64,000 nt of DNA. Source: Candidatus Limnocylindria bacterium (GTDB lineage Bacteria > Chloroflexota > Limnocylindria > P2-11E). The notes beneath the pieces were generated by a model. It was not told where the DNA came from, made no database searches, and saw nothing but the letters and a program-made list of their open reading frames with translations. The stretch covers positions 149,444 to 213,443 of the forward strand of contig DASYTL010000035.1 in NCBI GenBank assembly GCA_036002305.1, read 5' to 3'. Each line of letters starts with the position of its first letter. Positions within the stretch are counted from its first letter, which is position 1. A program made the position numbers and the translations under genes. Positions 1-64,000 of this stretch are shown here, piece by piece.

Positions 1-1
1 G

Positions 2-223
2 ATGGCGCAGCACATCGTCGCCGAGGCCGCGACGCGCGCGGGGCTCTCGGAGAACGTGTCGCCGCACTGGCTTCGACACGCCGCCATCACCGCGTGGGCG
101 AAGGAAGAGAGCGTTCCGTTCGCGCAGCGTCTGGCCGGACATCGCAACGTGGCGACGACCAGCCGTTATCTGGGCAGCACCGACGCAGAGCTCAAGGAGC
201 GCTACAAGAAGCGCTTCGGCTAG
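2..223 (+). CDS. tyrosine recombinase (phage-integrase family), C-terminal fragment; 5' end outside window
   Basis: Frame open from window edge; catalytic-domain motifs HWLRHAAIT and GHRNVATTSRY; TAG stop at 221-223. Confidence 0.8.
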   Translation: MAQHIVAEAATRAGLSENVSPHWLRHAAITAWAKEESVPFAQRLAGHRNVATTSRYLGSTDAELKERYKKRFG

Positions 224-1044
224 CCGTCCAACGCGTCGCCGAGGCGCTGGATGTACCGCTCGGCCGAGCGCTCGAGTGCGTCGCGTCCGCCCGTCACCAC
301 CTCGCGTCCGTCCCACGCGCCGTAGATGCGCTCGAAGCGGAACGGGCGGAGGCGGTCCACGATGCGGCGCACCGTCTCCGCCGAGAGCGGCATGAGGTTC
401 GGGTAGCTGTACATGAAGCTGACGAAGCGGCGATCCATGACCACGGTCACCGAGTCGCCGCTCAAGAGGAGTCCGCGACCATCGGCGCCGTCCGCCCAGT
501 GCAGGACCTGCGAGCCGTCGAAATGGCCTCCCGTATTGACGAGCGTGACGCCCGGCAGGATCTCCCTCCGCGTTCCATCCCACAGCCGTAGTGCGGGGGT
601 CGGGTGTTGCACCCACCGCGCATCCGCGGCATGGATGTAGATCGGGCAATCACCGAAGGCCTCGCTCCACGTCGCCATGCTGGCGTAGAAGTGCGGATGC
701 GAGATCGCGATCGCGCGAAGCCCGCCGAGCTCGTGGACCGCACGCACCGACGCATCGTCGACCACGGTCACGCAGTCCCACATCACCAGGCCCTCTGTCG
801 TGCGCGCGAGAAGCGCGCGCTGCCCGATCGCGACCGCCGGTGTCGTGGCGATCTGGAACAACCCTGGCTCGAGCTCGCGCACGGTGTTCGTGTGCCCCTC
901 GTCGCGCAGCTCGGCCATCGTTGTCCAGCGTTGGCCATCCCAGCCGACGTACTGCCGCTCGTCTTCGCAGATGGGACAGACGTCGGGAGGCCGCGGCGCC
1001 GGGGCGTACTGCACCCCGCAGGTCCGGCACACGAACGCTTCCAC
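220..1044 (-). CDS. MBL-fold metallo-hydrolase with N-terminal CxxC...CxxC zinc ribbon
   Basis: CRTCG...CPICEDE ribbon followed by MBL-like core (AISHPHFY, TGGHFDGS). GTG at 1044 preferred; the upstream extension to 1149 looks non-coding (Arg/Ser-rich). Confidence 0.65.
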   Translation of the reverse strand: MEAFVCRTCGVQYAPAPRPPDVCPICEDERQYVGWDGQRWTTMAELRDEGHTNTVRELEPGLFQIATTPAVAIGQRALLARTTEGLVMWDCVTVVDDASVRAVHELGGLRAIAISHPHFYASMATWSEAFGDCPIYIHAADARWVQHPTPALRLWDGTRREILPGVTLVNTGGHFDGSQVLHWADGADGRGLLLSGDSVTVVMDRRFVSFMYSYPNLMPLSAETVRRIVDRLRPFRFERIYGAWDGREVVTGGRDALERSAERYIQRLGDALDG

Positions 1045-1212
1045 GGCGCGAGACGATACGGTGGGCGAACATCGGCCTGTGTCGCGGCCGGACAAGAATG
1101 AAGGCGTGTCCACTTGCGTGGACTCGCCTTCGGGCAGCCTTGTGCGCATGAAACGTGCCGGTTGGTGCCTGCTCGCATCTCACAAACCGGTAACGCGCAT
1201 CGTTGGAGCTAC

Positions 1213-2016
1213 GTGCCGCTCCCACTGACCGCGGAGACGCTCGCGGAGGGCGTCGCCGAGCTCAGGCGCCGTGATCCGCATCTCGCGGTGGTTGTGGATC
1301 GTTTCGGGCCGCCGCCGCTCTGGTCTCGCGAGCCGGGGTTCGGCACGCTCGTCCAGATCATCCTCGAGCAGCAGGTCTCGCTCGGCTCGGCCCGCGCGGC
1401 GTACGAACGGCTCAGCCAGGCGGCCGGCGGCGTCAGTCCGGACCGACTCGGCGAACTCGACGACGCGACCTTCCGGGCCGCGGGAGTGAGCCGGCAGAAG
1501 ACCGCATACGTCCGCGGCCTCGCGCGAGCAATCGTTGAGGGCCGGTTCGACCCAAGTGCTCTCGTGAAGATGGAGGACGACGCCGCCAGAGCGGAGCTGG
1601 TCAAGCTCAATGGGATCGGCAACTGGAGCGCGGACATCTATCTGCTCATGGCTCTCGGCCGGAGGGACGTGTGGCCGATCGGTGACCTGGCACTGGTCGG
1701 CGCCGTCCGTGAGGTGAAGCGCCTCCGATCGATGCCGAGCACGGAGCGGATGCTCCGCATCGCCCGCGGATGGCGTCCCTGGCGTGCGGTCGCCGCCCGC
1801 GTGCTCTGGCACCACTACCTGAGCACGCCGCGACCCCGTCGTGCGGCTACCGCCGCGAGGTCGTCCCCACTTCGAAGGGGTGCCCGGTCTCGACGTCCGG
1901 TCCCGAAAGGTCCGCGTTCGGGAAGACGCTCCGGAACGCCTTCGCGAGCCAGCGCTGCAGGCGCGTCGTCCACACCAGCGGCTCGTACGCCTCGAGGTGG
2001 TCGTACACGCGCCTGA
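1213..2016 (+). CDS. HhH-GPD DNA glycosylase (AlkA / 3-methyladenine glycosylase II-like)
   Basis: LVQIILEQQVS, RQKTAYVRGLA, LNGIGNWSADIYLLMALGRRDVWPIGD. GTG 1213 chosen as start. Low-complexity C-terminal tail overlaps the convergent amidase gene. Confidence 0.75.
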   Translation: MPLPLTAETLAEGVAELRRRDPHLAVVVDRFGPPPLWSREPGFGTLVQIILEQQVSLGSARAAYERLSQAAGGVSPDRLGELDDATFRAAGVSRQKTAYVRGLARAIVEGRFDPSALVKMEDDAARAELVKLNGIGNWSADIYLLMALGRRDVWPIGDLALVGAVREVKRLRSMPSTERMLRIARGWRPWRAVAARVLWHHYLSTPRPRRAATAARSSPLRRGARSRRPVPKGPRSGRRSGTPSRASAAGASSTPAARTPRGGRTRA

Positions 2017-2590
2017 GCATCCGGCGATCTTCCTCGGTGAACATGTCGTCCTCCTCCCGTGCTTCGCGAACGATGCGCTCGAGATCGAGCGTCCCAGGGC
2101 ACTCCGTCGGCACGATGGCGTTGTGCGGCAGAACCGTCGAGCCAACGCGCAGCGCCAGCCCGTAGCGGCCGGCGATGTCGGCGTGGAGCCGCGCCGACGC
2201 CCTGTACAGCGCGTCGCTCGGCGGCATGGCGGGTCCGGCCTCGTGCTCGATCCCGATGGACCGCTCGTTCACGGCGTATACGCCCGCGTGATAGGCGGTG
2301 TCGTCCTCGCTCACGAGCTGCGCGATCCGGCCGTCCTGGCCGATGACGTAGTGGGCCGACAGGATGCTCCGCGGATCCTTGAATCGCCGGATGGCCGCCT
2401 CGAACATGACGACCGTCCAGTGGTCGACGATGAACGTCACCGGATTGCCACCGCGGCCCACGGTGTAGTTGCGCTCCGGCACGGGCCCGCGCCATTGGAT
2501 GGCTAGAGCTCCTCCCTTCGTCCCGGCTGGACGGTGCAAGCCTCTGACCACATCCGTAAACGTGAGACCCTGAAGACATGGCACGGGCAT
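1847..2590 (-). CDS. N-acetylmuramoyl-L-alanine amidase (Amidase_2 / PGRP domain)
   Basis: HWTVV, SAHYVIGQDGRIAQLV, AYHAG, NERSIGIEHE, LPHNAIVPTECPG. Start uncertain: ATG 2590 overlaps the divergent gene, TTG 2539, or ATC 2500 behind an AAGGGAGG. Confidence 0.8.
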   Translation of the reverse strand: MPVPCLQGLTFTDVVRGLHRPAGTKGGALAIQWRGPVPERNYTVGRGGNPVTFIVDHWTVVMFEAAIRRFKDPRSILSAHYVIGQDGRIAQLVSEDDTAYHAGVYAVNERSIGIEHEAGPAMPPSDALYRASARLHADIAGRYGLALRVGSTVLPHNAIVPTECPGTLDLERIVREAREEDDMFTEEDRRMLRRVYDHLEAYEPLVWTTRLQRWLAKAFRSVFPNADLSGPDVETGHPFEVGTTSRR

Positions 2591-3498
2591 TGCTCGCCGC
2601 GCTTGTCCTCATCGCGGCATGCGCCAATCCGGCGGTGGTCGTCCCGCCGCCGGCGATCAGCTCGTCCCCGACTCCTTCCCCATCGCCTTCGGCGACGCCA
2701 TCACCGAGTCCGACGCCGGGGATCCTCCCGATCTTCGATGCGCATCTCCACTACAGCCGCGAGTCCTGGACCGCGTATCCGGCCGACAAGGTCGCGGCAC
2801 TGCTGGACGCGCAGGGTGTGCGAGCCGCGTTCGTGTCGAGCGCGCCCGACGAGGGCACGTTCCGCCTGCGTGCGGTGATGGGCGATCGCATCATTCCGAC
2901 GCTTGGCCCCTACCGCAACGGCGCGGACGTGTTCTCCTGGGCGCGCGATCCATCCGTCGTGCCGTACGTCGAGGCGGCGTATCGGGCGGGCGTGCACCGC
3001 GGGTTCGGCGAGTTCCACCTGAACGCCGGGCAGACCGCTCTGCCCGTCGTGAGGAGCCTCCTGGCTTTCGCCGCGCGCGAAAGGCTTTTCCTGCAGCCGC
3101 ACGCCGACGCCCGGGCCGTCGCCGAGCTGCTCGACGTCGCTCCGGACCAGACCGTCCTTTGGGCGCACGCCGGAGTGACGGCGACCCCCGATCAGGTGGA
3201 GGCGCTCCTCGCGAGGTGGCCGAAGCTGTGGGTCGAGCTCTCGCTGCGCGAGGACGTCGCTCCACAGGGGCATCTCGACGCGAGGTGGCGCGCGCTCTTC
3301 ATGAAGTACGCCGATCGCTTCATGGTGGGGACCGACACCTGGACCGTCGGCGGATCGTTCACTGGCAACGAACGCTGGGATCGCTACGCCGACATCGTGT
3401 CCGGCATCCGCGCGTGGCTCGGCGAGCTGCCGCGTGAAACGGCCGAGGCGGTCGCCTACCGCAACGCCGAGCGGTTCGTGGCGCAGCTTCCCCGGTAG
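2578..3498 (+). CDS. amidohydrolase-family lipoprotein
   Basis: Signal peptide plus lipobox LIAAC, Pro/Ser/Thr linker, DAHLHY metal motif and TIM-barrel amidohydrolase-like body. Confidence 0.65.
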   Translation: MARALLAALVLIAACANPAVVVPPPAISSSPTPSPSPSATPSPSPTPGILPIFDAHLHYSRESWTAYPADKVAALLDAQGVRAAFVSSAPDEGTFRLRAVMGDRIIPTLGPYRNGADVFSWARDPSVVPYVEAAYRAGVHRGFGEFHLNAGQTALPVVRSLLAFAARERLFLQPHADARAVAELLDVAPDQTVLWAHAGVTATPDQVEALLARWPKLWVELSLREDVAPQGHLDARWRALFMKYADRFMVGTDTWTVGGSFTGNERWDRYADIVSGIRAWLGELPRETAEAVAYRNAERFVAQLPR

Positions 3499-3503
3499 CG
3501 CGG

Positions 3504-4250
3504 CTAGACGAGCGTGGGTTCGGCTGGCTCGGCCGGGGCTGCGGACCTGCGTCGCCAGAACGTGAACCCGAGCACGCCGGCGCCGGCGAGGACGAGCGCG
3601 AAGAGGACCCGAGGCCAGTCCGGGTAGATGCTTTCCGCGGTCATCACGCGCTCCGCGGACGAGCTGATGTCGAGATGCCACGTGAGCCGCGATTGGTCGC
3701 CGGGCGCCCCATTGGTCGCGGTCACGATGCCGGGCATCGTGAGGTAGTAGTCGTAGGTGATCCCCGCGAGGAGCGCCTGCGCGAGCTGCTGCGACGCCGG
3801 GTCGCTGCTCGAGGGCGTGCTAGGCGTGGTCCGGCTGGGCGACACGACGACGCGGATCGTGTACCGGCGCGCGACGATCCAGTCGTCCTGACGCACTTCG
3901 AGCGTGCCCACGTCGAAGCCGCTCGTCGAGTTCTCCGCGACACGCCCCTGCGCCTCCGCCAGGCCGACGGTGCGGAACATCCGGACGCGGACGGTCGAGC
4001 CCTCGGAGTTGTCGCGGATCTCCCACTTGGTCCCGGACTGCGGGGACTTCTCAGTCGTCGCCGCCTGGGTCATCGACTGTTTGACGGCGTTGCCGAGGAT
4101 CCCGTCGGCTTCGACGTTCACCTCCTGCCTGACCGAGGCCCCGGGCAGGATCGGCGTCGGCTCGATGGCCTGGCTCACGCCGATGGCGACCTTGCCGAAG
4201 CACGCCGAGAGGAGGAGCCCGGAGGCGGCCAGCGCCAGGAGTCGTGCCAC
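3504..4250 (-). CDS. lipoprotein with C-terminal TM anchor (LppM/DUF3153-like)
   Basis: Lipobox LLSAC at N-terminus; hydrophobic helix FALVLAGAGVLGFTFW near C-terminus. Family assignment is from memory only. Confidence 0.5.
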   Translation of the reverse strand: MARLLALAASGLLLSACFGKVAIGVSQAIEPTPILPGASVRQEVNVEADGILGNAVKQSMTQAATTEKSPQSGTKWEIRDNSEGSTVRVRMFRTVGLAEAQGRVAENSTSGFDVGTLEVRQDDWIVARRYTIRVVVSPSRTTPSTPSSSDPASQQLAQALLAGITYDYYLTMPGIVTATNGAPGDQSRLTWHLDISSSAERVMTAESIYPDWPRVLFALVLAGAGVLGFTFWRRRSAAPAEPAEPTLV

Positions 4251-4359
4251 TGACGCGCGAGCCTATACCAGGCTGGTGGCTATTCGGTCACTGACTCGGC
4301 CGGCTGTGCTGGGGGCCGATGGCACACCCGCTGCAGCCGCAGCGGACCGGAGGTGTGCC

Positions 4360-4503
4360 ATGGCCAACGAGGAATGTGCCCACTGCGGGGTGCCGATCAC
4401 CGACTGGTCCACCGTCGCGAAGCGCGAGGGCATGATCTTCTGCTGCCCGAACTGCGCGAACGCCCACGTAGCCGCGCAGGCGCCGAGCGAAGCGCGGTCC
4501 TAG
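4360..4503 (+). CDS. small Cys-rich metal-binding protein (SmtA/BmtA metallothionein-like zinc-finger fold)
   Basis: 47 aa, MANEECAHCGVPI...REGMIFCCPNCANAH; GGAGG 7 nt upstream of ATG 4360. Confidence 0.55.
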   Translation: MANEECAHCGVPITDWSTVAKREGMIFCCPNCANAHVAAQAPSEARS

Positions 4504-5846
4504 GCCGCCTCGGCCGCCGGGGCGATCTCTTCGAGTGAGCGGCCGCGGGTCTCCTCGCCGAGGAGCGCGACCGCGGCCGCCGTGACCAGCAGCATCGCCA
4601 TGAACAGCGCGAACGTGCCGTTCACCTCGATCGAAGAGACGAGCACCGGAGTCAGGTACGGGCCGATGATCCCGCCGACGCGCCCCACCGCCGCGGCGAC
4701 CCCGGCGCCGGTCGCGCGAACGGCGGTCGGGTAGAGCTCGGGCGTGTACGTATAGACGATGCCCCATGCCCCAAGGTTGAAGAACGAGAGCAGCGCCGCC
4801 CACACGAACGCATCGCTCCCCGCGCCGGCGTTGCCGAACATGTACGCGGCGACGGCCGTCCCGAGGAGGTACGTCACGAGGGTCGGCTTCCGGCCCCAGC
4901 GCTCCACGAGCCAGGCGGCGCTGAAGTATCCCGGCACCTGAGCGAGTGTCGACAGGAAGAAGAATTCGTTGCTGCGGACCTCCGAGAGCCCGCGCGCGGC
5001 GAGGATCGACGGTATCCAGAGGAAGATCCCGTAGTAGGTCAGGACCACTCCGAACCACAGGATCCAGAGCATCGCGGTCCGGCGCGCGTACCGACCGCTC
5101 CAGAGCTCCGCGATCCGCGTCCGGCCGCCACGAGTCGGTGGCACGGCGGGCGCGAGCGTCAGCAGCGCTCCCCCGCCCGCGCGCTCCACCCGCCGCACGA
5201 TCGCGTCGGCTTCGGGCGCGCGCCCGCGTTCGGCAAGGAAGCGGGGTGACTCGGGGAGCGCGCGCCGCAGGTACGCGACGTAGAGCGCCGGCAGCGCACC
5301 CACGGCGAAACCCCAGCGCCACCCGAAGTTGGCTACCACGGTGATCGCCACGATCCCCGCGAGGATCGTCCCGTACGCCCAGAACGACTCGAGGAGCACG
5401 ATCATCCGTCCGCGCTGCGCACGGGGCGAGAGCTCGCTGACGAGCGTCGCCACGACCGGGAGCTCGCCGCCGAGACCGAGCCCGGCGACGACGCGGGCGG
5501 CCAGAAGGGTCTCGAAGCTGGGCGCGACCGCCGACAGCGCGCTTCCGAACGAGAAGACGACGAGCGTGGCCGTGAATACGGCGCGGCGCCCGTACCGGTC
5601 CGCGAGCCGGCCGGCCGCCGCGGCGCCGATGAACATTCCGAGAAAGGTCGCGCTTGCGATGAGCCCGACGCCCGTCGCGTCGAGCTTGAACTCGGCGCGG
5701 ATCGGGGCGAGGAGGAAGCTCAGCATGAGGACGTCCATCGCGTCGAACATCCACCCGAGCCCCGACAGGATGAGCAGGCGCCAATGGAAGCTGTTCAGTG
5801 GCACGCGGTCGAGCCGCGCGACGAACGTCTCGGCGCTGGTGCTCAC
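4500..5846 (-). CDS. MFS transporter
   Basis: 12-TM pattern; LGWMFDAMD and GRLADRYGRR (MFS motif A-like). Confidence 0.85.
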   Translation of the reverse strand: MSTSAETFVARLDRVPLNSFHWRLLILSGLGWMFDAMDVLMLSFLLAPIRAEFKLDATGVGLIASATFLGMFIGAAAAGRLADRYGRRAVFTATLVVFSFGSALSAVAPSFETLLAARVVAGLGLGGELPVVATLVSELSPRAQRGRMIVLLESFWAYGTILAGIVAITVVANFGWRWGFAVGALPALYVAYLRRALPESPRFLAERGRAPEADAIVRRVERAGGGALLTLAPAVPPTRGGRTRIAELWSGRYARRTAMLWILWFGVVLTYYGIFLWIPSILAARGLSEVRSNEFFFLSTLAQVPGYFSAAWLVERWGRKPTLVTYLLGTAVAAYMFGNAGAGSDAFVWAALLSFFNLGAWGIVYTYTPELYPTAVRATGAGVAAAVGRVGGIIGPYLTPVLVSSIEVNGTFALFMAMLLVTAAAVALLGEETRGRSLEEIAPAAEAA

Positions 5847-5849
5847 CGG

Positions 5850-6902
5850 CTAATTCCCCAGACAGCCCTCGGCGGCGAGGAGCTCGGCGTTGAGCACCGA
5901 CGCACCCGCCGCCCCGCGGATCGTGTTGTGGGTGAGGACGACGAACTTCATCCCCAGCACAGGGTCTTCGCGGACGCGTCCGACGGTGGCCGCCATCCCG
6001 CGCTCGGTGTCTCGGTCGAGAATCGGCTGCGGCCGGTCTCGCTCGTCGCGCACGTGGATTGGACGCTCGGGCGCCGTCGGCAGGCGGAGCTCCTGGGGGC
6101 GGCCGCGGAAGCTCCGCATCGCGTCCTTGACCGCGTCCACCGGCGGGGAACCGCGTAGGGCGATGCTCACCGCCTCGGTGTGGCCGTCCCGCACCGGGAC
6201 GCGGTTGCAGTGCGCTGAGAAGAGGAAGTCGGCGTCCACGAAACGTTTACCGTCCCAGGTCCCGAGGAACTTCCTCGTCTCGACCTTCATCTTCTCCTCT
6301 TCCTCGCCGATGAAGGGGACGACGTTGTCGAAGGCGTCCAGGGACGCGACGCCCGGGTATCCGGCGCCGGAGAGCGCCTGCATCGTGGTCACGACCGCGC
6401 GCTCGATCCCGAACGTCTTGTGCAGCGGGGCGACGGCGAGCGCGAACCCGATCGCGGAGCAGTTCCCGTTCGTCACGAGCGAGCCGGTCCAGCTGCGCTT
6501 GCGTCGCTGCACCTCGAGCGCGTGCATGTGCTCGGGGTTGACCTCGGCGATCATCAGCGGGACGTCATCGTCCATGCGGTGCGTCTTCACGTTGGAGAAG
6601 ACGTGGTGCCCGGTCTTCGCGAGCGCGGCCTCCCAGAGCTCGGCGGCCTCGGACGGGAGCGCCGAGAAGCAGACCTCGGCGTCCAGATCCGCCTTCGTCG
6701 GCTGGAGCGTCATGTCCGCGACACCCGCCGGCATCTCGCCGGGCGAGTGCCACGGCGTGACGTCGCCGTAGCGCTTGCCCGCCTTCGCGTCGCTCGTGGT
6801 GAGCGCCGCGATCTCGAACCACGGATGGGCGGCGAGCAGCCCGATGAAGCGCTGCCCGACCGTGCCCGTCGCGCCGAGGACCGCGACCTTCCGCCTGCGC
6901 AT
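5850..6902 (-). CDS. asd: aspartate-semialdehyde dehydrogenase
   Basis: VAVLGATGTVGQRF Rossmann motif, NGNCSAIG active-site Cys, SGAGYPG. ATG at 6902; the longer 499-aa ORF extension is rejected. Confidence 0.92.
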   Translation of the reverse strand: MRRRKVAVLGATGTVGQRFIGLLAAHPWFEIAALTTSDAKAGKRYGDVTPWHSPGEMPAGVADMTLQPTKADLDAEVCFSALPSEAAELWEAALAKTGHHVFSNVKTHRMDDDVPLMIAEVNPEHMHALEVQRRKRSWTGSLVTNGNCSAIGFALAVAPLHKTFGIERAVVTTMQALSGAGYPGVASLDAFDNVVPFIGEEEEKMKVETRKFLGTWDGKRFVDADFLFSAHCNRVPVRDGHTEAVSIALRGSPPVDAVKDAMRSFRGRPQELRLPTAPERPIHVRDERDRPQPILDRDTERGMAATVGRVREDPVLGMKFVVLTHNTIRGAAGASVLNAELLAAEGCLGN

Positions 6903-6952
6903 CGCGCTCAAGTCTGACGCATCGGCCGGCGCCGGCCCACGGGGTCCGCGGC

Positions 6953-7590
6953 TCAGCGGCTCATGCACCGGTAACGCCACACCGCGAGCGGCGCGAAGAT
7001 CGCCACGACGACGATGACCAAGATGATTGTGAGCTCGACGGGCCGCTCGGCCGGGAGTCCCGTCGCCGCGAATGGATTGGGATTGCCCCAGAGCTGGCGT
7101 GTCGCGGCCGTGAGCGCGCTCACCGGGTTCCACTCGGCGACCGGCTTGAGCCACGCGGGAAGGGTGGACGTGGGCACGAACACGTTCGACAGGAACGTCA
7201 GCGGGAACAGGACGGTGAACGAGAGCTGCTGGGTGACCTCGACCGTCGGCACCCACAGACCGAGCCAAACACCGATCCAGACCATGGCGAAGGCGAAGAG
7301 CAGCAGAAGGCCGACCCCGGCGAGGAGGCCGGGATCCCCGAATGCACACGCCACCCGACCGCGAGCCCTGAGAGCATCAGCACGACGAGGATGCCGGCGT
7401 TGTAGACGACGTCGGCGAGCGCGCGCCCGCTCACGACAGCCGAACGGGCCATCGGCAGCGAGCGGAATCGATCGATGATCCCCTTGCTCAGGTCGCTCGT
7501 CATGCTGATCGCCGTCGTCGCGGCGGCGAACACGATCGTCTGCGCGAAGATGGCCTTCGGCGACGATCGCGTCCACTGGGAAGTGCGACC
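6953..7590 (-). pseudogene. ABC-2 type transporter permease remnant (N-terminally truncated, frameshifted)
   Basis: SPKAIFAQTIVFAAATTAISMTSDLSKGIIDRFRSLPM...GWRV is in one frame. GLLAGVGLLLLFAFAMVWIG...LPAWLKPVAEWNPVS is in another. The frame switch lies near 7340-7365, an in-frame stop at 7591-7593 removes the N-terminal TMs, and there is no partner ATPase. Confidence 0.75.
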
Positions 7591-7667
7591 CTACCCCCGA
7601 ACGGCGCCGGGACTCTATGAGGAAATACACATTCGCGGGCCCCGCCCGTCGGTCGGGGCTCAGCGCG

Positions 7668-8318
7668 TCAGGCGGGCATCGCCGCGAGCCAGCGATGCTG
7701 CCGGTCGATCCAGCGCAGGAGGCGCAGATGCGCGGCCGTGAGCGCCGCGAGCATCTCGTCGTCGCTCAGGACGCGCGCCCCCTCCAGCCGGATCCGCCAC
7801 TGGCCACGCGAGCCGGCGTCGTATTCGATCGTCTCGTAAAGCAGCTGCCCCTCGCGCCGGATGTCGAAGGCGCGGATCGCGAGGCCACACCGCTCGTGCT
7901 CCGTCGGCGTGGGGTCCAGCCCGCTCTCCGGGTCGTACCGCTCGATGAGCAGGATGCCGTTCGGCGTGAGGTGTCGCCGGCACGCTAGGAGGAGGGCGAT
8001 CCGCCCTGCCTCGTCGGGGGTGTTCACCAGGTTGCTCATGAGCAGCACGCCGCGGAACGTGCGCCCGAGATCGAGGTCCTCGATGCGGGATTGGACCTTC
8101 TCCGCTCCCTCGATGAGCTCGAGCTTCTCGGGGTCCATGTCGACGGCGACGACGCGCCGGCCGAGCGCGAGCAGCGCGTGCGTGATGCGACCCGGGCCGG
8201 CGCCGAGCTCGAGGATCTCGGCATCCTCGGGGATCTCGCGATCGATGAGCGCTGGCTCATCAGCGGGCTCGAGCAAAGGGTAGAGGTCGACAGGCGCCCC
8301 AAGGTCGCGCATGCGCAA
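7668..8318 (-). CDS. class I SAM-dependent methyltransferase
   Basis: ILELGAGPGRIT motif I, VVAVDMD motif II. Confidence 0.8.
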   Translation of the reverse strand: MRMRDLGAPVDLYPLLEPADEPALIDREIPEDAEILELGAGPGRITHALLALGRRVVAVDMDPEKLELIEGAEKVQSRIEDLDLGRTFRGVLLMSNLVNTPDEAGRIALLLACRRHLTPNGILLIERYDPESGLDPTPTEHERCGLAIRAFDIRREGQLLYETIEYDAGSRGQWRIRLEGARVLSDDEMLAALTAAHLRLLRWIDRQHRWLAAMPA

Positions 8319-8350
8319 CGAGTCTGGCAGACGGCAGGACGCCGAGCGCT

Positions 8351-8926
8351 TCAGGTCGCGAAGCGGACGAGGTCCACCAGCAGCTCCGGGCTCACCCGCT
8401 GCGCGCGCCTCAATACTGCGCCGTTCTCATCGAGCACCCGGTAGCCGTTCGCGAGCGGAGTCACGTTGTCGGGGACGATCGTGCGGACCAGATCGCCGTG
8501 CTCGTCGAAGATGAGGTAGCTCGGCGTGTATCGCACCCCGTTCGCGTCGCCGATCGCGCGACCGGCCGGGGTCGGAAGCTCGACGCGAACGAAACGCGCG
8601 GCACCACGCATGCTCGTGGCGGCGAACTTGATGATCTGACGGTTCGCCATGCAGATGAGGCAGTAATTCGAGTAAAGCTCCACGACGACCGGCCTGCCAC
8701 CACGGACGAGCCGCGCGAGGTCCTCCGGCGCCGTGATGTCGGGTGGCCCCGGGCGCAGAGCGAGCCAGACCCCGCCGAGCACGACGAAGTCGATGAGGAC
8801 GGTGGCGATGAGGGCGGGCACCGCCGCCATGCCGACCGGTCCGAGGGTCAGCGAGATCCCGAGGAAGGTCGGCACGACGACGGCGAGCGCGAGGATGAGA
8901 TAGCTGAAATTGTTGAGGGCCCTCAA
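8351..8926 (-). CDS. membrane-anchored thioredoxin-like protein
   Basis: Two N-terminal TM helices, then a thioredoxin fold with a CLIC (CxxC) motif. TTG start overlaps the upstream TGA (TTGA). Confidence 0.65.
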   Translation of the reverse strand: MRALNNFSYLILALAVVVPTFLGISLTLGPVGMAAVPALIATVLIDFVVLGGVWLALRPGPPDITAPEDLARLVRGGRPVVVELYSNYCLICMANRQIIKFAATSMRGAARFVRVELPTPAGRAIGDANGVRYTPSYLIFDEHGDLVRTIVPDNVTPLANGYRVLDENGAVLRRAQRVSPELLVDLVRFAT

Positions 8927-9555
8927 ACTACCGGCGTCCTGAGACGACCCGTCGGCCCTGCGCCGTCTGTCAGGATTGCCTTCGGGACCGGGCTGAATAG
9001 GCGGTCCGCGACTATGCCTTCCCACCAATTCACGTATCGCCAGTTCTGGATCGTCAGCGCCGCGAAGAGGACCGCCGTGAGGATATACAAGAGCCAGAAC
9101 CGTGGGCCGAAGCTGGCTAGTCCAAGCGCGGATGCGGCAGTGATCCCCATGATCCCAAGGACGGCCGCGAGGACGACGCCAGCTGAGCTGTGAACGAAGA
9201 GCCAGAGCCTTGTTGCTCGCTCCCTATATGGATCGTCCGCAACCCGGTATGTCCATAATTCCCACTCTTCCCACAGGCGCGACCTGGTGGGTGCGTCGAT
9301 TCCGATAGCCTCGAGACGCGCACGCACGACTTGGAGCGGTCGTCTTTGTGGCGATTCGTAAACGCGGAAGAGATTGAAGAGTAGCCAGTAGAGCTGGTGC
9401 ACCGCGTAACCAGCGACCAAGACCGCAACACCCGCCAGCGCGGCGTCGACGCCTGTGAAGCCACTCATCCCGCCTCCAGGCACCACCCGCAGGAGCGGCA
9501 GAACCACAAGGAAGCCGGGGACGAGGTACCGAAGGATGACCTCCACGCCGAACAT
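8923..9555 (-). CDS. hypothetical polytopic membrane protein
   Basis: 4-5 predicted TM helices; no recognisable family; locally lower GC (roughly 55-60% by eye). Confidence 0.5.
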   Translation of the reverse strand: MFGVEVILRYLVPGFLVVLPLLRVVPGGGMSGFTGVDAALAGVAVLVAGYAVHQLYWLLFNLFRVYESPQRRPLQVVRARLEAIGIDAPTRSRLWEEWELWTYRVADDPYRERATRLWLFVHSSAGVVLAAVLGIMGITAASALGLASFGPRFWLLYILTAVLFAALTIQNWRYVNWWEGIVADRLFSPVPKAILTDGAGPTGRLRTPVV

Positions 9556-9577
9556 CAACGGGCCCTTCCAGCGGCCT

Positions 9578-10966
9578 TCAACGGTGGAACTCCTCGTGGA
9601 TCAGCTTCACCGCCTTCTCGCGGTCCCGCTCCATGACCACGAGCGAGATGTTGAGCTCGCTCGAGCCCTGCGCGATGGCGACCACGTTCACGCCGGCCTT
9701 CCCGAGAGCGGTGAAGACGCGCGCCGCGACCCCGGGCGTGCCGCGCATCCCCTCCCCCACCGCGGCCACGATGGCCACCGGCCGCTCGACGTCGATCTTC
9801 TCGACGTCGTGGCGGCGCAGCTCCGCGTTGAACATCTTCTCGAGCGCGGCCTTGAGGCGATCGGTCGCATCCTCCGGCACGACGAGGCAGATCGAGTTCT
9901 CGCTCGAGGACTGGCTGATCATCATCACCGAGACGCGCTCCGCGGCCGCAGTGTCGAAGACCCGCGCGGCGAAGCCCGGCACGCCACTCATGCCCGCGCC
10001 CTGCACGGTGATGAGGCCGAGCCCCCCGAGCGAGGTGGTCGCCTTCACCACGCTGCCGTCCTTCCGCGCCTCACCCGTGATCGTCGTGCCCGCGTCGGAG
10101 GGCGCGAACGTGTTCAGGATGCGCACCGGTATTCCCGCCTCGATGGCCGGCAGCACGGTCCGCGGATGGATGACCTTCGCGCCGAAGTAGCTCAGCTCGG
10201 CGGCCTCGGCGTACGACATCGTGGCGAGCGGTTTCGCCCCCTTCACGATGCGCGGGTCGGCGCTCATCACGCCGCTCACGTCCGTGTAGATGCGCAGGTC
10301 GTCGGCTCCCGTCGCCGCGGCCAGCACGGCGGCGGAGTAGTCGGAGCCGCCGCGCCCCAGCGTCGTCGTGACCCCGTCGACGGTCGAGCCAATGAACCCG
10401 GTCACCACTGGGACCACGCCGTAATCGAGGCGTGAGTCGAGCTCCTTGCTGGCCCGAGCCCGCGTCTCGTCGACGACGGGGTTCGCGTGGCCGAAGGCGT
10501 CATCGGTGATGAGGAGGCCCTCCGTCGAGAGCGCCTCGGCCTTCGTCCCCTTGTGGTTCAGCACGGCGGCCACGATCGGTGCGGAAATGCGTTCGCCGTA
10601 CGACGTGATCGCGTCGAGGGTGCGCGCGGTGCACTCGCGGAGGATCGCGACGCTCTGGAGCAGCGCGTCGGTCCGCTCCGTGAGGTCGGCGATCTCCTTG
10701 AGGACGTCGGCCGACTCGAAGCCGAGCGCGTCGGCCGCGAGGTTCTTGTGCGCCGCCGCGAGCCCGAGCAGGGCTTCCTGCGCGGCCTGGGCGTCTCCCG
10801 CCTCGGACGCACGCGCCGCGGCGATGAGCGCGTCAGTCGTGCCGGCGGTCGCCGACACCACCACGATGCGCTCGCCCTTGGTCGCCTTGACGATCTCCGC
10901 GACCCGGAGGAGCGCGGCCGGCGACGCGACGGACGTTCCGCCGAACTTGAGGACCGTCCGGGTCAC
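9578..10966 (-). CDS. lysC: aspartate kinase (monofunctional, C-terminal ACT domains)
   Basis: VLKFGGTSV, VVVSATAGTTD, RGGSDYSA. GTG start overlaps the hom stop (GTGA). Confidence 0.92.
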   Translation of the reverse strand: MTRTVLKFGGTSVASPAALLRVAEIVKATKGERIVVVSATAGTTDALIAAARASEAGDAQAAQEALLGLAAAHKNLAADALGFESADVLKEIADLTERTDALLQSVAILRECTARTLDAITSYGERISAPIVAAVLNHKGTKAEALSTEGLLITDDAFGHANPVVDETRARASKELDSRLDYGVVPVVTGFIGSTVDGVTTTLGRGGSDYSAAVLAAATGADDLRIYTDVSGVMSADPRIVKGAKPLATMSYAEAAELSYFGAKVIHPRTVLPAIEAGIPVRILNTFAPSDAGTTITGEARKDGSVVKATTSLGGLGLITVQGAGMSGVPGFAARVFDTAAAERVSVMMISQSSSENSICLVVPEDATDRLKAALEKMFNAELRRHDVEKIDVERPVAIVAAVGEGMRGTPGVAARVFTALGKAGVNVVAIAQGSSELNISLVVMERDREKAVKLIHEEFHR

Positions 10967-11925
10967 GCGCTCCTCCGCGCGATCGCGATCACGTCGCCGA
11001 GTATCGCGGACGCTGTGGCCTCGCCCCCCGCGCCCGGGCCGCTCCAGGTGAGCTTTGGCACGAGGTCGCTCTCGAGCGTGATCACGTTCGTCGGACCCGT
11101 GGCCCTGCCCTCGAGCGAATCCGCGGGCACCTCCTCGGGACCGACGCGCGCCTTCGTGGCGCGCTCGCCGAAGTCCGCGACGGCGAGGTAGCGCACGCGC
11201 GCGCCACGCGCCGACGCGCCGGTCAGCTCCGCGGCCGAGACGCCCCGCAGGCTCGCGCGCCGCACGTTGTCGGGGTGGTAATGGCGGCCCTCGAGGATCG
11301 AGACGAGGATCGCGAGCTTGTAGGCGGCGTCGTGCCCGTCCACGTCGTTCGTCGGGTCCGGTTCGGCATATCCGGCGGCCATGGCCTCGGCGAGGGCCTC
11401 GTCGAAGGACATACCGGTCTCCATCCGCGAGCAGATGTACGTCGTCGTGCCGTTCAGCAGGCCGCGCAGCACGCGCGGCCGTACCGCGCCGAGCCCGCGC
11501 ATGCCCGCGATCACCGGGACCGCCGCCGCGACCGCCGCCTCGAAGCGCAGCTCGCGCTTCGCCAGGCGGGCTCTTTCGTGCAGCGGGTTCCATTCCTTGG
11601 CGACGAGCTCCTTGTTCGCGGTCACCACGTGCTTGCCGCGGTCGAACGACTCGAGCACGAGCTCGCGTGCGGGATCGGTGCCGCCGATAACCTCGACCAC
11701 GACCGTGATCTCGGGGTCGTCGAGGATCGCGTGCGGATCCGCGGTGACCGGCACGTCGCCCGCGTTCCGTGCGCGTGTCGGGTCGCGCACCGCGGCGGCG
11801 ACGAGCTTCACGGGCCGGCCGGCCGCGGCGTCGATGCGGCGCGACCGGTCCGCGAAGGTCCGCGCGACCGCGGACCCGACGGTGCCGAGGCCGAGGAGCC
11901 CGACTCCGAGCGGTTTCGCGCTCAT
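10963..11925 (-). CDS. hom: homoserine dehydrogenase (short form, no ACT domain)
   Basis: GVGLLGLGTVGSAV, VVTANKEL, AAVAAAVPVI, NGTTTYI, DVDGHDAAYKLAIL. Confidence 0.9.
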   Translation of the reverse strand: MSAKPLGVGLLGLGTVGSAVARTFADRSRRIDAAAGRPVKLVAAAVRDPTRARNAGDVPVTADPHAILDDPEITVVVEVIGGTDPARELVLESFDRGKHVVTANKELVAKEWNPLHERARLAKRELRFEAAVAAAVPVIAGMRGLGAVRPRVLRGLLNGTTTYICSRMETGMSFDEALAEAMAAGYAEPDPTNDVDGHDAAYKLAILVSILEGRHYHPDNVRRASLRGVSAAELTGASARGARVRYLAVADFGERATKARVGPEEVPADSLEGRATGPTNVITLESDLVPKLTWSGPGAGGEATASAILGDVIAIARRSA

Positions 11926-12698
11926 CCGAGCGGCTTGCCCCACACGACGACGCCCACGACATCGAGCCGGATCCGACCGATCCCGTGCTGTTCGAACAGC
12001 GTCCGCGCGTCTGCCTCGAACCGGTCGCGCGTGTCCTTGAGCGTGGCGCGCGAGAGCGAGCTCGTGCTGGCGAGCATCGCGAGGTACTCGTCGACCGACG
12101 GCTCGTATGCGACCGGAGCCGCGCAATGCTTCCCCACCTTCTCGAAGTGACCGCCCTCCTCGAGCGACCTCAGGCGACCGTCGAAGTCCTCGTGGTGTTT
12201 TATCGGTGAATAGCGCTGGATCAGCGAAACGATGGCCGTTCGCCACTCCTCCTCCGGAAGGACCCATTCGAGCTCCGCGATCGCGAGGAAAGCGTCCGTG
12301 GCCAGCGCGTCCCGGAACCGAGGCATGACCATGGAAGGATCCATCCAGTGGATGCTCGCGCCGGTCGTGATCAGCCCGTAGGGCGGCCGGAGCGGCGCGT
12401 CCTCGGCTCGGCCGACGATCCACCGGATGGCGGGATCGTCCCCGCCGGGAAGGGCGCGCGCTTCCGCGATCTTCGCCTCCGACGGGTCGAGCGCGTCCAC
12501 CCGTTTCGCGAACGCGGCCAGCCCGCGCGTCAGCGCGCCGGTGCCGCAGCCGGCATCGAGAACGACGCGCGGCGCGACCAGGAGCGGCTCGAGCACCTGG
12601 AAGATCTCGCGGGGGTATGGGGGGCGGTGGCGATAGTTCCGCACGACATCCTCGTGCGCGAACGCCGCGCCGAGCTCGCGCGCGAAGGTCTTCCTCAA
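11922..12698 (-). CDS. class I SAM-dependent methyltransferase
   Basis: VLDAGCGTGALT motif I. TTG start overlaps the cinA-like stop (TTGA); its stop overlaps the hom ATG (ATGA). Confidence 0.75.
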   Translation of the reverse strand: MRKTFARELGAAFAHEDVVRNYRHRPPYPREIFQVLEPLLVAPRVVLDAGCGTGALTRGLAAFAKRVDALDPSEAKIAEARALPGGDDPAIRWIVGRAEDAPLRPPYGLITTGASIHWMDPSMVMPRFRDALATDAFLAIAELEWVLPEEEWRTAIVSLIQRYSPIKHHEDFDGRLRSLEEGGHFEKVGKHCAAPVAYEPSVDEYLAMLASTSSLSRATLKDTRDRFEADARTLFEQHGIGRIRLDVVGVVVWGKPLG

Positions 12699-13153
12699 CC
12701 GATCGCCCTTTCGAGCAGATCGAGAGCGGCGCCCACCGATGCGAGGCGGTTGCCCTCGCGGTCGAACGGCCAGTCGAACTTCTTCACGGCGGAGAAGTCG
12801 TCGCTGTCGACGGCCACGTAGGTCAGGCCAACCGCCTTGCCCGGCGTCGAGCCGCCGGGCCCCGCGATCCCGGTCACGCCCAGGCCGACCTTCGCACCGA
12901 GCCGAGCACGCGACCCGCGCGCCAGCGCGCCGGCGACGACCGACGACACGGCGCCGTGCCCGTGGATGAGGTCCGGCGCGACGTCGGCGAAGATCGTCTT
13001 CGCCTCGTTCGAGTACACGACGGCGCCGCCCAGGAACTGCGCGCTCGCCCCGCCCTGGGCGGTGAGGACGGCGGCGAGGAGGCCGCCGGTGCATGACTCG
13101 GCCGCGGCCACGGTGAGCTTGCGACGGACGAGGCGCGCCTGGATCGACTTCAT
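12695..13153 (-). CDS. CinA C-terminal domain / nicotinamide-nucleotide amidase (PncC-like)
   Basis: LTVAAAESCTGGLLAA, AVVYSNEAK, GVTGIAGPGG. Confidence 0.85.
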   Translation of the reverse strand: MKSIQARLVRRKLTVAAAESCTGGLLAAVLTAQGGASAQFLGGAVVYSNEAKTIFADVAPDLIHGHGAVSSVVAGALARGSRARLGAKVGLGVTGIAGPGGSTPGKAVGLTYVAVDSDDFSAVKKFDWPFDREGNRLASVGAALDLLERAIG

Positions 13154-13166
13154 GCGCTCCTCGAGC

Positions 13167-13700
13167 TCAGGCAGCGTGGGCGGTCGTTCTTGCGGCACGG
13201 AGCATGAGTCTGACGCCCGAGACGACGGTGAGCGCGACGGCGGCCAGGAGCAGGCCTTGCGCCGCGAATCCCACATCGGCCGATCGCGACGCGGCGGCCA
13301 CGATTCCCGTCGCGGCAGCGACGACCTGAAGGACGGTCTTCGCCTTGCCGTCAGCCGTCGCAGGGAGTGGGTGCCGTGAGCGGGCGCGCAGGGAGACCGC
13401 AGCGAGCTCGCGGCCGATGATCACCGCGAGCGCCCAGGGCGGAACCAGCCCGCGCACGGCGAGTGCGCTCAGGGTGCCGACGATCAGGATCTTGTCGGCG
13501 AGGGGATCGAGGCTCGCGCCGAGCGCGGTCACCTGGCCGCGCGCACGCGCCAGGCGCCCGTCAATGACGTCGGAGAGCACCGCGACGGCGAAGAGGCCCA
13601 GGGCGAGCGTGTCGGTCTCGGGCGTCGCGATCACGAGCAGCACACAGACCGGGAACGTAGCGACGGCGCGACCGACGGCGATGAGGATCGGGAGGTTCAC
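13167..13700 (-). CDS. pgsA: CDP-diacylglycerol--glycerol-3-phosphate 3-phosphatidyltransferase
   Basis: CDP-alcohol phosphatidyltransferase motif DVIDGRLAR...G...DPLADK. GTG start overlaps the rodZ stop (GTGA). Confidence 0.85.
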   Translation of the reverse strand: MNLPILIAVGRAVATFPVCVLLVIATPETDTLALGLFAVAVLSDVIDGRLARARGQVTALGASLDPLADKILIVGTLSALAVRGLVPPWALAVIIGRELAAVSLRARSRHPLPATADGKAKTVLQVVAAATGIVAAASRSADVGFAAQGLLLAAVALTVVSGVRLMLRAARTTAHAA

Positions 13701-14872
13701 TGCGCGGTGAAAACGCGCTCCACGACCTCCCCCTGGCGCCCCAGGCTCGCGATGAGCTGCCCGTTGTAAATGACCTGCGTCACGGCGGCGTTGCCGGTGC
13801 GAATGCGGACCTCTTTGCCCGTGAAATTCGCGGTCTCGCCGTCCTTGTACACGCGGCCCGTTTCCGCGATGTCCGTTCCGTCCACGGTGGCGAGGAGCCA
13901 TGTGTCCCCGCCGCGCACGAAGACGTTGACGACGGCCGCGGTGTAGGTGACGTTCACGTTGCGGGTCTCCTCCACCGTGCCGCCCGCGCTGTTGCGCGCG
14001 ACGACGCGGAACGAGTGCGGCCCCGCAGGGAGGTAGTACCGCGCCTGGAACGTCCCGTCCCCGCTCACGCTGAGAGGGGTGTTGTTGACCTGCACGTTCG
14101 TGACGCTGCGATCGACCCTGCCGCTCAGCTGCACGTACACGTTCGTGAGCGTCGCCCCGTTTGCCGGCTGGTCGACGGCCAGGATCGGAGGGTTCGCGAG
14201 CCCGACCGTCGGCGCCTGGTACCGCACCGTCCGAGTCACGCGGTTCGTCTTGCCCGCCGCGTCCAGGACGTCGACCTCGACGTGGTTGGAGCCCGGCTTG
14301 AGCGCGACCGTGGTCGCGAAGCTGCCGTCCGCGCCGACATGGATGTCGCCGAAGGTGTCGGGGCCGGGGAATACCCGTACGGTGACTCGCCCGTCCGGGA
14401 CGGTGATGCCACGAACGAGCAGGTCCTGGCTGGCCGCGAACGTGTCGTTCGCGGGGTCGAGCACCTCGAGGCGCGGGAGCGTCGCGAACGTCGTGAACTG
14501 ATAGACGAGGTAGCCGAGGAACAGCCCGACGGCCGCGATGACGAACACCGGGACGAAGACCACCGGCCGGAAGATGAGGCTGCGCCGCACCACCGGCCGG
14601 TACGGCCGGAACGTCCGGGATTGCTGCGGCTCGGGCGGTCCGACGCGCTCGCGCTGGTAGAGCACGACGAGCTCGTCTGTCTCGAGGTCGAGGTACTCGG
14701 CGTAGTTGCGCAGAAACCCGCGCGTGTAGACGGTGCCGGGGAGCGACTGATAGTCGCCGTCCTCGAGGGCCTTGAGGAACTTCTCACGGATCCGCGTGTC
14801 CGCGGCGGCCTGCTCGAGGGTGATGCCCTTGCGCTCGCGCTGCGCGCGAAGCTGCTCGCCGAGCGTGCTCAC
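13697..14872 (-). CDS. rodZ: RodZ-like cytoskeleton protein (HTH, TM, Ig-like repeats, DUF4115-like C-terminus)
   Basis: LGEQLRAQRERKGITLEQAAADTRIREKFLKALEDGDY, a single TM helix, and a C-terminal beta-rich domain. Confidence 0.75.
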   Translation of the reverse strand: MSTLGEQLRAQRERKGITLEQAAADTRIREKFLKALEDGDYQSLPGTVYTRGFLRNYAEYLDLETDELVVLYQRERVGPPEPQQSRTFRPYRPVVRRSLIFRPVVFVPVFVIAAVGLFLGYLVYQFTTFATLPRLEVLDPANDTFAASQDLLVRGITVPDGRVTVRVFPGPDTFGDIHVGADGSFATTVALKPGSNHVEVDVLDAAGKTNRVTRTVRYQAPTVGLANPPILAVDQPANGATLTNVYVQLSGRVDRSVTNVQVNNTPLSVSGDGTFQARYYLPAGPHSFRVVARNSAGGTVEETRNVNVTYTAAVVNVFVRGGDTWLLATVDGTDIAETGRVYKDGETANFTGKEVRIRTGNAAVTQVIYNGQLIASLGRQGEVVERVFTAQ

Positions 14873-14873
14873 C

Positions 14874-17114
14874 CTAGTCGGTGTCGCGCGCCATGCCATA
14901 CACCTCGCGCATCTTCCCGGGGCCCTGCGACGGACCGATGACGCCCTGCTGCTCCATCATGTCGATGAGCCGGCCGGCGCGCGCGAAGCCGATCGTCATC
15001 TTGCGCTGCAGCATCGACACCGACGCCTGCCCGGCGCGCTGGACGATGTCGACCGCCTCTTCGTACCGGTCGTCGTCCATCTCGTCCCCGCCGTCGTCGC
15101 GCGCTCGGGCGCGGTCCTTGTCCTCGAGGATCGAGAGGTCGTACCGCGGCTCGCGCTGCTGCTTCCAGTGGCGGGTGACGAGATCGATCTCGGCGTCCGA
15201 GACGAAGGCGCCCTGCGCCCGCACCGGCTTGGCCGAATCCGGCGCGAGCCAGAGCATGTCACCGCGCCCCAGGAGCTTCTCCGCGCCGGTCATGTCGATG
15301 ATCGTGCGTGAATCGACCGCGGAAGCGGTAGCAAACGCGATGCGAGCGGGCACGTTCGCCTTGATCAGCCCGGTGATCACATCGACCGATGGCCGCTGGG
15401 TGCCGAGCACCAGGTGGATGCCCGTGGCGCGCGCCAGCTGGGCGATGCGCGTGATCTGCTTTTCCACCTGGATCGGCGCCTGGAGCATCAGATCCGCGAG
15501 CTCGTCGATGATCAGGACGACGTAGGGCACCCGGTCCGCGCCCGTGTGCTTCTCGTTGTAGGCGGCGATGTTCCGGGCGTTCGCGCGCGCGAAGAGCCGG
15601 TACCGCCGGTCCATCTCGCTCGTCAGCCAGTAGAGGGCGTTCAGGATCTGCGGGGAGTCGTGCATGACCGGGACGACCAGGTGCGGCACACCGTTGAAGC
15701 CCGGGAAGTCGACGCGCTTGAGGTCGCCGATGAGGAGGCGGACGTCGTCCGGCGTCGACTGCAGGAGCAGGCTGGTCAGGATCGCGCCGATGCACACGCT
15801 CTTGCCCGATCCGGTCTGCCCGGCGATGAGGATATGAGGGAGCTTCGCGAGGTCGGTGACGATCGCCGCGCCCGCGACGTCCTTGCCGAGGGCGACCGTG
15901 AGCTTCGAGCCCGAGCCCTTGAACTCGGCGCTCTCCGCGACGTCACGCACCGAGACGAGGCCGATCGCCATGTTCGGGATCTCGATCCCGACCACGCTCT
16001 TCCCCGGGATCGGGGCCTCGATGCGGAGCGTTCGCGCCGCGAGCGTGAGCGCAAGGTCGTCGGCGAGCGCCTCGATCCGCGAGAGCTTCACGCCCGCCGC
16101 GGGCCTGAGCTCGTACCGGGTGACGACCGGTCCGACGCTGACCTCGACGACGCGAGCGCTGATGTCGAAGTTGGCGAGCGTCTCTTCGATGACGCGGGTG
16201 TTGCGCATGACCTCGTCCTTGCCCGAACGCGCCGCAGATCCCTCATCGAGAAGGTCCACTGCCGGGAGCGCCCACGGTGTCTGGGGCGGGTCCGCATGCA
16301 GGACGCCTTCGGCCGCGACCGCGGCTGAGGCCAGCCCGGCAGTGGAGACGGAGAATGGCTCCCGCGGGGCCGACCCAGGCTCAACTTCCGAGGGCCCCCG
16401 CGCGATGGGGATCCGGCCGGAGGCCGGGGGGTCCCCGTCGCGTTGAGAGGGTTTCGGAAGTTGAGCCTGCACACCTGGGACGCGAGAGCGCTGCTCCGGG
16501 AGGTTGATCTTGAGCTGCCGGGCGTCCTCGTCGAGGTCGACGAGGCGGTCGAAGCGGGTGGCGGTTCCGCCGGGGATGAGGGTTCCCGGCTTGAGGCCGC
16601 CGAGCGCTGGGCGCTGGCGCCAGACGGGCGCGAGCAGATCGGCGATGGTCCGGTTCGCCGCCATGACGACGCCCACGAGAAGCAACGCGCCGAGCGCGAT
16701 CGGAGCGCCGATCTGTCCGAAGAGGGCGGCCGCGCCCTTGGCGACCGCGCCTCCGACGTAGCCTCCGGCGACGTCGTCGCGGACGTAATGGCGCGTCAAG
16801 CCGAGCAGCGCGACGACGATGACGAGCCCGCCGAGGATCGGGAGGACGGTCTCACGGCGCACGATCCCGAACCAGAGCTCCAGGGCGACCGCGGCCAGGC
16901 CCAGCGGCACGAGCCACGCGCCCCAGCCCAGGAAGGAGAAGAGCGCCGAACGCCACCACTGGAGGACCGCGCCCTGATCGGTCGCGAACGCGACGGTCGA
17001 GAGGAGCGCGAACGCGAGGACCGCGATCGCCCCGATCTCGTCGCGAATCCGCGGTTCGATCGCCGGTGTCGCTCCTCGCCGTCGTGAGCTCGTGGCCCTC
17101 CGTGCCCCGCTCAA
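14874..17114 (-). CDS. ftsK: DNA translocase FtsK/SpoIIIE
   Basis: N-terminal TM helices, Walker A GQTGSGKS, LIIDELADL, gamma domain ASVSMLQRKMTIGFARAGRLID. Confidence 0.93.
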   Translation of the reverse strand: MSGARRATSSRRRGATPAIEPRIRDEIGAIAVLAFALLSTVAFATDQGAVLQWWRSALFSFLGWGAWLVPLGLAAVALELWFGIVRRETVLPILGGLVIVVALLGLTRHYVRDDVAGGYVGGAVAKGAAALFGQIGAPIALGALLLVGVVMAANRTIADLLAPVWRQRPALGGLKPGTLIPGGTATRFDRLVDLDEDARQLKINLPEQRSRVPGVQAQLPKPSQRDGDPPASGRIPIARGPSEVEPGSAPREPFSVSTAGLASAAVAAEGVLHADPPQTPWALPAVDLLDEGSAARSGKDEVMRNTRVIEETLANFDISARVVEVSVGPVVTRYELRPAAGVKLSRIEALADDLALTLAARTLRIEAPIPGKSVVGIEIPNMAIGLVSVRDVAESAEFKGSGSKLTVALGKDVAGAAIVTDLAKLPHILIAGQTGSGKSVCIGAILTSLLLQSTPDDVRLLIGDLKRVDFPGFNGVPHLVVPVMHDSPQILNALYWLTSEMDRRYRLFARANARNIAAYNEKHTGADRVPYVVLIIDELADLMLQAPIQVEKQITRIAQLARATGIHLVLGTQRPSVDVITGLIKANVPARIAFATASAVDSRTIIDMTGAEKLLGRGDMLWLAPDSAKPVRAQGAFVSDAEIDLVTRHWKQQREPRYDLSILEDKDRARARDDGGDEMDDDRYEEAVDIVQRAGQASVSMLQRKMTIGFARAGRLIDMMEQQGVIGPSQGPGKMREVYGMARDTD

Positions 17115-17199
17115 TCTCGCGGCTCCGCCGCGCAGACACGCTCGAGGCCGGAGGGGTTCGCTCCTCGCGGCAGAGCCGCTCGTCGCTCACATCTCACTT

Positions 17200-18873
17200 C
17201 TAGACCTGCATGATGACGGGCAGCACCATAGGCCGACGCTTGGTGCGCTCGTAGAGGAACGACGCGACGCTGTTGTGGATCGCATCCTTGAGCGCCGGCG
17301 GCTCGGCGAGGTGCTCGCCGGTCTGGGCCTCGGCCAGACCCTCGAGGATCCTCTGTTTCGCGGCCTCGACGATCTGCGCGGCGTCCTGCTCCGGCACGAA
17401 GCCTTTCGTCACGATGTCCGGTCCGGCGACCACCGCCCCGGTCTTCTGCTCGATGGTGACGACGACCAGGAAGATCCCATCGCTGCCGATGGACAAGCGG
17501 TCGCGCATGACCGACTGGCTCACATCCCCGACCCCGAGCCCGTCGACGTACACGACACCGGAGGGCACCCTCTCGCCGAGCCGCGCGCCTTTCTCGTCGA
17601 TCTCCAAGACGTCGCCGTTCGTGAGCACGAACGCTCTCTTCGGGTCGACCCCGAGGTCCATCGCCATCCGCGCGTGGCGCACCAGCATCCGGTACTCGCC
17701 GTGGATCGGCAGGAAATGCTTCGGCCGCAGGATGTTGAGGAGGAGCTTCAGCTCCTCCTGGCTCGCATGCCCTGACACGTGGGGCCGGCTCTGGTTGTCG
17801 TAGATCACTTCCGCGCCCAGCTTGAAGAGGTTGTCGATGGTCCGCGACACGAGCTCCTCGTTGCCGGGGATCGGTGTCGCGGACATCACGACCGTATCCC
17901 CTTCCTTGACCGCGACGTGCCGGTGGTCGCCGAGCGCCATCCGCGACAGCGCGCTGGTCGGCTCGCCCTGACTGCCGGTGGTGATGATGCAGACCTCGTG
18001 GTCGGGCAGCTTGGCGATCTCGTTCGGGTGGACGACCGCGCCCTCGGGGTATTCGAGGTACCCGAGCTCGCGCGCCGTCTTCGTGTAGTTCTCCATCGAG
18101 CGGCCGACGATCGCGGTCTTCCGGCCCCACGCCGCCGCGATCTCGATGATCTGCTTGATGCGCGAGATGTTCGAGGCGAAGGTCGTGGTGATCACGCGGC
18201 CCGGGGCGCGGGACATGATCGCGTCGAACATCTCCGCGACGTGCCGCTCCGACTGGGTGTAGCCGGGTACCTCCGAGCGGGTCGAATCGGACATGAGCAG
18301 CAGCACGCCCTTGGCGGCGATCGCGGCCAGGCGCGCGAAGTCGGTCTGCCGGCCGTCGACCGGCGTGTGGTCGAACTTCCAGTCGCCCGAGTGCACGATC
18401 GTGCCGTAGGGCGTATCGAGCGTGATCCCGACCGCGTCGGGGATGCTGTGACAGACGTAGTACGAGTCGAGCCGCAGCCCGCCGACCATGAACGGCTCCC
18501 CGGGCGTGATCTCGCGGAAGGTCGCGCGGTCGGCGAGCTTGTGCTCGCGGAGCTTCGTCCGGATGAGCCCGAGCGTGAGCTTCGTCCCGTAGATCGGCAC
18601 GTGGAGCAGGTCGCGGAGGGCGTACGGCAGCGCGCCGATGTGGTCCTCGTGCGCGTGCGTGATCACGAAGCCGCGGACTCTGTCCTTGCGCTGCCGGAGG
18701 TACGTCATATCCGGGATGACGAGGTCGATCCCGAGCATCTCCTCGTCAGGGAACATCAGGCCGGCGTCGATGACGACGATGTCGCCACCGACCTCCAGCG
18801 CCAGCATGTTCTTTCCGATCTCACCGACGCCGCCGAGCGGGATGATCCGCAGCGGCCCGTTCGCCTTAACCAA
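17200..18873 (-). CDS. rnj: ribonuclease J
   Basis: MBL/beta-CASP: ITHAHEDHIGALP, HSGDWKFD, HVSGHASQEEL. Confidence 0.93.
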   Translation of the reverse strand: MVKANGPLRIIPLGGVGEIGKNMLALEVGGDIVVIDAGLMFPDEEMLGIDLVIPDMTYLRQRKDRVRGFVITHAHEDHIGALPYALRDLLHVPIYGTKLTLGLIRTKLREHKLADRATFREITPGEPFMVGGLRLDSYYVCHSIPDAVGITLDTPYGTIVHSGDWKFDHTPVDGRQTDFARLAAIAAKGVLLLMSDSTRSEVPGYTQSERHVAEMFDAIMSRAPGRVITTTFASNISRIKQIIEIAAAWGRKTAIVGRSMENYTKTARELGYLEYPEGAVVHPNEIAKLPDHEVCIITTGSQGEPTSALSRMALGDHRHVAVKEGDTVVMSATPIPGNEELVSRTIDNLFKLGAEVIYDNQSRPHVSGHASQEELKLLLNILRPKHFLPIHGEYRMLVRHARMAMDLGVDPKRAFVLTNGDVLEIDEKGARLGERVPSGVVYVDGLGVGDVSQSVMRDRLSIGSDGIFLVVVTIEQKTGAVVAGPDIVTKGFVPEQDAAQIVEAAKQRILEGLAEAQTGEHLAEPPALKDAIHNSVASFLYERTKRRPMVLPVIMQV

Positions 18874-19492
18874 AGAGCGTTATCTGCTCGGCGGGCTTCT
18901 TCTCCACCTCCGGCTGCTTCGCCGGGGCCGGTGTCGCGAGGAAGAGCGCGAGCGCCGCGAAGTCGGCGTGCAGCGCCTCGCGCAGCGCGGGTTGATGGAG
19001 CGCGGCTGCGGGATGGTAGACGGGAAAGATCACGAGGCCGTCCGCGCTCTTGCGGGGTTTTCCGTGGATCCGCGAGATCGACTCGCCCGGGAAGAACTTC
19101 CCCATCGCGTGGCGCCCGAGGGTGACGATCACGCGGGGCCGGAGGACATCGAGATGGCGGCGCAACCAGATATCGCAGGCCGCGATCTCCTCGGGAAGCG
19201 GGTCGCGATTCTCCGGCGGGCGGTGGCGCACCACGTTCGTGATGAACACCTTCCGGCGGTCGAGCCCGATGCCGGCGAGCAGCTCGTCCAGGAACTGCCC
19301 GGCAGCGCCGACGAATGGCTTGCCCTGAAGGTCCTCGTGGTAGCCGGGCGCCTCACCCAGGAAGAAGATCCCGGACTCGGCCGAGCCATCCCCGGGGACG
19401 GCCTGCCGGGCGCTGCGGTGAAGCGGGCAGGCGGTGCAGGCACGGATCTCGTCGGCGACGAGCCGCAGGTCCGCGTGCGAAGCGTCCCGCAT
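18866..19492 (-). CDS. uracil-DNA glycosylase, family 4
   Basis: CTACPL, GEAPGYHEDLQGKPFVGAAGQFLD, HPAAAL. Confidence 0.88.
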   Translation of the reverse strand: MRDASHADLRLVADEIRACTACPLHRSARQAVPGDGSAESGIFFLGEAPGYHEDLQGKPFVGAAGQFLDELLAGIGLDRRKVFITNVVRHRPPENRDPLPEEIAACDIWLRRHLDVLRPRVIVTLGRHAMGKFFPGESISRIHGKPRKSADGLVIFPVYHPAAALHQPALREALHADFAALALFLATPAPAKQPEVEKKPAEQITLFG

Positions 19493-19500
19493 CGGGCTGA

Positions 19501-20217
19501 TTATGCGGCGGCGAGAGGCTTCAGAGGAGCCTTTCGAGCGAGATACACGACATCGGTGTACGGCCGGCGCGGCATGTCCTCGACCTCGACGACGAAACCC
19601 GCCCGCTCGAACATCGCGACCGCCTCGTCGCGAGAAGGGAAGTAGAAGCGCTCGTGCCCGCCTCGGGTGAACCCGAGGCCCACGGTCACCAGCTCCTGCG
19701 CGTACGTGATCGCGTAGCGCGGGTCGGTCCGCCGCTCCTGAGCCTTCACGATCATGGGGCCGCCCTCACCGAGCGCGGACGCGGCGTTGCGCAGCACCTG
19801 CTCCTGCTGGTCGAACGGCAGCAGGTAGAGCACGTCGACGATGGTGACGGCATCGCAGTGCGGTGGCGGGTCTTTCACGATGTCCCCCACCTCGAACCGA
19901 AGCCACTGGGTGTCCCGGATCGCGCTTCGCGCGACCTCGATCTTGCGCTCGTCGAGGTCGATACCCACGACGCGCCGGGTATCGGCAGCTTCGCGCAGCA
20001 GGCAGGCGAACAGCCCATGCCCGCAGCCGAGGTCAACGATGAAGCCCTTCTTGGGCACGAAGCGCTCGACGAACGCGAGATCGGATAGGAACGCGCGGCC
20101 GTGGACGAACAGGCGCGCGCCGAAGGGCGCCGAGCGGTACCGATGAACCGCGCGGCCCAGTGCCGCACGTCCGGACGGCGGGGGGTTCGAGGGGGGCGGA
20201 GGCCCCATCGACCGCAT
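19501..20217 (-). CDS. class I SAM-dependent methyltransferase
   Basis: IVDLGCGHGLFA motif I, VVGIDLD motif II. Confidence 0.75.
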   Translation of the reverse strand: MRSMGPPPPSNPPPSGRAALGRAVHRYRSAPFGARLFVHGRAFLSDLAFVERFVPKKGFIVDLGCGHGLFACLLREAADTRRVVGIDLDERKIEVARSAIRDTQWLRFEVGDIVKDPPPHCDAVTIVDVLYLLPFDQQEQVLRNAASALGEGGPMIVKAQERRTDPRYAITYAQELVTVGLGFTRGGHERFYFPSRDEAVAMFERAGFVVEVEDMPRRPYTDVVYLARKAPLKPLAAA

Positions 20218-21011
20218 CAGGGCACACGCCAGCGAACGCCGTCGCTGCCAAGGGCCGTTCGCAGGAGCGGATCGGTCAGGATCGCGAGGTCACGCGGCCG
20301 TTCGGCGACGAGCGTGTCGGCTTCGAGCAGCTCGTCGTCGACGTACCCCGGATGCGCTCCGAGCTCCCCCACTCCGCCGTACGCCGCGAGCAGCGCCACA
20401 CCCGGGGCGTCCAGGCGTGGCCGCTGCGACGTGAGATCCACGTACCAGCGGTTGCCGCCGATGCCGCGGTACGCGAGCGCCGACGCGAACGTCGCGGCCC
20501 GCAGCGCGGCTTCCTTCGCGCCGGTCCAGACCCGCGGGGAACGAGCCCGGCGGATCCAGCGAACGCCGTGCTCACGGGCGAGGCCGCCGACGACGCGGGC
20601 GACCGGGGGCATCAGGTGGACGTGCCGGTGCGAATCCCAGGCCAGCGGGACGAGGCCCCACGAGCGCGCCAGGGCCGCCTGAGCGCGGACCTCGGCGGCC
20701 ACCTCGCCCGCGCGTACGCGGCCCGTGACCAGGCGGCGGGTGAGCCCGGCGAGCCCCAAGAAGCGGCCCTCGCCGTCGCAAAGGCTGGCCACGTCCGCTG
20801 GATCGTTCACCGGCCGCCCGCCGACGAGGTCGATGTGCAGCCCGACCTCGAGCTCGGGCTGGGTCCGCGCCAGCGCGGCGCCCTCGGCGGAAGAGTCGAA
20901 CGTGACGATGAGAGAGGCCGAGCGCACGATCCCGCCCCGGTGCGCCTCGATCACGCCTCGGGTGACCGCCGGCGAGAGGCCGAGATCGTCCGCCGTGACG
21001 ACCAGCGTCAT
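20217..21011 (-). CDS. ChbG/HpnK (YdjC) family carbohydrate deacetylase
   Basis: LVVTADDLGLSPAVTRGVIEAHRGGIVRSASL, DSHRHVH, ELGAHPG. ATG overlaps the GT2 stop (ATGA). Confidence 0.8.
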   Translation of the reverse strand: MTLVVTADDLGLSPAVTRGVIEAHRGGIVRSASLIVTFDSSAEGAALARTQPELEVGLHIDLVGGRPVNDPADVASLCDGEGRFLGLAGLTRRLVTGRVRAGEVAAEVRAQAALARSWGLVPLAWDSHRHVHLMPPVARVVGGLAREHGVRWIRRARSPRVWTGAKEAALRAATFASALAYRGIGGNRWYVDLTSQRPRLDAPGVALLAAYGGVGELGAHPGYVDDELLEADTLVAERPRDLAILTDPLLRTALGSDGVRWRVP

Positions 21012-21730
21012 CGTCCGTACACCCCCCGCAGCGAGTTCAGCCGGATGGCGAAGAGATCGCGGAACATCCGCGGCGCGTCCGCGAGGAAGTCGATACGGGT
21101 CTCGTTGTGCTGCCGGAGCGCGAAGGGGATCTCGCGCACGCGATAGCCGGCGCGGCGTGCGAGGAAGAGCACCTCCGCATCGAACGCGAATCCGTCGAGG
21201 CGCTGGCGGCCGAACAGGTCCTTGGCCGCCTCGGCGGTGTACATCTTCCCCCCGCACTGGGTGTCGCGGATGTCGGTGGGGACGAGCAGGTGCACCGCCG
21301 CGCGGTAGACGTCGCCCATGACGCGTCGCCACCATGGGCGGTCCACCACGGAGCCGGGAACGTAGCGCGACGCGATCGCGATGTCGGCGCCGGTGTCGAG
21401 CGCGTCCACGAACACGTCGATGATCTCGACGGGGATGGTGAGGTCGGCGTCAAGGAACGCGATCGGGTCCCCGCTCGCGGCATTGATTCCCGCGCGCACG
21501 GCGGCGCCCTTGCCGCGGTGCGGCAGCCGGAGCACTTTGAAGGTCAGGCTCGTATGGCCGTGCGCGATCTTCGCGCGGTGGAAGAGCTCCGCAGTCGCAT
21601 CGCTCGATCCGTCGTCGGCGAGGATGATCTCCGCCGCGAGATCGCGGTCGTGAAAGAACGCGGCGCACCGCGCGAGGCTCGCCTCGATGCGGCGAGCCTC
21701 GTTGAAGGCCGGTAGGACGAGGCTAAGGAT
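21008..21730 (-). CDS. family 2 glycosyltransferase (polyprenyl-phosphate glycosyltransferase-like)
   Basis: LSLVLPAFNE, ILADDGSSD, FLDADL, RDTQCGGK. The conserved N-terminus lies upstream of the first canonical start (GTG 21535), so the proposed start is ATC at 21730. Confidence 0.8.
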   Translation of the reverse strand: MLSLVLPAFNEARRIEASLARCAAFFHDRDLAAEIILADDGSSDATAELFHRAKIAHGHTSLTFKVLRLPHRGKGAAVRAGINAASGDPIAFLDADLTIPVEIIDVFVDALDTGADIAIASRYVPGSVVDRPWWRRVMGDVYRAAVHLLVPTDIRDTQCGGKMYTAEAAKDLFGRQRLDGFAFDAEVLFLARRAGYRVREIPFALRQHNETRIDFLADAPRMFRDLFAIRLNSLRGVYGR

Positions 21731-21733
21731 CCG

Positions 21734-23965
21734 CTAGCCGCGCGGCGGGCCGCCGCGCCGGAAGCCGCCTCCCCCACCCGGTCCGCGCCGTGGACCGCCG
21801 CCCCGCTCATCGCGCTCGCGATAGCGCTCGCGCTCGGCGCGCTGCCGCGTCTCATAGTCGTTGCCGTCTTCGGTCACCGCCCGCATCGATAGGTTCACCC
21901 GGCCCATGCGGTCGACCTCGGCCACCTTGACCTTCACCTTGTCGCCCACATTCACGACGTCCTCGACGCGGTTCACGCGCTCGGGGGTGATCTCGCTGAC
22001 GCGCACGAGCCCTTCCTTGCCCGGCAGGTACTCGACGAACGCGCCGATGCTCATGATCCGCGTGACCTTGCCGTCGTAGATCTCGCCGACCTCGGGCTCC
22101 TTGGTAAGCCCCTCGATCATCGCGCGCGCTTTCTCACGGCCTTCTGCCTTCGCCCCGGTGATGCGGACCGTGCCGTCGTCCTCGAGCTCGATCGTCGTTC
22201 CGGTCTCGGCCTGGATCGCCCGGACCATCTTGCCACCGGGACCGATGACCTCGCGCACCTTGTCGGGCTGGATCTTGATCGTCTCGATGCGCGGGGCCCA
22301 GCGCGAGAGCTCCGGTCGCGGCCGGTCGAGCACATCGCGCATCGCGTTCAGGATGAAGAGCCGGCCCTCGCGGGCCTGCTGGAGCGCATCGCCGAAGATC
22401 TGGGTCGAGAGCCCGCGGACCTTGATGTCCAGCTGGATGGCGGTGATGCCTTTTTCCGACCCCGTGACCTTGAAGTCCATGTCGCCGTAGTTGTCTTCCA
22501 TCCCCTGGATGTCCGTGAGGAGCTTGTATTGGCCGCCCTCGCCGGTCACGAGACCGATCGAGATGCCGCCGATCATCGCCTTGATTGGCACGCCCGCGTC
22601 CATCAGCGAGAGCGTCGCTCCGCAGGTCGCGGCCATGGACGTCGATCCGTTCGAGCTCAGGGTCTCGGAGACCACGCGGATCGTGTAGGGGAACTCTTCC
22701 TTCGACGGGATCAGCGGCAGGAGCGCACGCTCCGCGAGCGCGCCGTGACCGATCTCGCGGCGGCCCGCGCCGCGCAGTGGCCGGACCTCTCCGACCGAGT
22801 ACGGCGGGAAGTTGTAGTGATGCATGAAGCGCTTCGACTCGACCGGCGAGAGCGTGTCGATGATCTGCTCGTCGCCCGACGGGCCGAGCGTGGTGATCGA
22901 GAGGACCTGCGTCTGGCCCCGCGCGAAGAGCGCCGAGCCGTGGGTCCGCGGGAGGACGCCGACCTCGATGTGCAGCGGACGGATGTCCTTGAGACCGCGA
23001 CCGTCAGGCCGGATCCCCTCCTCGAGGATGGCGCGCCGCAGCTCGGTCTTCAGGACCTCGTCGAACACGAGGCCGACGTCCGACTCGGTGATGTCGTCGC
23101 CGCCCGGCGCGGCCGCCTCGGCGACGAGGGCGGCGATCGTCTCGCGCTTGAGCTCCTCGAGGCCCTGCTCGCGCTGGGCCTTGTCGGGATTGCGGACCTT
23201 CGCGCGGATCTTGTCTGCGAGGAAAGCCGCGATCCGCTCCTTCTTGTCATGGTCGACCTTCTCCGGGGTCCACGCCATCTTGGGCTTGCCCGCGGCGGCG
23301 ACCAGCGCCTCCTGCGCGTCGATGATGGCGACGATGGCGGTCTGCGCGAGCTTGAGGGCCTCCATCATCAGGTCCTCGCTCACCTGGTTCGCTCCGGCCT
23401 CGACCATCATGATCGCGTCGCGCGTGCCGGCGACGACGAGATCGATTTCGCTCTTCTCGAGCTCCTGGATGGTCGGCATGAGCGTCAGCTTTCCGTCGAC
23501 GGTGCCGACGCGCACCGCAGCGATCGGCCCTTCGAAGGGCGCGGGCGAGATGGCGAGCGCGGCGGACGCCGCGTTCACCGCGAGGATGTCGGGTTCGTTC
23601 TCCTGGTCCGCGCTGAGCGGCGTGACGACGACCTGCACGTCGTTGCGGAAGGCCTTTGGGAAGAGCGGGCGGATGGGCCGGTCGGTGAGGCGCGCCGTCA
23701 GGATGCCTTCCTCGGAGGGGCGGCCCTCCCGCCGTGGGAACGAGCCCGGGATCTTCCCGGCGGCGTAGAGACGCTCCTCGAAGTCGATGGTGAGCGGGAA
23801 GAAGTCGATGCCCGGTCGCGTGGTCGGCGAGACCGTGGCGGCCGCGAGAACGAGGGTGTCCCCGTAGCGGACGGTGACCGCGCCTCCGGCCTGCTCGGCG
23901 AGCTTGCCCGTCTCGAAAACGAGCGGCTTTCCGTTGATGACGGCCTGGGATCTGGTGACTGCCAT
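21734..23965 (-). CDS. pnp: polyribonucleotide nucleotidyltransferase (PNPase)
   Basis: Two RNase PH domains, KH and S1 domains, and a Gly/Arg-rich tail. Confidence 0.95.
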   Translation of the reverse strand: MAVTRSQAVINGKPLVFETGKLAEQAGGAVTVRYGDTLVLAAATVSPTTRPGIDFFPLTIDFEERLYAAGKIPGSFPRREGRPSEEGILTARLTDRPIRPLFPKAFRNDVQVVVTPLSADQENEPDILAVNAASAALAISPAPFEGPIAAVRVGTVDGKLTLMPTIQELEKSEIDLVVAGTRDAIMMVEAGANQVSEDLMMEALKLAQTAIVAIIDAQEALVAAAGKPKMAWTPEKVDHDKKERIAAFLADKIRAKVRNPDKAQREQGLEELKRETIAALVAEAAAPGGDDITESDVGLVFDEVLKTELRRAILEEGIRPDGRGLKDIRPLHIEVGVLPRTHGSALFARGQTQVLSITTLGPSGDEQIIDTLSPVESKRFMHHYNFPPYSVGEVRPLRGAGRREIGHGALAERALLPLIPSKEEFPYTIRVVSETLSSNGSTSMAATCGATLSLMDAGVPIKAMIGGISIGLVTGEGGQYKLLTDIQGMEDNYGDMDFKVTGSEKGITAIQLDIKVRGLSTQIFGDALQQAREGRLFILNAMRDVLDRPRPELSRWAPRIETIKIQPDKVREVIGPGGKMVRAIQAETGTTIELEDDGTVRITGAKAEGREKARAMIEGLTKEPEVGEIYDGKVTRIMSIGAFVEYLPGKEGLVRVSEITPERVNRVEDVVNVGDKVKVKVAEVDRMGRVNLSMRAVTEDGNDYETRQRAERERYRERDERGGGPRRGPGGGGGFRRGGPPRG

Positions 23966-23991
23966 GTGCTGTTGTTCTCTCGGGTGCCTAT

Positions 23992-24018
23992 GAAAAGACC
24001 CAGGGATGTCCCTGGGTC
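23992..24018 (-). terminator. hairpin plus U-tract between rpsO and pnp (terminator / pnp-leader processing hairpin)
   Basis: RNA sense GACCCAGGGA-CA-UCCCUGGGUC followed by UUUUCA. Confidence 0.6.
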
Positions 24019-24039
24019 GTCCGCTCTACGCGGGCGGTC

Positions 24040-24312
24040 TCACCGTCTCAGACCGAGTCGCCCGATGACTTCCTGGTAGCGCTCCGGGCTCCTTCGGTGC
24101 AGGTAGGCGAGCAGCCGTCGGCGTTGACCGACCATGCTGAGCAGCCCGCGCCGGCTGGCGTTGTCGTGGCGCGCGGTGCGCAGATGCTCGGTGAGGTGCT
24201 TGATCCGCTCCGTCAGGAGCGCGATCTGGATCTCCGGCGAGCCGGTGTCCTTCTCACCGCGGCGGTACGCCGCGATGACCTCGTTCTTCTTGGGAAGCGT
24301 CGCTGACGGCAC
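24040..24312 (-). CDS. rpsO: 30S ribosomal protein S15
   Basis: 90 aa, [42 protein letters not shown] 24312 preceded by GAAAGGA. Confidence 0.93.
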
Positions 24313-24503
24313 CCGTTGTCCTTTCTGTGATCCTTTGGATCTCTTATTCGAGAGAAGTCTAACGGAAAGCACCGGCGGGACGAGCGCGCGCTGGCCAGAC
24401 CCCACAGTGAACGGTGACCACGGCGAGGGCGGGCGACTACGGTCGTCGGATGCATCAGCGCTCCGCGACCGGCGCCGACGCGCCTCACCGGTCGACCGCC
24501 CGG

Positions 24504-25168
24504 GTCCCGCGGTGCACGAGCACGCGGCACCCGGGCAACGTCGCGGTGCCGTTCTTCTCCGATCGCGCGCTCCTCGGCGCGGAGGACGAGGTGCGCGAGG
24601 CCTACTGCGCGTTCTCCCACATCGGGTGCGACGAGCAGATGTGGGATTTCGGCAAAGGAGGTCGACGAGCACGTCGTCGAGAAGCTCCACTCCAGCTACG
24701 CGCCATTCTTCGCCGATCGCCCCATCGGCGAGTCGGGCCTTCCTCACGCCACGCATGCCGAACCCCGCGCTCGAACCGACGCAAGCCAAGCTCGTCCTGG
24801 AGGCCCAGCACAGCCTGCCCAGGCATGCCGACATCGCCCGCGCGTTCCACGATCGCGAGCGGCCGCCCATCCTCGAGCTGATCTACCCGATGGCGACGTC
24901 GGCGCGCGACGTCGATCGCGTGCGCGAGTACTACGAGCGCTTCGTTGCCGGGATGGAGCACGCTGTTCTGGGCGGTGACGAGGGGCCGCTCGGGACATGG
25001 TTCGGACGCGCGAGAGTGTCGACCGCGCGCTCGCCATGGTCGGGGCGGTGGACGCGGACCTCCCCACCGGAGATCGCGCGCGCGGCGCGGGGCGCCAGCG
25101 GCCCCGGTGGTGCGCAGCTCGGTGAGCTCATCGTGCGCGCGGGCGCCATCCGCAGGTTCCTCGGCTGA
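24504..25168 (+). pseudogene. archaeal-type phosphoenolpyruvate carboxylase (PepcA-like) relic
   Basis: N-terminal family motifs are split over three frames: [27 protein letters not shown], then [17 protein letters not shown], then [12 protein letters not shown]...[13 protein letters not shown]...YYERF. Only about 220 codons remain out of an expected 500 or more. Confidence 0.7.
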
Positions 25169-25175
25169 GCCGCTC

Positions 25176-26423
25176 CTAGCCGCCGCCGGGCGGCGTCGCG
25201 AGCAGCTCCTCGGCGGCGAAGCCCTGGCCGCGGACGAGCGCCAGGACCGCGTCGGCGTGCGCCCGGTCACGCGTGTCGACGATGACGTCGAGTCCGACGC
25301 GGCCGAGGGCCGCGTACGGGCCGAGACGATGGATCCCGACGTGGAGGATGTTGATGTGCTCGCGGGCGAGGAGTCCGGTGAGCAGATGCAGCATTCCCGG
25401 CTTGTCGTCGAGCCAGGTCCGGAACGCGAGGTAGCGGCCGGCAGAGACGAGTCCCTGCTGCAGCGCCTTCGTCAGCAGGTTCGCGTCGATGTTCCCCCCG
25501 CTGATCACGACGCCGACCTTCCGGCCGCCCACGCGTCCGTCCGCCTCGAGCACGGCACCCAGGCCGGCCGCGCCGGCACCCTCCGCGAGGAGCTTCGCCC
25601 GCTCGAGCAGGACGACGATCGCGCGCGCGATCGCCTCGTCACTCACGGTGATGACGTCGTCGACGAGGCGCTTCACGATCGCCAGCGTCCGCTCGGCGGG
25701 TCGACGAACCGCGATCCCGTCGGCGATCGTCGCGGCGGGCCGCTCGACCACTTTGCCGGCCGCGAAGGAGTCGGCGAAAGCCGACGCGCCCGCCGCCTGG
25801 ACGCCGATGATCCGCGGCCGCGGCGATCGTGCCGCGGCGACGAGGGCGACGCCGGCGATGAGCCCGCCGCCGCCGACCGGAACGACGAGCGTGTCGACGT
25901 CGGGCACGTCCTCGAGGAGCTCGAGCGCGAGCGTTCCCTGCCCCGCGATCACGTCGTCGTCGTCGAACGCGTGCACGTACGCGCGCCGCTTCTCGCGTGC
26001 GAGCTCGAGCGCCGTCGCCTGCGCCTCGTCGTAGCTCTCGCCGGAGAGGACCGTCTCCGCCCCGGTTCGCTGGATCGCGATGAGCTTCGCGAGCGAGACG
26101 CCCTGCGGGAGGACGACGGTGGCCGGCACGCCGACCAGCTGCGCCGCGTACGCGATCCCCTGCCCGTGGTTGCCGGCGGACGCGGTGACCACGCCGCTCG
26201 CCCGCTCGCGCGGGTCTCTCCGCATGAGCGCGTGGAGCGCGCCACGTATCTTGAACGCCCCGGTCTTCTGGAGGTTCTCGAGCTTGAGGTAGACCTCGCG
26301 GCCCGACAGCGTCGAGAGCGCCTCCGAACGCTCGGTCGGGGTGCGGCGGATGTGGGGCGCGATGAGCCTCGCGGCGTCGACGACCGCCGCTTGGTCGAGC
26401 GATCGGGGCGTCACGACGCTCAT
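25176..26423 (-). CDS. ilvA: threonine ammonia-lyase (threonine dehydratase) with C-terminal ACT-like domain
   Basis: LKLENLQKTGAFKIRGA (PLP Lys), SAGNHGQG, VPVGGGGLIAG. Confidence 0.9.
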   Translation of the reverse strand: MSVVTPRSLDQAAVVDAARLIAPHIRRTPTERSEALSTLSGREVYLKLENLQKTGAFKIRGALHALMRRDPRERASGVVTASAGNHGQGIAYAAQLVGVPATVVLPQGVSLAKLIAIQRTGAETVLSGESYDEAQATALELAREKRRAYVHAFDDDDVIAGQGTLALELLEDVPDVDTLVVPVGGGGLIAGVALVAAARSPRPRIIGVQAAGASAFADSFAAGKVVERPAATIADGIAVRRPAERTLAIVKRLVDDVITVSDEAIARAIVVLLERAKLLAEGAGAAGLGAVLEADGRVGGRKVGVVISGGNIDANLLTKALQQGLVSAGRYLAFRTWLDDKPGMLHLLTGLLAREHINILHVGIHRLGPYAALGRVGLDVIVDTRDRAHADAVLALVRGQGFAAEELLATPPGGG

Positions 26424-26430
26424 CGTGCCA

Positions 26431-27651
26431 TTACGCCAGCCGGTCGACCGCGCGTCTGAGGCGCCGGACCCCCTCGTCGATACGATCTGGCGACGGTCCG
26501 CTGATCGAGAAGCGGAAAGCGTTCGAGAGATCGCGGTCCACCGCGAACGCCGCGCCCGGCACGAACGCCACGCCTTCCGCGAGGGCGACGTCGAGGAGCA
26601 CCCGCGCGTCCACGTGTTCCGGCAGCCGGACCCAGAAATAGAAGCCGCCCGCGGGGTCATTCCAGGTCACCGCCGCGCCCGCGAGCTCGCGCGCCAGGGC
26701 CGTGCGCCCGCGGTCCTGCTTCTCGCGGTAGAGCGCGCGAAGCCGCTCGAGATGGGCGGCGACGCCGCCGCGGCGGTGGAACTCGATGACTATGCGCTGC
26801 GCGAGCGTGCCCGTGCTCGAGTCCATCGTCTGTTTCGCCTTCGCCATCCGGCCGATCGTCTCGGGATCCGCGACCACCCAGCCGACCCGTAGCCCGGGCA
26901 GGAACGTCTTCGAGAACGTACCGATCGAGACGACCCTCCTGTCCAGCGCGGCGAGCGGCGGGAGGTCCGGGCCCCGGTAGCGCAGCAGCGCGTACGGATC
27001 GTCCTCGACCACGATCGCCTCGTAGCCCGCCGCGAGGGCGAGTAGGGACTCTCGGCGCTCGAGCGACAGGGTCTCCCCCGAGGGATTGCTGAAGTTCGGC
27101 ACAACGAAGAACATCCGCGGCCGCGCGTTCGCGCGGCGGAGCAGGCGGGCGGCTTGCGCGACGTCGAGGCCATCGCCGTCGACAGGCGCCTCCAGGACCC
27201 GCGCGCCGTGATTGCGAAACGCCGACAGGGCGTTGGCGAAGCCCGGCGATTCCGCGACCACCACGTCGCCAGGCCGGAGGAAGACCCGGCACGCGAGATC
27301 GATCGCCTGCAACGCTCCGGCGCTGACGAGCACCTCCGCCGAAACGGCGCGGATGCCGCGTGCGCGAGCCTGATCCGCCACGAGCTCTCTGAGCTCGGGC
27401 TCGCCCTCGGTGATGCCGTAGCCGAGCGCGCTCGCACCCTGCGTCCGGATGACCGCGGCGGCGAGATCTTCCGCTCCGACGATGTCGAGCGCCTCGCGGG
27501 CAGGCGAGCCGACCGCGAAGGAGACGATGTCGCGTGTCTGGCGCGCGACGATCCCGATCGTCTCGTCGATGAAGGAGCCGAACACTTCGTGATCCGGGCG
27601 CGGCGCGACGCCTTCCTTCTCTTGCGCGCGCACTTGCCTGACGGTCGCCAT
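26431..27651 (-). CDS. PLP-dependent aminotransferase, class I/II (LysN / 2-aminoadipate aminotransferase-like)
   Basis: NFSNPSGETL, GTFSKTFLPGLRVGW (PLP Lys), FRFS. Confidence 0.85.
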   Translation of the reverse strand: MATVRQVRAQEKEGVAPRPDHEVFGSFIDETIGIVARQTRDIVSFAVGSPAREALDIVGAEDLAAAVIRTQGASALGYGITEGEPELRELVADQARARGIRAVSAEVLVSAGALQAIDLACRVFLRPGDVVVAESPGFANALSAFRNHGARVLEAPVDGDGLDVAQAARLLRRANARPRMFFVVPNFSNPSGETLSLERRESLLALAAGYEAIVVEDDPYALLRYRGPDLPPLAALDRRVVSIGTFSKTFLPGLRVGWVVADPETIGRMAKAKQTMDSSTGTLAQRIVIEFHRRGGVAAHLERLRALYREKQDRGRTALARELAGAAVTWNDPAGGFYFWVRLPEHVDARVLLDVALAEGVAFVPGAAFAVDRDLSNAFRFSISGPSPDRIDEGVRRLRRAVDRLA

Positions 27652-27884
27652 CGCCGTGCCCTCCTCTTCGATGGGATCGAAAAGGCCTCCCTTTCGGGAG
27701 GCCCTCTGCTCGCCTGGATCTGGGTCGTTGGTGCGGTCAGCCTCCCGAACGCGAGGAGAGCCCCGGCTCCGGGGCGATCGACGGCGACGGGACGATGGCG
27801 AGCCGCATGTGAGGAGGGACCGTAGCGGAGCGCCGCTCGCGCGGTCAACATGGGTCGCGCGGGCGGTGCAGCCCGCACAGTGTG
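27652..27884 (-). promoter_or_regulatory. attenuator-like 5' leader A (upstream of aminotransferase-ilvA)
   Basis: Contains a 23-codon uORF (27737-27808) whose UGA lies in the UCGCGUUCGGGAGGCUGAC box, an alternative pairing partner GGCCUCCC, a terminator-like hairpin, and then GAGGAGG-N7-AUG. Homologous to leader B. Confidence 0.6.
27678..27703 (-). terminator. leader A terminator/sequestor hairpin
   Basis: RNA GGCCUCCC-GAAA-GGGAGGCC followed by UUUUCG. Confidence 0.6.
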
Positions 27885-28154
27885 TCAGCCGCCGCTCATC
27901 GCCGGCAGGATCTCGACGACCCGCTTGCCGCGGAGATCGCCGTCCCCTTCGAGGAATCGCACGTCCTCACCGTCGACGAAGACGTTCACGAACCGGCCGA
28001 ACTCCCCGTCTCGGAGCACCCGTGTCGCGAGCTCCGGGTAGCGGTCGGCGATCTGGCGCACCAGAGCCGAGACGTCCGGGGCGTCGAACGACAGCGTCGC
28101 GCTGCCCCCGGCCGCGGCGCGCAGCGGCGTGGCGAGGCGAACGGTGATGCTCAT
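27885..28154 (-). CDS. ThiS/MoaD-family sulfur-carrier protein (C-terminal Gly-Gly)
   Basis: 89 aa beta-grasp-like protein ending ...EILPAMSGG-stop. ATG overlaps the ThrC-like stop (ATGA). Confidence 0.8.
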   Translation of the reverse strand: MSITVRLATPLRAAAGGSATLSFDAPDVSALVRQIADRYPELATRVLRDGEFGRFVNVFVDGEDVRFLEGDGDLRGKRVVEILPAMSGG

Positions 28155-29395
28155 CGCAGCTCGTCCACGTAGGCGCCGCGGAACTCGTCCGCGTCGGCGC
28201 CGATGACCGGGCCGAGCGGTCCCGACACGGGCTGACCCTTGTACGCGTTGCCGGTGATGTAGAGGACGACGCTCTCGCCACCCTGGAACGCGTTCCGCTT
28301 CGCGAGGGCGCGAGCAGCCGCGACCACGACGCCCCCGGCGGGCTCGGCGAGCACGCCTTCGGTCCGCGCGAGGAGGGCGCAGGAGTCGAGGACGTCCTCG
28401 TCGGTGACAGCGGCGGCGGACCCGCCGCTGGCGCGGATCGCGGCGACCGAGCCGTCGCCGTCGGCGGGCGTGCCGATCGCGAGGGAGCGTGCCACCGTCG
28501 TGGGCGCGCGCACCGGCCGGACCTCGCGGAACCCCTCGAGCACCGCGTCCGAGACCGGCGCGCATCCGACCGGCTGCGCCGCGTGGATGCGGCAGGGTGT
28601 GTCGTCGACGAGCCGTGCCGAGCGGAGCTGCGTGACGGCCGTCGCGGTGCGGGTGAGCAGCGCGCCGGATCCGACCGGCACGACGACGTGGTCCGGGAGC
28701 GTCCAGTCGAGCTGCTCGGCGGTCTCGAAGAGAAGGGTCTTCGAGCCCTCGGCGTAGTAGGGCCGCAGCGTGAAGTTGACGAATCCCCAATGCTCCTCGT
28801 CGGCGAGGCGGGCGCAGAGCCGGTTGACCTGGTCGTACGTGCCGCGGACGCGGACGACGGTCGCGCCGTACGCGGCGGCGCCGGCGACCTTACTTTCGTC
28901 GGTCGCCTCGGGCACGAAGACGAACGCCCGGAGCCCGTTGCGCGCCGCTGCCGCCGCGACGGCGCCCGCGAGATTCCCGGTCGACGCGCAAGCCAGCGTG
29001 TCGAGTCCGACCGCGAGCGCGCGCGCCAACGCGAGCGCGACCGGCCGGTCCTTGAACGAGAGCGACGGATTGCGCGAGTCGTCCTTCAGGTAGAGACGCT
29101 CCACGCCGATCGCCGCCCCGAGACGCGGCGCGAGATGAAGCGGGGTCCAACCGACGGTGTAGTGCGACGCCGGCTCGGCGACCGGGAGCAGCGGCGCATA
29201 CCGCCAGAGCGAACGCGGACCGCGCGTGATCTCCTCGCGCAGGAGGTCGGGATCGAGCGCCGCGAGGTCGTATTCGGGCTCGATCGGGCCGTAGCAGTCC
29301 GAACACACGTACCGCTCGTCGGCGGGCTGGAGCAGCTGGCACGCGCGACAGCGAAATCCCCGCAGAGCCGTGGTTCTTTCGAGCGTCGTCGCCAT
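28151..29395 (-). CDS. threonine synthase family PLP enzyme with N-terminal zinc ribbon (ThrC or MetM-like)
   Basis: CRAC...CSDC ribbon, NPSLSFKDRP (PLP Lys), ASTGNLAG. Translationally coupled to the sulfur-carrier gene. Confidence 0.88.
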   Translation of the reverse strand: MATTLERTTALRGFRCRACQLLQPADERYVCSDCYGPIEPEYDLAALDPDLLREEITRGPRSLWRYAPLLPVAEPASHYTVGWTPLHLAPRLGAAIGVERLYLKDDSRNPSLSFKDRPVALALARALAVGLDTLACASTGNLAGAVAAAAARNGLRAFVFVPEATDESKVAGAAAYGATVVRVRGTYDQVNRLCARLADEEHWGFVNFTLRPYYAEGSKTLLFETAEQLDWTLPDHVVVPVGSGALLTRTATAVTQLRSARLVDDTPCRIHAAQPVGCAPVSDAVLEGFREVRPVRAPTTVARSLAIGTPADGDGSVAAIRASGGSAAAVTDEDVLDSCALLARTEGVLAEPAGGVVVAAARALAKRNAFQGGESVVLYITGNAYKGQPVSGPLGPVIGADADEFRGAYVDELR

Positions 29396-29649
29396 CGTGA
29401 GACCTCCACATAAAAGGAGAGGCCTCCCGTTCGGGAGGCCTCCTATCTGCCTGGATGCGCCGAAGTCTCTGAGTCAGCCTCCCAAACGCGAAGCGGGCCC
29501 CGCAATCGAGGCCATCGCCATGGACATAGGCATCGTCTGGGCGCGACTCACCACGACGAGCCTACGAAGCGGTCCCACCCGCAGTCAAACGAGAGGTGCA
29601 CTCTGCACGAACGGCCGAGGTCAAAACGGCCCATCCCTAGACTCGCGCG
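29396..29649 (-). promoter_or_regulatory. attenuator-like 5' leader B (upstream of ThrC-like/ThiS-like pair); also the divergent hisZ promoter region
   Basis: 19-codon uORF MPMSMAMASIAGPASRLGG (29474-29533) with its UGA inside the UCGCGUUUGGGAGGCUGAC box, a terminator-like hairpin, and then GGAGG-N8-AUG. Confidence 0.6.
29411..29442 (-). terminator. leader B terminator/sequestor hairpin
   Basis: RNA GAGGCCUCCC-GAAC-GGGAGGCCUC followed by UCCUUUUAU. Confidence 0.6.
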
Positions 29650-30831
29650 ATGGAGGACCAGGCTCGTCCGCTCGGCCCGCCGCGAGGATTTCGCGATGTC
29701 CTGCCGACTGAAGCTCGCGAGCTCGGGTCGATCGAGCGGTCGCTAACGGACACGTTCCGCTCGTACGGCTACATGCCGCTCGAGCCGCCGATGGTCGAGT
29801 TCAGCTCCGGCCAGTCTCAAGAGCGGCTCATCCAGTTCCTCGACAGCGACGGCAGCCTCGTGACCCTCCGCCCGGATCTCACGACGGCCGTAGCGCGGCT
29901 CGTCGCCCAGCGCTATCGGGAGACTCGGGGCGCGCTGCGGCTCTCGTACGTCGCGCCGATCTTCCGCGAGGAGCCGGCCATGACCGCGAGCGATCGCCAG
30001 CTCCTCCAAGCGGGAGTCGAGCTCATCGGCGCTTCCGGTCCGCTGGCCGACGCCGACGTCCTCGCGCTCCTCGCCGAGGCGCTCGAGTGCTGCGGGTTGC
30101 GATCGGAGCGGACGACGATCCACGTTGGTCACCTCGGCGTGGTGCGCCGGCTCTTCGCCGAGCTCGACCCGTCCTCGCGCGACCTGGTTCTCGACGACCT
30201 GCGCCGGGGCGATCTCGTCGGGGCCCTCTCGCGGGCGCGCGACGCGGGAATGTCCGGCGAAGGCCTCGGCCGCGCGCAAGAGGCGCTGGGCGTGATCGGC
30301 AGGGGCATCGAAGAGCTGGCCGGCGATGACGTCAGCGAGATCCGCCACGTGATCCACCTCGCGCGCGAGCGCCATCACGGCGCGAACGACCTCTGGGGCG
30401 TCCCGAACATCGGTCTCATCCCACGGCTTCCCTACTACACGGGGGTCGTCTTCGAGGCGCTCCATCCGGACGTCGGCGTCATCGCTTCGGGCGGGCGATA
30501 CGACCTGCTGATCGGCGCTTTCGGCGCGCCGCGGCCCGCGACGGGGTTCGCGATCGACGTGCTTCGCCTGCACCGCGCGCTTTTCGCCGACGGCTGGCGG
30601 CCCGCGGTCGCGCAGCCGCTGTTCACGATCCGTCCGGGGGCCGACGAGCGGCTCGTGATGCGCTGCGCGGGCGCTCTGCGATCCGCCGGATTGTCGGTCG
30701 TGCTCGGCGATGTCGCCGAGAGCGCGGGTGTCCCGGTCGTCGCGGTGGACGTCGTCGACGAGGCGCGCGTGAAGCTCGTCGATGGCCGCGTCGTCGACAT
30801 CGAGACGCTCGCGCGGGAGATCCGTCGGTGA
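29650..30831 (+). CDS. hisZ: ATP phosphoribosyltransferase regulatory subunit (HisRS paralog)
   Basis: PRGFRDVLP, LRPDLTTAVAR, class II aaRS-like core without an anticodon-binding domain; directly precedes short-form hisG. Confidence 0.88.
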   Translation: MEDQARPLGPPRGFRDVLPTEARELGSIERSLTDTFRSYGYMPLEPPMVEFSSGQSQERLIQFLDSDGSLVTLRPDLTTAVARLVAQRYRETRGALRLSYVAPIFREEPAMTASDRQLLQAGVELIGASGPLADADVLALLAEALECCGLRSERTTIHVGHLGVVRRLFAELDPSSRDLVLDDLRRGDLVGALSRARDAGMSGEGLGRAQEALGVIGRGIEELAGDDVSEIRHVIHLARERHHGANDLWGVPNIGLIPRLPYYTGVVFEALHPDVGVIASGGRYDLLIGAFGAPRPATGFAIDVLRLHRALFADGWRPAVAQPLFTIRPGADERLVMRCAGALRSAGLSVVLGDVAESAGVPVVAVDVVDEARVKLVDGRVVDIETLAREIRR

Positions 30832-31472
30832 GGCCGCTGCGTTTCGCGCTCGCGCAGGGACTGCTCCTGAACGATGCGCTCGCGTCCCTTCGCGCCATCG
30901 GGATGGACGTCTCGCGCGTCACGCCGGGCGGCAGGCGGCTCGTCGTCGGCGGTGGCGACATCGAGTTCGTGCTGGCGCGGCCGAGTGACATCGCGACGTA
31001 TGTCGAGCGCGGCGCGGCCGATATCGGGATCGTCGGAAAGGACGTGCTCATGGAGTCGGGGGCGCGGGTGATCGAGCTCGTCGACCTGCGCTTCGGCAGG
31101 TGTCGCTTCGTCGTGGCCGCGCCCCGCGGGGAGATCGAGCGCGCGCTCGACGAGTATCGCCACCTCGGGAGCCTGGTCGTCGCCACGAAGTACACGCGGG
31201 TCACCGAAGCGCACTTCCGGGCGCGAGGGACCGAGGTCGAGATCGTCAAGGTTGCCGGATCCGCCGAGGTGGCCCCGCAGGTCGGCCTGGCCGACTGGAT
31301 CGTCGATCTCGTCGCCACGGGCGCCACCCTTCGCGCCAACGACCTCGGGATCGTCGAGGAGATCGCCTCGTGCAGCGCGCGTCTCGTCGCGAACCCGGCC
31401 TCGTACCACCTGCGCAGGCGGGAGATCGCTCCGATCGTGGAGAAGCTCGTGGCCTGGGCGGAGCGACAATGA
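30828..31472 (+). CDS. hisG: ATP phosphoribosyltransferase, short form
   Basis: ARPSDIATYVERGAADIGIVGKD, LVATGATLRAN; GTGA overlap with hisZ. Confidence 0.92.
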   Translation: MRPLRFALAQGLLLNDALASLRAIGMDVSRVTPGGRRLVVGGGDIEFVLARPSDIATYVERGAADIGIVGKDVLMESGARVIELVDLRFGRCRFVVAAPRGEIERALDEYRHLGSLVVATKYTRVTEAHFRARGTEVEIVKVAGSAEVAPQVGLADWIVDLVATGATLRANDLGIVEEIASCSARLVANPASYHLRRREIAPIVEKLVAWAERQ

Positions 31473-32692
31473 GACCGCTCTCGGCGATGCGGCGCGATCT
31501 CTCGCGGGCGCGGCGCGGCGGTGCGTTCGGCCCGCTCGAGCGCGAGTCGGCGAGGCGGACCGTCACCGCGGTCAGGCGCGGCGGCGACGCGGCGGTCCTG
31601 CGCAGCGTGCGCCGGTTCGACCAGCCGCAGGCGACCGCTCGGGACCTCGTGGTCGACGCGGCCGGTCTGCGGCGCGCCGCGGGCCGCTGCTCGCGAGAGA
31701 TGCGGATCGCGCTCGACCTCGCGTACGCACGGGTCCGAGCCTTTCACGAGCGTCAGCGGCCGCGCGAGATCCGGCGGCGTGACGCGACCAGCGACGTCCG
31801 CCTCGTGCCGCTGCCGCTCGACCGTGTGGGCGCCCTCGTTCCGCGCGGCGGCTCGGCGTATCCATCGACCGCGCTCATGACCGGGGTCCCCGCGCAGGTC
31901 GCGGGCGTCGGCGATCTCGTCGCGGCTTCACCGCCGCCGCGCGACGGAACCGTTGACCCGGCCCTGGCGTACGCCCTTACGCTGGTGGGCGCCACCGCGC
32001 TCTACCGCGCCGGCGGCGCCGCGGCGGTCGCGGCGCTCGCCTACGGGACCGGGAGCCTCGCGCGCGCCGACCGCATCGTGGGTCCCGGCAACGCGTACGT
32101 CGCCGCGGCGAAATGGCTAGTCTCGGCCGACGTCGGCATCGACGCCTTCGCAGGCCCGAGCGAGCTCGTTGCGATCGCCTCCGCGGATGCCGATCCGCGA
32201 CTGCTCGCGCTCGATCTGCTGGCACAGGCCGAGCACGGCGCCGGGGCGTTCGCGGCGCTCATCTCGGACGATCCGCTGCTTCTCCGCGGCGTCGCGGGCG
32301 CGCTCGCGACGGGATCGGCGCGCGTTTTCCTCTACCGCGCGGCCGACTTGGGCGCGGCGGCGCGTGCGGCGGACGACGCGGCGCCCGAGCACGTGCTGCT
32401 CGCCGGCCGGGAAGCCGCCGCGCTGCGCGACGACGTGCCTCACGCCGGCGCGGTGTTCGTGGGCCCGCGGTCGGCCGTCGCGTTCGGCGACTACGTCGCG
32501 GGGGCGAACCACTCGCTGCCGACGGGCGGCACCGCGCGCTGGTCCTCGCCGCTCCGGGTCGAGGATTTCGTGCGCTGGACGAGTCGCGTGGAGCTTCGCG
32601 GCGACGTCCGCCGGCTCGCGCGCGCCGGCGCCGCCGTGGCGCGTCACGAGGGCATGCGCTATCACGCGGAGTCGATGGAGGCACGGATCTAG
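31469..32692 (+). CDS. hisD: histidinol dehydrogenase
   Basis: IVGPGNAYVAAAK, AGPSE, QAEHG, GDYVAGANHSLPT; ATGA overlap with hisG. Confidence 0.92.
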   Translation: MRPLSAMRRDLSRARRGGAFGPLERESARRTVTAVRRGGDAAVLRSVRRFDQPQATARDLVVDAAGLRRAAGRCSREMRIALDLAYARVRAFHERQRPREIRRRDATSDVRLVPLPLDRVGALVPRGGSAYPSTALMTGVPAQVAGVGDLVAASPPPRDGTVDPALAYALTLVGATALYRAGGAAAVAALAYGTGSLARADRIVGPGNAYVAAAKWLVSADVGIDAFAGPSELVAIASADADPRLLALDLLAQAEHGAGAFAALISDDPLLLRGVAGALATGSARVFLYRAADLGAAARAADDAAPEHVLLAGREAAALRDDVPHAGAVFVGPRSAVAFGDYVAGANHSLPTGGTARWSSPLRVEDFVRWTSRVELRGDVRRLARAGAAVARHEGMRYHAESMEARI

Positions 32693-33288
32693 TGCCGCGA
32701 GCACGTCGCGCGCGGGGCACACGGCGCACGAAGGAGACCGACGTGCAGGTCCGCTTCGCGCTCGACGGTGGCGGGAAAGCGGCCGTCAGCACGGGTCTGC
32801 CCTTCCTCGATCACATGCTCGAGCTCGTCGCGGTCCACGGCCTGTTCGACCTCACGGTGAAGGCGAAAGGCGACGTCGAGGTCGACCAGCATCACACCGT
32901 CGAGGACCTCGGTCTCGTGCTCGGGGGCGCGGTCGACAAGGCGCTCGGCGATCGGAAGGCGATCGTGCGCTACGCCTCGATCACGGTGCCGATGGACGAG
33001 TGCCTCGTCTCGGTCGCGGTGGACCTGGGCGGCCGTCCCCATTTCTCGCACGATCTCAGGCCGAAGACGCGCATCGTCGGCTCGTTCGATTCGACGCTCG
33101 TCCCCGACTTCTTCATCGCGTTCACGCAGGGCGCGCGCTGCACGGTCCACGTCTCGCAGCTGCGCGGGGGCAACACGCACCACCTCCTCGAGGCCACGTT
33201 CAAGGCCCTCGGGCGCGCTCTCGACGCCGCCAGCCGCCGCGATCCTCGTCGGGCGGGTGTGCCGAGCTCGAAGGGGCGCATCGGATGA
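32692..33288 (+). CDS. hisB: imidazoleglycerol-phosphate dehydratase
   Basis: RRTKETDV, FLDHML, DQHHTVEDLG, GGNTHHLLEATFKA. Confidence 0.92.
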   Translation: MPRARRARGTRRTKETDVQVRFALDGGGKAAVSTGLPFLDHMLELVAVHGLFDLTVKAKGDVEVDQHHTVEDLGLVLGGAVDKALGDRKAIVRYASITVPMDECLVSVAVDLGGRPHFSHDLRPKTRIVGSFDSTLVPDFFIAFTQGARCTVHVSQLRGGNTHHLLEATFKALGRALDAASRRDPRRAGVPSSKGRIG

Positions 33289-33896
33289 TCGCGATCGTCG
33301 ACTACGGCGTCGGCAATCTGGCGAACGTCGAGCGCGGCCTGCGGCGTGCCGGGGCGGCCGATGTCCGGATCACCCGCAGCGACCGCGAGCTCCTCTCGGC
33401 CCGAGCGCTCGTCCTTCCCGGTGTGGGCAACTTCGGACACTGCGCGCGTGAGCTGCGCCGGTACGGCCTCGATGCCACCGTCTCCGCGGCGCGCTCGCGC
33501 GGCATTCCCCTGCTCGGCCTGTGCGTGGGCATGCAGCTCCTCTTCGAAAGCAGCGACGAGGACCCGGCGGCACCCGGGATCGGGCTCTATCAAGGACGCG
33601 TCCGCCGGTTGCGCGGTCCGGTGCGCGTCCCGCACACCGGATGGAACCGCCTCCACCTGACCCGCGCCCACCCGTGGCTGGGCGAGCTCCCCGATGACGC
33701 GTACTTCTACTTCGTGCATTCATACGCCGCGGAGCCCGCGGATCAGCGCGTCGTTGTCGGTTCGGTCGACCACGGCGGCCCCGTCACCGCGGCGGTCGGG
33801 ACGGAGGGCGTGCTGGGATTGCAGTTCCACCCGGAGAAGAGCGGCGCGATGGGCGTTCGAGCGCTCGCCGGATTTGTTCGCGCGACGGCGGCGTGA
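33285..33896 (+). CDS. hisH: imidazole glycerol phosphate synthase, glutaminase subunit
   Basis: IAIVDYGVGNLANV, LPGVGNFG, GLCVGMQLL, VHSY, QFHPEKS. Confidence 0.92.
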   Translation: MIAIVDYGVGNLANVERGLRRAGAADVRITRSDRELLSARALVLPGVGNFGHCARELRRYGLDATVSAARSRGIPLLGLCVGMQLLFESSDEDPAAPGIGLYQGRVRRLRGPVRVPHTGWNRLHLTRAHPWLGELPDDAYFYFVHSYAAEPADQRVVVGSVDHGGPVTAAVGTEGVLGLQFHPEKSGAMGVRALAGFVRATAA

Positions 33897-34672
33897 GCGT
33901 GCTCGCGAAGCGGGTCATCCCCTGCCTCGACGTGAAGGATGGACGCGTGGTGAAGGGGACGCGGTTCGTCGATCTGCGCGACACCGGCGATCCCGTCGGC
34001 CTGGCGTCGCGGTACGATCGCGAGGGCGCCGACGAGCTGTTCTTTCTGGACATCACGGCATCGGCCGAGCGCCGCGCAACGGCCGCCGACCTCGCGGCGC
34101 GCGTCGCCGAGGTCCTCACCATACCGTTCTGTGTCGGCGGCGGGATCGAGTCGGTGGAGCAAGCCGCCGCCATCCTCCGCGCCGGGGCCGACAAGGTCGC
34201 GGTGAACACGTCCGCGGTCCGCCGCCCCCGGCTGCTCGCTGAGATCGCCGCGCGAGCGGGTGCGCAGGCGGCCGTCCTCGCCATCGATGCGCGGCGCCGC
34301 GACGATGGCTCTTATGAGGTGGTGATCGAGGGTGGACGGACGCCGACCGGGGTGGACGCGGTCGCGTGGGCCCGCCGCGGGGTGGAGCTGGGCGCCGGCG
34401 AGATCCTGCTCACCTCGATGGATCGGGACGGTACGCGCGCGGGCTTCGAGATCGAGCTGACCGCGCTGGTCGCGGACGCCGTGGGCGTCCCGGTGATCGC
34501 CTCGGGCGGCGCGGGCGAGGTCGGCCACTTCCTCGAGCTCTTCACGCGGACCGGCGCGGAGGCCGGGCTCGCCGCGTCGATCCTCCACTCCGGCGAGCTC
34601 GTCATTGGGAGTCTGAAGGACGAGCTGGCCGCGCATGGCGTCGCGGTCAGGCCGACCGCGGAGGCCGCGTGA
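33893..34672 (+). CDS. hisF: imidazole glycerol phosphate synthase, cyclase subunit
   Basis: [43 protein letters not shown]. Confidence 0.92.
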
Positions 34673-35310
34673 GGGAGGTCGGCTTCGACGAGCGCGGCCT
34701 CGTCCCGGCGATCGTGCAGGACGCGGCGACGGGAGCGGTGCTCATGCTCGCCTACATGGACCGCGACGCGCTCGACGCGACGCTGCGTACGCGCGAGGTC
34801 CATTTCCACAGCCGCTCCCGCGGTCGGCTGTGGAAGAAGGGCGAGACCAGCGGAAACGTCATGCACCTGGTGGACATCGCGCCGGACTGCGACGCAGACG
34901 CGCTCCTGGTCAAGGTGCATCCCGCGGGTCCGGCGTGTCACACGGGTGACGCCACCTGCTTCGGGCCGACGAACGACCGCGACCTCGGGCGGTTCCTCTC
35001 GGAGCTCGCCGCGCTCCTGCGCGAGCGGCGCCGCGATCTCCCCGAGGGCTCGTACACCGCCGAGCTCCTCCGGGGCGGCCCCGCGGCGATCGGGGCGAAG
35101 CTCCGCGAGGAGGCGGACGAGACGGCTTCCGCGCTCGTCGGTGAAAGCCGCGAGCGCGCGCTGAGCGAGCTCACCGACCTGCTCTACGCGATGCTCGTCC
35201 TCGCCACGCATCTCGAGCTCACGCCTGACGAGGTGCGCGCGAGCCTCGAGGAGAAGCGCCTCCGGGCGCCGGCGCGTCGAGCCGAGCGAGGAGCGGACGA
35301 ACCTCGCTGA
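34669..35310 (+). CDS. hisI: bifunctional phosphoribosyl-AMP cyclohydrolase / phosphoribosyl-ATP pyrophosphatase
   Basis: [32 protein letters not shown], then a HisE-like helical C-terminus (SYTAELL...EEADE). Confidence 0.9.
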
Positions 35311-36064
35311 GCCGCTCGATGCGCGCGTCGGGCTCGGGAAGCGGCCCTCCGCCCTCGTCGCCGAGGTGACGGTCGATCCATACCGCGCGCAGCCCCGCCG
35401 CGCGCGCGCCCGCGATGTCGCGACGGAGGCTGTCCCCGACCATCACGGCCTCGGCCGGCACGACGCCGATCCGCTCGAGCGCGAGCTCGAAGATGCGCGG
35501 GTCCGGTTTGGCCACGCCGACCTCGACGGAGATCGCGACCGCGCGAAAGTGCCGCGCGAGGCTCGTGCCGGCGAGCTTCTCGCGCTGCACGTCGGGCGCG
35601 CCGTTGGTCACGAGCGCGAGGGCGTGGTCACGCGCGAGATCGCCCAATACGACCTCCGCTTCGGGATCCATCGGTTGGCGCGCGCGGCGCCTGCTCCTGA
35701 ACTCGCCGGCGAGCCGGTCCGCCAGGGCGTCATCGACCATGCCGGCGGCGGCCAGGGCGCCGCGCCACACGCCGCGACGGAACCCTGGAAGGAAAGCGCG
35801 CAGCGCGCCAAGCTCGGGGGCCTCGCCGACGAACTCGCCCCAGAGGCCCTCGCCCCACCAGATGCCCATCCGGTCGGCCCACCCGAACAGCGGAGACGCG
35901 GTCCAGAGCCTCTCGGCGATCCTCGGCGCGGCGGTCGCGAGGACGGCCGGGTCGACCCCACGCGCCCGCGCGAGCCCGCTGACCTCACGGATCGCGGACC
36001 GCGTCGCTTCGTCCTCGAGGAGCAGCGTGTTGTCGAGGTCGAAGAGAACGGCTCGGATCGTCAC
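35219..36064 (-). CDS. HAD-superfamily hydrolase (subfamily IA-like)
   Basis: VLFDLDNTL motif I, LVTNG motif [10 protein letters not shown] motif IV. 3' end overlaps hisIE by 92 nt. Confidence 0.8.
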
Positions 36065-36080
36065 CGGCCGGGCCGGGCGC

Positions 36081-37067
36081 TCAACCGACCAGCGCGAGCT
36101 TCTGGAAGGTGTGGCAGTCCGCCGGGACGAGTCCGGCTTTCGCGCCGATCGTCCACGTGACCTCCGCGACGTAGAGGTCGCCGTTCGTGTCCACGGCGAT
36201 CCCGTGCGGAGCGCAGAAGCTCCCGGGGGCGCAGGGGTCGGATCCGCCGATGCGGGTCAACAGATTCCCGGCTTCGTCCAGAACGCTCACCCGGGCCGGC
36301 AGCTCGCGCTCGATCGGGCCGTTGCGGAACGACCGCAGACCGACGCGCCACACGAGCTCCGACACGTACATGCGGCCGAGAGCGAGGACGATCTGGGTCG
36401 GACGCTGGACGTTCGTGAGCTCACGGCGGAACGACCCGTCGGCGTCGAACACCTGTATGCGATCGTTCTCGCGATCGCACACGTAGACGTCTCCGTTGCG
36501 ATCGACGGCGATGCCGTGAGGCAGCATGAATTCACCAGGCCCGGTCCCCGGGGCGCCCCACGACGCGAGAAGCCGCCCTCCCGCCGAGAAACGGTGGACG
36601 CGGCAGTTCCCGTAACCGTCGGACACGTACAGGTCGCCGTTTGGCGCGACCGCGATGTTCGTCGGACGGTTGAACGGCGGCGCGCCGCGCGAGATGGTCG
36701 TCAGGTTCTTCCCGTCGTAGCCGCTGTCCGAGGGCTTCCCGTCGTTGTCGCCGAGCGTCAGCAGCAACTTCCCGTCAGGCGTGAACTTCCGGACGCTGTG
36801 GCCCGCGTCATCGACGCAGTACACGCTGTCGTCCGGGCCGATGGTCATCCCGTGCGTGCGCATCGTGAACAGCCCCTCGCCCCACGAGCCGACGAATCGT
36901 CCGTCCCGCTCGTACATGAGGACCGGGTGTTCCGCGCGGCAGAAGAGGTAGACGCGACCTTTCGAGTTGATCGCGACCGCGGCGACGTCCGGATGCGTGT
37001 AGCCCTTCGGCGGTTGTTCCCAATCCGCGACGGCCTCGTACCTCGGCGTCGAAACGCGCACGCTCAT
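36081..37067 (-). CDS. NHL-repeat beta-propeller protein (peptidyl-alpha-hydroxyglycine lyase-like)
   Basis: Repeated P.GIAVD..G..YV.D...RI..F units. Confidence 0.75.
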   Translation of the reverse strand: MSVRVSTPRYEAVADWEQPPKGYTHPDVAAVAINSKGRVYLFCRAEHPVLMYERDGRFVGSWGEGLFTMRTHGMTIGPDDSVYCVDDAGHSVRKFTPDGKLLLTLGDNDGKPSDSGYDGKNLTTISRGAPPFNRPTNIAVAPNGDLYVSDGYGNCRVHRFSAGGRLLASWGAPGTGPGEFMLPHGIAVDRNGDVYVCDRENDRIQVFDADGSFRRELTNVQRPTQIVLALGRMYVSELVWRVGLRSFRNGPIERELPARVSVLDEAGNLLTRIGGSDPCAPGSFCAPHGIAVDTNGDLYVAEVTWTIGAKAGLVPADCHTFQKLALVG

Positions 37068-37249
37068 CCGATGCGTGAGCGCTCTTCCAGATCGGCGGCG
37101 CAGCGCTGGACGACCCGTTCGAATTCCGCCGAACCGTGCATGACGGACGGCGGATACGTTCTGTCCCAGCCAGCGACCCTGCGATCGAACGGCCGAAAGT
37201 AGATCCCGTCCTGTACCAGTGCAACGAGCGACCCCTTGCGCCAAGACAT
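37064..37249 (-). CDS. small hypothetical protein (about 61 aa), coupled to the NHL gene
   Basis: Its stop overlaps the NHL ATG (ATGA) and its ATG overlaps the stop of upstream orfX (TGATG). No family recognised. Confidence 0.35.
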   Translation of the reverse strand: MSWRKGSLVALVQDGIYFRPFDRRVAGWDRTYPPSVMHGSAEFERVVQRCAADLEERSRIG

Positions 37250-37509
37250 CACGAACAAGACAGACCCCCGAAGAAGAAGGCTGTTCCCGCGATCCAGACG
37301 ACCCGAGCCGCGAACGCGATGGCGTCGGATCTAGGCCCGGCGGTAATCAGGAGAGCGAGCGTCCCGAAGCCAAGGAGCGCGAGTATGCCTACCGTGAGCG
37401 CCTGACCGAGCCGCGCGCCAGGGACGTCACTCGTCGAGACCCTAAAGATGAGCGCAGGGCGACGGACGCCCTTCAGCTCGATCTCGCCGCGCTCTGGCGT
37501 GTCCCTCAG
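37249..37509 (-). CDS. hypothetical 86-aa protein with two C-terminal TM helices; CTG start overlapping the ribF stop
   Basis: The open frame has no ATG/GTG/TTG, so it is absent from the ORF track. CTG at 37509 forms CTGA with the ribF TGA. Hydrophobic segments LTVGILALLGFGTLALLI and VVWIAGTAFFFGGL. Confidence 0.35.
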   Translation of the reverse strand: MRDTPERGEIELKGVRRPALIFRVSTSDVPGARLGQALTVGILALLGFGTLALLITAGPRSDAIAFAARVVWIAGTAFFFGGLSCS

Positions 37510-38420
37510 CTCAGTGCCCGTTTCGTTTCCTCCACGTCTCGCGCGATCTGCGCGGATAGCTCCGCCGGGCTCGCGAATGCGAGCTCGTCGCGGAGCCGTT
37601 TCACGAAGGTGACCTCGACCTCTTCGCCGTAGACCTCGCCGGTGAAGTCGAGAAGATACGCCTCCAGCACGCGCTCGCCGCCGCCGAAGGTGGGTCGGAC
37701 GCCGAGTGATGCCGCCGCTTTGAAACGTCCCTCCCCCATCTCAGCCCACATGGCGTAGATCCCGTCGCGTGGGAGCAGCCTCTCCTTGGGGAGAGCCAGG
37801 TTGATCGTGGGGAATCCGAGCGCGCGGCCGCGCTTCGCGCCGTGCACCACTCGTCCGCGCACGTCGTAGGGGCGGCCCAGCAGGCGCTCGGCCGCCTCGA
37901 CGTCACCGGCGAGCAGCAGATTGCGGATGCGCGTAGAGCTCACGACCTCGCCCTCCAGCTTGATCGGCGGCATCACGTCCACGGTGAAGCCCTCCCGTTT
38001 CCCTCGCGCGCGGAGCGCGTCGACGTCCCCTTCCGCGCGATGCCCGAAGTGGAAGTCCGGGCCGACGACGATCCGGCGCACATCGCCCGCCGCGCGGAGG
38101 CGGTCGATGAACCGGTCAGGGCTGAGCTTCGCGAACGCGTCGTCGAAGCGGAAGACGACCACCGCGTCGGCGCCCGCTTCCCGCAGCAGCTTCACGCGAT
38201 CGCGCACGTCCGAAAGCGCGGATGCCGGCGCGCCCGAGGCGAGGGCCTGGATCGGGAGCGGATCGAAGGTCGCGGCGAGCGCTCTTGCGCCCTCCCGGCG
38301 CGCCCCGCGCCCGAGCTCCGCGATGAGCGCGCGGTGTCCGAGGTGGACGCCGTCGAACACCCCGATCGCGAGGTCGATCGGCCCGCTCGGCCAGCCCGTG
38401 AAGTCCCGAAGCGCTTCGAT
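37506..38420 (-). CDS. ribF: bifunctional riboflavin kinase / FMN adenylyltransferase
   Basis: IGVFDGVHLGH, C-terminal kinase domain PTINL...GRFKAAASLG..PTF. The conserved N-terminus lies upstream of GTG 38360, so the proposed start is ATC at 38420. Confidence 0.88.
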   Translation of the reverse strand: MEALRDFTGWPSGPIDLAIGVFDGVHLGHRALIAELGRGARREGARALAATFDPLPIQALASGAPASALSDVRDRVKLLREAGADAVVVFRFDDAFAKLSPDRFIDRLRAAGDVRRIVVGPDFHFGHRAEGDVDALRARGKREGFTVDVMPPIKLEGEVVSSTRIRNLLLAGDVEAAERLLGRPYDVRGRVVHGAKRGRALGFPTINLALPKERLLPRDGIYAMWAEMGEGRFKAAASLGVRPTFGGGERVLEAYLLDFTGEVYGEEVEVTFVKRLRDELAFASPAELSAQIARDVEETKRALS

Positions 38421-38429
38421 GAGGCGAGA

Positions 38430-40001
38430 CTAGTCGGCCGAAGCAGCTCCGGCAGGCGAGGGTTCCGCGAGCGGAGCCTCAAGCGTGACCGGCACAGGTG
38501 GGGGCCGCTCCGGAGAAGGCGCGGACGGGACCTCGGATGGCGCGGAGGGGGCGTCGCGGTGCGCAGCGGGAGTCGGCCCGAACGCTGGGGCCGGACCGGT
38601 GACAACCGAAGGGGCAGGCCGAAGGGACCCGCGAGCGGCCGCGATGCCCTCGACGCGCCGGAGCCGACGGACGCGACGGACGTCCCGGAGAGCCAGGAAC
38701 GGGACCGGGGTGAAGACCGCCGCGATGAACCCGAGGTAGTTCCCTTGGAAGTACCGCCCGAAGAAGAGGAACGCGAGAAGCGTCAGGGCGTAGCCGGCGA
38801 GGAGCGTCGCGATGGTCGGCCGCTGCCAGAGGCGCAGGAGCCACCACGCGGCGATCGGCGCGGCGACGGCGATCTCGATCGCCGCGAACGGGAAGTCCGC
38901 CTGCCGGTACGGGATCAGCCCGAGCGAGAGCAGCAGCGCGGAGAAGCCCATGCCCGAGATCGGATACGTCCATGCCGCTCCGCCGGCGTTGTATCGCACG
39001 ACGTCGTCGTAGAAGGCGTCGAAGTCGTTCAACAGGAAGGGCAGGAAGGTGGCGAGCAGGAACAGCGCGGCCGGCCACGTCGGCGCGAGCGCGGCCACCG
39101 CCTCGCGGAGCGTGCGGGGCCGTTTCGTCGCGACGAGATAGACGGCGACGAAGGGCAGGACGAACAGCGCGTGCAGCTTGGCCGCGCCCGCCGCGGCGAA
39201 CGCGAGCGACGACGCGGTCCGCCGCTCGCGCATCAGGAGCGCCAGCCCCGCGAACAGGAACAGCAGGACGAAGAAGTCGTTGCGGCCCTCGACCACGAAC
39301 GGGAAGAGCTGCGGGTTGAGCGCGATGGCCGCCGTCAGCGCGAGCCGCCGAGCGGCGCCCTGCACGAGCAGCGGCACGAGCGCGAGGGTGCCGAGGTACG
39401 CGGGCAGGTAGAGAAAACGCTGATCCCAGATGATCCCGGCGTGATCGAAAAGCCAGACGAACGGCGTGGTGACGAGGAACATGAACGGGAAGTACGTCAG
39501 GTGGTACAGCGCCGGGTTGTTGATCATCGGCCAGAAGAACATCGGCGTGTCGAGATAGTCGGCGACGTACGGGTTCATGCCGTGGAGGAACTTGCGGGCG
39601 GCCTCTTCGACCATGAGCGCGCCATCGTGGACGTACGTGTATGGCTTCCCGGTCTCACGCAGCACGATCGAAGCGAGCGCCGGGACGATCACGAAGGCTC
39701 CGATGAGCCCGATGAGGTGGAGCACCCGCGCGCGCGTCGTGAACGACGTCCGAGCACGGTGATCGCGGAAGGGATACGCGAACGCGAGCGCGCCGCAGGC
39801 GATCAGGAAGGCGACGTCCGCGCCCGGGGGAAAGAGCTGCCAGAGCGGCACGTCGTGCGTTGCCGCGACCGTGGTGTGGTTCGCGAAGAGCAGGACCCAG
39901 TTCCCCACGCCGAGCAGGGCGACAACCTGGGCGTCGAGGGAGAGGTCGCGCCACACCGAGAGGGCCAGCTTGGTGAATCGTTCGAGCGCTTTCGCGAGCA
40001 T
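38430..40001 (-). CDS. polytopic membrane protein, putative GT-C-type glycosyltransferase (DUF2029-like) with Pro-rich C-terminal tail
   Basis: More than 10 TM helices. The family call is tentative and based only on topology and composition. Confidence 0.5.
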   Translation of the reverse strand: MLAKALERFTKLALSVWRDLSLDAQVVALLGVGNWVLLFANHTTVAATHDVPLWQLFPPGADVAFLIACGALAFAYPFRDHRARTSFTTRARVLHLIGLIGAFVIVPALASIVLRETGKPYTYVHDGALMVEEAARKFLHGMNPYVADYLDTPMFFWPMINNPALYHLTYFPFMFLVTTPFVWLFDHAGIIWDQRFLYLPAYLGTLALVPLLVQGAARRLALTAAIALNPQLFPFVVEGRNDFFVLLFLFAGLALLMRERRTASSLAFAAAGAAKLHALFVLPFVAVYLVATKRPRTLREAVAALAPTWPAALFLLATFLPFLLNDFDAFYDDVVRYNAGGAAWTYPISGMGFSALLLSLGLIPYRQADFPFAAIEIAVAAPIAAWWLLRLWQRPTIATLLAGYALTLLAFLFFGRYFQGNYLGFIAAVFTPVPFLALRDVRRVRRLRRVEGIAAARGSLRPAPSVVTGPAPAFGPTPAAHRDAPSAPSEVPSAPSPERPPPVPVTLEAPLAEPSPAGAASAD

Positions 40002-40774
40002 CAGGCTGACTCCCCCGCACCGACGATCGTAGCAGCGGCCTGCTCGACAAATCGGCGATCGAGCTGGAGCAGCGACTCGCTCGCGGGCCGAAGGAGCGCT
40101 ATGGCCGCGGCGCGACCCCGCTGACGGAGCAGGTCCGGCGCGACCGCGTCTTTTGCCTCGAGCGCGCCGACCGCGAGACGGCGCAGAGCGGCCAGGTGCG
40201 CAGCGGAGCCGAGCGTGCGCCCGAGGTCGCGCGCGATCGCGCGTACGTACGTGCCCGAAGAACAGACCACGAGGAGCCGCGTGTCAGGAGGTGCTGATGC
40301 GATCACGTCGAGTCGATAGACCTGCACGCTGCGAGCCGCGAGCTCGACCGTCTCGCCGGCGCGTGCCCGTGCGTATGCCGGGCGGCCGTCGACCTTGAGC
40401 GCCGCGTACCGCGGTGGGGTCTGCTCGATGACGCCGCGCAAGGACGCGAGCGCGCTTTCGAGCGTCTGGTCGTCGAGCGCCGGCACGTGCGCCGTGCGCA
40501 CGACCGCGCCCTCGCGATCGTCCGTGGCCGTCTCCGTGCCGAACCGCACGAGCGCGTCGTAGACCTTGGCCGCGCCGTGCACGCGATCGGCGAACTTCGT
40601 CGCGCTTCCCACGAGCAGCGGCAGAAGACCGGACGCGAGCGGGTCGAGCGTGCCGCCGTGGCCCACCCGTTTCGCGCCGATGACTCCGCGCACGACGGCG
40701 ACGACATCGTGCGAGGTCCAGCCCTCGGGCTTGTCGATCGCCAGGACGCCGGAGAGGAGTGCCTCGGTGCTCAG
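40001..40774 (-). CDS. truB: tRNA pseudouridine(55) synthase
   Basis: GVLAIDKPEGWTSHDVV, GHGGTLDPLASGLL, PPRYAALKVDG. Only a CTG start is available (CTGA overlap with the nrnA stop). Confidence 0.88.
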   Translation of the reverse strand: MSTEALLSGVLAIDKPEGWTSHDVVAVVRGVIGAKRVGHGGTLDPLASGLLPLLVGSATKFADRVHGAAKVYDALVRFGTETATDDREGAVVRTAHVPALDDQTLESALASLRGVIEQTPPRYAALKVDGRPAYARARAGETVELAARSVQVYRLDVIASAPPDTRLLVVCSSGTYVRAIARDLGRTLGSAAHLAALRRLAVGALEAKDAVAPDLLRQRGRAAAIALLRPASESLLQLDRRFVEQAAATIVGAGESA

Positions 40775-41748
40775 GCGCCGACGGCGGTGCGCGCGCGCGC
40801 CGCGTCCAGCGCGGAGCGCGCGGCGGCGAGCACGCGCTCGCGCACCGTGGTGAGATCGCCCGGGACGAGTGCACCGGCCGCTCGGATGTGACCGCCGCCC
40901 CCGAAGAGCGTCATCAGCGCGGCGGCGTCGACGGAGGGCTCCCACTGGGAGGTTCGGCACGACACCTTGATGTTGTCGCCCTGCTCGTTGAAGAGCAGCG
41001 CGACGCGCATGCCGCTCGATCGCGCCACCTGCTCGACCAGCCCGGAGATGTCCTCCTCGCGCGCGCCGGCGTCCTTGAAGTCGCCGGCGCGGACCTCCGT
41101 CCACACGAGCTCGCCCCCGCTCTCCCGCATGAGACGCGAGAAGGCGAACCCCCATAGCTTGATCGCTTCGAAGCGCTTGTTCCGGTACACGTTGTAGGTG
41201 ATGGCCTGGAGGTCGGCGCCGGCCTCGCGCAGGCGGGCGGCCCGCTCGAGGGCGCGCCCGTCGGTGCTCGGGAACTGGAACGACCCGGTGTCGGTCATGA
41301 TCCCGACAAGGGCGGCGGTGGCCATGTCGGGCGTCCACACGATCCCGAGCGCGTCGATGACCCGCGAGACCAGCTCGGCGGTGGCCGCGCTCGTCGCGTC
41401 GACCAGGTTGGCCCCGCCGAAGGCGTCATTCGAGACATGGTGGTCGATGTTCACGAGCCGCGGGCCAGCCGGCAGCGCGAATTTCGCCCGTTCCAGCGAC
41501 CCGAAGTCCACGGTCACCACGAGATCGACGTCCCCCGGCGGCGGATCCTGGCGGTAGCGCTCGACCCCGCGCAGGAAGCGAACCGTTTCCGGCACGGCAT
41601 CCGCGCAGTGCCACGACACCTTCTTCCCGATCGACTCCAGTCCCAGGCCGAGCGCGAGGCCGGAGCCGATGGTGTCGGGATCGGGGTCGCGGTGCGAGAC
41701 GATCGCGATGCGGCGTGCGCCGCTGAGAGCGGCGAGGACCTCTTTCAT
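40771..41748 (-). CDS. nrnA: DHH/DHHA1 phosphoesterase (oligoribonuclease / pAp phosphatase NrnA-like)
   Basis: IVSHRDPDPDTIGS, NIDHH, MTDTGSF, GGGGH. Confidence 0.88.
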   Translation of the reverse strand: MKEVLAALSGARRIAIVSHRDPDPDTIGSGLALGLGLESIGKKVSWHCADAVPETVRFLRGVERYRQDPPPGDVDLVVTVDFGSLERAKFALPAGPRLVNIDHHVSNDAFGGANLVDATSAATAELVSRVIDALGIVWTPDMATAALVGIMTDTGSFQFPSTDGRALERAARLREAGADLQAITYNVYRNKRFEAIKLWGFAFSRLMRESGGELVWTEVRAGDFKDAGAREEDISGLVEQVARSSGMRVALLFNEQGDNIKVSCRTSQWEPSVDAAALMTLFGGGGHIRAAGALVPGDLTTVRERVLAAARSALDAARARTAVGA

Positions 41749-42098
41749 CGGCCTTCGCGCTGACGAGCCTCGCGAAGGAGGCCCGAGATCCGCACCGCCT
41801 GCTCCGCCGTGCGGTCGGGGACGAAAGTCAGCTCGGGCACGAAACGCAGATCGGTCCTCGTGCCGAGCTGGTGACGGAGGAAGGGCTTGGCGTCCTCGAG
41901 CGCGGCCATGGTCTTCTTCGCCGCCTCCTCGTCAGCGAGGACGCTCACATGCACGCGGGCGCTGCGCAGATCGTCGGTGATCTGGACCGCGGTCACCGTG
42001 GTGAAAGCGATCCGCGGGTCGCGGAGCTCCTCGCTGATCAGGGTGCCGAGCTCGCGCTGGAGCAGCGCGTTCACGCGGTCCGCTCGCCGGTACGCCAT
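41745..42098 (-). CDS. rbfA: ribosome-binding factor A
   Basis: RRADRVNALLQRELGTLI, VTAVQITDDLRSARVHVS. Confidence 0.92.
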   Translation of the reverse strand: MAYRRADRVNALLQRELGTLISEELRDPRIAFTTVTAVQITDDLRSARVHVSVLADEEAAKKTMAALEDAKPFLRHQLGTRTDLRFVPELTFVPDRTAEQAVRISGLLREARQREGR

Positions 42099-42119
42099 GA
42101 CCTACGCCACCTCGTCCGG

Positions 42120-44027
42120 CTAGCGCGGCTTCGGCTGGACGACGTAGTCCTCGATGATGTCGCCGACCAACACTTCGTTGTGGTTCTCGAGCACGATGCC
42201 GCACTCGAGGCCCGCGTTGACCTCGCGAACGTCGTCCTTCATGCGGCGCAGCGTCGCGATCTTGCCGTCGTACACGGCGGTCCCGCCGCGGAGGAGCCGC
42301 GCCTGCGCCCCGCGCCGTGCGATGCCGTCCACGACACGGCAGCCGGCGATCGTCGTCTTGCCCGAGGTGAAGATCTGGAGCACCTCGGCGTGGCCGAGCA
42401 CCGACTCGACCATCTCGGGCTCGAGCATGCCGGTGAGCGCCTTCTCCACGTCCGCGAGCAGCTCGTAGATGACCTTGTATTGCCGGACGTCGACCTTGGT
42501 GGACTCGGCCACGCGGCGGGCCGGGGCTTCCATCTTGGTGTTGAAGCCGATCACGACCGCTCCCGAGGCCGCGGCGAGCGTGAGGTCGGACTCCGTGACG
42601 TCACCGACCGCGTCGTGGATGACCGAGAGCGCGACCTCGTCCTGCTTCACCTTGGCCAGCGCGCTCTTGATCGCCTCGAGCGAGCCTTGCACGTCGGCCT
42701 TGAGGACGAGCTTGAGCTCTTTGGCCTTGCCTTCCTTGACCTGGGCGAACATCTCGTCGAGCGTCGCCGGGCGCTCAGCGGCGGTGCCCGCGGCGCGCTC
42801 CCGCGCGTTCTGAGCGACGAGCGCCTTCGCGGCCTTCTCGTCGGAGACGGCACGGATGACGTCCCCCGCCTCGGGCACCTCGGGAAGTCCGAGGATCTCG
42901 ACCGGACGCGACGGCTCGGCGCGGCCGACGTTCTTCCCCTTGTCGTCGACCATCGCGCGCACCTTGCCGAACGTCGTCCCGGCGACCACGAGGTCGCCGC
43001 GCTCGAGCGTGCCGGTCTGCACGAGCACCGTCGCGACCGGGCCACGGCCCCTGTCGAGATGAGCCTCGATGACTCGCCCGATCGCCGGACGGTCGGGATC
43101 CGCCTTGAGCTCCGCAACGTCCGCGACGAGCAGCACGGTCTCGACGAGGTCGTTGATGCCCTGTTTGGTCTTGGCGGACACCGGCGCGAGCGGGGTGTCG
43201 CCGCCGTACTCCTCGATCGTGACGCCGTGCTCGGCCAGCTGCGCCTTCACCTGATCGGGGTTCGCGTCGGGGCGATCGATCTTGTTGAGCGCGACGACGA
43301 TCGGCACGTTCGCCGCCTTCGCGTGCGAGATCGCCTCGATCGTCTGCGGCTGCACGCCATCGTCCGCGGCGACCACCAGGACCGCGACGTCGGTCACCTG
43401 CGCCCCCCGCGCGCGCATGGCGGTGAACGCCTCGTGACCCGGGGTGTCGAGGAACGTGACCTTGCGGCCGTTGTGCTCGATCTGGTACGCGCCGATGTGC
43501 TGGGTGATCCCGCCGGCCTCGCGAGCGGTGACGTTGGTGGCGCGGATGGCGTCGAGCAGGCTCGTCTTGCCATGGTCGACGTGTCCGAGGACGGTGACCA
43601 CCGGCGGCCGCTCCTTGAGCTTCGCCGGGTCGACGTCCGTCCAGAGGATCTCCTTCGCGCCGACAACCTCGGCGGCGGCCTCCTCCTCGACGGCAGGCGC
43701 GATCTCCTCTTCGGCCCGCGTCTCGATGCCGAGCTCGTTGGCGACGAGGGAGGCGGTCTCGAAGTCGACCGTCTCGTTGATCGAGACCATGAGGCCCATG
43801 TTCACGAGGCCGCGCATCACGTCGACGACGCTCAGGTCGAGAGCGCGGGCGAGATCGCCGACCGTGATCGCCTTGGGCAGGGTCACGACGGTGCCGGTCG
43901 GCTCGGCGACCGCTACCGGCGCGGCCTGCTCGGGCACGGGCTGCGGGGCAGGCTGCCGCTGGGGCCTGCGGCCCTTGGGCCGCGGACCGCGCTGCGGCGG
44001 CATCCGCCTTGGTCTCGCCTTAGGCAT
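42120..44027 (-). CDS. infB: translation initiation factor IF-2
   Basis: [24 protein letters not shown]; short basic N-terminus. Confidence 0.95.
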
Positions 44028-44373
44028 TCGCCCTCCGTTCCTTCGCTGCGGCCGCGAGCTGCTCGCGCAGCTTCGCGGCGGCTCCGTCGTCTATCGGCGT
44101 TTCAAGCGCCCGCGAGAGCGCCCCTTCCGTGAGCCCGCGCTCGAGGCATCCGGCGTCGGGATCCAGGTAGGCTCCGCGGCCGGGCGCCTTCCCTCGGAGG
44201 TCGACGGAGAGCTCCCCCAGGGGTGAGCGTACGACTCGCACGAGCTCGCGTTTTGGGCGCGTCGTCCGGCAGGCCACGCAGGTCCGCTGCGGAAGGCTCC
44301 GCGGCGGCCTCTGGGAGGCCTTAGCGACGCTCCCGCTTCTTCTTGCCTCCGAGGAGCGCTCGGTCCTCCTCAT
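44020..44373 (-). CDS. YlxR/RnpM (DUF448) family RNA-binding protein
   Basis: [19 protein letters not shown]...GRGAYL. The ATG 44373 start overlaps the nusA 3' end, so the start is uncertain. Confidence 0.7.
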
Positions 44374-45535
44374 CCAGGTCCTCCTCGTCCGCGGCGGCCG
44401 ACTCCGCCTCGACCTCGGCGACGAGATCGTGGCGGATCTCGGATTCCTCCTCCACCGGTGGCGGCTCGGCGACGGCGACCGGCTCTGGCTCGGGCTCAGG
44501 CTCGAGCTCGGCACGGACCTCCGACTCGCTACGGATGTCGATGCGCCATCCGGTCAGCTTCGCGGCAAGGCGGGCGTTCTGGCCCTCCTTGCCGATGGCG
44601 AGCGAGAGCTGCCGGTCCGGGACCACGACGTACGCCGTCTTGTCCTCGGGGACGATATCAACACGGACCACGTGCGCCGGCTCGAGCGCGTTCGCGACGT
44701 AGCGCTCGGGGCTCTCGGCCCACTCGATGATGTCGATCTTCTCGCCGCCGAGCTCGTTCACGATCGCCTGCACGCGCAGCCCACGCTGCCCGATGCACGC
44801 GCCGCGGGCGTCCAGACCGGGCTGGCGCGCGCGCACGGCGATCTTCGTGCGCGATCCCGGCTCGCGGGCGATGCCGACGATCTCGACCTGCCCGTGGAAG
44901 ATCTCCGGGACCTCGAGCTCGAACAGCCGCTTCACGAGGGCCTTGTGCGCTCGGCTGACGATGATCTGCGGCCCGCGCAGCGTGCGACGGACCTCGAGGA
45001 CGACGACCTTTCGCGCCTGCCCGGCGAAATAGCGCTCGTGCGGCGCCTGCTCCGACCGGGGCAGGATCGCGGTCGCTCCGCGGTCGAGCTCCATGATCGC
45101 GGAGCCGGCTTCGAAGTGGCTGATCTTGGCGTTGATGATGTCGCCCTCGCGGTCGGCGTACTCCGCGAAGACCTGCTCCCGCTCCGCCTCGCGAAGCGAC
45201 TGCTGGATGACCTGCTTCGCGGTCTGCGCGCCGATGCGACCCAGCGCGGCGGCGGACTCCTCGAACGGGATGACCTCGCCGAGCTGCGCGTCCGTCTTGA
45301 TCTTCTTCGCCGTGTCGAGCTGGACCTGGATCTTGGGATCCTCGACCTTCTCGACCACGGTCTTCAGCAAGTAGACCTTGAACGCGCCGGTCTGGATATC
45401 GACCTTGACGTCGATGTGCTCCTCATCGCCGTATGCGCGCTTGATCGCGCGGGCGATGATGTCGCTGACGACTTCCTTGGGGAGACCCTTCTCCGCGGAG
45501 AGTTGCGCGAGGCCGGTGACGAGCTCTCGGTTCAT
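44321..45535 (-). CDS. nusA: transcription termination/antitermination factor NusA
   Basis: N-terminal, S1 and KH1/KH2 domains ([47 protein letters not shown]), acidic tail. AAGGGGAG 6 nt upstream of ATG 45535. Confidence 0.93.
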
Positions 45536-45570
45536 GGCAACTCCCCTTATCTTCAATTGGCGTCAGGCGA

Positions 45571-45597
45571 CAAAAAAAGTGGGGTCGACCCACTTTC
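45571..45597 (-). terminator. intrinsic terminator-like hairpin plus U7, nested inside a 9-bp outer inverted repeat (45560-45568 / 45603-45611)
   Basis: RNA AAGUGGG-UCGAC-CCCACUU followed by UUUUUUG. It lies about 35 nt upstream of the nusA ATG and downstream of flp. Confidence 0.75.
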
Positions 45598-45718
45598 AGA
45601 GAGCCTGACGCGGCCTCCAGCCCGGCCGGACGCCAGACGTAACTATATCAAATGGCGGGAACCGGACGAACGGGGCTGCGCCCCCTACGCGGAGAGCGGG
45701 CGGGCCGCCGCGCCGCTC

Positions 45719-45871
45719 CTAAGTGAGGTTATTGCCGATGCTCGAAAAGTAGTTCGAGAGCGCGTCCCGAAAGAAGACCATGGCGATGATGACTGCGATC
45801 GCGATCACCGCGATGATGAGTGCGTACTCGACGAGGCCTTGCCCCTCTTCGTTCCTCCAAAACTCGACCAT
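45719..45871 (-). CDS. flp: Flp family type IVb pilin
   Basis: 50 aa, MVEFWRNEEGQGLVEYALIIAVIAIAVI (G/xxxxEY prepilin motif). AAGGAG 6 nt upstream of the ATG. Confidence 0.8.
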   Translation of the reverse strand: MVEFWRNEEGQGLVEYALIIAVIAIAVIIAMVFFRDALSNYFSSIGNNLT

Positions 45872-45951
45872 GCACGCTCCTTTTACGGCGCGGCGGCCGC
45901 GCCAATGGTCGCAAATAGAGTGGTCGCCTGCCAGCCCGCTAGTACTTTTCG

Positions 45952-46533
45952 TCACCCGCCTGCGACGGCTGCTCTGCTGGTCAGTCGTAACGCCGCAGCA
46001 ACCCGCTCTTCGGTGCTGGCGCGGCCCTTCTCGGGTGCGCCGCGAAGCGCCGTCGCCGCTTCCGACGCCGTGTAGCCCAACGCGACAAGCGCGGCGTGCG
46101 CGTCGTCCTCGTTACCGAGCGGCCCTGCTGTCGCGGGGACACCCGCGACGCGTCCGATCTTGCTTTTCAGGTCGACGATGACGCGCTCCGCCGTCTTCTT
46201 CCCCACCCCCGGGGCGCGAGCGAGCACCGCGGTGTCGCCGGTCGCGATCGCCGACGCGATCTCCGCGGGACGCGCGACGGAAAGCATCGCCATCCCCGCT
46301 TTCGGTCCGACGCCCGACACGCTGATGAGCATCTCGAAGAGCGCCAGCTCCTCGCGCGTCTCGAACCCGTAGAGCGACTCGTCGTCCTCGCGCACGACCT
46401 GATGGGTGTGCAGCAGCACCTCGTCAAGCGTTGGATGCCGCGGGACGAAGACCTTGTAGCCGACTCCGTTGACCTCGACGACGACGTGATCGGACTCTCG
46501 CGCGATCACCTCGCCGCGGATGGCGGCGATCAC
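45952..46533 (-). CDS. ruvA: Holliday junction branch migration protein RuvA
   Basis: MIAAIRGEV, NGVGYKVFVP, SVSGVGPKAGMAML, APGVGKKTAERV. Confidence 0.92.
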   Translation of the reverse strand: MIAAIRGEVIARESDHVVVEVNGVGYKVFVPRHPTLDEVLLHTHQVVREDDESLYGFETREELALFEMLISVSGVGPKAGMAMLSVARPAEIASAIATGDTAVLARAPGVGKKTAERVIVDLKSKIGRVAGVPATAGPLGNEDDAHAALVALGYTASEAATALRGAPEKGRASTEERVAAALRLTSRAAVAGG

Positions 46534-46696
46534 CTCCCGATTCGCACGCGGGCGGGGTGAGGCTCGGGGTGCTCGCGTGCTCGCGGGTCCCTTCGCCCTA
46601 CCCCTCCGGATCCGGCGAGCGCGGCGGATGCGGATGGGGCGACTCCCGCTGCGCCGCGAGCACCCTCTCGCCTTCCCCGCGCGCGCGTGTCCCTTC

Positions 46697-47188
46697 TCAT
46701 CGCCCTGCCGCCACCGATTCGGCGAATCGCGCGCGGTTCGCGTGCGTCACCGCGATCGCGATCGCGTCGGCCACGTTGTCCTGTGTGATCGGGGCATTCA
46801 GCGCGACCAGTACCGGGAGCATGCGCTGGACCGCTTTCTTGTCCCCGCGTCCGTTACCCGTTACCGAGATCTTCACTTCCTGAGGCGTGTACTCGGCGAT
46901 CTCGAGACCGGCGCGTGCTCCACACAACAGCGCGATCCCCCGCGCTTCCGAGACGCGCATCGCCGTCTGGACGTTCTTATTGAAGTAGAGCCGCTCGACC
47001 GCGAGAGCGAACGGCCGGTGACGAGTGATCAGCTCGTCAAGCGCCTTCGAGATCGCGAGGAGCCGTTCCGGAGCGCTCGAGCTCGCGCGCACGTCGACGA
47101 CCCCGCACTCGAGGAGAAGGGCTCGCTCCGGACCCGCGACGAGGAAGGCGTATCCCATTCCGGTCGTCCCGGGGTCGATCCCGAGGAT
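46697..47188 (-). CDS. ruvC: crossover junction endodeoxyribonuclease RuvC
   Basis: ILGIDPGTTGMGY, AVERLYFNKN, ADAIAIAVTH. There is no canonical start near the conserved N-terminus, so the proposed start is ATC at 47188. Confidence 0.88.
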   Translation of the reverse strand: MLGIDPGTTGMGYAFLVAGPERALLLECGVVDVRASSSAPERLLAISKALDELITRHRPFALAVERLYFNKNVQTAMRVSEARGIALLCGARAGLEIAEYTPQEVKISVTGNGRGDKKAVQRMLPVLVALNAPITQDNVADAIAIAVTHANRARFAESVAAGR

Positions 47189-47195
47189 GACCCGG

Positions 47196-47942
47196 CTAGG
47201 CGTGCTGCAGGACCTCGTCGGGCACGTCGAAGTTCGCGTAGACCTTCTGCACGTCGTCGAGCTCCTCGAGGGCGTCGACGAGGCCGATGACCTTCCTCGC
47301 CTGCTCGCCCTCGACACGCACGGTCGTCGTCGGCCGCATGGAGAGCTCCGCGGAGGCCGTCTTGACGCCCGCCGCCTCGAGCTCCTTTTTCACCCGCTCG
47401 AACGCGGCCGGTGCGGTGTAGACCGTGATGAGCCCTGGCTCGACCTCCACGTCCTCGGCCCCGGCGTCGATCGCGGCGAGCTGGATCAGGTCGGGATCCT
47501 TCCCCTTGGTGTCGATCTCGATGACGCCCTTCTGCTCGAAGATCCATTGCACGGAGCCCGACTCGCCCAGCTTGCCGCCCCCGCGTGTGAACGCGGCGCG
47601 GATCTCTGAGACGGTGCGGTTCCGATTGTCGGTGGCGGCCTCGATCATCACCGAGACGCCGCCCGGTGCGTAGCCCTCGTACACGACGCTCTCGAGCGCC
47701 GCCGCCTCGCCGCTTCCGATGGCCCGGTCTATCGCGCGCTGGATGTTCTCGCGCGGCATGTTGACGTTGCGCGCGCGCTCGATGGCCAGTCTGAGCCTGA
47801 AGTTGCCGTCGGGATCGCCCCCGCCGCCTTCCTTCGCGGCGAGCATGATCTCCTTCGTCATCTTCGTGAAAACGACCCCCCGCTTGACGTCCGCGGCTCC
47901 CTTTTGGCGCTTGATCTGACTCCACTTTGAGTGCCCGGACAT
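47196..47942 (-). CDS. yebC: YebC/PmpR family DNA-binding transcriptional regulator
   Basis: MSGHSKWSQIKRQKG, NMPRENIQRAI, YEGYAPGGV. Confidence 0.92.
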   Translation of the reverse strand: MSGHSKWSQIKRQKGAADVKRGVVFTKMTKEIMLAAKEGGGGDPDGNFRLRLAIERARNVNMPRENIQRAIDRAIGSGEAAALESVVYEGYAPGGVSVMIEAATDNRNRTVSEIRAAFTRGGGKLGESGSVQWIFEQKGVIEIDTKGKDPDLIQLAAIDAGAEDVEVEPGLITVYTAPAAFERVKKELEAAGVKTASAELSMRPTTTVRVEGEQARKVIGLVDALEELDDVQKVYANFDVPDEVLQHA

Positions 47943-47985
47943 CGCGCGAAATACTATCAACGCACTTCGCGTTGGGGAGAGTTCC

Positions 47986-50070
47986 ATGCCATCACCGGAG
48001 CCCACGCTCATCAGAAACGTGGCCGTCGTCGGCCATGGGGGTTCGGGAAAGACGAGCCTCGTCGAATCCCTCCTCCACGCGGTCGGGGCGACGACGCGCC
48101 TTGGCAAGGTCGACGACGGCACCAGCATCCTGGACACGGACCCCGAAGAGCAGAGACGGCATATCACCATCAACATGGCGCTGGCCTCCTTCGCCCACGA
48201 CGGCGTGAAGATCAACCTCATCGACACACCCGGTTTCGCCGACTTCGCCGGGGACCAGCGCGCCGCGCTGCGTATCGCCGACGCGGCGATCGTGTTCGTC
48301 GACGCGTCCGCCGGCGTCCAGGTGGGGACGCAGACCGTCTGGAGTGAGCTCGAGAAGTCCGGCACCCCGCGGATCGTGGTCATCGGCAGGCTGGACCGTG
48401 AGAACGCCGACTTCGACGAGGTCCTCGGCCAGCTCCGTGAGGCGTACGGCATCCGCGTGGTGCCGCTTCATGTCCCGGTCGGCCAGCATCAGGACCTCAA
48501 AGCGACCATCGACCTGCTGCACGGCCAGGTCCTGAAAGGCCCGAAAGACCCCGTCGCGGACCTGAACAAGGAGGAGGCCGATCGCGTCGGGCCATACCGC
48601 CAGCAGCTGGTCGAAGCGATCGTCGAGACCGACGAGGATCTCCTCACGCGCTATCTCGACGGGAAGGAACTCGGGTACGACGAGCTGCGCGACGCGCTCC
48701 ACGCCGCCGTGCGCGAGGGAAAGGTCGTTCCGGTGGCGGCGTCGTCGGCGCACAAGCACGTCGGGTACGCCGCTCTACTCAACACCGTCCGCGAGATGCT
48801 GCCCTCCCCCGCCGAAGCCGGTTCGGTCATCGGCCGTTCGCCGTCGGGCGACGAGGTGGCGCGCAAGCCCGAGCCCTCCGAGAAGTTCTCGGCGTTCGTG
48901 TTCAAGACGCTCGCCGATCCGTTCGTGGGCAAGCTCAGCTACGTCCGGGTCTACTCGGGAGCGCTCCACCACAACACGCAGATCTACGACGCGACCAAGA
49001 AGGAAACAGAACGCGTCGGGCAGATCTTCTTCCTTCGCGGAAAAGAGCAGGAGCAGACCGACGCCGTCGGCGCGGGCGACATCTGCGCCATCCCGAAGCT
49101 GACGGCGACGACCACCAACGCGACCCTTTCGGACAGGGACGGGGTGATCCTCTACGAGCCCATCGAGTTCCCGCCGCCGTCCTTCGCGGTGGCGATCGAG
49201 CCGTCGAGCAAGGCCGACCTGGACAAGCTCGCCACGGCGCTGCACAAGCTCACCGACGAGGACCCCACGCTCCACGTGCGCCGCGAGGACGCGACACACG
49301 AGACGCTTCTCTCGGCGATAGGCGAGTCGGCGATCGAGGTCGCCGTCCACCACCTCAAGGACAAGTTCGGCGTCCAGGTGGAGATGCGCACGCCGAAGGT
49401 CCCGTACCGCGAGTCGATCCGGTCGAAGGCCCAGGCACAGGGCCGCTACAAGCGGCAGACCGGCGGGCACGGCCAGTTCGGCGACGTCTTCCTCGAGATC
49501 GAGCCGCAGCCCGCCGGCACCGGCGTCCAGTTCGGGACGCGGATCGTCGGCGGATCCGTGCCGCGCAACTTCTGGCCCGCGGTCGAGAAAGGCGTCCGCG
49601 AAGCGGCCGAGAGGGGAGTCATCGCGGGGTATCCCCTTTCGGACTTCAAGGCGGTGCTGTACGACGGCAGCTTCCACGCGGTGGACTCGAGCGAGATGAG
49701 CTTCAAGATCGCGGGATCGCTCGCGCTGCAGAACTGCGTGAAAGATGCCCAGCCGTACCTGCTCGAGCCGATCATGAAGGTCGAGGTGCTCGTGCCCGAG
49801 GAGCAGATGGGCGACGTGCTCGCGGACCTCAACTCGCGGCGTGGCCGCGTGCTCGGGATGGAAAGCAGTGGCGCCGGCCTGCAGCTGATCAGGGCGCACG
49901 TCCCGATGGCGGAGACGTTCCGCTACGCGACGGACCTGCGGTCGATGACCGGTGGCCGTGGGACGTTCAGCGCGGAGCTACTCGGCTATGAGGAGTGCCC
50001 CTCGCACATCGCGCAGAAGGTGATCGCGGCTCACGGGACCGAAGCGGAGGAGACGGCGGCGGCGCGGTAG
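47986..50070 (+). CDS. elongation factor G family GTPase (EF-G paralog, outside a str operon)
   Basis: NVAVVGHGGSGKTSL, DTPGFADF, GRLDRE, with domains II-V present. Confidence 0.88.
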   Translation: MPSPEPTLIRNVAVVGHGGSGKTSLVESLLHAVGATTRLGKVDDGTSILDTDPEEQRRHITINMALASFAHDGVKINLIDTPGFADFAGDQRAALRIADAAIVFVDASAGVQVGTQTVWSELEKSGTPRIVVIGRLDRENADFDEVLGQLREAYGIRVVPLHVPVGQHQDLKATIDLLHGQVLKGPKDPVADLNKEEADRVGPYRQQLVEAIVETDEDLLTRYLDGKELGYDELRDALHAAVREGKVVPVAASSAHKHVGYAALLNTVREMLPSPAEAGSVIGRSPSGDEVARKPEPSEKFSAFVFKTLADPFVGKLSYVRVYSGALHHNTQIYDATKKETERVGQIFFLRGKEQEQTDAVGAGDICAIPKLTATTTNATLSDRDGVILYEPIEFPPPSFAVAIEPSSKADLDKLATALHKLTDEDPTLHVRREDATHETLLSAIGESAIEVAVHHLKDKFGVQVEMRTPKVPYRESIRSKAQAQGRYKRQTGGHGQFGDVFLEIEPQPAGTGVQFGTRIVGGSVPRNFWPAVEKGVREAAERGVIAGYPLSDFKAVLYDGSFHAVDSSEMSFKIAGSLALQNCVKDAQPYLLEPIMKVEVLVPEEQMGDVLADLNSRRGRVLGMESSGAGLQLIRAHVPMAETFRYATDLRSMTGGRGTFSAELLGYEECPSHIAQKVIAAHGTEAEETAAAR

Positions 50071-50073
50071 CGG

Positions 50074-50730
50074 TCAGGCCGGCTCGTTCCAAACGCGTCG
50101 CCGGCCAAACCGGCGTACGCAGACGAGGCGCGCGACCGGACGATAGCCCGCGCCCTCGATGGCGCGACGCGATGGCGTGTTCGTCTCGAGCACCCCGGAA
50201 AAGATGCGCTCCGCTCCCAGCGCGAAGGCCGTGCGAACCGTCTCCCGCGCGCTCAGTTGGTGAAGACCTCGACCGCGGAGCCGCGGCTCCGTGTAGGCGC
50301 CGTAGCTGATCGCGCTCCCCGGCGGGACCGCGTAGCTCGCGCCGATCTCCGGGAAGGTGATCTCCCGCTGGCCGAGCTGAAGCCAGTGGTAGTGGGCGAG
50401 GACGCCCTCCTCGACCACGGTGAATGAGTGCTCGCCCTGAGCCAGGCGACGCCGGGCCTCGGCGACGATCGCCGCGCGCGAGAGATGCCAATCCGAGCCC
50501 GTGTAACGGCTGAAGTCGGCGAGCGCGTCCCAGCGACTCCCCGTCCGCACGGCGCGAAGCGGCTCCGGCGACTCCGCTGAGAGCTCGCGGTCCGCGCGGT
50601 AGACGGTCATGACCTGACGCGACCACGCCCACCGGCGGCCCTGGCGCAAGACAGCGCCTGCGAGCGAGCGCGGCGAACGGCGCCGAGCGAACCCCAGCAG
50701 ATCCCAGCAGCGCGACATCCACGACTTCAC
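50074..50730 (-). CDS. GNAT family N-acetyltransferase
   Basis: C-terminal acetyl-CoA motif A-like RLRGRGLHQL and ETNTPSRRAIEGAGYRPV. Confidence 0.6.
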   Translation of the reverse strand: MKSWMSRCWDLLGFARRRSPRSLAGAVLRQGRRWAWSRQVMTVYRADRELSAESPEPLRAVRTGSRWDALADFSRYTGSDWHLSRAAIVAEARRRLAQGEHSFTVVEEGVLAHYHWLQLGQREITFPEIGASYAVPPGSAISYGAYTEPRLRGRGLHQLSARETVRTAFALGAERIFSGVLETNTPSRRAIEGAGYRPVARLVCVRRFGRRRVWNEPA

Positions 50731-50808
50731 CCGACTCGCCTCAATGCGTGGCCGGTATCTTGCGAGAACGGTTGGTTGAGCAGGAGCGCGAACAGATGAC
50801 GCTCGGTA

Positions 50809-52089
50809 ATGAGCATGCCTGATCCGGGCCCCACCAGCGCGGGATTCTTATCCGTTTCCGGTGCGGCGACGGTGCTTCCAGACCGACGGATCCCGTCGGC
50901 GCGACCGCGGGGCGATGGCCCGACAAACGACCTCCGGTGGTTCCTCCACGACGGACCGTCGGCCCTCGCGGAGATCGCGCCCGAGTGGCGGCTGCTTGAA
51001 AGCTCTCTCCCCGAGCACTCGATCTTCGCTACGCCGGAGTGGGGTCTCACGTGGTGGGCTCACTTCGGCGGTGGGCGCGCTCTCCACCTGATCAGCGCGC
51101 GCCGCGGCGGCCAGCTCGTCGCGCTCGCCACGTTCTGCACACGGCGCCGCTGGGGCATACGCATCACCGAGTTCCTGGGCTCGGAGGAGCGCGACCACGC
51201 GAGCATCCTCACCGCGCCAGGCGAGGAGCCAGTCGCGGCGGGGCTCGTGCGCCTCGTGCTGGAGCGGGACGATTGGGATCTCCTCGACCTCTGGTGTGTG
51301 CCTGTCGGATCTCCGACCGCCGCCGCGCTCGTCGAGAGCCTCGCCGCGCAGCGGGCCCATTACGAGCTCATCAAGATGACCGGCAATCCCGTGCTCGACC
51401 TCAGCACGGACGCGTGGGATGCGTCGGCGAGCAAGTCTCGTCTGAGGCGGCTGGGCGCCAAGCGCCGGGCGCTCGAGCGGCGGGGACAGCTCGAGCTCGC
51501 TTTTCCTCGCGACGACGAGGATCTCGAGGCAGCGCTCAGAGAGCTCCGTGGACTTCACGCGCAGCGCTGGAGGAGCAAGGGCGAGACGAGTCCGCTGCAG
51601 CTCCCCAAATACTGGGGCTGGGTGCGAGGGATCACGATGAGCGCGGGTCGACAGGGCCGGCTCTACTTCCCACGCCTGCTCCTCGACGGGCGGCTGGTCG
51701 CCACCGGCATCTACTTTCTCCATCGCCGACGTCTGTTCTTCTGGCTGGGCGCGCACGATGCCGAGTTCGCTCGCCAATCGCCCTTCCATCTCCTGACACT
51801 CGCGGTCATCGAAGACGTGCGCTCGGCGGGTACCGTCGACGTCCTCGACTTCGGGGCCGGCGAAGAGCCATACAAGTTTCACTGGACACAGACGTCGCTG
51901 CCGCTCTTGCGCGTCCTGGCCTGGCGCGGGCAGCGCGGTCGCGCGGCCCACTTCTGGCAAGGCAGGGTGCGACCGTGGGCCTGGGCGCATCCGGACGTCT
52001 CCCGCCCGATGCGCCGATGGAGGCGATTCCGGGGCATCCTGAGCGGAGGAGGGCCGTCCTCGGCCGACGACGGCGGCATCAACCCGTGA
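50809..52089 (+). CDS. GNAT/FemAB-like acyltransferase (CelD / BioF2-like family)
   Basis: EWRLLESS..SIFATPEW..W and DFGAGEEPYKFHW resemble the CelD-like family. The N-terminal start is uncertain. Confidence 0.6.
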   Translation: MSMPDPGPTSAGFLSVSGAATVLPDRRIPSARPRGDGPTNDLRWFLHDGPSALAEIAPEWRLLESSLPEHSIFATPEWGLTWWAHFGGGRALHLISARRGGQLVALATFCTRRRWGIRITEFLGSEERDHASILTAPGEEPVAAGLVRLVLERDDWDLLDLWCVPVGSPTAAALVESLAAQRAHYELIKMTGNPVLDLSTDAWDASASKSRLRRLGAKRRALERRGQLELAFPRDDEDLEAALRELRGLHAQRWRSKGETSPLQLPKYWGWVRGITMSAGRQGRLYFPRLLLDGRLVATGIYFLHRRRLFFWLGAHDAEFARQSPFHLLTLAVIEDVRSAGTVDVLDFGAGEEPYKFHWTQTSLPLLRVLAWRGQRGRAAHFWQGRVRPWAWAHPDVSRPMRRWRRFRGILSGGGPSSADDGGINP

Positions 52090-52108
52090 TCGAGAGGGCG
52101 TCGCGTTC

Positions 52109-53521
52109 GTGAGCCTCGAGACGAGCGGCGCCGACGCCCGGCGCCGGATCGGCAATCTCGTGTCGCCAGTCTTCTACCGATTCGCCCTTGGCCCCACCCG
52201 GCCCCGGCGGGTCGAGGCCTTCGCCGACCTGCTGGAGGCGGAACGCCTGCCGCTGGAACGGCAGCGCGAGCTGCAGCAGCGGCTGCTCAGGAAGCTCTTG
52301 CTGCACGCGACGCGGAACAGCGCCTGGTACCGGGAAAGGCTGCCGGATCCTTCGGATCTCGCGCGCTTCCACCTGGACGATCTGCGCCGTCTGCCGGTCC
52401 TCGAAAAATCGGACCTGCAGGATCACCTCGACGAGATCACGGGTGCCGGGAGACTCGCGACCAACGTCGGCGAGAACCACAGCTCAGGCTCCACCGGGAC
52501 GCCGGTGCGGGTGTACCAGTCGCAGGAGTACTTCGACGCGCACTGGGCTGAGACGGCTTGGGGCTATCTCATGTGCGGGCAGTTCAGCCCTGGGATGCCG
52601 CTGGCATTCTTCTGGGGCTCGCAGATCAATGCAAGCGAGCACCGAGGGGTCCGTGGCACCCTCCACGATCTGCTCGTGAACGTGCTCTGGTTCGATGCCT
52701 TTTCGCTACGCCGCGACCGCCTTCCGGCCACCGTGCGGAAGCTGCGCGCCTATCGGCCCTCGCTCATCGTGGGCTACGTCTCCACGTTGACCGAAGTCGC
52801 ACACGCGCTGCACCGGCCGCTGGAGGGACTTTTGGGCTTGGAGACGACGGCGGAAACGCTCACGCCGCCCGACCGCGCGTTACTCGAGAGCGCTTTTGGC
52901 GCTCCGGTGTTCAACCGGTATGGAACGAACGAGGTAGGGACGATCGCGCACGAGTGCCAGGCGCACGATGGACTTCACCTGATGATGCAGAACAGCATCA
53001 TCGAGGTCGTCGATGCCGAAGGCCGGCCGCTTGCGGCAGCCGGCGATGAGGGCGAGATCCTGGTAACGAGTCTGCGAAACCTCGCCACGCCGCTGATCAG
53101 ATACCGGCTCGGTGACGTCGTGCGTCTTGGACGCGACGGCTGCTCCTGTGGACGTGGCAGTGCCCGCCTCGAGTCGGTCGTCGGCCGCTCATCCGACCTG
53201 ATCGTTTCTCCCGGCGGCGTCCTTCTCCACAGCCTGTTTTTCCTGAAGCTCTTCTACGGCACGCCGGTGCAGCGGTTCCGCGTCGAGCAGGAAACACACA
53301 GTCGACTACGGGTGCGGGTCGTTCCCAAGGCGCAATACAGCGACGACGTGCGCCGACGGGTCAGTTCGCAGATCCTCGCGCACGGGGACCCGGGCTTCGA
53401 GGTGATCTGGGAAGTTGTCGACGAGCTGCCGCGGACTGCTGGCGGGAAATTCAGAGTCACGGTCAGCCACGTCGGACGAGGTCAACCGCCGCGGCGTGTG
53501 CCGACGCGGGGGGCCGCCTAG
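52109..53521 (+). CDS. adenylate-forming enzyme, phenylacetate-CoA ligase / CapK / F390 synthetase family
   Basis: HSSGSTGTPV (AMP-binding P-loop), YGTNEVG, GKFRVT C-terminal Lys. Confidence 0.75.
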   Translation: MSLETSGADARRRIGNLVSPVFYRFALGPTRPRRVEAFADLLEAERLPLERQRELQQRLLRKLLLHATRNSAWYRERLPDPSDLARFHLDDLRRLPVLEKSDLQDHLDEITGAGRLATNVGENHSSGSTGTPVRVYQSQEYFDAHWAETAWGYLMCGQFSPGMPLAFFWGSQINASEHRGVRGTLHDLLVNVLWFDAFSLRRDRLPATVRKLRAYRPSLIVGYVSTLTEVAHALHRPLEGLLGLETTAETLTPPDRALLESAFGAPVFNRYGTNEVGTIAHECQAHDGLHLMMQNSIIEVVDAEGRPLAAAGDEGEILVTSLRNLATPLIRYRLGDVVRLGRDGCSCGRGSARLESVVGRSSDLIVSPGGVLLHSLFFLKLFYGTPVQRFRVEQETHSRLRVRVVPKAQYSDDVRRRVSSQILAHGDPGFEVIWEVVDELPRTAGGKFRVTVSHVGRGQPPRRVPTRGAA

Positions 53522-53596
53522 GTGTGATTCGAGGCGGTTTCTGAGACTCGTCTGAGGGCGGCTAGCGTGCCGCGCCATGAACGAGATCAGGGCCGG

Positions 53597-54850
53597 TCAC
53601 GGCGTGTTGGCCACGAGCCGGCCCGCGAAGAACGAGAGCACCCACTCGACCAGGAGCGACGCGCGGTTACGGACGCCGAGGAGCTGCATGAGGTAGTTCA
53701 CGCGCCACACGGTCCACGCGGGGAATCCGCTGAGCACGAACCCCCCAAGCTTCGCGAACTCGGCGGCAGCCTGCGTGCGGCCGAGCGCGATGAGGTCGCC
53801 CTTCCGGCGGTACACGAACGGGACGGTCGGCTCGCCCCGGACGAGCGCGGCGACGTTTCTCGCCGCGGTCGGCGCTTCCAGCACGGCGACCTGCGCGAGC
53901 TGCGGCAGACCCTTGCCGCCGTGCTCGAAGAAGGCCGCGTCCCCGAGGACGAGAACGTCGTCGCGCCCGGACGCGCGAAAGGAGCGGTCGACGACGATAC
54001 GGCCGTCCCTGGACTTCGGCAGGTCGAGGCCGGCGACGAGCGGGTTCACCTTCACGCCGCCGGACCAGACGATCGTCCGCGCCCTGAGCTGGGCACCCGC
54101 CTTGGTGTGGACGACGCCGGGGCCGATCTCCGAGACGAGCGTGTTCAGGAGCACGCGGATCCGCTGCTGCTCGAGGCGTCGCATCGCGATGGCCGAGAGC
54201 CGCGGGTCCATCGCCGGGAGCACGCGGTCCGAGCTGTCGATGAGGTGCACGGTGACGTCCGCGTAGAAGTCGATCGTCGGGTAGATCTTCCGCAGCGTGT
54301 GGTCCATCAGATCGCGGAGCGAGCTCGCGAGCTCGACGCCGACGGGCCCGGCGCCGACGATGACGAAGGTGAGCTGCTCGCGCCGGCGGGCGATGTCCGT
54401 CTCGGTCGCGGCGCTCTCGAAGATGTCGAGGACGTGGCGCTTGAGCGTCTCGGCGTCAGCGAGCCATTTGACCGGCTTGGCGTTCTCGCGGACCCCCGGG
54501 ATGCCGTAGTCGTTGCTGACCGAACCGAGGGCGATCACCAGGTGGTCGTAGCGGAGCTCTCCGTCGGCGGTGCCGACACGACGGCTTTCGAGATCGACCA
54601 CCCCGACCTCGCTCTGGAGGAACTCGAAACCGGCGGGCGCGGTCGTGTCCCGGAGCGGGTACGCGACCGCGTGCGGAGGGAGCTCGCCCGTGCAGACCTG
54701 ATAGAGGAGCGGCGTGAAGAGGTGGTAGTTCTGCCTGTCGACGACGGTGACGCTGGCCTCGCCCGGTCGCAGGCGGCGTTCGAGATGGCGGACCAGGTGC
54801 AGGCCGGCGAAGCCACCGCCGAGCACGACGATGTGCTTCGGCGCGTTCAA
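53597..54850 (-). CDS. ndh: type II NADH dehydrogenase (NDH-2) / FAD-dependent pyridine nucleotide-disulfide oxidoreductase
   Basis: IVVLGGGFAGL, VIVGAGPVGVE, LGDAA. TTG start overlaps the TPR-gene stop (TTGA). Confidence 0.85.
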   Translation of the reverse strand: MNAPKHIVVLGGGFAGLHLVRHLERRLRPGEASVTVVDRQNYHLFTPLLYQVCTGELPPHAVAYPLRDTTAPAGFEFLQSEVGVVDLESRRVGTADGELRYDHLVIALGSVSNDYGIPGVRENAKPVKWLADAETLKRHVLDIFESAATETDIARRREQLTFVIVGAGPVGVELASSLRDLMDHTLRKIYPTIDFYADVTVHLIDSSDRVLPAMDPRLSAIAMRRLEQQRIRVLLNTLVSEIGPGVVHTKAGAQLRARTIVWSGGVKVNPLVAGLDLPKSRDGRIVVDRSFRASGRDDVLVLGDAAFFEHGGKGLPQLAQVAVLEAPTAARNVAALVRGEPTVPFVYRRKGDLIALGRTQAAAEFAKLGGFVLSGFPAWTVWRVNYLMQLLGVRNRASLLVEWVLSFFAGRLVANTP

Positions 54851-56502
54851 TTCGCCTTTCCGGCCGCCGCCTCCGCGCGCTCGAGCTCGTCCAGGTACGC
54901 GCGCGTGAGCGGGTCATCGGCGTCGATGCCGCTCGCGATCCGCAGTCGCTCGCGGGCCGCGCCGAGGTCGCCGGCCCGGAGATGCGCGAAGCCCGCGTCG
55001 GCGATGTAGGCGGCCTCGCGCGGCCGGAGCGCCGCGGCGCCATCGAGCAGCGTCAGGGCCTCGGCCTTCGCGCCGGACGCGAGCAAGGCGACGCCCAGCT
55101 CGTGCATCACGTCGGCCTGCCCGGGGGCGAGCTCGAGCGCGCGCCTGAACGATCCGGCGGCTCCCGCGAAGTCCTCCCGCCTGCGCGCGACCAGCCCGAC
55201 GCCGAAGTGCGCTTCCCAGAGCTCGGGATCGAAGGCGAGGACGCTCTGGAACGAGGAGCGGACCTCGTCGAGGGAGGTGGTGTCGGCCGCGAGGGCCGCG
55301 CGGCCGGCTCGCTCGAGCTCGGCCTCGAGGTCGGGCCGTTCGATCCCGAGCCGGAGGCGTCGCGCCTGCGCGGCCGTATCGGGATCGGCACCGGTCAACA
55401 GGATCTCCGCCAGCTCCCGCCGCGCCTCTTCGCGCCGGCCCGCGGCGATCTGGGCGCGTGCGAGGTGCGCCCGTGCGCTGGTCCTGCCGTTCGCCGCCGC
55501 GCGCTCGAAATGGGTGATCGCCGCGGGGTGGTCGCCCTTCCCCATCGCGAGCGCCCCGAGGAGCTCCTGCGCCTGTCCGAACACGTCGCTCGAGGGCGCG
55601 ATGCGCCGCAGGTGCGCGGCAGCCTGCCCCGGAGCGCCCTCGGCCACGTACAGCTCGGCGAGCACGACGACGTCCGCGTCGCGCAGCGGCCGGAGCGCGT
55701 GCGCGTGTTCGAGCGCGACGATGGCGCCGCTCGTCTCGCCGATCTCGCGGCGCAGCTCGGCGAGCATGTAGTGCGCCCGCCAGGACCGCGGCCTCACCTC
55801 GATGATCTCCTCGAGCGCGCGGACCCCGAGCTCCTCGTCTCCGCGCTCGACCGACTCAGCGGCGAGCACGAGCAACCGCTCCTCGGCTCGAGCCGAGCCC
55901 GGATCGGCGCGCACCGCCGTGACGTAGCGCTCGAACGCTCGACGGCGGGCGGCTGCCGCGGCCACTTCGTCCCCGCTGCGCAGGAGCGTGGCGTTCACCT
56001 CCTCGTCGAGCCCTTCGAGGAACGCGAGGTAGGCCTTCTCGTCCACCGCCTCGGGCTCGTCCCGGCCCGACGTCGGGATACCGAGCGCGCCGGCCAGCCA
56101 GGCGGCGAGCGCGGGCTCGGCGCGGTGAAGCTCGCCCTGCGCCACGGCGAGCTCGCGCTGCGCGACCGGACGGCGCGTGGCAACGTCGATCAACGTCACC
56201 GCGAGCGCGCGGCGGGCGCCATCCTCCCGGTAGAGGCCGGTCAGCGCGTGCGTCGTCCCGAGCGACTCGCCGTAGCGCGCGGCCAGGTCGGCGTCGGGCG
56301 TCGAGCCGAACACGAGGTACCCGGCATCGCTCTTCGCTTCCGGCATTGCCACCAGGAAGACCGGCCGGAGCTCGGCCGCGGCGTCGTCCGCGAAGCGCTC
56401 GACCAAGCGGCGTGCGATCTGCCGCCCGATGACGCCGGCGCGGGCATCGCGGCCCATAGCGCCAAACGGGATGACCGCGACGACGGGTTTCGCGGTCGTC
56501 AC
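54847..56502 (-). CDS. TPR-repeat protein
   Basis: Multiple 34-residue Ala/Leu/Arg-rich TPR-like repeats. GTG start overlaps the tyrS stop (GTGA). Confidence 0.7.
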   Translation of the reverse strand: MTTAKPVVAVIPFGAMGRDARAGVIGRQIARRLVERFADDAAAELRPVFLVAMPEAKSDAGYLVFGSTPDADLAARYGESLGTTHALTGLYREDGARRALAVTLIDVATRRPVAQRELAVAQGELHRAEPALAAWLAGALGIPTSGRDEPEAVDEKAYLAFLEGLDEEVNATLLRSGDEVAAAAARRRAFERYVTAVRADPGSARAEERLLVLAAESVERGDEELGVRALEEIIEVRPRSWRAHYMLAELRREIGETSGAIVALEHAHALRPLRDADVVVLAELYVAEGAPGQAAAHLRRIAPSSDVFGQAQELLGALAMGKGDHPAAITHFERAAANGRTSARAHLARAQIAAGRREEARRELAEILLTGADPDTAAQARRLRLGIERPDLEAELERAGRAALAADTTSLDEVRSSFQSVLAFDPELWEAHFGVGLVARRREDFAGAAGSFRRALELAPGQADVMHELGVALLASGAKAEALTLLDGAAALRPREAAYIADAGFAHLRAGDLGAARERLRIASGIDADDPLTRAYLDELERAEAAAGKAN

Positions 56503-57713
56503 CGGAAGCGGATGCGCGCGAAGGTTCGCTTACCGACCCGGACCACGGGCTCGCCCTTGACCGGCACCGAGGTCCCAACGGTCGCCTTCTTGCCGTCGAC
56601 ATGGACGCCGCCCTGCTCGACGGCGCGCCGCGCCTCCCCCTTGCTCGCGCGGAGCCCGGCGAGCACCAGGAGCTCGACGATCGCGATCTCCTTCGCGCCG
56701 TCGACCTTCACCTCGCGGCTCTCGACGTCGCCCGGCGCCTCGCCCTGCGTGTGCACGCGGTCGAACTCGCGCTCGGCTTCCTCCGCCGCCGCGACCGAAT
56801 GGAGCTCGGCGGTGATCGTGCGGGCGAGCTTCCGCTTCGCCTCTCGCGGATGCAGCTCCTTCTGGGCGATCGCGCGCAGCGTCGCCTGCACCTCGCTCAT
56901 CGGGAGCTCCGTCGCCCACTCGAAGTAGTGCGACATCAGCCTGTCCTCGATGCTCATGACCTTGCCGTACACGTCGCTCGGCGGATCGGTGAGCCAGATC
57001 GCGGTCGTCGGCTTCGACTTGCTCATCTTCTCGCCGTCGAGGCCCTCGAGGAGCTGGACGATGAAGACGCTCTGCGCGCGCTGACCGATCTGCTCCTGCA
57101 GCTCGCGGCCGGCGAGGATGTTGAACAGCTGGTCGGTGCCGCCCACCTCGACGTCGGATTCGATGGCCACCGAGTCATAGGCCTGCAGCAACGGGTAGAG
57201 GAGGTCCTTGATCGGGATCGGCGTCTTGCGCTCGAGCCGTTTGCGGAACTCCTCCCGCTGAAGCATCTGCTGGGTTGTGAACCGCGACGCGAGCCGGATC
57301 ACGTCGCCGAGATCGAACTTCCCGAACCACTCGCTCTGCATGACGATGCGGACGTTCTCGCGGGGCACGATCTTGTGGAACTGACCGAGGTAGGTCTGGG
57401 CGTTTTCGAGGACCTTCTCGTGAGACATCGTCGGCCGCGCGTCATCGCGTTCGGTAGGGTCGCCGATCTGGGTCGTCCAGTCGCCGACGATGATCACGAT
57501 CTCGTGGCCCCACCCGGCGAATTTCCTGAGCTTGCGCAGGCCCACGGCGTGGCCGATGTGGAGGTTCGGGTGCGTCGGGTCGAAGCCCTGTTTGATACGG
57601 AGCTGACGCTCGCCGGAGGCGAGCTGCGCCGCGAGGTCCTCTTTCACGATGACCTGGCTCATCGCGCGCGTGAGGAATTCGTCCAACTCGCGTTGTGAAG
57701 GGCGTGCCTGCAC
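56499..57713 (-). CDS. tyrS: tyrosine--tRNA ligase (Thermus-like type with C-terminal S4 domain)
   Basis: HIGH (LHIGHAV), KMSKS, GGTDQ. GTG 57713 preferred because ELDEFLTRA..VIVKEDL aligns with the N-terminus of Thermus-type TyrRS as I recall it. Alternative ATG at 57662. Confidence 0.9.
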   Translation of the reverse strand: MQARPSQRELDEFLTRAMSQVIVKEDLAAQLASGERQLRIKQGFDPTHPNLHIGHAVGLRKLRKFAGWGHEIVIIVGDWTTQIGDPTERDDARPTMSHEKVLENAQTYLGQFHKIVPRENVRIVMQSEWFGKFDLGDVIRLASRFTTQQMLQREEFRKRLERKTPIPIKDLLYPLLQAYDSVAIESDVEVGGTDQLFNILAGRELQEQIGQRAQSVFIVQLLEGLDGEKMSKSKPTTAIWLTDPPSDVYGKVMSIEDRLMSHYFEWATELPMSEVQATLRAIAQKELHPREAKRKLARTITAELHSVAAAEEAEREFDRVHTQGEAPGDVESREVKVDGAKEIAIVELLVLAGLRASKGEARRAVEQGGVHVDGKKATVGTSVPVKGEPVVRVGKRTFARIRFR

Positions 57714-60208
57714 AGGGAAAGATTACCGGGCGTTTCGGAGGGGGCGAAGCCCCCTTTGGCCGCTACCATGGACGTATCGCGCGATCGAAAACGACGCACG
57801 ACCACGCGCTTCGGCGCGGGCTCTATCGCTCGAAGCGGCGCCGGGGCGGCGGAGCGTTCAGCGGTTGGCGCCTCGCGCTGCCGTCGGGGCTGCTGGCCGT
57901 CCTGCTGGCCACCGGAGGGCTGCTCTTGGTCGGCGCGGGAGCCGCAGTCGCCTTCTTCACCGAGGACCTCCCGTCCGCCGTGGACCTCGCGAGGGACCCG
58001 CTGGCCCTGTCGACGAAGGTGTACGACCGCAGCGGCGCGCAGCTGCTCTACCAGTTCTCCGAGGAGAACCGCGAGATCGTGACCTTCGAAGAGGTCCCGC
58101 AGCTGCTCGTCGACGCCACGGTCGCGGCCGAGGACAAGAGCTTCTGGACGAACCCGGGCGTCGACATCCTCGGGATCATGCGCGCCATCTACTCCGACCT
58201 CACCCGGCAGAGCAGCGGCGGGGGCGGCGCCTCGACGATCACGCAGCAGCTGGTGAAGCAGCGCATCGTCGGCGCCGAGGTCAGCATCAAGAGGAAGATC
58301 CGGGAGGCGATCCTCGCGATCGAGGTCACGAACACGTTCTCGAAGCAGCAGATCCTCGAGCTCTACTTCAACCAGATCTACTACGGGAACCAGGCGTACG
58401 GAGTGAAGGCCGCGGCGCAGACGTACTTCGGGAAGTCCGACCTGTCGAAGCTCACGCTCGCCGAGGCCGCGCTGCTCGCCGGACTGCCGCAGGCGCCTTC
58501 GGTGCTCGACCCGACCAAGGCCGAGAACCTCGACCGCGCGGCTGAGCGCCGCGCGTACGTGCTCGATCAGATGCTCGACACCAACACGATCACCCAGAAG
58601 GAGGCCGACGCCGCCAACGCCGAGCCGATCAAGGTCACAGGTCCTCGGGTCGTGACGATCCAGGCTCCCCACTTCGTCTTCCAGGTGCGCAACCAGCTGA
58701 GCCAGATCCTCGGCGGCGACGAGGCGGCGGTGTCGCGCGGCGGCTACCGCGTCGTGACGACGCTCGACACCAAGAAGCAGGAGATCGGCGAGCGCCAGGT
58801 GCGCGAATGGGTCGAGCTGCTGCACAGCCGCAACGTGTGGAACGCGGCCCTCGTCTCCATCGATCCGCGGAGCGGCGAGATCCTCGCCTACGTGGGTTCG
58901 GTCGACTACAACAACCGCGAGGATCCCCGCGTCCAGGGCCAGTTCGACGTCGCCGGCATCGGCCTTCGGCAGCCGGGATCGTCGTTCAAGATGTTCAACT
59001 ACGTCACGGCCCTCAAGAAGGGCGCGACCGCGGCGACGGTCGTCGTCGACGCGCGAACGGACTTCACCGGCAGGGCCGACCCGACGCGCATGAGCCCGGC
59101 GCTCTGCGGCTATTGCCCCGAGAACGCGGACCTGCAGTACCACGGGCCGGTCACGATGCGGCAGGCCATCCGCGAGTCGCGCAACGTGCCCGCGGTGCGG
59201 TTCCTGGCCGAGTACTCGGGCATCGAGGACACGATTCAGACGGCGCACGACCTGGGCATCACGACCGAGATCGATCCGTCGAAGGTCGGCCTTTCGCTCA
59301 CGCTCGGCGCGCGGGAGGTGCACCTCGTCGACATGACCAGCGCCTACGGCGTGCTCGCGAACATGGGCGTCCGCGTGGTGCCGACGTACATCCTCAAGGT
59401 GGAGGACGCGCGCGGGAGAGTCGTCTGGGAGCACAAGGACTACGAGGCGAAGCGCGTTCTCGACCCGGGGATCGCGTGGGTGATGAACGACATCCTGAAG
59501 GACACCACGCAGCCGACGCGCAGCTACGTCTTCGGTGCGTGGACGAACATCGGCCGCGTCGCCGCGCTCAAGACGGGCACGACCGACAACCTGAAGGACG
59601 TCTACTCGGTCGGCTACGTCCCGACGCTCGTCACCGGGGTCTGGATGGGCAATTCGAACGGCGATCCCATGAGCTCGCGCGACTTCTCGAGCGCGATGGG
59701 CCCCGGGCAGCTGTGGCGCGACTACATGACGGAAGCGCTCGCGGACACGCCGGCGTCCGACTGGGCCCGGCCGTCGAACGTCGTGAGCGCGACCGTGGTC
59801 GCGGCGCCCGGGGCGTTCGGCGGCTACGGCTCGGGCCTCGTGCCCTCGAGCCTCTCCCCCTTCTCTTCGACCGAGTGGTTCATCAAGGGGACCGAGCCGG
59901 CGAGGGCGGACGACTGGTTCGTCGCGGGCTGCGTGGCGCCGGATGGGACGACGAAGGTCGCGATGAAGATCCAGGATCCGCGAGCGCCCGCCATGTGGCA
60001 GCGCTACACCGACCAATGGGTGCGCGACGCCATCGTCGGCCGGCACACCTACAACCGCTACACGTGGAGCCTCGTGAGCCCGGATCCCTGCCCGACGCCG
60101 ACGCCGACGCCCGTCCCGACGCCACGTCCGACCCCGACCGCCACTCCGGCGCGCACGTTCCCGCTGCCGTTCCCGACGCCCACCCCGACCCCGACCAAGA
60201 AGCCGTAG
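57695..60208 (+). CDS. class A penicillin-binding protein (GT51 transglycosylase plus transpeptidase)
   Basis: EDKSFWTNPGVD, RKIREA, SSFK, SRN, KTGTT, with a Pro/Thr-rich C-terminal tail. Start uncertain: GTG 57695 or 57704 would overlap the divergent tyrS 5' end. Confidence 0.9.
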   Translation: MKGVPAQGKITGRFGGGEAPFGRYHGRIARSKTTHDHALRRGLYRSKRRRGGGAFSGWRLALPSGLLAVLLATGGLLLVGAGAAVAFFTEDLPSAVDLARDPLALSTKVYDRSGAQLLYQFSEENREIVTFEEVPQLLVDATVAAEDKSFWTNPGVDILGIMRAIYSDLTRQSSGGGGASTITQQLVKQRIVGAEVSIKRKIREAILAIEVTNTFSKQQILELYFNQIYYGNQAYGVKAAAQTYFGKSDLSKLTLAEAALLAGLPQAPSVLDPTKAENLDRAAERRAYVLDQMLDTNTITQKEADAANAEPIKVTGPRVVTIQAPHFVFQVRNQLSQILGGDEAAVSRGGYRVVTTLDTKKQEIGERQVREWVELLHSRNVWNAALVSIDPRSGEILAYVGSVDYNNREDPRVQGQFDVAGIGLRQPGSSFKMFNYVTALKKGATAATVVVDARTDFTGRADPTRMSPALCGYCPENADLQYHGPVTMRQAIRESRNVPAVRFLAEYSGIEDTIQTAHDLGITTEIDPSKVGLSLTLGAREVHLVDMTSAYGVLANMGVRVVPTYILKVEDARGRVVWEHKDYEAKRVLDPGIAWVMNDILKDTTQPTRSYVFGAWTNIGRVAALKTGTTDNLKDVYSVGYVPTLVTGVWMGNSNGDPMSSRDFSSAMGPGQLWRDYMTEALADTPASDWARPSNVVSATVVAAPGAFGGYGSGLVPSSLSPFSSTEWFIKGTEPARADDWFVAGCVAPDGTTKVAMKIQDPRAPAMWQRYTDQWVRDAIVGRHTYNRYTWSLVSPDPCPTPTPTPVPTPRPTPTATPARTFPLPFPTPTPTPTKKP

Positions 60209-60213
60209 GCCGC

Positions 60214-60672
60214 GTGCCCGAGGGCCCGGCGGTCGGCGCGATCGTCGCCTGCGTCGACGCGTCGGGCAGGGTCCTCGTCGTGAAGCAGACCAGTGGCCCG
60301 TTCGCGGGCGCGTGGCTACTCCCCGGCGGCACGGTCGAGCGCGACGAGCCGTTGGAGGACGGCGCGCGCCGCGAGCTCGCTGAAGAGACCGGGTATCGCG
60401 TCGCCGAGCTTCGGGCAGTCGCGCTTTACGAGGTCCGCATCAGGCCGCCGGGCGCCTTCCACATCCTGCTGCACATGTACCGCGGCGGTGGCGTCGAGGG
60501 GACGCCCCGGCCGGAAGCGGGCGGCGAGGTGCGCTGGACGCTCCCGCACGATTTCGTGCTCCACCCGAGCATGGCGGTGCAGCTCGTCGACCTCGGCCTC
60601 ATCGATCGCGACCGCGCCGGGCTCCTCCGCGATCTCGCGCGCATCGGCGTCGAGATGCGCAGGGTGTCCTAG
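60214..60672 (+). CDS. NUDIX hydrolase
   Basis: Nudix box GGTVERDEPLEDGARRELAEETG. Confidence 0.85.
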   Translation: MPEGPAVGAIVACVDASGRVLVVKQTSGPFAGAWLLPGGTVERDEPLEDGARRELAEETGYRVAELRAVALYEVRIRPPGAFHILLHMYRGGGVEGTPRPEAGGEVRWTLPHDFVLHPSMAVQLVDLGLIDRDRAGLLRDLARIGVEMRRVS

Positions 60673-62982
60673 CTAGAGCCGGACGATCGTCGCGCCCTCG
60701 CCGCCCTCGGCTGGACCCGCGGGCTGGTGCTCCCGCACGAGCGGATGCTCGGCGAGCGCCGCGCGGATCGCCGCGCGCAGCGCGCCGGTCCCCTTGCCGT
60801 GGACGATGCGGAGCCGCTCGACGCCCGCGACCGCCGCGTCGTTCAGATAGCGGTCGAGTACGGCGAGCGCCTCGTCCGCGCGCGCGCCGCGAAGGTCGAG
60901 CTGCAGCGGAACGCTCGGCGCCGATCCGCGGACGACGGGACGATCCGAGCGCGGCGTCGCGTCCGACTCGGGCGCGGGGCGAAGCTGCGCCGCCGGCACG
61001 CGCAGGCGCAGCGCGCCCGCGGCGACGTCGGCCATGCCGCGGTCGTCGATCGCGAGCAGCGTGCCGGGCTCGGCCACGCCCTCGACGTGCACCAGCGCGC
61101 CGACCGCGATCGGGACGGTCGGAGGCGGCGGGCCCGCGGGCGCGGCCGCGGCCCGAGCCGACTCGGCCTCAGCGAGCGCGGCGCGTGCCTCGTCCACGAG
61201 GTTCCGCTTCGCCGCGCGATCGCGCGCCTCCTCGGCCTGGCGCAGCGCGCGCCGTGCCTGCAGGAGGAGCTCGTCGGCCTCCGCACGCGCCGTGCGGAGG
61301 GCGCGCTGGGCATCGTCCCTCAGCCGGTCGGCCTTCCGAGCGGCCTCGGCGGTGACCCGTGCGGCGTCCGCCGCGGCGACGCGTGCTTCCTCGAGCGCGG
61401 TGCTGAGCTCGGTCCGCTCCCGCTCGGCCTCGAGCAGCGTGCGCTCGAGCGAGCGGTGCAGCTCGGAGAGGTGCCGGTCGGCGCGACCGAGCACGCTCCG
61501 GTCGAGCCCGAGACGCTCCGCGATCGCGAACGCGTTCGACGCGCCCGGCAGGCCGATGCGCAGGCGGAACGTCGGCCGCAGCGTTTCCGCGTCGAACTCC
61601 ATGCTCGCGTTCCGCACGCCGGGCGTGTTGAGCGCGAAGGCCTTCAGCTCCGGGTAGTGCGTGGTCGCGGCGACGAGCACGCCCCGCTCGAGGAGTGTCT
61701 CGAGGACGGCCATCGCGAGCGCGGCGCCCTCGTCGGGGTCGGTGCCCGCACCAACCTCGTCGAGCAGCGCGAGATCGCCGCGCTCGGCGCCGGCGAGCGT
61801 CGCGACGACGTTGCGCAGGTGGGACGAGAACGTGGACAGCGACTGCGCGATCGACTGCTCGTCGCCGATGTCGGCGAAGATGCGGCGCACCACGGGCACG
61901 TGGCTCGTCTCCGCGGGTATCGCCAGGCCGGATGCCGCCATGAGCGTGAGCAGTCCGACGGTCTTCAGGGTGACCGTCTTGCCCCCGGTGTTCGGGCCGG
62001 TGATGACCAACACGCGGAAGTCGCCGCCGAGCCGAGCGTCGATCCCGACCACGCTCCCCTGCTCCACGAGGAGCGGATGGCGCGCGTCCACCAGGTCGAG
62101 GATCCCGTCGGCGTTGAGGACGGGACGCGTCGCCTCGAGCGAGTCCGCGTAGAGGGCCTTGGCCAGGATGAGGTCGAGCGCGGCAAGCGCGCCGGTGACC
62201 GCGTCGAGGTCCTCGGCCGACCGCTCGACGCGCCGCGAAAGCTCGTCGAGGATCCGCTCGACCTCCGCGCTCTCGGCGAGCTCGGCCTCGCGGAGCGTGT
62301 TGTTCGCCTCCATGATCTCGAGCGGCTCGATGAAGACGGTCTGCCCGCTGGCGGACTGGTCGTGCACGATCCCCTTCACCGCGGCCCGGTGCTCCGCCTT
62401 GACCGGCACGACGTACCGGCCGCCACGCTGGGTGACGATCGGATCCTGGAGCAGCCGGGCGAGATCAGGAGAGCGCACCAGGCCATCGAGCCGCTGCTGG
62501 AGCCGCGCCTGCGCCGCCCGAAGGTCGGCGCGGAGCGATCCGAGCCGCGCGCTCGCGCGGTCGAGGACCTCACCGGTCGCGCCGATGGCGTTCTCGATCG
62601 CGCTCGCCACGTCGGATGGCGGTCGCGCGAAGCGCGTTCGCGCCGCGAGGGGCGGATGCGGTCGCACGTCCGCGAAGAGGCGCTCGGCGGCGCGCACGGT
62701 GTCCGCGACGGCGATGAGCTGCGCCGGGTCGAGCGCCCCGCCGAGTCGCGCGCGCCGGAGCGGCTCGCGGATGTCGCGCGCGCCGCGCAGCCCCGACGAT
62801 GGGCTCGCTCGCAGCAGGTCCCGCGCCGCCGCGGTCTCGTCCTGAAGCCGCTCGGCTTCGCGAAGATCGGTCGTCGGCGCGAGCGCGCTCGCGAGCTCGC
62901 GACCGGGCGCGAACGATGTCCGCTCGGCGAGGAGCGCGCGGATGGCGGGAAGCTCGAGGCGCGCGAGTGCGCCTTCGTTCAT
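60673..62982 (-). CDS. mutS2: endonuclease MutS2 (MutS domain V ATPase plus C-terminal Smr)
   Basis: ITGPNTGGKTVTLK, LLDEVGAGTDP, Smr domain LDLRGARADEAL...IVHGKGTGALR. ATG overlaps the mpg stop (ATGA). Confidence 0.92.
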   Translation of the reverse strand: MNEGALARLELPAIRALLAERTSFAPGRELASALAPTTDLREAERLQDETAAARDLLRASPSSGLRGARDIREPLRRARLGGALDPAQLIAVADTVRAAERLFADVRPHPPLAARTRFARPPSDVASAIENAIGATGEVLDRASARLGSLRADLRAAQARLQQRLDGLVRSPDLARLLQDPIVTQRGGRYVVPVKAEHRAAVKGIVHDQSASGQTVFIEPLEIMEANNTLREAELAESAEVERILDELSRRVERSAEDLDAVTGALAALDLILAKALYADSLEATRPVLNADGILDLVDARHPLLVEQGSVVGIDARLGGDFRVLVITGPNTGGKTVTLKTVGLLTLMAASGLAIPAETSHVPVVRRIFADIGDEQSIAQSLSTFSSHLRNVVATLAGAERGDLALLDEVGAGTDPDEGAALAMAVLETLLERGVLVAATTHYPELKAFALNTPGVRNASMEFDAETLRPTFRLRIGLPGASNAFAIAERLGLDRSVLGRADRHLSELHRSLERTLLEAERERTELSTALEEARVAAADAARVTAEAARKADRLRDDAQRALRTARAEADELLLQARRALRQAEEARDRAAKRNLVDEARAALAEAESARAAAAPAGPPPPTVPIAVGALVHVEGVAEPGTLLAIDDRGMADVAAGALRLRVPAAQLRPAPESDATPRSDRPVVRGSAPSVPLQLDLRGARADEALAVLDRYLNDAAVAGVERLRIVHGKGTGALRAAIRAALAEHPLVREHQPAGPAEGGEGATIVRL

Positions 62983-63551
62983 GGCCGGGACACACCCGCC
63001 GAGCCGCGGACGGAGAAGCGCCACGGCTTCGTCGTCGTCGCATGTTGGTTGAGGCCGATGCGCGCCGAGCGCACGACGCGTGCGGAGGGCACCGGCGGGG
63101 CGTCCCGCACGGAGAGCGCCGACCGCACGAGGTCCATGTCGCTGTGCGCCGTCGTCAGCCCGAACGCCCGCGTGAGCTTGCCCGGGCCGGCGAGCGCCCG
63201 CGGGTCAAGAGCGATACCCTCGAGCGGCTCGGCGCCGCGCACCAGCACCGCGCCAGCGACGCCGTCGCGCTCGGTCACGACGTTCAAGCAGTGGTACATC
63301 CCGTAGACGAAGTAGACGTAGCTCCTTCCGGGCGGGCCGAACATGGGTGCCGTCCGCGCCGTCAGCCCGCGATAGGCGTGCGAGGCCGGATCCGCCGCGC
63401 CGAGGTAGGCCTCGACCTCGACGAGCCGCGCCGCGCGCCGGCCGGCCGGGCCATCGTAGACGAGCGACTTGCCCAGAAGGTCGCGCGCGACGCGCGCGGT
63501 CGGACGGGCATAGAAGGAGCGAGGGAGGCGGCGGCCAAGACGGACCCCCAG
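62979..63551 (-). CDS. mpg: DNA-3-methyladenine glycosylase (Mpg/AAG family)
   Basis: FYARPTARVARDLLGK, VEVEAYLG..DPASHAY, MFGPPGRSYVYFVYGMYHCLNVV. There is no canonical start upstream of the internal Met, so CTG 63551 (or 63572) is proposed. Confidence 0.85.
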   Translation of the reverse strand: MGVRLGRRLPRSFYARPTARVARDLLGKSLVYDGPAGRRAARLVEVEAYLGAADPASHAYRGLTARTAPMFGPPGRSYVYFVYGMYHCLNVVTERDGVAGAVLVRGAEPLEGIALDPRALAGPGKLTRAFGLTTAHSDMDLVRSALSVRDAPPVPSARVVRSARIGLNQHATTTKPWRFSVRGSAGVSRP

Positions 63552-63632
63552 CGGCGCGGGCGCGGCGCTCAGTGTGCTCGGCTCACGACCGCTGCCGAAC
63601 GTGGTCCCGGAGCGCGACGCTACGCCGGTCGG

Positions 63633-64000
63633 CTACCCGGCCGTCCGGCGTGGATCGAGAGCGTCGCGCAGACCGTCGCCCATGTAATTGATCGAAAGCA
63701 CCGTGACGAAGATCAGCGCGCCCGGAAAGATCACCCAGTGGGGTGCCAGATCGATGTAGTTCTGCGCGTCGTAGAGCAGCCGACCCCAGGTCGGCACGTC
63801 TGGCGGGAACCCGAGCCCGAGGAAGGACAACGTCGATTCGGTGAGGATCGCGCCGCCGACACCGATGGTGGCCGCCACCACGACGGGGCTCAGCACGTTC
63901 GGGAGGATGTGCTTGATGATGATCCGGCTGTTGGGGGCGCCGACGGTGCGCGCCGCTTCGACGAACTCGCGGCGCTTCAGCGACAGGAACTGCGCGCGGA
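63633..64000 (-). CDS. ABC transporter permease (DppC/OppC-like), C-terminal part; 5' end outside window
   Basis: EFVEAARTVGAPNSRIIIKHILPNVLSP, ESTLSFLGLG, INYMGDGLRDALDPR. Confidence 0.88.
   Translation of the reverse strand, partial: RAQFLSLKRREFVEAARTVGAPNSRIIIKHILPNVLSPVVVAATIGVGGAILTESTLSFLGLGFPPDVPTWGRLLYDAQNYIDLAPHWVIFPGALIFVTVLSINYMGDGLRDALDPRRTAG

Follow-up and report, generated by a model that had tools for sequence, protein, structure and literature searches.

The window, a stretch of 64,000 nucleotides from a Candidatus Limnocylindria bacterium, contains a 254-nt leader upstream of a ThrC-like/ThiS-like gene pair on the minus strand, and this leader comprises a sigma-70-type promoter, a short upstream open reading frame (uORF), an antiterminator strand, and an intrinsic terminator. 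In minus-strand order, the leader is followed by the ThrC-like gene, the ThiS/MoaD-like gene, a 233-nt spacer, an aminotransferase gene, and a gene for an IlvA-like threonine dehydratase. The hisZ and hisG genes run divergently from position 29650. The protein-coding genes, the promoter region, and the leader ORF are located as follows.

28151..29395, minus strand: ThrC-like PLP enzyme (MetM-like; PALP and thrC family models; 100% identical to an NCBI protein from a Candidatus Limnocylindria MAG), the first gene of the putatively regulated operon, with the Shine-Dalgarno sequence GGAGG at 29407..29403
27885..28154, minus strand: ThiS/MoaD-like sulfur-carrier protein (MetO-like; PF02597) with a C-terminal GG
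26431..27651, minus strand: class I/II aminotransferase, after the 233-nt spacer
29596..29608, minus strand: palindrome GTGCAGAGTGCAC, 7 nt 5′ of the -35 element and outside the RNA
29559..29588, minus strand: promoter, with -35 TTGACT (29588..29583), an 18-nt spacer, and -10 TAGGCT (29564..29559)
29474..29551, minus strand: probable leader ORF, 25 codons and a stop, encoding the peptide (fM)SRAQTMPMSMAMASIAGPASRLGG
29513..29533, minus strand: candidate sensor Met codons, with ATG at 29533, 29527, 29521, and 29515 (codons 7, 9, 11, and 13)

A sequence-only reading of this DNA had reported a Met-rich uORF on the minus strand at 29533..29474, and the sequence there is exactly as that reading spelled it: ATG CCT ATG TCC ATG GCG ATG GCC TCG ATT GCG GGG CCC GCT TCG CGT TTG GGA GGC TGA. 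Its description of four ATGs at alternate codons as very unusual also holds, since only one site across both strands of the 64-kb window (70% G+C) packs four in-frame ATGs into 7 codons, and any such site arises in only 3/200 dinucleotide-preserving shuffles of the window. Relative to a Met background of 0.9% in six neighbouring proteins, the probability of finding at least four Met in 24 codons is 7e-5. The frame and the stop assigned to the uORF were likewise borne out, but its first codon is probably not the ATG at 29533. The frame is open in the 5′ direction up to a GTG (29551..29549), and because this GTG occupies the ATG position of every relative and lies 7 nt past the -10-like TAGGCT, the leader ORF probably spans 25 codons, which makes all four ATGs internal and the ATG at 29533 probably codon 7.

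The promoter elements recur among relatives. Across 30 distinct upstream regions, the -35 element reads TTGAC[CGT] with the single exception of TTGCCG, a spacer of 17–19 nt leads to a -10 element of the form T[AT]nnnT (29 TAnnnT and one TTCACT), and the distance from the -10-like hexamer to the start codon is 7–10 nt in 30/30 cases. A stricter pattern of TTGAC[CGT] and TAnnnT followed by ATG or GTG has two sites in the window, which are this leader and a second one described below. Transcription probably starts at or near the GTG at 29551, with leaderless initiation, a mode that is well documented for AUG and GUG codons in mycobacteria (Canestrari et al., bioRxiv 10.1101/834739). The sequence-only reading had conceded that no convincing Shine-Dalgarno sequence precedes the ORF; that absence is real, extending to 30/30 distinct upstream regions, and the probable leaderless start would account for it. 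The structural genes, unlike the leader ORFs, have strong GGAGG sites. Further upstream, the comparison of upstream regions found GTGCA-N3-TGCA[CT] kept at the position of the palindrome in nearly all thrC-like leaders, and the palindrome is probably a candidate transcription-factor site.

The proposal of a functional leader peptide hinged on conservation of the uORF, its Met codons, and its stop position, and all three are retained. About 30 Limnocylindria relatives share the uORF, with the same frame and stop position and with substitutions of the coding type, and no leader of an operon that includes the ThrC-like/ThiS-like pair has lost its Met codons, which number two to four. Relatives were drawn from 15 genomes with the ThrC-like gene at 72–82% identity, among which the leader was reached in 11 loci, and metagenome contigs were added. 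A metagenome pattern scan returned 120 stretches that were mostly chance matches, with about a dozen true cassettes once the terminator 3′ arm was also demanded. The element is present in every locus whose sequence reaches the leader, yielding 26 distinct ORF sequences. These ORFs are 24, 25, or 26 codons in length, so insertions and deletions have preserved the frame, and they end in TAG (19/26) or TGA (7/26), never carrying a sense codon at the stop position. The commonest leader peptide is MR[LF][AV]LIPPMP[MI]AP[MI]PGL[AS][SA]R[SPWL]GG. Among 17 distinct 72-nt ORFs of this commonest type, 6, 5, and 13 sites vary at codon positions 1, 2, and 3, the corresponding minimum numbers of changes are 6, 6, and 18 (binomial p=0.0025), and all four CGN codons are in use at codon 2. 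The uORF evolves as translated sequence does, a pattern that points to its translation.

The RNA elements that would make up a transcriptional switch lie within and directly behind the ORF.

29534..29550, minus strand: segment 1, the putative anti-antiterminator strand UGAGUCGCGCCCAGACG, paired in minimum-free-energy folds to the region of segment 2
29496..29513, minus strand: small hairpin GGCCUCG-AUUG-CGGGGCC within the ORF (RNAalifold consensus, alignment columns 40–55)
29477..29486, minus strand: segment 2, the antiterminator 5′ strand UUUGGGAGGC, directly before the TGA at 29476..29474
29408..29443, minus strand: intrinsic terminator (terminator scan and RNAalifold), with a stem-loop at 29443..29418 (segments 3 and 4) and then the tail CCTTTTATGT

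The terminator stem is 11 bp long, GC-rich, and conserved, with some compensatory pairs in the RNAalifold consensus, and the U-tracts are short (4 U). Segment 2 is complementary to GCCUCCCGAA (29439..29430), which comprises the terminator 5′ arm and loop. From an alignment of 22 leaders, RNAalifold returns only the small ORF hairpin, which may serve as an RNA polymerase pause hairpin, and the terminator; the antiterminator helix was tested explicitly between alignment columns 66–75 and 118–127. In this register 95.9% of cells are paired across the 22 leaders, compared with only 28–70% in slid registers of the same helix. Compensatory changes occur at two pairs (UA<->CG in 4 sequences and CG<->UA in 2), these pairs use terminator-loop bases that are dispensable for the terminator itself, and the observed covariation score was reached by 1/500 shuffles. 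The strand beside the UGA had been proposed to pair with the terminator 5′ arm, and this paired, covarying helix, which the stop codon directly abuts, agrees with that proposal. The Shine-Dalgarno sequence of the ThrC-like gene lies beyond the terminator, outside the switch helices.

Masked folding of the window leader, with a ribosome footprint of 29 nt, gave predicted structures that depend on the ribosome position. With no ribosome, 8/10 nt of segment 2 are taken up by the 5′ end of the ORF and the terminator forms; with the ribosomal A-site on the AUG of codon 7, 9, 11, or 13, all 10/10 pairs between segments 2 and 3 form, giving the antiterminator; and a ribosome at the stop hides segment 2, which again yields the terminator. 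The sequence-only reading had argued from the geometry that a ribosome at the stop would lead to termination and a stall at Met codons to antitermination, and the folds predict the former outcome at the stop and the latter at all four AUGs. The duplex of segments 1 and 2 has a predicted dG of -25.1 kcal/mol in the window copy, where 5/500 shuffles are as good; the corresponding counts are 7/500 for the related locus L167, 15/500 for L003, and 30/500 for the second copy in the window, and the duplex is no better than 500 shuffles in L116 and L162. Pairing between segments 1 and 2 is therefore uneven across lineages, which makes the anti-antiterminator the weakest part of the model.

The genes behind the leader have distant orthologues whose regulation bears on their function. 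A ThiS-like gene adjoins the ThrC-like gene in nearly all orthologous loci examined (28 with a complete ThrC-like gene), and the loci without such a neighbour are haloarchaeal, from Victivallaceae, or, in one case, on a contig whose end cuts the ThrC-like gene short. Eleven orthologues at 46–51% identity lie directly behind SAM-I riboswitches (60–90 bits) in Acidimicrobiia, Solirubrobacterales, and other groups. Each of these also has a ThiS-like neighbour, and the pair therefore belongs to a Met/SAM regulon. According to Hasebe et al. 2024, as cited in the GapMind 2026 preprint, a MetM/MetO thiocarboxylate route converts O-phosphohomoserine to homocysteine, and MetM is often misannotated as threonine synthase. 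The ThrC-like gene, now named "threonine synthase", is probably a MetM-type homocysteine synthase. A role of the pair in making homocysteine or methionine had been raised as a condition for Met codons to be the logical sensor, and both the SAM-I control of distant orthologues and the fit to the MetM/MetO route argue for such a role. As judged from these loci, the leader peptide cassette replaces the SAM-I riboswitch on these genes in Limnocylindria.

The 233-nt spacer contains a second copy of the cassette, which precedes the aminotransferase gene and ilvA.

27652..27884, minus strand: second cassette copy
27878..27866, minus strand: palindrome-like element of copy 2
27848..27843, minus strand: -35 element of copy 2
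27824..27819, minus strand: -10 element of copy 2
27808..27737, minus strand: uORF of copy 2, encoding MRLAIVPSPSIAPEPGLSSRSGG before its stop, with no internal Met

The copy 2 uORF ends in GGA GGC TGA in the same frame as copy 1, and the shared terminator core is at 27703..27684. In close relatives, no leader is present at the copy 2 position. A terminator-plus-repeat scan, a cassette-core regex, and a promoter-plus-short-ORF scan found only these two copies in the window. L116 has two further cassettes besides its thrC-like leader, one rich in Ile, Val, and Leu upstream of a PucR-type regulator and a TPP enzyme, and one rich in Cys and Met upstream of a PucR-type regulator. In two L116 cassettes, the ORF continues 2–3 codons beyond the antiterminator strand. 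The codon content of the leaders, set against the genes that follow them, is as follows.

ThrC-like/ThiS-like alone (window copy 1 and L116): internal Met 4 and 3, Ile+Leu+Val 2
ThrC-like/ThiS-like with aminotransferase (L167): internal Met 3, Ile+Leu+Val 6
ThrC-like/ThiS-like with aminotransferase, leuCD, and in some loci ilvA (15 loci sequenced far enough): internal Met 2–3, Ile+Leu+Val 4–6
ThrC-like/ThiS-like with leuCD (L162): internal Met 2, Ile+Leu+Val 6 (5 Leu)
Aminotransferase/ilvA(/leuCD) without Met genes (window copy 2, L096, and L120): internal Met 0, Ile+Leu+Val 5–7
TPP enzyme resembling acetolactate synthase (L104): internal Met 1, Ile+Leu+Val 10

The 15 mixed-operon loci include L001, L004, L006-L009, L035, L159, L161, L165, L166, and L168. 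The L162 peptide, MRLGAIRRMPLALMPGLLRRSGG, has mostly lost its prolines, and the L104 peptide, MQRNLLIGVIVVVLIERARMRPGG, has a sole Met that adjoins the stop, so near to it that a ribosome stalled on this codon would cover segment 2. In mixed operons, the only invariant Met is codon 9, which lies inside the predicted helix of segments 1 and 2 and may be under RNA-level constraint, while Met/Ile toggles at codons 11 and 14 are single third-position changes. The association between codon and operon content is descriptive, because the leader lineages are few (~9–10) and related. What marks classical attenuation is a constant switch whose putative sensor codons follow the pathway under control.

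We favour the reading that this leader is a classical trp-leader-type ribosome-mediated transcription attenuator that senses methionine through its Met codons, and place its probability at roughly 0.7. Transcription would start ~7 nt past TAGGCT, so that the 5′ end of the mRNA would be the GUG of the 25-codon leader ORF and initiation would be leaderless. When Met-tRNA is ample, the ribosome would reach the UGA and its footprint would hide segment 2, allowing the terminator to form and leaving the ThrC-like/ThiS-like genes untranscribed. Ribosome-free RNA would also terminate, through binding of segment 1 (nt 2–18) to segment 2. A shortage of charged elongator tRNA-Met would stall the ribosome at Met codon 7, 9, 11, or 13, where it would cover segment 1, and segment 2, thus left free, would form a 10–12 bp antiterminator with the terminator 5′ arm and loop, resulting in read-through. 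Since initiation also needs Met, severe Met starvation could halt leader translation and favour termination. All of the evidence is in silico, and from it we infer where transcription begins, that the uORF is translated, that ribosomes stall on it, and how this affects the operon.

On balance, though with less assurance, we also lean towards a wider reading in which Limnocylindria carry paralogous leaderless attenuators on a reusable cassette, GGGAGGC ... GCCUCCC-loop-GGGAGGC, whose sensor codons have been re-programmed per operon. The family would include the first sensor of Met-tRNA charging in place of SAM-I, as well as a Cys/Met-rich leader of a PucR-type regulator, and in the window a mixed Met/Ile/Leu leader would have been split into Met-only and Ile/Val leaders.

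Other readings of the locus account for parts of these data. A translation-coupled attenuator with incidental Met codons would respond to general translation capacity or to several amino acids, which would suit the mixed-operon leaders, with just 2–3 Met beside Ile, Leu, and Pro codons, the third-position nature of the Met/Ile toggles, and the service of several operons by one cassette type. We nevertheless consider it unlikely: in all lineages examined, the number of Met codons goes with the ThrC-like/ThiS-like pair (3–4 where the pair is alone, 0–1 where it is absent), Met is strongly enriched over the 0.9% background, and the Ile/Leu/Val codons of sister cassettes likewise track branched-chain amino acid genes. 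The conserved peptide could instead act by itself, if the proline-rich IPPMPMAPMPG arrested the ribosome alone or with a small molecule, in the manner of TnaC or SpeFL or through EF-P-dependent pausing. Although the sequence is well conserved in close relatives, with 5–6 prolines including a PP pair, the Met codons stay where the prolines are largely lost, as in the window leader with 2 Pro, in L116 without PP, and in L162 (MRLGAIRRMPLALMPG...), and one RNA switch is common to cassettes with quite different peptides; arrest of this kind is accordingly very improbable.

There is similarly little chance that the repeats are read as RNA, by a TRAP- or HutP-type RNA-binding protein that recognizes spaced AUG (or CCGAUG) repeats and steers the antiterminator. 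In the window leader AUG does return at 6-nt intervals, and CCGAUG occurs three times in relatives, but the repeats never leave the frame of the conserved start and stop and show coding-type substitutions, sister cassettes have Ile, Leu, or Val codons in their place that match their operons, and a candidate protein is not evident. Least probable of all appears a riboswitch of a class not yet described, or a SAM or T-box element in degenerate form, to which a ligand or tRNA would bind without translation. SAM-I does control orthologous genes elsewhere, and a T-box-like GGGUGGGACCGC occurs at 29580..29569; this motif, however, lies in the -35/-10 spacer, 5′ of the inferred start, and is therefore probably not transcribed. 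The pre-terminator RNA measures only ~110 nt, evolves like coding sequence, and has a consensus fold of one small hairpin plus the terminator. Rfam searches found no riboswitch or T-box in the whole window at the gathering score, and at E<10 within 29350..29700 they returned terminator-only matches and again no riboswitch or T-box; the match to Phe_leader (E=0.08) covers the terminator alone. In distant orthologous loci this search does detect SAM-I, at 60–90 bits. Two interpretations of the 3′ end of the ORF were also rejected: a micropeptide with a ubiquitin-like C-terminal Gly-Gly, given that GGA GGC is the antiterminator strand and that two L116 ORFs extend past it, and an internal GGGAGG acting as the Shine-Dalgarno sequence of a hidden start, given that no start codon lies 5–10 nt downstream.

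The Met-sensing attenuator favoured here resembles several known systems. Leader-peptide attenuators of the Yanofsky model control the enterobacterial trp, his, leu, thr, ilv, and pheA operons (mechanism: PMC1183508). The Limnocylindria leader has in common with them a short ORF with codons for the end product, mutually exclusive 2:3 and 3:4 structures, with a 1:2 structure predicted in some lineages, an intrinsic terminator, and a predicted preference for termination when the ribosome is at the stop. With 2 Trp codons in trpL, the 2–4 sensor codons of the Limnocylindria leaders are comparable in number. Unlike the enterobacterial attenuators, the Limnocylindria leader would sense Met and is probably leaderless rather than Shine-Dalgarno-led, its stop abuts the antiterminator strand, and paralogous copies of its single terminator/antiterminator cassette differ in their putative sensor codons.

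In the Mycobacterium tuberculosis ilvB1 leader, a uORF with LVVI codons controls a switch in which the antiterminator is masked once a ribosome has come to the stop and forms when the ribosome stalls at those codons (PMC13236596). Like the proposed Limnocylindria switch, this leader is a transcription attenuator in a high-GC organism of Gram-positive type, with L104 and L116-3 as the branched-chain analogues here, but it responds to another amino acid, belongs to a phylum other than Chloroflexota, and has no sequence relationship to the Limnocylindria leader. The mycobacterial "Cys ribulon" consists of leaderless polycysteine short ORFs with a 5′ AUG or GUG and stall-based sensing (Canestrari et al., bioRxiv 10.1101/834739). 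The Limnocylindria cassettes, whose short ORFs are probably leaderless and putatively amino-acid-sensing, resemble it in these features and in the use of one design at several loci. The ORFs of the Cys ribulon control translation by unmasking a ribosome-binding site, without an intrinsic terminator, whereas the Limnocylindria leader would act through a terminator and antiterminator and in response to Met. The SAM-I (S-box) riboswitch RF00162 is alike in its association with ThrC-like/ThiS-like orthologues, in acting by transcription termination, and in a Met/SAM feedback role. SAM-I binds SAM without translation, whereas the Limnocylindria leader has no SAM aptamer and its signal would be tRNA-Met charging.

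RNA-level control of methionine synthesis is exerted by SAM riboswitches and Met T-boxes, and to our knowledge leader-peptide attenuation is not known for this pathway. The sequence-only reading had been aware of no established Met-codon leader-peptide attenuator, and none is described in the literature searched, which also yielded no report of RNA regulation in Limnocylindria; many subscription-journal papers lay outside the coverage of the search. A survey of Actinobacteria lists Met operons without an RNA element and gives Met as S-box-regulated elsewhere. The Limnocylindria leader is possibly the first attenuator to sense Met.

On conceptual grounds Met is an awkward choice of sensor codon, since the leader peptide cannot be initiated without Met either, and a natural example, if true, would show that such a design can work. 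The cassette family would constitute a natural codon-swap, in which the RNA switch is constant and the sensor codons vary with operon content, and would provide direct comparative evidence on how attenuators gain new specificity. For this abundant, uncultured class of soil bacteria, the analysis also improves annotation, as the ThrC-like "threonine synthase" probably becomes a MetM-type enzyme.

In MAGs of Acidimicrobiia, Solirubrobacterales, and other groups, orthologues of the ThrC-like (PLP enzyme) and ThiS-like (sulfur-carrier) pair are preceded by SAM-I riboswitches (RF00162, 60–90 bits). These riboswitches support a MetM/MetO-type function for genes carrying the annotation "threonine synthase".

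SAM-I riboswitches, about 100–220 nt upstream of the ThrC-like gene: orthologous loci L011-L013, L015, L017, L020-L023, L029, and L032.

In most relatives, the carrier and the aminotransferase form a translational fusion (...AMSGG-AVAPLP...HEVFGSFIDET). An exact GG terminus was found only in the window, versus fused or extended forms in relatives, in which exposure of the Gly-Gly would require proteolytic processing.

Window 27885..28154, minus strand: ThiS-like carrier, C-terminus exactly GG.
L162 7399..7692: ThiS-like carrier with a 7-residue tail beyond GG.
L159 11242..12711, and also in L161, L166, L167, and L168: fused ThiS-like/aminotransferase.

The leader of copy 2, the cassette ahead of the aminotransferase and ilvA, lies in the window at the point where this fusion was split. 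Both window copies contain a ATCCAGGC motif that occurs in no relative, while the 3′ part of the open reading frame in copy 1, the cassette ahead of the ThrC-like/ThiS-like pair, is almost identical to that of the relative L116. Together, these features suggest that the cassettes arose through intragenomic gene conversion or as mosaics.

Window 29450..29470 (copy 1) and 27712..27730 (copy 2), minus strand: ATCCAGGC motif in the stop-to-terminator spacer.

The contig encoding the L116 ThrC-like leader contains two extra cassettes with the same scaffold. One leader, MLYRRCAMAMPKAHCTCVCAMGNHGLGGGS, contains four Cys and three internal Met residues and precedes a PucR-type HTH protein, while the other, VSQPIIVIVPVDLLVLEKAHQTLGGGRT, begins with GTG and is followed by genes for a TPP enzyme and another PucR-type HTH protein. 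Regulators are unusual targets of leader-peptide attenuators.

L116 about 330..560 and about 6300..6480, plus strand: extra cassettes.

A different strong hairpin, located after a conserved small ORF of 47–54 aa that resembles a C2H2 zinc finger, has a 3′ arm also present as an upstream copy, and may be another switch or just a terminator.

L159 about 19913, L162 about 10989, and L163 about 5516, plus strand: hairpin GGCCGGCGGCC...GGCCGCCGGCC with a T-run.

The divergent hisZ may also be leaderless, because a -10-like TAGACT lies 6 nt ahead of its ATG without a Shine-Dalgarno sequence. The -35 region of hisZ is a poor one, and it shares sequence with the distal upstream portion of the minus-strand leader region.

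Window 29630..29652, plus strand: hisZ start region, ATG at 29650.

Comparison of upstream regions among relatives identified a palindrome, GTGCA-N3-TGCA[CT], upstream of the -35 hexamer. Its distance from the hexamer is 8 nt in almost all thrC-like leaders, although 7 nt in the window's copy 1, and about 17 nt (15–18) in the other cassettes.

Window 29596..29608 (copy 1) and 27866..27878 (copy 2), minus strand: palindrome upstream of the -35 hexamer.

A transcription factor probably binds this palindrome, and control would then have a second layer.
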